A DNA stretch of 20,697 nucleotides from Orycteropus afer (taxonomy: Eukaryota), in NCBI RefSeq assembly GCF_000298275.1, contig NW_006922148.1, positions 1,175,648-1,196,344 of the forward strand, written 5' to 3'. Both the position numbers and the translations under genes were made by a program. The notes beneath the pieces were generated by a model that had not been told where the DNA came from, searched no databases, and saw nothing but the letters and a program-made list of their open reading frames with translations. Positions 1 through 20,697 of the stretch are shown piece after piece. Position 1 is the first letter of the stretch; each line of letters begins with the position of its first letter.

Positions 1-520
1 GCTGCAGTCTTTGATCTTCATCAGTAAATGCTCAATTGTTCTTCACTTGCAGCAAGCAAGGTAGTGCCATCTGATTATTGCAGGTTGTTAATGTGTCTTT
101 CTCCAATCCTGATGCCGCATTCTTCTTCATATAGTCCAGCTCCTCTGATTTTTGCTGAACATACAGATTTAATAAGTGTGGTTAAAGTGCATAAGCATGA
201 TGCACATGTTTCTTGATTTTAAATGATAAAGTATCCTCTTGTTCTGTTTGAACAGCTGCTGATCTATGTATAGTTTCCTCATGAGCATGATTAAGTGTTA
301 TGGAATTCCCATTCTACACAATGTTGTCCATGGTTTGTTATGATCCACATAGTCAGATGCCTTTGTCTAGTCAATAAAAGACAGGTAACATCATTCTGGT
401 ATTGTCTTTCAGCCACTTTCAGCCAACATTTCTTCTGAGATCCGCAGTGATATCCCTTGTTCAATGTCTTCTTCTGAATCTGGCTTGAAATTCTGGCAGT
501 ACCCTACTGATACACTGCTG
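1..520 (-). mobile_element. RTE/BovB-type LINE fragment (RT-domain portion; 3' end lies upstream of window start)
   Basis: The reverse complement translates to an RT-like segment (…VDHNKPWTTL.RMGIP… and …RWHYLACCK… = degenerate ADDTTLLA motif). It parallels the plus-strand RTE copy at 4080-4440. Bases 97-140 are repeated almost exactly at 1996-2040 in the second minus-strand RTE copy. Confidence 0.55.
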
Positions 521-539
521 CAGCCACTTATTTCTTTAT

Positions 540-1235
540 TTGAATTTTTATTGTGATTTGGGTGAAAGTTTACAGAGCAAATTCACTTTCCATATAGGAG
601 TTCACATACACTTTGTCTCATGACAGTTGAGTGCAATTTCTCACAGTGCATCAGCTCTCTTCTCACTTCTTCCCCATAGTTACCTCTTTCCTGTGTCCTT
701 CCCTCCCATGCATTTCTGCCCCCTGAATTGTCTCCCTGTGCATACACGGCCCTTCTGTCTCTCATGATTGATCTCTCCAAGGAGTGTATCTACCTAATGT
801 AAGTGTTCACCTCATATGCCTGTCTTTTGTATGGCTGGAAGCCACAGGAGTGAGTTCAATTCCAGACCTTAAGGGCTGCTAGGGGCCATAGTCTCAGGGG
901 TCTCGCCAGGCTTCATCAGATCAGCAAACCCAGTCCTTTTTTTTTTTTTAATGATTTTGAGTTTTGTTCCACATTGTTCTACCACTCTATCCAGAATCTC
1001 TTACATAGATTGCCCTCTTAGTGGTTGACAGTGGTAGCCAGGCACCATTTAGTTCTTCTAGTCTCATAGTCATATAGGCTGAGGATCTCTTGGTGTACCA
1101 GTCCCCTTGGACTAATTGTTTCCATGTGTCTTTGGTTTTCTTCATTCTTCTTTGCTCTGGATGAAGAGAGACCCATCTTCACATTTAGGTGGCCTGCTGC
1201 AACCATTTTTGAATTATTGTTGTTAGGTGCTGTTG
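540..1235 (-). mobile_element. L1 3'UTR terminal fragment (3' end at ~540, with internal A-run seen as T13 at 943-955)
   Basis: The reverse complement aligns with the 3'UTR of the plus-strand L1 at 13990-14680 and with the plus-strand L1 3' end at 6080-6690. A shared motif reads tatgactatgagac.agaactaga…gctaccac…caacc. The 3' end is T-rich on the plus strand. Confidence 0.55.
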
Positions 1236-2290
1236 AGTCATCTCCGACTAATAGCAACCCTGTGCACAGCAGAACGAAACACTGCCTGGTCCTGTGCCAT
1301 CTCCACGATCCTTGCTATACTTGAGCCCATTGCTGCAGCCTCTGTGTCAATCCATCTTGTTGAGGGCCTTCCCCTCTTTCGTTGACCCTTCACCTTACCA
1401 AGCATGACATCTTTCTTCAGGTGCCTTCTGACACCATGACCAAAGTAGGTGAGATGAAGTCTGGTCATTCTTGCTTCCAAGGAGTGCGTTCTAGCTGTAC
1501 TTCTTGCAGGAAGATTTGTTAGATCTTTTAGCTTTCTATGGTACTATCAGCATTCTTTGCCAGCACCACAACTCAAAAGCATCAACTCTTCTTCAGTCTT
1601 CCTTATTCATTGTCCTGCTCTAACATGCGTATGAGGCGATTGAAAATACTGTGACTTGGGTCAGGTGCACCTTAGTTCTCAAGGAGATATCTTTGCTCTT
1701 CAGCACTTGAAAGAGGTCCTTTGAAGCTGATTTGCCCAGTGGTATATGTCATCTCATGTCCTCACTGCTGCTTCCATTGCCGTTGATTGTAGAACTAAGC
1801 TATGTGAAATCTTTGACAACTTCAATCTTTTCTCCATTTATCGAGATGCTGCTTATTGGTCCAATTGTGAGAATTTTTGTTTTCTTTATATTGAGATGTA
1901 ATTCATACTGCAGACTATTCTTGTCTTCATCAGTTAGTGCCTCAAGTCAGCCTTACTTTCAGGGAGCAAAGTGTGTCTTCAGCATATCACAGGTTAATTA
2001 GTCTTCCTCCAATCCTGATGCCACATTCTTCTTCATATAGTCTAGTTTTTCTTTTTTTTAATTAATCTTCAGCTAAATTTTACTTGCCTGTGATATTAGT
2101 GATATTGTTAGACATTTACTACTCTCAGTTGGATCACCTTTCTCTGGAATGAGTGAAAATACTCTTTCAGTCAGTTGGTCTGGTAGTTCTCTTCCAAATT
2201 TCTTGGCATGGATAGGTGAGACCTCCTATGCTACATCCACTTGTTGAAATATCTCATTGCGTGTTTTGTCTATTCCTGGAGCCTTGTTTA
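1236..2290 (-). mobile_element. RTE/BovB-type LINE, 3' portion (C-terminal ORF + 3' tail), internally deleted
   Basis: The minus ORF 1238-1480 (…YFGHGVRR.LKKDVMLGKVKGQRKRGRPSTRWIDT…REMAQDQAVFRSAVH…) matches the C-terminus of the plus-strand RTE copy (4797-5100: LSYFGHVVRRDLEKDIMFGNVEGK…). The 3' tail (ttattgttgttaggtgctgttgagtcatctccgact) equals the tail shared with the AfroSINEs. The region 2100-2290 reverse complement gives IPKKGDP…NYR.ISL, the RT N-terminal motif. Confidence 0.6.
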
Positions 2291-2294
2291 TCAC

Positions 2295-2845
2295 CAATGC
2301 CCCAGTGCCACTTGAACTTCCCTTGCACCCCCAGTAACCAACAAAATGAATTTCTTTCCCTGAGTAAACCTCTCCTTCATTTTTAACAATAATAGACTCA
2401 TACAATATTTTTCCTTTTGTGATTGACTTCTTTTACTCAGTGTAATGCCCTTTAAATTTATCCATGTTATGAGGTGATTCATGGATTCTTTTTATTTTTA
2501 ATTTTTTTTTTTATTTTAATTTTTGATTTTTGCAGTGTTCCCTTACCTGCCCTCCCACCCCTGGTGACCAACAAAGAAATTTTCCTTCCATATATAAACC
2601 TTTCCTTGACTTTTTACAATAATGAACTAGTACAGTATTTCTCCTTTTATGGTTAACTTATTTCACTCAGCATAATATCCTCCAAGTTCACCCATGTTAT
2701 ACGGTGTTTTGCAGATTCTACATTATTTAATGTGACATAGTATTCCATTGTGTGTATGTGCCGTAGTTTGGTTATCCTTTCTTCTGTTGATGGGCATGTA
2801 GGTTGTTTCCAACTTTTTGCTACTGTAAATAGTGCTGCATGATAG
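2295..2845 (-). mobile_element. Two tandem partial L1 ORF2 C-terminal fragments (2295-2485 and 2525-2845) separated by a T-rich run
   Basis: The minus ORFs 2653-2904 (…HAALFTVAKSWKQPTCPSTEE…HIHTMEYY…ITWVNLEDIMLSEIS) and 2291-2482 (…ITWINLKGITLSKRSQSQKEKYCM…) are L1 ORF2 C-terminus-like. The two DNA segments are about 75% similar to each other. Confidence 0.5.
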
Positions 2846-5125
2846 AATTTTGCAAGACCAATGACTTCTTCATTGCAAATACCTTTTTTCAACAACATAA
2901 ACAACAGCTATACACATGGACTTCACTAGATGGAATACATAGGAATCAGATTGACTGCATCTGTGGGAAGAGGCGGTGGAGAAGTTCAATATCTTCAGCT
3001 AAAACAAGACCAGGAGCTGACTGTGGAACAGACCATCAACTGCTCATATGCATGTTCAAGTTGAAGTTGAAGACAATTAAAATGAGTCCATGAGAACCAA
3101 ACTATGACTTTGATAATATCCATCCTGAATTTAGACACTATCTAAAGAGCAGATTTGATGCATTGGATACCAGTTACTGAAAACCAGAGGAATTGTTGGA
3201 TGACATCATGAACATCATCCATGAACAAAGCAAGAGGTCATTAATAAGACAGGATAGGAAGAAAAGACCAAAATGGATGTCAGAAGAGACTCTGAAACTT
3301 GTGTTTGAGTGGAGAGTAGCTAAAGCTAATGGAAGAAATGACAAGATAAAAGAGCTGAATGGAAAATTTCAAAGAGCAGCTGAAGAAGACAGAACCAGTT
3401 ATTATAATGAAATGTGCAAAGACCTGGAGTTAGAAAACCAGAAGAGAAGAACATGCTCAGCATTTCTCAACCTGAAAGAACTGAGGAAAAAATTTAAGCC
3501 TCGAGTTGCAGTACTGAAAGATTCTATGGACAAAATATTGAATGATGTAGGAAACATCAAAAGAAGATGGAAGGAATACACAGAGTCACTGTACCAAAAA
3601 GACCTGGTCAATCTTCATCCATCTCTGGAGGTGGCATATGATGAAGAATCAATGGTATTGAAGGAAGAAGTCGAAGCTGCACTGAAAGAGCAAAGAACAA
3701 GGCTCTAGAAATTGATGGAATATCCATTAAGATGTTTCAACAAATGGATGCTATGCTGGAGGCACTCATTTGGCTATGCCAAGAGATTTGGAAGACAGCT
3801 ATCTGGCTAAGTGACTGGAATAGATCCATATTTGTACCCATTACAAAGAAAGGTGATCCAACAGAATGTGAAAATTATTGAACAATATTAATATCACATG
3901 CAAATAAAATCTTACTGAAGATAAATAAAAAAACAGTTGCAGCAGTATATTGACAGAGAACTTCCAGAAATGCAAGCTGGATTCAGAAGAGGCCGTGGAA
4001 GCAGGAATATCATTACTGATGTTAGATGGATCTTGGCTTAAAGTAATGAATACCAGAAACATGTTCTCTTGTGTTTTATTGACTATGCAAAAGCATTTGA
4101 TTGTGTGGATCATAACAAATTATGGATAACATTGAGAAAAATGGGAATTCCAGAACACGATTGTACTCATGAGGAACCTGTACATAGATCAAGAGGCTGT
4201 TCAAACAGAACAAGGGGACACTGCATGGTTTAAAATCAGGAATGAAGTGTATCAGGGTTGTATCCTTTCACCATAGTTATTCAGTTTGTATGCTGAGAAA
4301 ATAATTCAAGAAGCTGGATTATACAAAGATGAACATGGCATCAGGATTGGCAGAATGCTCATTAACAACCTGTGATACACAGATGACACAACTTTGCTTG
4401 CTGAAAGTAAGGATGAGTTGAAGCACTTACTGATGAAGATTGCAGACTACAGGCTGCAATATGGATTACACCCCAGTATTAAGAAAACAAAAATCATTAC
4501 AACTGGTGCAATAAGCAGTTTCATGATGAATAGAGAAAAAAATTGAATTGTCAAGGACTTCATATTACTTGGTTCTACAGTCAGCAGCAATGGAAGCAGC
4601 AGTCAAGACATCAGACGATGTATATTGCATTGGGCCAATCTGTTGCAAAAGACCTCTTCCAAGTTATGAAAGCAAAGATGTCTCCTTGAAGATTAAGGTG
4701 TCACTAACCCAAGCCATGATATTTTCAATCACCTCATATGCATGTAAGAGCTGGACAATGAATAAGGAAGATTGAAGAAGAGTTGATGCTTTTGAGTTGT
4801 GGTGTTGGAGGAGAATGCTAAGAGTACCATGGATTGCTAAAAGGACTAACAAATCTGTCCTGGAAGGAGTGCAGCTGGAATGCTCCATGGAAGTGAGACT
4901 GGACGAACTTCGTCTCTCCTACTTTGGTCATGTTGTCAGAAGGGACCTGGAGAAGGATATCATGTTTGGTAATGTTGAGGGGAAGGCTCTCAATGAGATT
5001 GATTGATACATGACTTCAATGGTGGCCTCAGGTATAGCAAGGATTGTGAGGCTGGCACAGGAATGGGCAGTGTTTCGTTCTACTGTGCATAAGGTCGCTG
5101 AGTTGGAGATGACTTGAAGGCACCT
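2846..5125 (+). mobile_element. RTE/BovB-type LINE, 5'-truncated (endonuclease C-terminus, RT, C-terminal domain), pseudogenized
   Basis: ORF 2839-3093 reads …YTWTSLDGIHRNQIDCICGKRRWRSSISSAKTRPGADCGTDHQLLICMFKLKLK (endonuclease C-terminus). The RT region 3880-4500 reads IPKKGDPTEC.NY…DYAKAFDCVDHNKLW…GIP…GV.QGCILSP…ADDTTLLAESKDELKHLLMKI. The C-terminus 4797-5006 reads WCWRRMLRVPWIAKRTNKSVLEGV…LSYFGHVVRRDLEKDIMFGNVEGK. Multiple frameshifts and stops are present. Confidence 0.7.
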
Positions 5126-5150
5126 AACAACAACAACAACAACAACAACA
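5126..5150 (+). repeat. (CAA)n microsatellite forming the RTE 3' tail
   Basis: Direct read: cacctaacaa(caa)7 following the RTE terminal sequence ggagatgacttgaaggcacctaac. Confidence 0.85.
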
Positions 5151-5159
5151 GCTAGTGCT

Positions 5160-6065
5160 GTAGGGAACATGGTGTGCATATATCTCTTATTGTCCTGGAT
5201 CTCACATCTATACCTAGTAATGGGATTGCTGCATCAAATGATATTTCTAATTCCAACTTTTTAAGGAAACACCATACTGCTTTCCACAATGATCCTATCA
5301 TTTTACAGCCCCATCAGCAGGATATGAGAGTCCAAATCTGTCCACATCCTCAGCAGCATGTGTTATTCTCTGTCTTTTTGTACTTTGCTGTTAGTGCTGG
5401 AGCAAGATGGTATCTTGTTGTTTTGATTTGCATCTCTCTAATGGCTAACGATCATGAACATTTCTTCATGTATTTGTTAGCCGCCTAAATATCCTCTTTG
5501 GTGAAGTGTCTATTCATGTTTTTGCCCATTTTTGAATTGGATTGTTTGTCTTCTTGTTGAGGTGGAGTTTTCTATAAATTTTAGAGATAAGTCCCTTGTT
5601 GAATATGTCATTGCTAAATATTTTAGGTCCCCTAAATTTGCCCCTATTTTTTCCCTGAGGAATTTTATAGTTTAGGTTTCACATTTAACTCTTTGATCCA
5701 TCTGGATTTAGTTTTTGTGTATGGTGTGAGGTACGGCTCTTGTTTTATTTTTCTGCAAAGGGCTATCCAGTTTTTCCAACACCATTTGTTAAACAGACAA
5801 TCCCTTCCCCATTTAATGGATTTCAGCCCTTTGTCAAAAATCAGCTAACTGTAGGTCAATAGATGTATTTCTGGGTTCTCAATTGTATCCACTGGTCTAT
5901 GTGTCTGTCGTTGTACTAGTTCCAGGCTGTTTTGACTACTGTGGCTGTATGGTAGGTTTTGAGATCTGGGAGTGTAAGACCTTCTACTTTGTTCTTCTTC
6001 CTCAATAGTGCTTTGCTTATTCAAGGTCTCGTTCCTTCCCATATAAAGTTAGTGATTGACTTTTG
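5160..6065 (-). mobile_element. L1 ORF2 fragment (C-terminal region)
   Basis: The plus ORF 5174-5488 is the characteristic antisense artefact of the L1 ORF2 C-terminus (…IPSNGIAASNDISNSNFLR…), the same as the 12965-13282 antisense ORF opposite a confirmed L1 ORF2 end. The minus ORF 5845-6042 contains …VDTIENPEIHL…, an ORF2 motif. Confidence 0.5.
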
Positions 6066-6079
6066 CATATGTTTAAAGA

Positions 6080-6690
6080 ATGTTGATTGAAGATGAATGC
6101 AAACAGTCTAAGCTACTGGTATACCATGAGGTCCTCAGCCTTTATGACTATGAGACAAGAACTAGAAAGAGCCTAGCTACCACTCTCAACCAGTTAGAGG
6201 AGGATCTATGTAGGAGATCAAAGATAGAGTGGGAGAAGAATGTGGAACAAAACTCAAAATCATTAAAAAAAAAAAAAAAAAGGGACCAGGTTTGCTGGTC
6301 TGATAGAGCCTTATGGAACCCCTAAGACTCTGGCCCCTAGCAGTCCTTCAGGTCTGGTATTGAACCTACTCTTGTGACTTCCAGCCAAACAAAACACAGG
6401 CATATAAAGTAAACATTTACATCAGTAGATATACTTATTGGAGAGATCAAGCACGGAGAATAGAAGGGCTGTATATGTACAGGGAGACAGCTTGGGGGGC
6501 AGGAGTGCATGGGAGGGAAGGACACAGAGAAGAGGTAACTATGGGGAGGAAATGGGAAGAGCGCTGTTGCATTGTGGCAAATTGCAGTCAATATCATGAG
6601 ACAAAGTGTGAACTGCTGTGTGGACAATGAATTTGCTCTGTAAACTTCCACCCAAATCACAACAAAAATTAAAAAAAAAAAAAAAAGAAT
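6080..6690 (+). mobile_element. L1 3'UTR terminal fragment (internal A17 at 6266-6282, terminal A-run 6660-6676)
   Basis: It aligns block-by-block with the L1 3'UTR at 14110-14680 (…atagagtgggag.a.a…ggaacaaaa.tcaaaa… / …caggagtgcat…gaggg…) and is the reverse complement of 540-1110. Confidence 0.6.
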
Positions 6691-6694
6691 GTAG

Positions 6695-7447
6695 ATGGGC
6701 TCTGGATAGGAATTCCACTGAATATATACATTTTCACAATGTTCATTCTTCCTATCCACCAGCATGATGTGTGCTTCCATTTATGTATATCTCTTATGGT
6801 TTCTTGAAGTAGTGTTTTGTAGTTTTCTTTGAACAGGTCTTTTGTCTCCCTAGTGACATGTATTCCCAAATATTTTATTCTTTTGGTCGCTATTGTAAAT
6901 GCTGTTGATTTCCTATTTCCTTTTCAGCAATCTCTTTGCTGGTGTGGAGGAATCCAACTGAGTTTTGTATCCCACCACTATGCCCAATCTCTCATTTAGT
7001 TCCAGTAGTTTTTTTAACTGAGTATCTTGATTTCTCTGTGTGTAGGATCATATCAGAAAATAGGGATAGTTTCACCTTTTCTTTACCAATTTTGATGCCT
7101 TTGTTTTCCCTTTCTTGCCTTATTGCCCTGGCTAGGACTTCTAATACAGTGCTGAATAGAAGTGGTGATAGAAGTCATACTTGCCTGGATTGTGTTTGCA
7201 AGGTGAATGGTTTCAGTCTCTGTCCATTGAGAATAATGTTGGCTGTTGGTTTTTGCATATATGCTCTTTATTATGTAGAGGAAATTTCCCTTCTATTCTT
7301 ATTTTGCTGAGAGTTTTTATCAGGAATGGTGTTGGGGTTTATCAAATGCCTTTCCTGCATCAGTTGATATGATCATATGGTGTTTTCCTTTGTGTAATGG
7401 ATGACATTGATTGTTTTTCTAATGTTGTATCATCCTTGAATACCTGG
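6695..7447 (-). mobile_element. L1 ORF2 (RT-domain part), the 3' side of an L1 interrupted by the LTR element at 7448-9096
   Basis: The reverse complement of 7300-7447 reads PGIQGWYNIRKTINVIHY… (L1 ORF2: [23 protein letters not shown]). The antisense plus ORFs 6936-7310 are typical L1-ORF2-antisense artefacts. Confidence 0.6.
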
Positions 7448-8087
7448 TGTTCTGGTTACCTAGTGCCACTCTGACGGGAAACATACCTCAAATGAGATGG
7501 CCTTAACAAACAGGAGATTATTCTTACAATTTGGAGGCTTTAAGTCCAAGTTCAAAGTGCCAGGCTCTAGGGGATGGATGAAAGCCCCTCAACCTTGGGG
7601 TCCAGCTCTGTCTCCTGCTCCCGGCCCACTGGAGCTAGAAGCATTTCTTCCCTCAGACAGCTGCTGGCTGCTGAGGCTGAGAGCCCCAAGGTTGACAAGT
7701 AAAAAGGCACAGTCCCCATGTTACCAAACCACACAGCAGGCCATTAACTTAAGTCCATTTTAAGTCCCAAGGTTGGCATAGCATAGCAGGCCGCTGAGCA
7801 ACGACACAGCTACATGCAGGGTCCAAGCGTGCCATAGGCTAGAGACCATTCTCAGAGCTTCTCCTTATATACAGGAAGCAGACCACATACCCAAAGGCAG
7901 CTATTCAGCTGCTCCCAGTAGATTCCACCATGGAGTTGACTACCAGTCTCATCATGGGGAATACTAAATCCAGCTGCCCAGCCCCTCAACCAGGCCTAGC
8001 CAAGTTGACATACAAACATAACCATCACAGTTCTATCCCTTGTCAACTTGGCATCTGTACAAATCTTCAATGGGTGGTATCTGTACA
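7448..8087 (-). mobile_element. LTR (full ~640 bp, minus orientation, acting as 3' LTR of a compact element)
   Basis: It begins with TGTTCTGG (minus-strand end …CCAGAACA). Three homologous copies lie at 8789-9096, 14966-15560 and 17063-17621. TATA-like TATATAAGGAG occurs on the minus strand at ~7862-7872. The minus-strand 5' terminus is TGTACA… at ~8061/8087. Confidence 0.5.
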
Positions 8088-8788
8088 GGTCTCCTCCACT
8101 GGGTGGCTCCATTCCCCTACTTTCTGAATAGTGACCTCACCCTCTTGGCCTAGAAATGGCCCTATTCCTCTCCCTCTTGGGCATGGCAGCCCCACCCCCT
8201 CATTCTTGGGCTGCGGCTGTGGCTCCATCCCACTGGCTCACATGAACGAGCAGTCCCACACTCCAGAACCAAGTTGGTGAAGGCCTGGCTCTTTGAAACC
8301 TAGGGGGCTGTGGTCATTCCACCCCCAAAGGCCATTGATCCTACCCTTAAGGCTGAAGCAGCTCTGCTTCTGTTTCCTTGGTCTCTCCGCTTCTGCCGAT
8401 CAGTGCCCGAGGGCAACCCACTGCACTGAAAAACTGTGCCCAAAAAGCACTCGGCTTGTTTTGCTCCATGGGCTGGCCAACCTGCTACTCCATTTCAAGC
8501 CGATCTTTTCTACTGAAAAGAAGGCAACCCACTCCATCGGAAAGCCGTCTACCGAATGGCACCCGGCTTTCTCCTCCATAGGCTGCTAAGGCTGTCACTG
8601 TCTCATGCCGGTTCTCTCGGCTCTGCTTCTGCCGTCTCTCATACTGGTCTCTTGCTGTTTGTCCTGCCATCTGTCATACTGTATGCCGGGGTCTCTGTGC
8701 CAGGATCTTGGGTCAAGGATGCACTCCACTCCTGTTTCTACATTTTATGTATTTGTCAGAGCAGCACCCCACTCCTGGAACCAAATTC
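8088..8788 (-). mobile_element. Internal region of a compact LTR element (PPT-like purine run at ~8088-8106 on minus strand; PBS-like at 8764-8783; CpG-retaining 8380-8660)
   Basis: It is flanked by two same-orientation LTR copies. Minus strand 8088-8106 = ccacccagtggaggagacc immediately upstream of the LTR 5' end. No ORF longer than 100 aa has retroviral motifs. Confidence 0.4.
8764..8783 (-). other. Primer-binding-site-like motif complementary to a tRNA-Leu(CAG)-type 3' end
   Basis: The minus strand immediately after the LTR end reads …CCAGAACA gaatt TGGTTCCAGGAGTGGGGTGC. Its plus-strand complement gcaCCCCACTCCTGgaACCA matches the recalled tRNA-Leu 3' end …CCCACTCCTGACACCA in 10 contiguous nt plus the terminal ACCA. 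tRNA-Leu priming is the defining feature of ERV-L-group elements. Confidence 0.4.
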
Positions 8789-9096
8789 TGTTCTGGTTAC
8801 CTAGTGCCACTCTGACAGGAAGCATACCACAAGTGGGATGGCCTTGACAAACAGAAGTTTATTCTTACAATTTGGAGGCTTTAAGTTCAAGTTCAAAGTG
8901 CCAGGCTCTAGGGGCTGGGTGAAAGCCTCTCAACCTTAGGGTCCAGCTCTGCCTCCTGCTCCCAGCCCACTGGAGCTAGAAGCATTTCTTCACTCAGACA
9001 GCCACTGGCTGCTGAGGCTGAGAAGCCCCAGGGTTGAGAAGTAAAAAGGCACCGTCCCAATGTTACCAAACCACACGGCAGGCCATTAACTTAACC
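8789..9096 (-). mobile_element. LTR (5' LTR of the compact element; U3-side truncated, ~308 bp retained)
   Basis: About 90% identical to 7448-7760. An AATAAA on the minus strand (tttatt 8858-8863) lies ~65 bp from the LTR 3' end. The copy ends where L1 ORF2 sequence resumes (~9097). Confidence 0.5.
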
Positions 9097-9562
9097 ATCA
9101 CACCTGGTATAACCCCACTTGGTCATAATGTATATTTTTTTCATACATTGTTGGAGTCTGTTGGCTAGGATTTGTTGAAGATTTTTGTGTCTGTGTTCAT
9201 GAGGGATACTGGTCTGTAGTTTTCCTTTTGAGTTTTTGCCTGGTTTTGGTGTGAAGGGTATGCTTGCTTCATAAAATGAATTTGGGAGGGTTCCATCCTT
9301 TTCTTTGTTCTGGAATAGTTTGAGTAGGTTTTGTGTGATATCTTCTCTGAATGTTTGGTAGAATTTTCCAGTGAAACCGTCTGGGCCAGGACGTTTGTTT
9401 ATTGATAATTTTTTTTATGACCTGTTCAGTTTCTTCTGTTATGGGTTTGTTCAAATTTTCTACCTCAGTCTGTGTTAGTTTAGGTAAGTAGTATGTTTCT
9501 AGAAATCTGTCCATTTCTTCTAGATTTTCAAATTTATTGGAGTATAGTTCTTCATTGTATCC
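9097..9562 (-). mobile_element. L1 ORF2 segment (continuation of the interrupted minus-strand L1)
   Basis: The reverse complement of 9097-9140 reads …IHYDQVGLYQV (L1: [15 protein letters not shown]), the same ORF2 position where the 7447 side ends. The minus ORF 9269-9565 reads NLEEMDRFLETYYLPKLTQTEVENLNKPIT.EE.E.VIKK… (L1 ORF2 segment following the endonuclease). Confidence 0.65.
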
Positions 9563-9765
9563 CAATAAACTAAATCAAACTCACTGCTCTCAAATTGGAT
9601 ACAACTCATAGTGACCCCTCCTTGGGTTTCTGAGGTGGCATCACTATAGAAGTAGATTGCCCAACCTTCCTTCTGAGGAGTGACTGGTGGGTTTGAACCA
9701 CCAGCCTTCTGTTTAGCAGTCAAATACCTTAGGCACTGTGCCCCCAGAGCTCTCAGTTTCCTGAT
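9563..9765 (-). mobile_element. AfroSINE-type tRNA-derived SINE (older-looking, CpG-decayed tail)
   Basis: The reverse complement has a tRNA-like head ggagctctgggggcacagtgcctaagg…ggttcaaacccaccag (A/B-box like). The tail gagttgtatccaatttgagagcagtgagtttgattt is a CpG-decayed version of the gagtcggaatcgactcgacggca-type tail. Confidence 0.6.
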
Positions 9766-9967
9766 GTTGTTGTTGTTGTTGTTATGTGCCGTCGAGTCGG
9801 CCCCAACTCATAGCGACCCCTCCTTGGGTTTCTGAGGTGGCATCACTATAGAAGTAGATTGCCCAACCTTCCTTCTGAGGAGTGACTGGTGGGTTTGAAC
9901 CACCAGCCTTCTGTTTAGCAGTCAAATACCTTAGGCACTGTGCCCCCAGAGCTCTCAGTTTCCTGAT
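9766..9967 (-). mobile_element. AfroSINE-type SINE with RTE-like tail and (CAA)6 (plus-strand (TTG)6 at 9766-9783)
   Basis: The head is 161/162 identical to the preceding copy. The tail, read on the plus strand as gttgttatgtgccgtcgagtcggccccaactcatagcgaccc, parallels the RTE 3' end at 1222-1262 and retains 4 CpGs. Confidence 0.6.
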
Positions 9968-12800
9968 AGTATCCTTTTAATTTCTGTCTTTTCTGTTGTA
10001 ACATTGCCCCATTCATTTCTTATTCATGTTATTTGTATTGTCTCCCTCTTTTCCTTTGTTAAATTTGCCAATGGTTTGTCAGTTTTATTAATCTTTTCCA
10101 AAAACCAACTTGTAATGTTGATTCTTTCTGTTTTCTGTTCCATTTATTTCTGCTTGAATCTTTATTATTTCTTTTCTTCTGGTGACTGTAGGCTTTTTTT
10201 TTTTTTTTTGCTGCTATTTTTCTAAATGTTGAAGATGTTGGGTCAAGGTGTTGATTTTGGCTCTTCTTTTTGGATGTGTGTACTTACTGATATAAATTGG
10301 CCTCTGCTTACTGCTTTTAGTGTGTCCCAAAAGTTTTGATATGTTGTGTTTTCATTGTTGATTGAGTCCATGAATTTTTTAATTTCATATTGTATTTATT
10401 CTGTTACCCATTTGTTTTTAAGGAGGGTGTTATTCAGTTTTCTTGTGTGTGCTCTTTTTCTGTTGATCTTCCTATTGTTGATTTTCAATTTCATAGCATT
10501 GTGATCTGAGAAAATGCTTTATAGTATTTCAATGTTTTTTAAATTAATTAAGGCTTGCATTGTTGCCAAACATATGGTCTATCCTGGAGAAGGTTCCTAG
10601 TTTGCAGGAAAAGAATGTATATTGTGCTATTGCTGGGTGAAGTGCTCTGTAGATGTCTGTATGGTCAAGTTGGTGGATTGTATTGTTTAATTCTTTTGCA
10701 TCTTTGTTGAGTTTCTTTCCAGTTGTTCTATTTTTGATTGAAATTGGTGTATTAAAATCTCCTACTAGACTGTGAAGTCATCTATTTGTCTTTTCCATTC
10801 TGTTGATATCTGATTTATGTGCTTTGGGGCTGTTTCATTGGGTGGATAGATATTTATTATTGTTATGTCTCCTTGTTCAGTTGATCTCTTATTCATTATA
10901 TAATGCCCTTCCTTGTCTCTTATAGTGTTTTTTGTCTTCAAGTCAATTTTATCAGAAACTAATATTGCCACTCTGGCTCTTTTATGGTTGCTATTTGCTT
11001 GATATTTCTTTTTCCCACCTTTGATTTTTAGTCTATTTTGTCTTTGTCTCTAAGGTGTGTCTCTTGTAGACAGCCTATTGATGGGTTATATTTTCTTATC
11101 CAGTCTGCAACTCTCCATCTCTTGAGTGGTGCGTGTAATCCATTGACATTCAGTGACAGTAACAAGTATGAATTTGTTGCTGTCCTTTTGTTATGTGCTT
11201 TTTCGTGCTTTTCCTGATTTCTTTGTTCCATATAATTTTCTGTGCTGAGCTTGTTTTGTTTATGAATTGTGTTATTTCCTTTGTTCCTCTTGTTTTAGTA
11301 TTTGCTTAATATTTGTGCTTGTCTTCTTTTTTATTTAATTGTGAAAGTTTATCATTTTTCTTTGAGGTTACTGTGTGATTTATAATTTTATTCCTGAGTT
11401 TTGATCAGTTTGTTCTCTCTTGCAATTGTCTTGACTTCCTCATCAATTGGAAGTTCTGTAACTACACCATTTTCCCCTTCTTTGTGACCTTTAGTTGTCC
11501 TCATTTGCTAATTGATGTCTTTGGTTCTCTGTTTTTGATCTTGTAGGCTTATTTACTGTGGATACATCCATAACTGACTTGGTTTCTGTGTTATATCATG
11601 TGTGTTAATGGTTGATTATTTTTTGCTGTTGTTGGTTTTGCATACAAAGGATTCCCTTTAGCAGCATGTTTTGTAAGGTTGGTCTGATTTTAACAAATTC
11701 CCTTAATTTCTTCTTACCTTGAAATGCCCTAAATTCACCATCATATTTGAGGGACAATTTTGCTGGGCATATAATTCTTGGTTGGAATTTTTTTCTTTAA
11801 GGGTTTTATATATACCATCCCATTGCCTTCTCACCTGCATGGTTTCTGCCAAGAATCAGAGCTTAGTCTTATTGGTTGCCCTTTGTAGGTAACTTTTGGT
11901 TTTTCCTGTACTGCTTACAGAATTCTTTTTCGTGTTTGTCTTTGGTGAGTTTGATGATGATATGTCTTGATGATTTTCTTTTGGGCTCTATCCTGTTTGG
12001 CATCCATTGGGTTTCCTGAGTTGATATATTGTCATCTTTCGTGTCATCAGGGAATTCTCTTTCAACAAATCTTGGCCAATTTTCTCAGTGTTTTTCTTTT
12101 TCTCTTCCTTGTCTGGAATCCCAGTTATACATAAATTATTCATTTTGATGGTATCCCACCTGAACCATTTGCTTTCTTCATTTTCTTTTGATCTTTTTTC
12201 TGAGTGATCCCTTTCCAAAGAATTAGTGAGGTATTTGTCTTCAGTCTAATGAATTCTGTCTTCCGTTGATTCAGTTCTACTCCATTGCCCATTCAATATG
12301 TTATCTGTTTCTGAAAATTTAGTATTAATCTTCTGGATTTCTTTCTTTAGAATTTGTATCATTTCTAGTTTTTCATTTATTTTATCATTTTGTTCTTATA
12401 TTGTCTTCCGAAATTGTTCTAGGGTTTTATCTATGTTTTCCTCAACTTTGTCAATGTTTTCCTTGTTCTGTCTCTACATCCATGTAAAGTACCTAAATAT
12501 CATTCATTTGAATTTCTTATCAGGGTGTTCAATGTTGCTTCTTCCTCAGAGATGTCTTCAGGATCTGTATCATGGTTCTTTGTTTCTGCTGTTTTATCTT
12601 GCTTCTCTGTGTGAGCTGTGATGGTCTCTTGTCTCTGAGACATTGTGACATTGTTTTATTTATATTTAATTATATGTCAGAGTGATTCTCCCAAGATTTT
12701 CATTTTCTTTGGATGTATCTGAGTAAATAGTGTACTGCACTCCCATATTTGCTAGTTGGCAGCACATATGCACTCTCCACCTGTCTCCTTTCTAGTCATC
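9968..12800 (-). mobile_element. L1 5' two-thirds: ORF2 endonuclease/N-terminal region (~9968-11231) and ORF1 (~11990-12650), with the upstream region extending to ~12800
   Basis: Minus ORFs: 11028-11231 …YLLLSLNVNGLHAPLKRWRVADWIRKYNPSIGCLQETHL… (ORF2 start, endonuclease). 10765-10971 MAILVSDKIDLKTK…DKEGHYIM…DITIINIYPPN (endonuclease). 11988-12218 reads as ORF1 C-terminal region. All are broken by stops and frameshifts. Confidence 0.65.
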
Positions 12801-12809
12801 AGTCTCCTG

Positions 12810-14690
12810 TATGCCCTGCTGTCCTTGGCAAGTGGAGCCTGTTCTTAACTCCCTGAAATCTGAATGAGAACACTGTCACATTAAATATCCAAAATGAGTC
12901 ATTAGACAGATGCAGATCAAAACAACAAAGAGATATCATCTCACCCCAGCAATGATAGCAAAGTTCAACAGGTCAGAAAATAGCAAATGCTGGTAAGGTT
13001 GTGGAGAGATTGGAACTCTTGTGCACTGCTGGTAGGATTGTAAAATGGTACAACCATTGTGGGGTACGGTATGGCGTTCTTTAAAAAACTGAAAATAGAA
13101 ATACCATTTGACCCAGCAACTCCATTACTAGGAATATATCCTAAAGAGGTGAGAGACAGTGCATGAGTAGACATATGAACACCTGCGTTCATCACAGCAC
13201 AATTCACTATAGCAAAGAGATGGAAATAACCTAAATGCCCATCAACGGATGAGTGGATAACCAAATTATGGTACATGCACACAAAGGAATACTATGCTAC
13301 ATTAAAGAACAATGAGGGATCCACTAATCACCTCACAATGTGAATGAGCCTGGAGGACATTATGCTGAGTGAAATAAGTCAAATGTGGAAGGATGAGTAC
13401 CGTATGAGCCTGTTACTGTAAACAGACAAAAAAGGGTTTGGTTGTGAAAGGGGACTCACATTCTAGGTTACCAGGGTGGGGAGGGAAGGAGAGGGATTTA
13501 TTTCAGGCTAGTTGGGGCCCACGTGCTGATGTGGGTAAGGGGAGGGATATATGGAAAGAGTTTGAGACCACCATGATAACATTAGGAAAAGGGAGGACAC
13601 TGAATCGTGCACATAGGAGATAGATGACAGATGCTAATAACAACCAGTGTGCCCACAATGCTGCATTACCATTAACACCAAACACTAGGCTACAGATAAA
13701 CACATAAACACCAGAGAGGACCAGATTGGGGTCAGTGAACTCTAAACCAAGGATAGATTCAATGCAGGCTAATCTTACATAGGTACCAGTGATACAAAAT
13801 ACCCGTAATCCTTACAGAAACAATAGAAGACAGACACAGAGCAATCCCTCACAGACACCCAGACACTATAGGAGAGAGAGCCAATGGATCTACCGTCTCA
13901 GGACCATAGTACTGGGGGACACCAGACTCAGTTAGCACAACAAAATGCATAAAAGCATTGCTCCTCATCCTACATTGGTGAGTAGTGACTGGGGTCTTAA
14001 AAGCTTAAAAGCTTTCAAGTGGCCATCTAAGATGCACCTGATAGTCTCCTAGCATCGGAAGTGAAGAAGAATTAAAACAACAACAACAAAAAAAAAACAA
14101 AACCAAGGGCATTTGGAAGCAATCAGCCCTAGAACAATGGCCCTCAAGACCAGAACTAGATGGTGCCTGGCTACCAATGCCAACCACTCAGGGAAGGATC
14201 AAATCTGGAAATCCTGGATAGAGTGGGAGGAAAAACATGGAACAAAATCCAAAAACTCAATAATGACCAGAATTACTGGTCGGATGGAGTCTGGTGAGAC
14301 TGTTAATACTATGGCCCTGGAATGCGTTCTGCACCTAGAATAAAACTCACTCCAGGGGCTGGCTCTCAGCCCAATAGTTAACAAGATGTATATGCAGACC
14401 ACTCAACCCAGGGGGATACACATACTCTATGGAAATACATCCCTTGGAGCAGTAGACGATGGGGCACCAGAAGGGCAACATTCACATGGGGGTAATGCAG
14501 GACAGACAGGAGTGCATAACTATGAGGGGCACAGGGGGAGAGTTACTGGGCAGGGAAAGGAGGAGATTGAGTTAGGGTTAGGCATGGTAAATGGGGAGTG
14601 AAACTAAACGTACACATAACATTGAATGTAAAACAAACTCTTAAAATAAAATTTAAAAAATAAATAAATATCCCAAATGGCCACTGCTTG
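12810..14690 (+). mobile_element. L1 3' end: ORF2 C-terminus (~12810-13430) plus long 3'UTR (~13431-14690) ending in an A-rich tail
   Basis: The plus-strand translation reads …RYHLTPAMIAKFNRSENSKCW.GCGEIGTLVHCW…PFDPAIPLLGIYPKE…NDEGSTNHLTM.MSLEDIMLSEISQ. It ends in A-rich aaaataaaatttaaaaaataaataaata. Confidence 0.7.
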
Positions 14691-14965
14691 TAAACATTGA
14701 AAATGGCTGCACCCTCTGGACACCTGAAAGTCCACAGGTCAGTTTTTCTCCTTTTTTGCTGTTTCTGTTTTTAGACATCACCCACCAGCACCAGCACAGT
14801 TGTCCACATAGCCCTGGGCAAACAGGGCCAGTTTTTACGTTGTTAGATTCTAACACCACTTGGAAATACTCAGGCTGTCTGTGCCGTTAGGATAGCTGAC
14901 AGTGTGCAGGTCCGTGTGTCTTCTTACTCACTGTTTTCATTCAGGTTCTTCTGGCAGTTGGTGTT

Positions 14966-15560
14966 TGTTTTGGGTCTCTAGTGCCTTCTAACAGAAGATA
15001 CCACAAATGGGTAGATAGCTTTAAAAAACAGGGGTTTATTCTCTTATTCTTTAGGAGGCTAGAAGTCTGAGTTCAAAGTGCCAGCTCTAGGGGCTGGCTG
15101 AAAGCCCCTCAGCCTTGTACTTCAGCTGTTTCTCTTGCTTCTGGCCCACTGGGGCTGAAGGCATCTCTTCACTCAGGTAGTTGTTGACTACTGAGGCTGA
15201 GAATCCCAATGTCAATAAGTATAATGGCACAGTACCAAAATTATCAAACCACATGACAGGCCACTCATTAAGTGCATTAACAGTCCCAAGATTGGCAGAC
15301 AACTTGGCAGGGTGCTGAACAATGACTCAACTACATGCAGGATTCAAACATGCCAAAAGCTGCAGTCTATACCCAGAGCTTCTCCTTATATACTGGAAGC
15401 TAACCACATCTCTGTGGCAGCTACTCATCTGCTCCAGTAGATTCCACCATGGAGTTGATTACCATTCTCATCATGAGAAATAACTATATCCAGCTACCTA
15501 ATTACTGCAAACCAAGCCTAGCCAACTTGACACACAGCTTAACTACCACAATTGGCACTT
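14966..15560 (-). mobile_element. Solo LTR (same family and orientation as 7448-8087)
   Basis: It aligns along its length with copies 1 and 4. A TATA-like motif (plus-strand ccttatatac at ~15388-15397) is present. AATAAA on the minus strand corresponds to tttatt at 15035-15040. No adjacent PBS was found. Confidence 0.5.
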
Positions 15561-15640
15561 AGGTTGATTCCATCGATTTGCTAGAGTTAATTATGCTGCA
15601 ATGAACATGGGTGTGTTTCCTGTCTTTTTATGACCTTTTG
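15561..15640 (-). mobile_element. Short L1 ORF2 fragment
   Basis: The reverse complement reads …THVHCSIINSSKSMESA (L1: TRMFIAALFTIAKTWNQPKCP). Confidence 0.3.
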
Positions 15641-15998
15641 GTTGCTTCATGTATGATGTTCTTGGTGTCATTCCAGAACTTGTTTGGTCTTTGGTCATTT
15701 GTGTTCAGTGCTCCAAAACTGTTATTGAGATGGACTCTTAATTCAAGTGGGATATAATCAAGATCCTATTTTGGTTCTTGTGGATTTGTTTTAATTTTTT
15801 TCACCTTTGACTTGAACTTACATAGGAGCAATTAATGATGTGTTATTTTGACATCCTGTGATGGCTTGCATGTTGCTGTGATGCTGGGAGCTATGCCACT
15901 AGTATTTTAAATACCACCAGGGTCACCAGTTGTAGACATGTTTCAGGGAAGCTTCTAGACTAAGACAAACCAGGGAGAAAGACGTGATGGTCTACTTC

Positions 15999-16001
<3 letters not shown>

Positions 16002-16036
<35 letters not shown>
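16002..16036. repeat. (TA)n microsatellite
   Basis: Direct read: (at)17. Confidence 0.9.
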
Positions 16037-16042
<6 letters not shown>

Positions 16043-16212
16043 TTGCTGTAGAGTCAGATCCAATGCATAGCGACCCCTCCTTGGGTTTCCAAGGCAGTAT
16101 CACTGCGGAAATATATTGCCTGACTTTCCTTCTGGGGAGTGGCTGGTGGGTTTGAACTTCCAGCCTTCTGGTTAGCAGTCAAATGCCTTAGGCACTATGC
16201 TACCAGAGCTCC
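16037..16212 (-). mobile_element. AfroSINE-type SINE (diverged copy)
   Basis: About 85% similar to the 9604-9765 head. The tail gcatagcgacccctccttggg is present. Confidence 0.6.
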
Positions 16213-16266
16213 TATATATGTATGTATGTATGTATGTGTGTGTGTGTATGTGTGTATATATATGTA
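16213..16266. repeat. (TATG)n/(TG)n compound microsatellite
   Basis: Direct read: tatatatgtatgtatgtatgtatgtgtgtgtgtgtatgtgtgtatatatatgta. Confidence 0.85.
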
Positions 16267-16959
16267 TTCAAAAAGAAGCAAAAACTAAGAAATACATTAT
16301 TGACAAATATATACCTGTATGTCAAAAGTAGAAAAGAAAGAAAATAATATAGACAAAAGTCTAAATAGTGGTTAGATTATCTCTGAACATTCACAAGGTG
16401 GTATCAAAAATATGGATGATAGTCTGTTTCTTATGGTTATTTTAGTATTCTTCTTTAAACATTTGTATGTTAATTATTTTTCCCTGGTACCAAATATTTC
16501 AAAATAAAAGAAACATTAAAATAATTCTTTAAACATTCATTCATTCAGTTGAATTTAACGACATTGAAATCTTTGGTTATTTTTGGTAGAGTAGTTTCAG
16601 TGGAGAAGTATGACTAGGTGCCAAATTGTGATAGGTTGGTGAGTGGCAAGCAAATTTTGAAGAGATGGTAGTTGGACACCTCTGTAAAGATTATGAGTGA
16701 GAAAGGTAGAAGAAAGATAGGTAGAAAGTTAGAGGGGAAAGGGTCAGAGAATTGGGAGTTGAGTGGAAGGACTTAAGCATGTTTTGCATTATAAGGAAAG
16801 AGTCAGTAGAAGGGGAAGGCCTTTCAGGAAGAATGGAAAAATTAATTACAAAAGATGAAAAGTGCAAGATGGAGATGGAACTAAGAAGAACAGGCAGGCA
16901 GGATGTTTTGGTCATGATCTTTAAAAAATTTAACAGTATGTCCTAAAACTTTTATTTAT

Positions 16960-17062
16960 TTATTTTTTAAAATATTTATTGTGATTTGGGTGAAAGTTGA
17001 CCAAGCAAGTTCACTTTTGATACAGCTGCTCACATGACCTTTGGCTCATGACATTGACTGCT
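16960..17062 (-). mobile_element. L1 3'UTR terminal ~100 bp (3' end at ~16960 with T-rich plus-strand tail 16935-16975)
   Basis: It matches 545-640 directly (tttattgtgatttgggtgaaagtt.ac…). Confidence 0.45.
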
Positions 17063-17621
17063 GTATTAGACTGCATTCTCTAGAGAAAAAAAAACCAGTA
17101 AAGCTTATATATATGTATATTTATCTTAGGAAAATGGCTTACACACTTATAGGAGCTGACAAGTTCAAAGTTCAAAGTTCCTGGATCAAATGTCAAGCTG
17201 GAGGCTTTTTGACGTCAAGCTGAACAATTTTCCAGACTCTTGCAACTGCAGGGGCTGAGGAGCTCAAGGCTGGCAGGCAGTACACCAGCTGTTGACTCCA
17301 ACAAATGACGAATCCGAGATCTCCAGGCCGAATGGTGGATTGTTCACTCACGGACAGTTGTAGGCAGCACAATAGAATCTCAATCCACGGAAGAATGTCT
17401 CTTTCCCAGGATGTCCATAGATATACTGGAAGCAGGCCACACCTCTAGGGAAATTCCCTTTCAACAGATTGGTTGCTCAAAACATAATTATCTGATCCCA
17501 TCATGGGAATAACCACGTCACAACAGCTTAAACCACACAGAATTGTGGTCCAGCCAAGTTGACACACAGCTCCAACGATCACAGTCCACCCCTTGTCAAC
17601 TTGGCAGTTGTACACATCTTC
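17063..17621 (-). mobile_element. LTR, probable 3' LTR of the adjacent ERV-L-like provirus
   Basis: It is homologous to copies 1-3 and in the same minus orientation as the pol genes directly upstream on the minus strand. It ends (plus strand) …cccttgtcaacttggcagttgtacacatcttc, like copy 1. Confidence 0.5.
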
Positions 17622-17968
17622 TTAACCATATATAATCTCTAAATAAGGACAATTATAAAGTCATATTTGCACCTAACATAATACGCTAACACATGTACAA
17701 CTGAAACGCACTAACTTCATTTACATTTCACAGTTCATAACAGAAGGAAACAAAAATATTTGATGCACATATACAATGAAGAAATACAACAATCACAGTC
17801 CTTGTTTCTGCAGCTGGTCATGTGGTCATAGCTGATATTCAGAACTACCTTCTTCCACCACCCATTCTGTATTTCCCTTGCCCTCAGCAAATACCTCAGT
17901 TGGTTGTGGTTCTTTGCTTGGTGGGGTGACCCAGACCTTCATTCCTGAAGGGTCTGGGCTGTTAGCAG

Positions 17969-18472
17969 TCATATCAGAATTGGGTTGCTGTAATTTTCCA
18001 TTGACTTTAAACACAGGGCATGTAGTACTAACAGACATCCTAAAGAATCTCCTGTGTTCCAGACATGTTCTTCTTTACCTCCATTATGTAATGTCAATCC
18101 AGTTTCCTCTTGGTAATCAGATAGTACAGTAATGCCTTTCTTTGTCTGTTGATCCAGAGGCATGAGGAAGCCAAAATGGCCAGGTGGCATTTTTAATTTC
18201 CAGTTCAATGCAATCAATATTGTGTCTCCAGGTGGGAGTGTTCCTCCCTTTGGGACTAAGATCTCCAGACCCGCAGAGCGTAGGGTAGCAGGGACAGGAA
18301 GCAAAAAGTTTTTGAGCGGATCACTAGAGGAAGTAGTGAGTGGTACCACTCCTGTTTCCTCCCCTTGGTTCCTGGACCTGTGAATCCTGGTCATTGGAGA
18401 AACAGAACCATATATTGGTTGTTGGTTTAGAGCATATACAGCCTCCTGGAGAACATTGCCCCAACCCTTCAA
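17969..18472 (-). pseudogene. ERV pol C-terminal dUTPase domain
   Basis: RSAGLEILVP…PPGDT.LI…GFLMP…GITVLSDYQEETGLTLHNGG (dUTPase motifs AGxDL, GxIDxDYRGE-like). Confidence 0.6.
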
Positions 18473-18487
18473 GGTATTGCCACCTAG

Positions 18488-18787
18488 CTAGCACTGTAAT
18501 AATGTTTTCAGGAGGCCATTCCATCGTTCTATCAAGCCAGCTGCTTCAGGATGATGGGGAACATGGTAAGACCACTGAATTCCATGAGCATAAGCCCACT
18601 GTCGCACTTCATTTGCTGTGAAGTGAGTCCCTTGATCGAAAGCAATACTGTGTGGGATACCATGATGGTGGATAAGGCATTCTGTAAGTCCACAGAGGGT
18701 AGTTTTAGCAGAAGCATTGGGTACAGGGAAGGCAAATCCATATCTAGAATATCTATTCCAGTAAGAACAAAACTCTGTCCTTTCCAT
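18488..18787 (-). pseudogene. ERV pol integrase catalytic core
   Basis: …SIAFDQGTHFTANEV…HVPHHPEAAGLIERWNGLLK (D-D-35-E core motifs). Confidence 0.65.
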
Positions 18788-18957
18788 GATGGAAGTGGTC
18801 CAGTGTAATCAACCTGCCACCAGGTTGTTGGCTGATCACCCTAAGGAATGGTTCCATATCGTGGACTCAGTGTTGGTCTTTGCTGCTGGCAGATTGGGCA
18901 CTCAACAGTGGTGGTAACCAAATCAGCCTTGGTAAGCGGGAGTCCATGTTGCTGAAC

Positions 18958-19929
18958 TCATGCATGACCTCCATTCCTGCCACCATGGCCACTTTGTTCA
19001 TGAGCCCATTGAACAGTGACAGGAGTAGCTTGGGTAAAAGGATGGCTGGTTTCCATTGAATGTGTCATCTTATCCACCTGATTGTTAAAGTCCTTCTCTG
19101 CTGAGTTCACCTTTTGGTGGGCATTCATATGAGACACAAATACCTTTACTCCTTTGGCCCATTCAGAGAGATCTATCCACATACCTCTTCCCCATACATC
19201 CCTATCACCAATCTTCCAATCATGCTTCTTCCAAGTCCCAGACCATCCAGCTAAGCTATTAGCCACAGCCCATGAATCCGTATATAATCGCACATCTGGC
19301 CATTTCTTATCCCATGCAAAGTGAACAGCCATATGCATGGCTTGAAGTTCTGCTCATTGGGAGGATTTCCCTTCACCACCGTCCTTTAAGGAAGTCCCAG
19401 AAAGGGGCTGCAGTGCTGCTGCTGTCCACTTTCGAGTGGTTCCTGCATATTGCACAGAACCATCTGTAAACCAGGCACAAGTTTTCTCTTCCTCAGTGCA
19501 CTGATCATAAAGAACTCCCCATGAGGACATAGGTGCAGACTGGGAGAGGGAAGGTAATGTGACTGGAGTGGAGACCATAGGCATTTGGGCAACTTCCTCA
19601 TGCAACTTACTTGTGCCTTCAGGTGCTGCTCGAGCCCAAACTCTGATATACCACTTCCATTTAATGATGAAGTGCTGCTGTGCACGTCCAACTTTATGAC
19701 TCTGTGGGTCAGGCAACACCCAGTTCATGATGGGCAGCTCAGGCTTTATGGTCACTTGGTGGCTCATGGTTAGGCATTCAGTCTCTACTAAAGCCCAGTA
19801 ACAAGCCAAAAAGTTGTTTCTCAAAAGGAGAGTAGTTATCTGCAGAGGATGGGAGGGCTTTCCTCCAAAATCCCAAGGGTCTGCATTGTGATTCACCAAT
19901 AGGGACCTTCCAAAGACTCCAAACAACAT
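18958..19929 (-). pseudogene. ERV pol RT-connection / RNase H / integrase N-terminal zinc-finger region (two ORF pieces)
   Basis: …CAWFTDGS… (RNase H start), LYTDSWAV…SHMNAHQ…NSAEKDFNNQVDKMT (RNase H), …WAHEQSGHGGRNG (HHCC-like). Confidence 0.6.
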
Positions 19930-20088
19930 TTCTATCTACTACAGACACTTCAAGCATCATTGGATCGCCGGATCATATGGCCCAAGTGGCAGAGAAGCCT
20001 GCATGGCAGCCTGAACCTGTTGCAGAGCCTTCTTTTGTTCTGGGCCTCACTCAAAACTAACAGCTTTCTGAGTCACTTGATAAATAGG

Positions 20089-20538
20089 TCACAGCAACAC
20101 ACCCAAATGAGGGATATATTGCTTCCAAAATCCAAAGAGGCCCACCAGACATAGTGCCTCCTTTTTAGTTGTGGGGGAAACCAGGTACAGTAACTTATCC
20201 TTCCCTTGAGTAGGAATATCTCGACATGCCCCACACCATTGCACCCCTAGAAATTTCACTGAGGTGGAAGGTACTTGAATTTTTGTTGGGTTAATTTCCC
20301 AACCTCTAGCACCCATATGTCTCACCAATAAGTGTAGAGTCATTGATACTTCTTCTTTACTAGGTCCAGTCAGCATAATGTCATCAATATAATGGACCAA
20401 TGTGATGTCTTGTGGAAGGGAAAGGTGATCAAGATCCCTATGGACTAAATAATGATACAGTGCCAGGGAGCTGATATACCCTTGAGGAAGGACTGTAAAA
20501 GTATACTGTTGATAAACATTTACCTGAGGTAGATACAC
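20089..20538 (-). pseudogene. ERV pol reverse-transcriptase fragment
   Basis: …[14 protein letters not shown]…[12 protein letters not shown] (RT motifs LPQG and YxDD). Confidence 0.7.
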
Positions 20539-20697
20539 TCCTTGGAGAGAATAATCATGGGAGAAAGAAGGGCTGCTTATGCACAGGGAGACAGCTCAGG
20601 GGGCAGGACGGCTTGGAGGGATGGACACAGGGAAGAGGTAATTATCGGGAGGAATTGGGAGGGGAGCTGTTGCATTGTGGTAAATTGTGGTCAATGT
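20527..20697 (+). mobile_element. L1 3'UTR fragment (sense on plus strand; continues beyond the window), abutting and truncating the ERV RT
   Basis: It aligns directly with 6470-6610 (…gtacagggagacagct.gggggcagga…gggagggaaggacacag.gaagaggtaa.tatgggaggaaatgggaag…gctgttgcattgtgg.aaattg). Confidence 0.5.

Follow-up and report, generated by a model that had tools for sequence, protein, structure and literature searches.

The family that takes in HERV-L and its relatives across placental mammals reportedly has its sources in Cordonnier 1995 and Benit 1999. These elements combine a foamy-related pol with a dUTPase placed after the integrase (IN), lack env and have been resident in placental mammals for >100 Myr (PMC3758187). 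The location of the dUTPase, C-terminal to the integrase within pol, is specific to ERV-L (PMC1224870, PMC4531489). The mouse member is MuERV-L (mouse ERV-L or MERVL, reference Y12713), and ERV-L sequences have also been published for elephants, manatees and hyraxes as short pol PCR fragments (PMC524511), with some members having kept coding potential (Greenwood et al. 2004, PMC524511). Outside mammals, class III ERVs with an IN-dUTPase pol, including XtERV-S and the fish and amphibian loci P0002-P0011, place the dUTPase as ERV-L does (PMC8278194).

[quoted passage not shown] The portion extends from motif B' of the reverse transcriptase (RT) through RNase H, integrase, a C-terminal dUTPase-like domain, a spacer and a polypurine tract (PPT) to the 3' LTR, and the element appears to have been interrupted later by an L1. 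MuERV-L shares the architecture of the part present, namely RT, tether, RNase H, IN and dUTPase-like domain, followed by a stop, a short spacer, PPT and LTR. Compared with MuERV-L, the window copy is dead and shortened, and its dUTPase motif III has suffered an additional deletion of 15 bp; a dS of ~1 indicates that the two lineages separated long ago. The non-mammalian class III elements have the same Pfam domain set and order, but their identity is only 36-39%, and XtERV-S has env, unlike the window copy. Given the afrotherian host, the copy would fall within the ERV-L complement that Greenwood et al. 2004 (PMC524511) described from elephants, manatees and hyraxes. The locus is a genomic fossil of an ordinary kind, which adds a further decayed copy to a family that is already known and well described. 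Its wider interest is limited to the dUTPase-like domain of mammalian ERV-L, which is conserved, yet has several catalytic motifs gone.

Pol remnant and lineage placement

On the minus strand, the pol remnant (17793..20511) forms a single colinear match, read from 20511 to 17793, to residues 214-1124 of mouse MuERV-L pol at ~70% amino-acid identity, with the codon equivalence established by tblastn, blastn and codon-level alignment. Using MuERV-L pol as the tblastn query, identities were 72, 69 and 71% in three frames with E = 0, and the match is thus far beyond chance. At the nucleotide level, blastn gave 77% over 2735 nt, and positions 20511-17799 were colinear with MuERV-L nucleotides 995-3724 at 77-78%. 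Among 5.8 billion proteins, the best relative was MuERV-L pol (~70% amino-acid identity over 904 residues), and every other match was at most 46% identical. The reference was recognised as MuERV-L through named Mus musculus and Mus spicilegus members in its 90% cluster and through gag-pol-LTR contigs. An Rfam search and a tRNA scan of the window returned no matches.

An earlier note, made from the letters of the window and a list of its open reading frames, had read five minus-strand ORFs of 149, 191, 126, 99 and 167 aa as a broken pol. All five exist at these sizes, but two of them are lengthened by other residues: the first ~9 aa of the 149-aa ORF derive from antisense L1, and the first ~40 aa of the 191-aa ORF lie outside the pol frame. 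Of the searches that the note had proposed as a check, Pfam recovered, above the gathering cut-off, RVT_1 in 20089-20538 (E=6e-16), RNase_H in 18958-19338 (E=1e-7), rve in 18488-18787 (E=4e-13) and dUTPase, inside pol, in 17969-18472 (E=1e-7). In the frame-stitched 896-aa pol, the order was RVT_1, RT_RNaseH_2, RNase_H, rve and dUTPase, which bears out the proposed succession of RT, RNase H, integrase and dUTPase.

The RT domain (20239..20511, minus strand) is represented by its C-terminal part with YIDD, covering positions 110-204 of the RVT_1 profile, while the N-terminal ~110 positions are missing. It is followed by the connection or tether, a degenerate RNase H-like domain (19678..20043, minus strand; Pfam RT_RNaseH_2 and RT_RNaseH), in which the codon-level alignment places two compensating frameshifts, at 19967 and 19812. 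The RNase H domain (19060..19485, minus strand; Pfam RNase_H, E=4.6e-15 on stitched pol) retains TDGS, AEL, YTDS, AHQ and NNQVD in contexts matching those in MuERV-L. Further downstream in pol lie the integrase zinc finger (18889..19002, minus strand), with the HX4HX28CX2C spacing of MuERV-L and of the ERV-L entry in PMC8278194 Table 2, and the integrase catalytic core (18548..18834, minus strand; Pfam rve, E=5.7e-19 on stitched pol), a DX58DX35E core with a -4 frameshift at 18752. The three lineage motifs, RT YIDD, IN HX4HX28CX2C and IN core DX58DX35E, for which PMC8278194 Table 2 provides the lineage reference values, are thus all present with spacing identical to MuERV-L.

The assignment to the ERV-L / class III lineage, which the earlier note had based on the dUTPase following the integrase, agrees with MuERV-L pol being the closest relative, and our comparison covered MuERV-L homology, PDB bit scores and lineage motifs. 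Class II (betaretrovirus-like) and lentivirus-like ERVs also carry a dUTPase, so that the dUTPase Pfam domain would suit such an origin too, as would one distant bird homolog automatically named 'ERVK pol-like'. That reading is refuted by domain order and homology: the dUTPase lies here after the integrase, not N-terminal of protease as in betaretroviruses or between RNase H and IN as in lentiviruses (PMC1224870), identity to MuERV-L is ~70%, and the best solved relative of the integrase in the PDB is the foamy-virus integrase (PFV 62 bits vs MMTV 35, RSV 33 and HIV/MVV <=31). The same structural match, together with the foamy relationship of class III ERVs (PMC524511), could speak for a remnant of an endogenous foamy virus (spumavirus) instead of ERV-L. 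The window copy, however, has YIDD and HX4HX28CX2C where foamy viruses have YVDD and HX3HX29CX2C, and of the two, only ERV-L has a dUTPase listed (PMC8278194 Table 2); with no space for env or accessory genes and 78% nucleotide identity to MuERV-L, a foamy virus origin is effectively refuted.

Spacer, polypurine tract and 3' LTR

A non-coding spacer is read from the sequence at 17604..17792 on the minus strand, where it links the pol stop (TGA, 17795-17793) to the polypurine tract; no significant ORF or domain was found in it, and its MuERV-L equivalent is 145 nt long. The polypurine-tract block CAAGTTGACAAGGGGTGGA (17585..17603, minus strand) lies directly upstream of the LTR and is identical to that of MuERV-L at 19 of 19 positions, making it the best-conserved non-coding stretch between the two elements. 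In total, 210 nt separate the pol stop from the LTR start at 17583 (the ~190-nt spacer plus the 19-nt polypurine block), which leaves no room for env. The earlier observation that no env-like ORF is visible thus holds, and ERV-L has been documented without env (PMC5930517, PMC524511).

The 3' LTR (17062..17583, minus strand) is 522 bp long and runs from TGT at 17583-17581 to ACA at 17064-17062. A same-orientation LTR had been correctly noted, but it does not follow the ORFs directly, as spacer and polypurine block intervene. Its termini (TGT... and the ending CTCTAGAGAA..CTAATACA) align with those of the MuERV-L LTR, and TGT/ACA is the att signature of class III (PMC8278194). The LTR contains a TATA-like GTATATCTAT at ~17426-17417 and a degenerate poly(A) signal, GATAAA, at ~17125-17120. 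With a single LTR copy at hand, the 5' boundary was set by the conserved PPT+TGT block, and the interior boundaries are ones that we infer. In MuERV-L, the LTR has an inferred length of 493 bp, and the LTR interiors of the two elements are essentially unalignable. A MuERV-L contig reads ACA-GAAGT-TGGTACCAGGAGTGG at the LTR end and the region where ERV-L is expected to carry a primer binding site (PBS) for tRNA-Leu, behind the 5' LTR.

The dUTPase-like domain

The dUTPase-like domain (18005..18301, minus strand) was delimited by a Pfam match above cut-off, alignments to PDB dUTPases and a motif alignment. It is C-terminal to the integrase, with rve at aa 560-656 and dUTPase at aa 739-835 of the stitched pol. 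Canonical trimeric dUTPases are defined by motifs I (AGxD), II ((P/G)RS(S/G)), III (GxIDxDYxGE), IV ((I/V)AQ) and V (RGxxGFGS). The window copy departs from this five-motif set, reading SAGLE, PLDQ, a motif III without GVID, LGCL and no motif V. In motif III, the 15-bp in-frame deletion after 18122 takes out GGVID, including the catalytic GVID. Apart from this deletion, the MuERV-L domain has the same derived motif states; the mammalian ERV-L copies differ in this from the fish and amphibian class III relatives, whose domains keep the complete canonical set of five. In mammalian ERV-L, the 'dUTPase' has lost the Arg-Ser of motif II, the Gln of motif IV and the entire motif V arm, and the Asp of motif I is replaced by Glu.

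Between the window lineage and MuERV-L, dN/dS of the dUTPase-like domain is ~0.12, which suggests purifying selection as strong as on RT or IN. Since the domain appears to have evolved under purifying selection despite the lost canonical motifs, we tentatively raise, from sequence comparison, the possibility that it may have been retained in mammalian ERV-L in some other role than the standard hydrolysis of dUTP.

Decay, flanking L1s and proposed history of the locus

The codon-level alignment revealed 7 premature stops, 4 uncompensated (net) frameshifts and the one 15-bp in-frame deletion in the pol remnant, and the CpG observed/expected ratio is 0.12. The copy is dead and has no coding capacity now. 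The stop count suggests a neutral decay of roughly 5% (2-10%) and thus a copy that is tens of millions of years old. Set against a family age of >100 Myr, this makes the earlier judgement of a copy that is 'not extremely old' reasonable, and at ~5% decay the element looks far less decayed than the orthologous >104-Myr ERV-L element of PMC3758187.

Both ends of the remnant adjoin L1 3' UTR sequence through clean junctions. On the LTR side, a minus-strand L1 3' UTR (16949..17061; window repeat families D6 and I15, junction alignment) appears to represent the integration target, and L1 homology begins exactly after the LTR's ACA in the junction alignment. On the RT side, a 5'-truncated L1 3' UTR fragment on the plus strand (20511..20697; repeat families D7, D8 and I8, junction alignment) is oriented opposite to the ERV, interrupts RT and reaches the window end. 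What identifies the repeat as L1 3' UTR is a copy downstream of an L1 ORF2 at 12870-14720 (ORF2p, E=1.7e-60). That a plus-oriented L1 3' UTR fragment cuts the element within RT had been recognised correctly, but the break lies at 20511/20510 and not at ~20527. The window contains one LTR, while gag, protease, PBS, the RT N-terminus and the 5' LTR are absent from it, and a tblastn search of the window with MuERV-L gag returned no match. LTR copies at 7448-7980, 8789-9084 and 14966-15500 were considered as the missing 5' LTR and rejected, since their colinearity with the ERV-L LTR is confined to short blocks.

In the history that we propose, the element would have been made by reverse transcription and inserted by its own integrase into the 3' UTR of an older L1, ~100 nt from the poly(A) of this target; insertion into the L1 3' UTR is suggested by the exact junction between the LTR's ...ACA and L1. 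The ERV-L copy then decayed neutrally, with stops, frameshifts and CpG loss, and RT would later have been interrupted at 20511 by an oppositely oriented, 5'-truncated L1. The remaining provirus (RT N-terminus, protease, gag, PBS and 5' LTR), if surviving, would lie beyond the window end. [quoted passage not shown] The locus would provide a clean worked example of nested insertions, with an L1 target, then ERV-L, then L1, and, once extended, might be used as a marker that can be dated.

The 5' break could also stem from a deletion, an inversion or another rearrangement involving L1, leaving an ERV-L-derived fragment with the rest of the provirus gone from the locus. We regard this as unlikely. 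It would accommodate a break that adjoins an L1 fragment whose end falls past the window end (20697), and two flanking L1 pieces in opposite orientations, as an inversion could give. The plus-oriented fragment, however, reads ...AAATTGTGGTCAAT at 20682-20695 and continues as L1 past the point between AAATT and GCAGTCAAT where the target is split, so it is not the missing half of the target L1. The view of the two pieces as halves of one inversion-split L1 was rejected on the ground that the plus-oriented piece runs past the ERV integration point. In addition, L1 insertions most commonly take the form of a 5'-truncated 3' end, which likewise counts against a rearrangement. It is very improbable that a part of the element, such as the dUTPase-like domain or the LTR, has been domesticated as a host gene or a regulatory sequence still under selection at the locus. 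Mouse ERV-L LTRs and gag have been co-opted (PMC5930517) and dN/dS between the window lineage and MuERV-L is low, but this low ratio reflects selection while the lineages were replicating, and the 7 stops, the 4 frameshifts, the loss of catalytic motif III and the CpG observed/expected ratio of 0.12 argue against selection at the locus.

Among the other repeats, the window holds (CAA)n-tailed RTE and SINE copies, which by themselves are suggestive of an afrotherian host. It also contains an intact RTE ORF of 171 aa, for which a homolog search yielded a single match, in a Pseudomonas assembly that is apparently contaminated with mammalian sequence there.

Pol and its relationship to MuERV-L

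The element is a decayed, 5'-interrupted ERV-L provirus remnant with a 3' LTR, ordinary and of a kind already known, and the ERV-L interpretation of the earlier note is supported, with only small coordinate corrections required. All five minus-strand open reading frames (ORFs) listed there are present, and the domain claimed for each scores above the Pfam gathering score, with RVT_1 at 20089-20538 (E=6e-16), RNase_H at 18958-19338 (E=1e-7), rve at 18488-18787 (E=4e-13) and dUTPase at 17969-18472 (E=1e-7), all on the minus strand. Three-frame translation traced all ORFs to a single reading frame interrupted by a few stops and frameshifts, and the stitched 896-aa protein, scored with Pfam, carried RVT_1 (aa 2-91), RT_RNaseH_2 (aa 157-255), RNase_H (aa 343-484), rve (aa 560-656) and dUTPase (aa 739-835). 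This order, rve then dUTPase, confirms that the dUTPase-like segment lies within pol, C-terminal to integrase (IN). Pol stops at TGA 17795-17793 (minus), and its C-terminus, QLQKQGL-stop, matches QLQKRGL-stop in MuERV-L. Retroviruses acquired dUTPase on three occasions: in betaretroviruses it lies on the N-terminal side of protease, in non-primate lentiviruses inside pol, and in MuERV-L/ERV-L it follows IN on the C-terminal side (PMC1224870, PMC4531489, PMC8961515); the window copy has it at the ERV-L position.

Among 5.8 billion proteins searched, the sole close relative of pol was P0001, a 1124-aa database protein that spans the entire query and has an identical Pfam set, while the remaining matches, at <=46% identity, came chiefly from amphibians, fish and birds. 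P0001 is MuERV-L pol, given the layout of its ~6 kb contigs (gag, pol, ~680 nt and gag once more), which is that of an env-less retroelement collapsed across the LTR, and given its 90% cluster, in which a Mus spicilegus protein and Mus musculus Gm52800 are found. By tblastn, P0001 residues 214-1117 align to 20511-17817 in three frames (72, 69 and 71% identity), and MuERV-L nt 995-3724 form one block with 20511-17799 at 77-78% DNA identity; MuERV-L gag had no tblastn match anywhere in the window. The RT motif YIDD, the IN zinc finger HX4HX28CX2C and the core DX58DX35E, tabulated as ERV-L lineage diagnostics in PMC8278194, are all present with exactly the spacing of MuERV-L, whereas YVDD and HX3H take the place of YIDD and HX4H in foamy virus and MLV. 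In a comparison with solved structures, integrase scored highest against that of prototype foamy virus (62 bits; deltaretroviral 47, MMTV 35, RSV 33, lentiviral <=31), which fits class III, and the truncated RT scored best against MLV/XMRV (87 bits), with foamy virus next (58). ERV-L has been described in elephants, manatees and hyraxes (PMC524511).

The 3' LTR and the flanking L1 sequences

Two landmarks colinear with MuERV-L set the 3' LTR at 17583-17062 (minus; 522 bp, TGT...ACA, ends aligned with MuERV-L), namely CAAGTTGACAAGGGGTGGA followed by TGT at 17603-17581, a polypurine tract (PPT) and the LTR start, and CTCTAGAGAA..CTAATACA, with last base 17062, the LTR end. Behind the equivalent ACA, the MuERV-L contig continues with GAAGT and TGGTACCAGGAGTGG, which are the 5-nt linker and primer binding site as described in PMC5930517. 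The LTR interior did not align with the MuERV-L LTR, as expected, since even between hamster and mouse the ERV-L LTRs share only 55.8% identity (PMC5930517). The same-orientation LTR proposed earlier thus stands, but it does not follow pol directly, as a ~190 nt spacer and the PPT block intervene. This gap is too small for env, in agreement with the env absence already noted, and the literature describes ERV-L as lacking env (PMC5930517, PMC524511).

One repeat, an L1 3' UTR, flanks the ERV on both sides, with further copies at 6115-6700 (+) and 528-1102 (-). A sense L1 ORF2 C-terminus lies at 12870-13450 (+; E=1.7e-60 to human ORF2p residues 1105-1269), and the UTR behind it has an A-rich tail as well as a stretch related to this repeat. 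On the ERV strand, the LTR end ...CTAATACA (17062) passes immediately into GCAGTCAATGTCATGAG... of an L1 UTR in the same orientation. From this exact, integrase-typical junction we infer that the ERV inserted into the 3' UTR of an older L1, ~100 nt from its A-tail.

At the 5' side, ERV homology ends at 20511/20510 (...gtttatc/aacagtatac, QQYTF), where an L1 UTR opposite to the ERV orientation starts and continues off the window end. The earlier note correctly described a cut by a plus-oriented L1 3'UTR, but its position of ~20527 is 16 nt off, and MYLPQVNVY, with which the "149-aa ORF" opens, is antisense L1. The possibility that this plus-oriented L1 is the inverted half of the target L1 is ruled out, as it runs beyond the split point of the latter (AAATTGTGGTCAAT vs AAATT/GCAGTCAAT) and is therefore a separate L1. 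The simplest reading of the break is a later, 5'-truncated L1, inside which the window ends and which would have inserted into RT at 20511.

The dUTPase-like domain, decay and age

The window copy of the dUTPase-like domain (18005-18301, minus) was aligned with MuERV-L (P0001 residues ~946-1090) and eight fish/amphibian relatives, as well as in PDB alignments, with an E. coli Dut sequence as a guide only. In the non-mammalian relatives (within P0003-P0011), the five canonical motifs are intact (SAGLDL, PRS[SG], GVIDxDYxGE, [IV]AQ[LM], RGxxGFGS), whereas in MuERV-L and the window copy motif V is missing and the derived states SAGLE[VI], PL[ND]Q and LG[RC]L are shared; both have lost canonical motifs II, IV and V and carry Glu in place of the motif I Asp. 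The window copy additionally lacks GGVID of motif III, which in E. coli Dut carries the catalytic Asp, and its domain is dead. In mammalian ERV-L the domain is probably something other than a standard dUTPase, yet a dN/dS of ~0.12 between both mammalian lineages suggests purifying selection despite the motif loss.

Scored against MuERV-L codons, the copy has seven premature stops (20091, 20049, 19356, 18960, 18843, 18490, 17828), four frameshifts classed as uncompensated (-1 at 19967, +1 at 19812, -4 at 18752, -1 at 18023) and a 15-bp in-frame deletion after 18122; its CpG observed/expected ratio is 0.12. From the seven stops, neutral substitution since the copy became inactive is put at ~5% (Poisson range 2-10%), which at usual mammalian rates takes tens of millions of years and, as a crude inference, dates inactivation accordingly. 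The divergence from MuERV-L is mostly older than this decay. With dN/dS ~0.12 overall and in every domain and dS ~1, both lineages must have long evolved as functional elements, which fits a family age of >104 Myr (PMC3758187).

Other retroelements

The 20.7-kb window is almost entirely retroelement-derived. An L1 ORF2 C-terminal piece at 5174-6110, antisense on the + strand, lies directly upstream of the sense 3' UTR with A-tail at 6115-6700, an arrangement (5174-6700) that looks like either one 5'-inverted (twin-priming) L1 insertion or a pair of separate ones. The sense ORF2 C-terminus with its full ~1.2-kb 3' UTR spans 12870-14720 (+), a fragment at 9269-9565 (-) holds a 98-aa ORF that is intact and derives from the region just past the endonuclease domain, and other fragments lie at 528-1102 (-) and 2723-2837 (-).

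An RTE/BovB-type LINE is present in two copies, at ~3100-5147 (+) and 1253-2161 (-), the former with an RT domain at ~3900-4500 (Pfam RVT_1), an intact 171-aa ORF at 3193-3708 and a terminal (CAA)n at 5120-5147. A 126-aa "hypothetical protein" of Pseudomonas sp. MOB-449 (P0072, NCBI) is 75% identical to the RTE ORF and is most likely host-DNA contamination of that assembly. Three minus-strand tRNA-derived SINEs lie at 9585-9765, 9787-9967 (a tandem pair, 95% identical) and 16044-16224, and neither ARAGORN nor Rfam called them. Their 3' part, GGGTCGCTATGAGTTGG..GACTCGACGGCAC and (CAA)n, matches the RTE tail, which indicates mobilisation by RTE. They are candidate AFROSINE2-type SINEs; (CAA)n tails are found in elephant RTE1_LA, hyrax RTE1_Pca, AFROSINE2-type SINEs and rare horse elements (PMC6007223). 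Such tails are compatible with the afrotherian host suggested earlier, though they are no proof of it.

A second LTR family of ERVL/MaLR style (TGT...ACA ends, TATA-like CTTCC.GTATATAAGG, AATAAA-like signal) has three minus copies, at 7448-7980, 8789-9084 and 14966-15500, with only short colinear blocks in common with the ERV-L 3' LTR. The first two, 91% identical and 1341 bp apart in a GC-rich stretch, may be the LTR pair of a small non-autonomous element with a truncated upstream LTR. Further, complete MuERV-L gag-pol units occur in many ENA metagenome assemblies (L001-L006; 753 cluster members) as ~6 kb contigs collapsed across the LTR, presumably from mouse host DNA or RNA in the samples.
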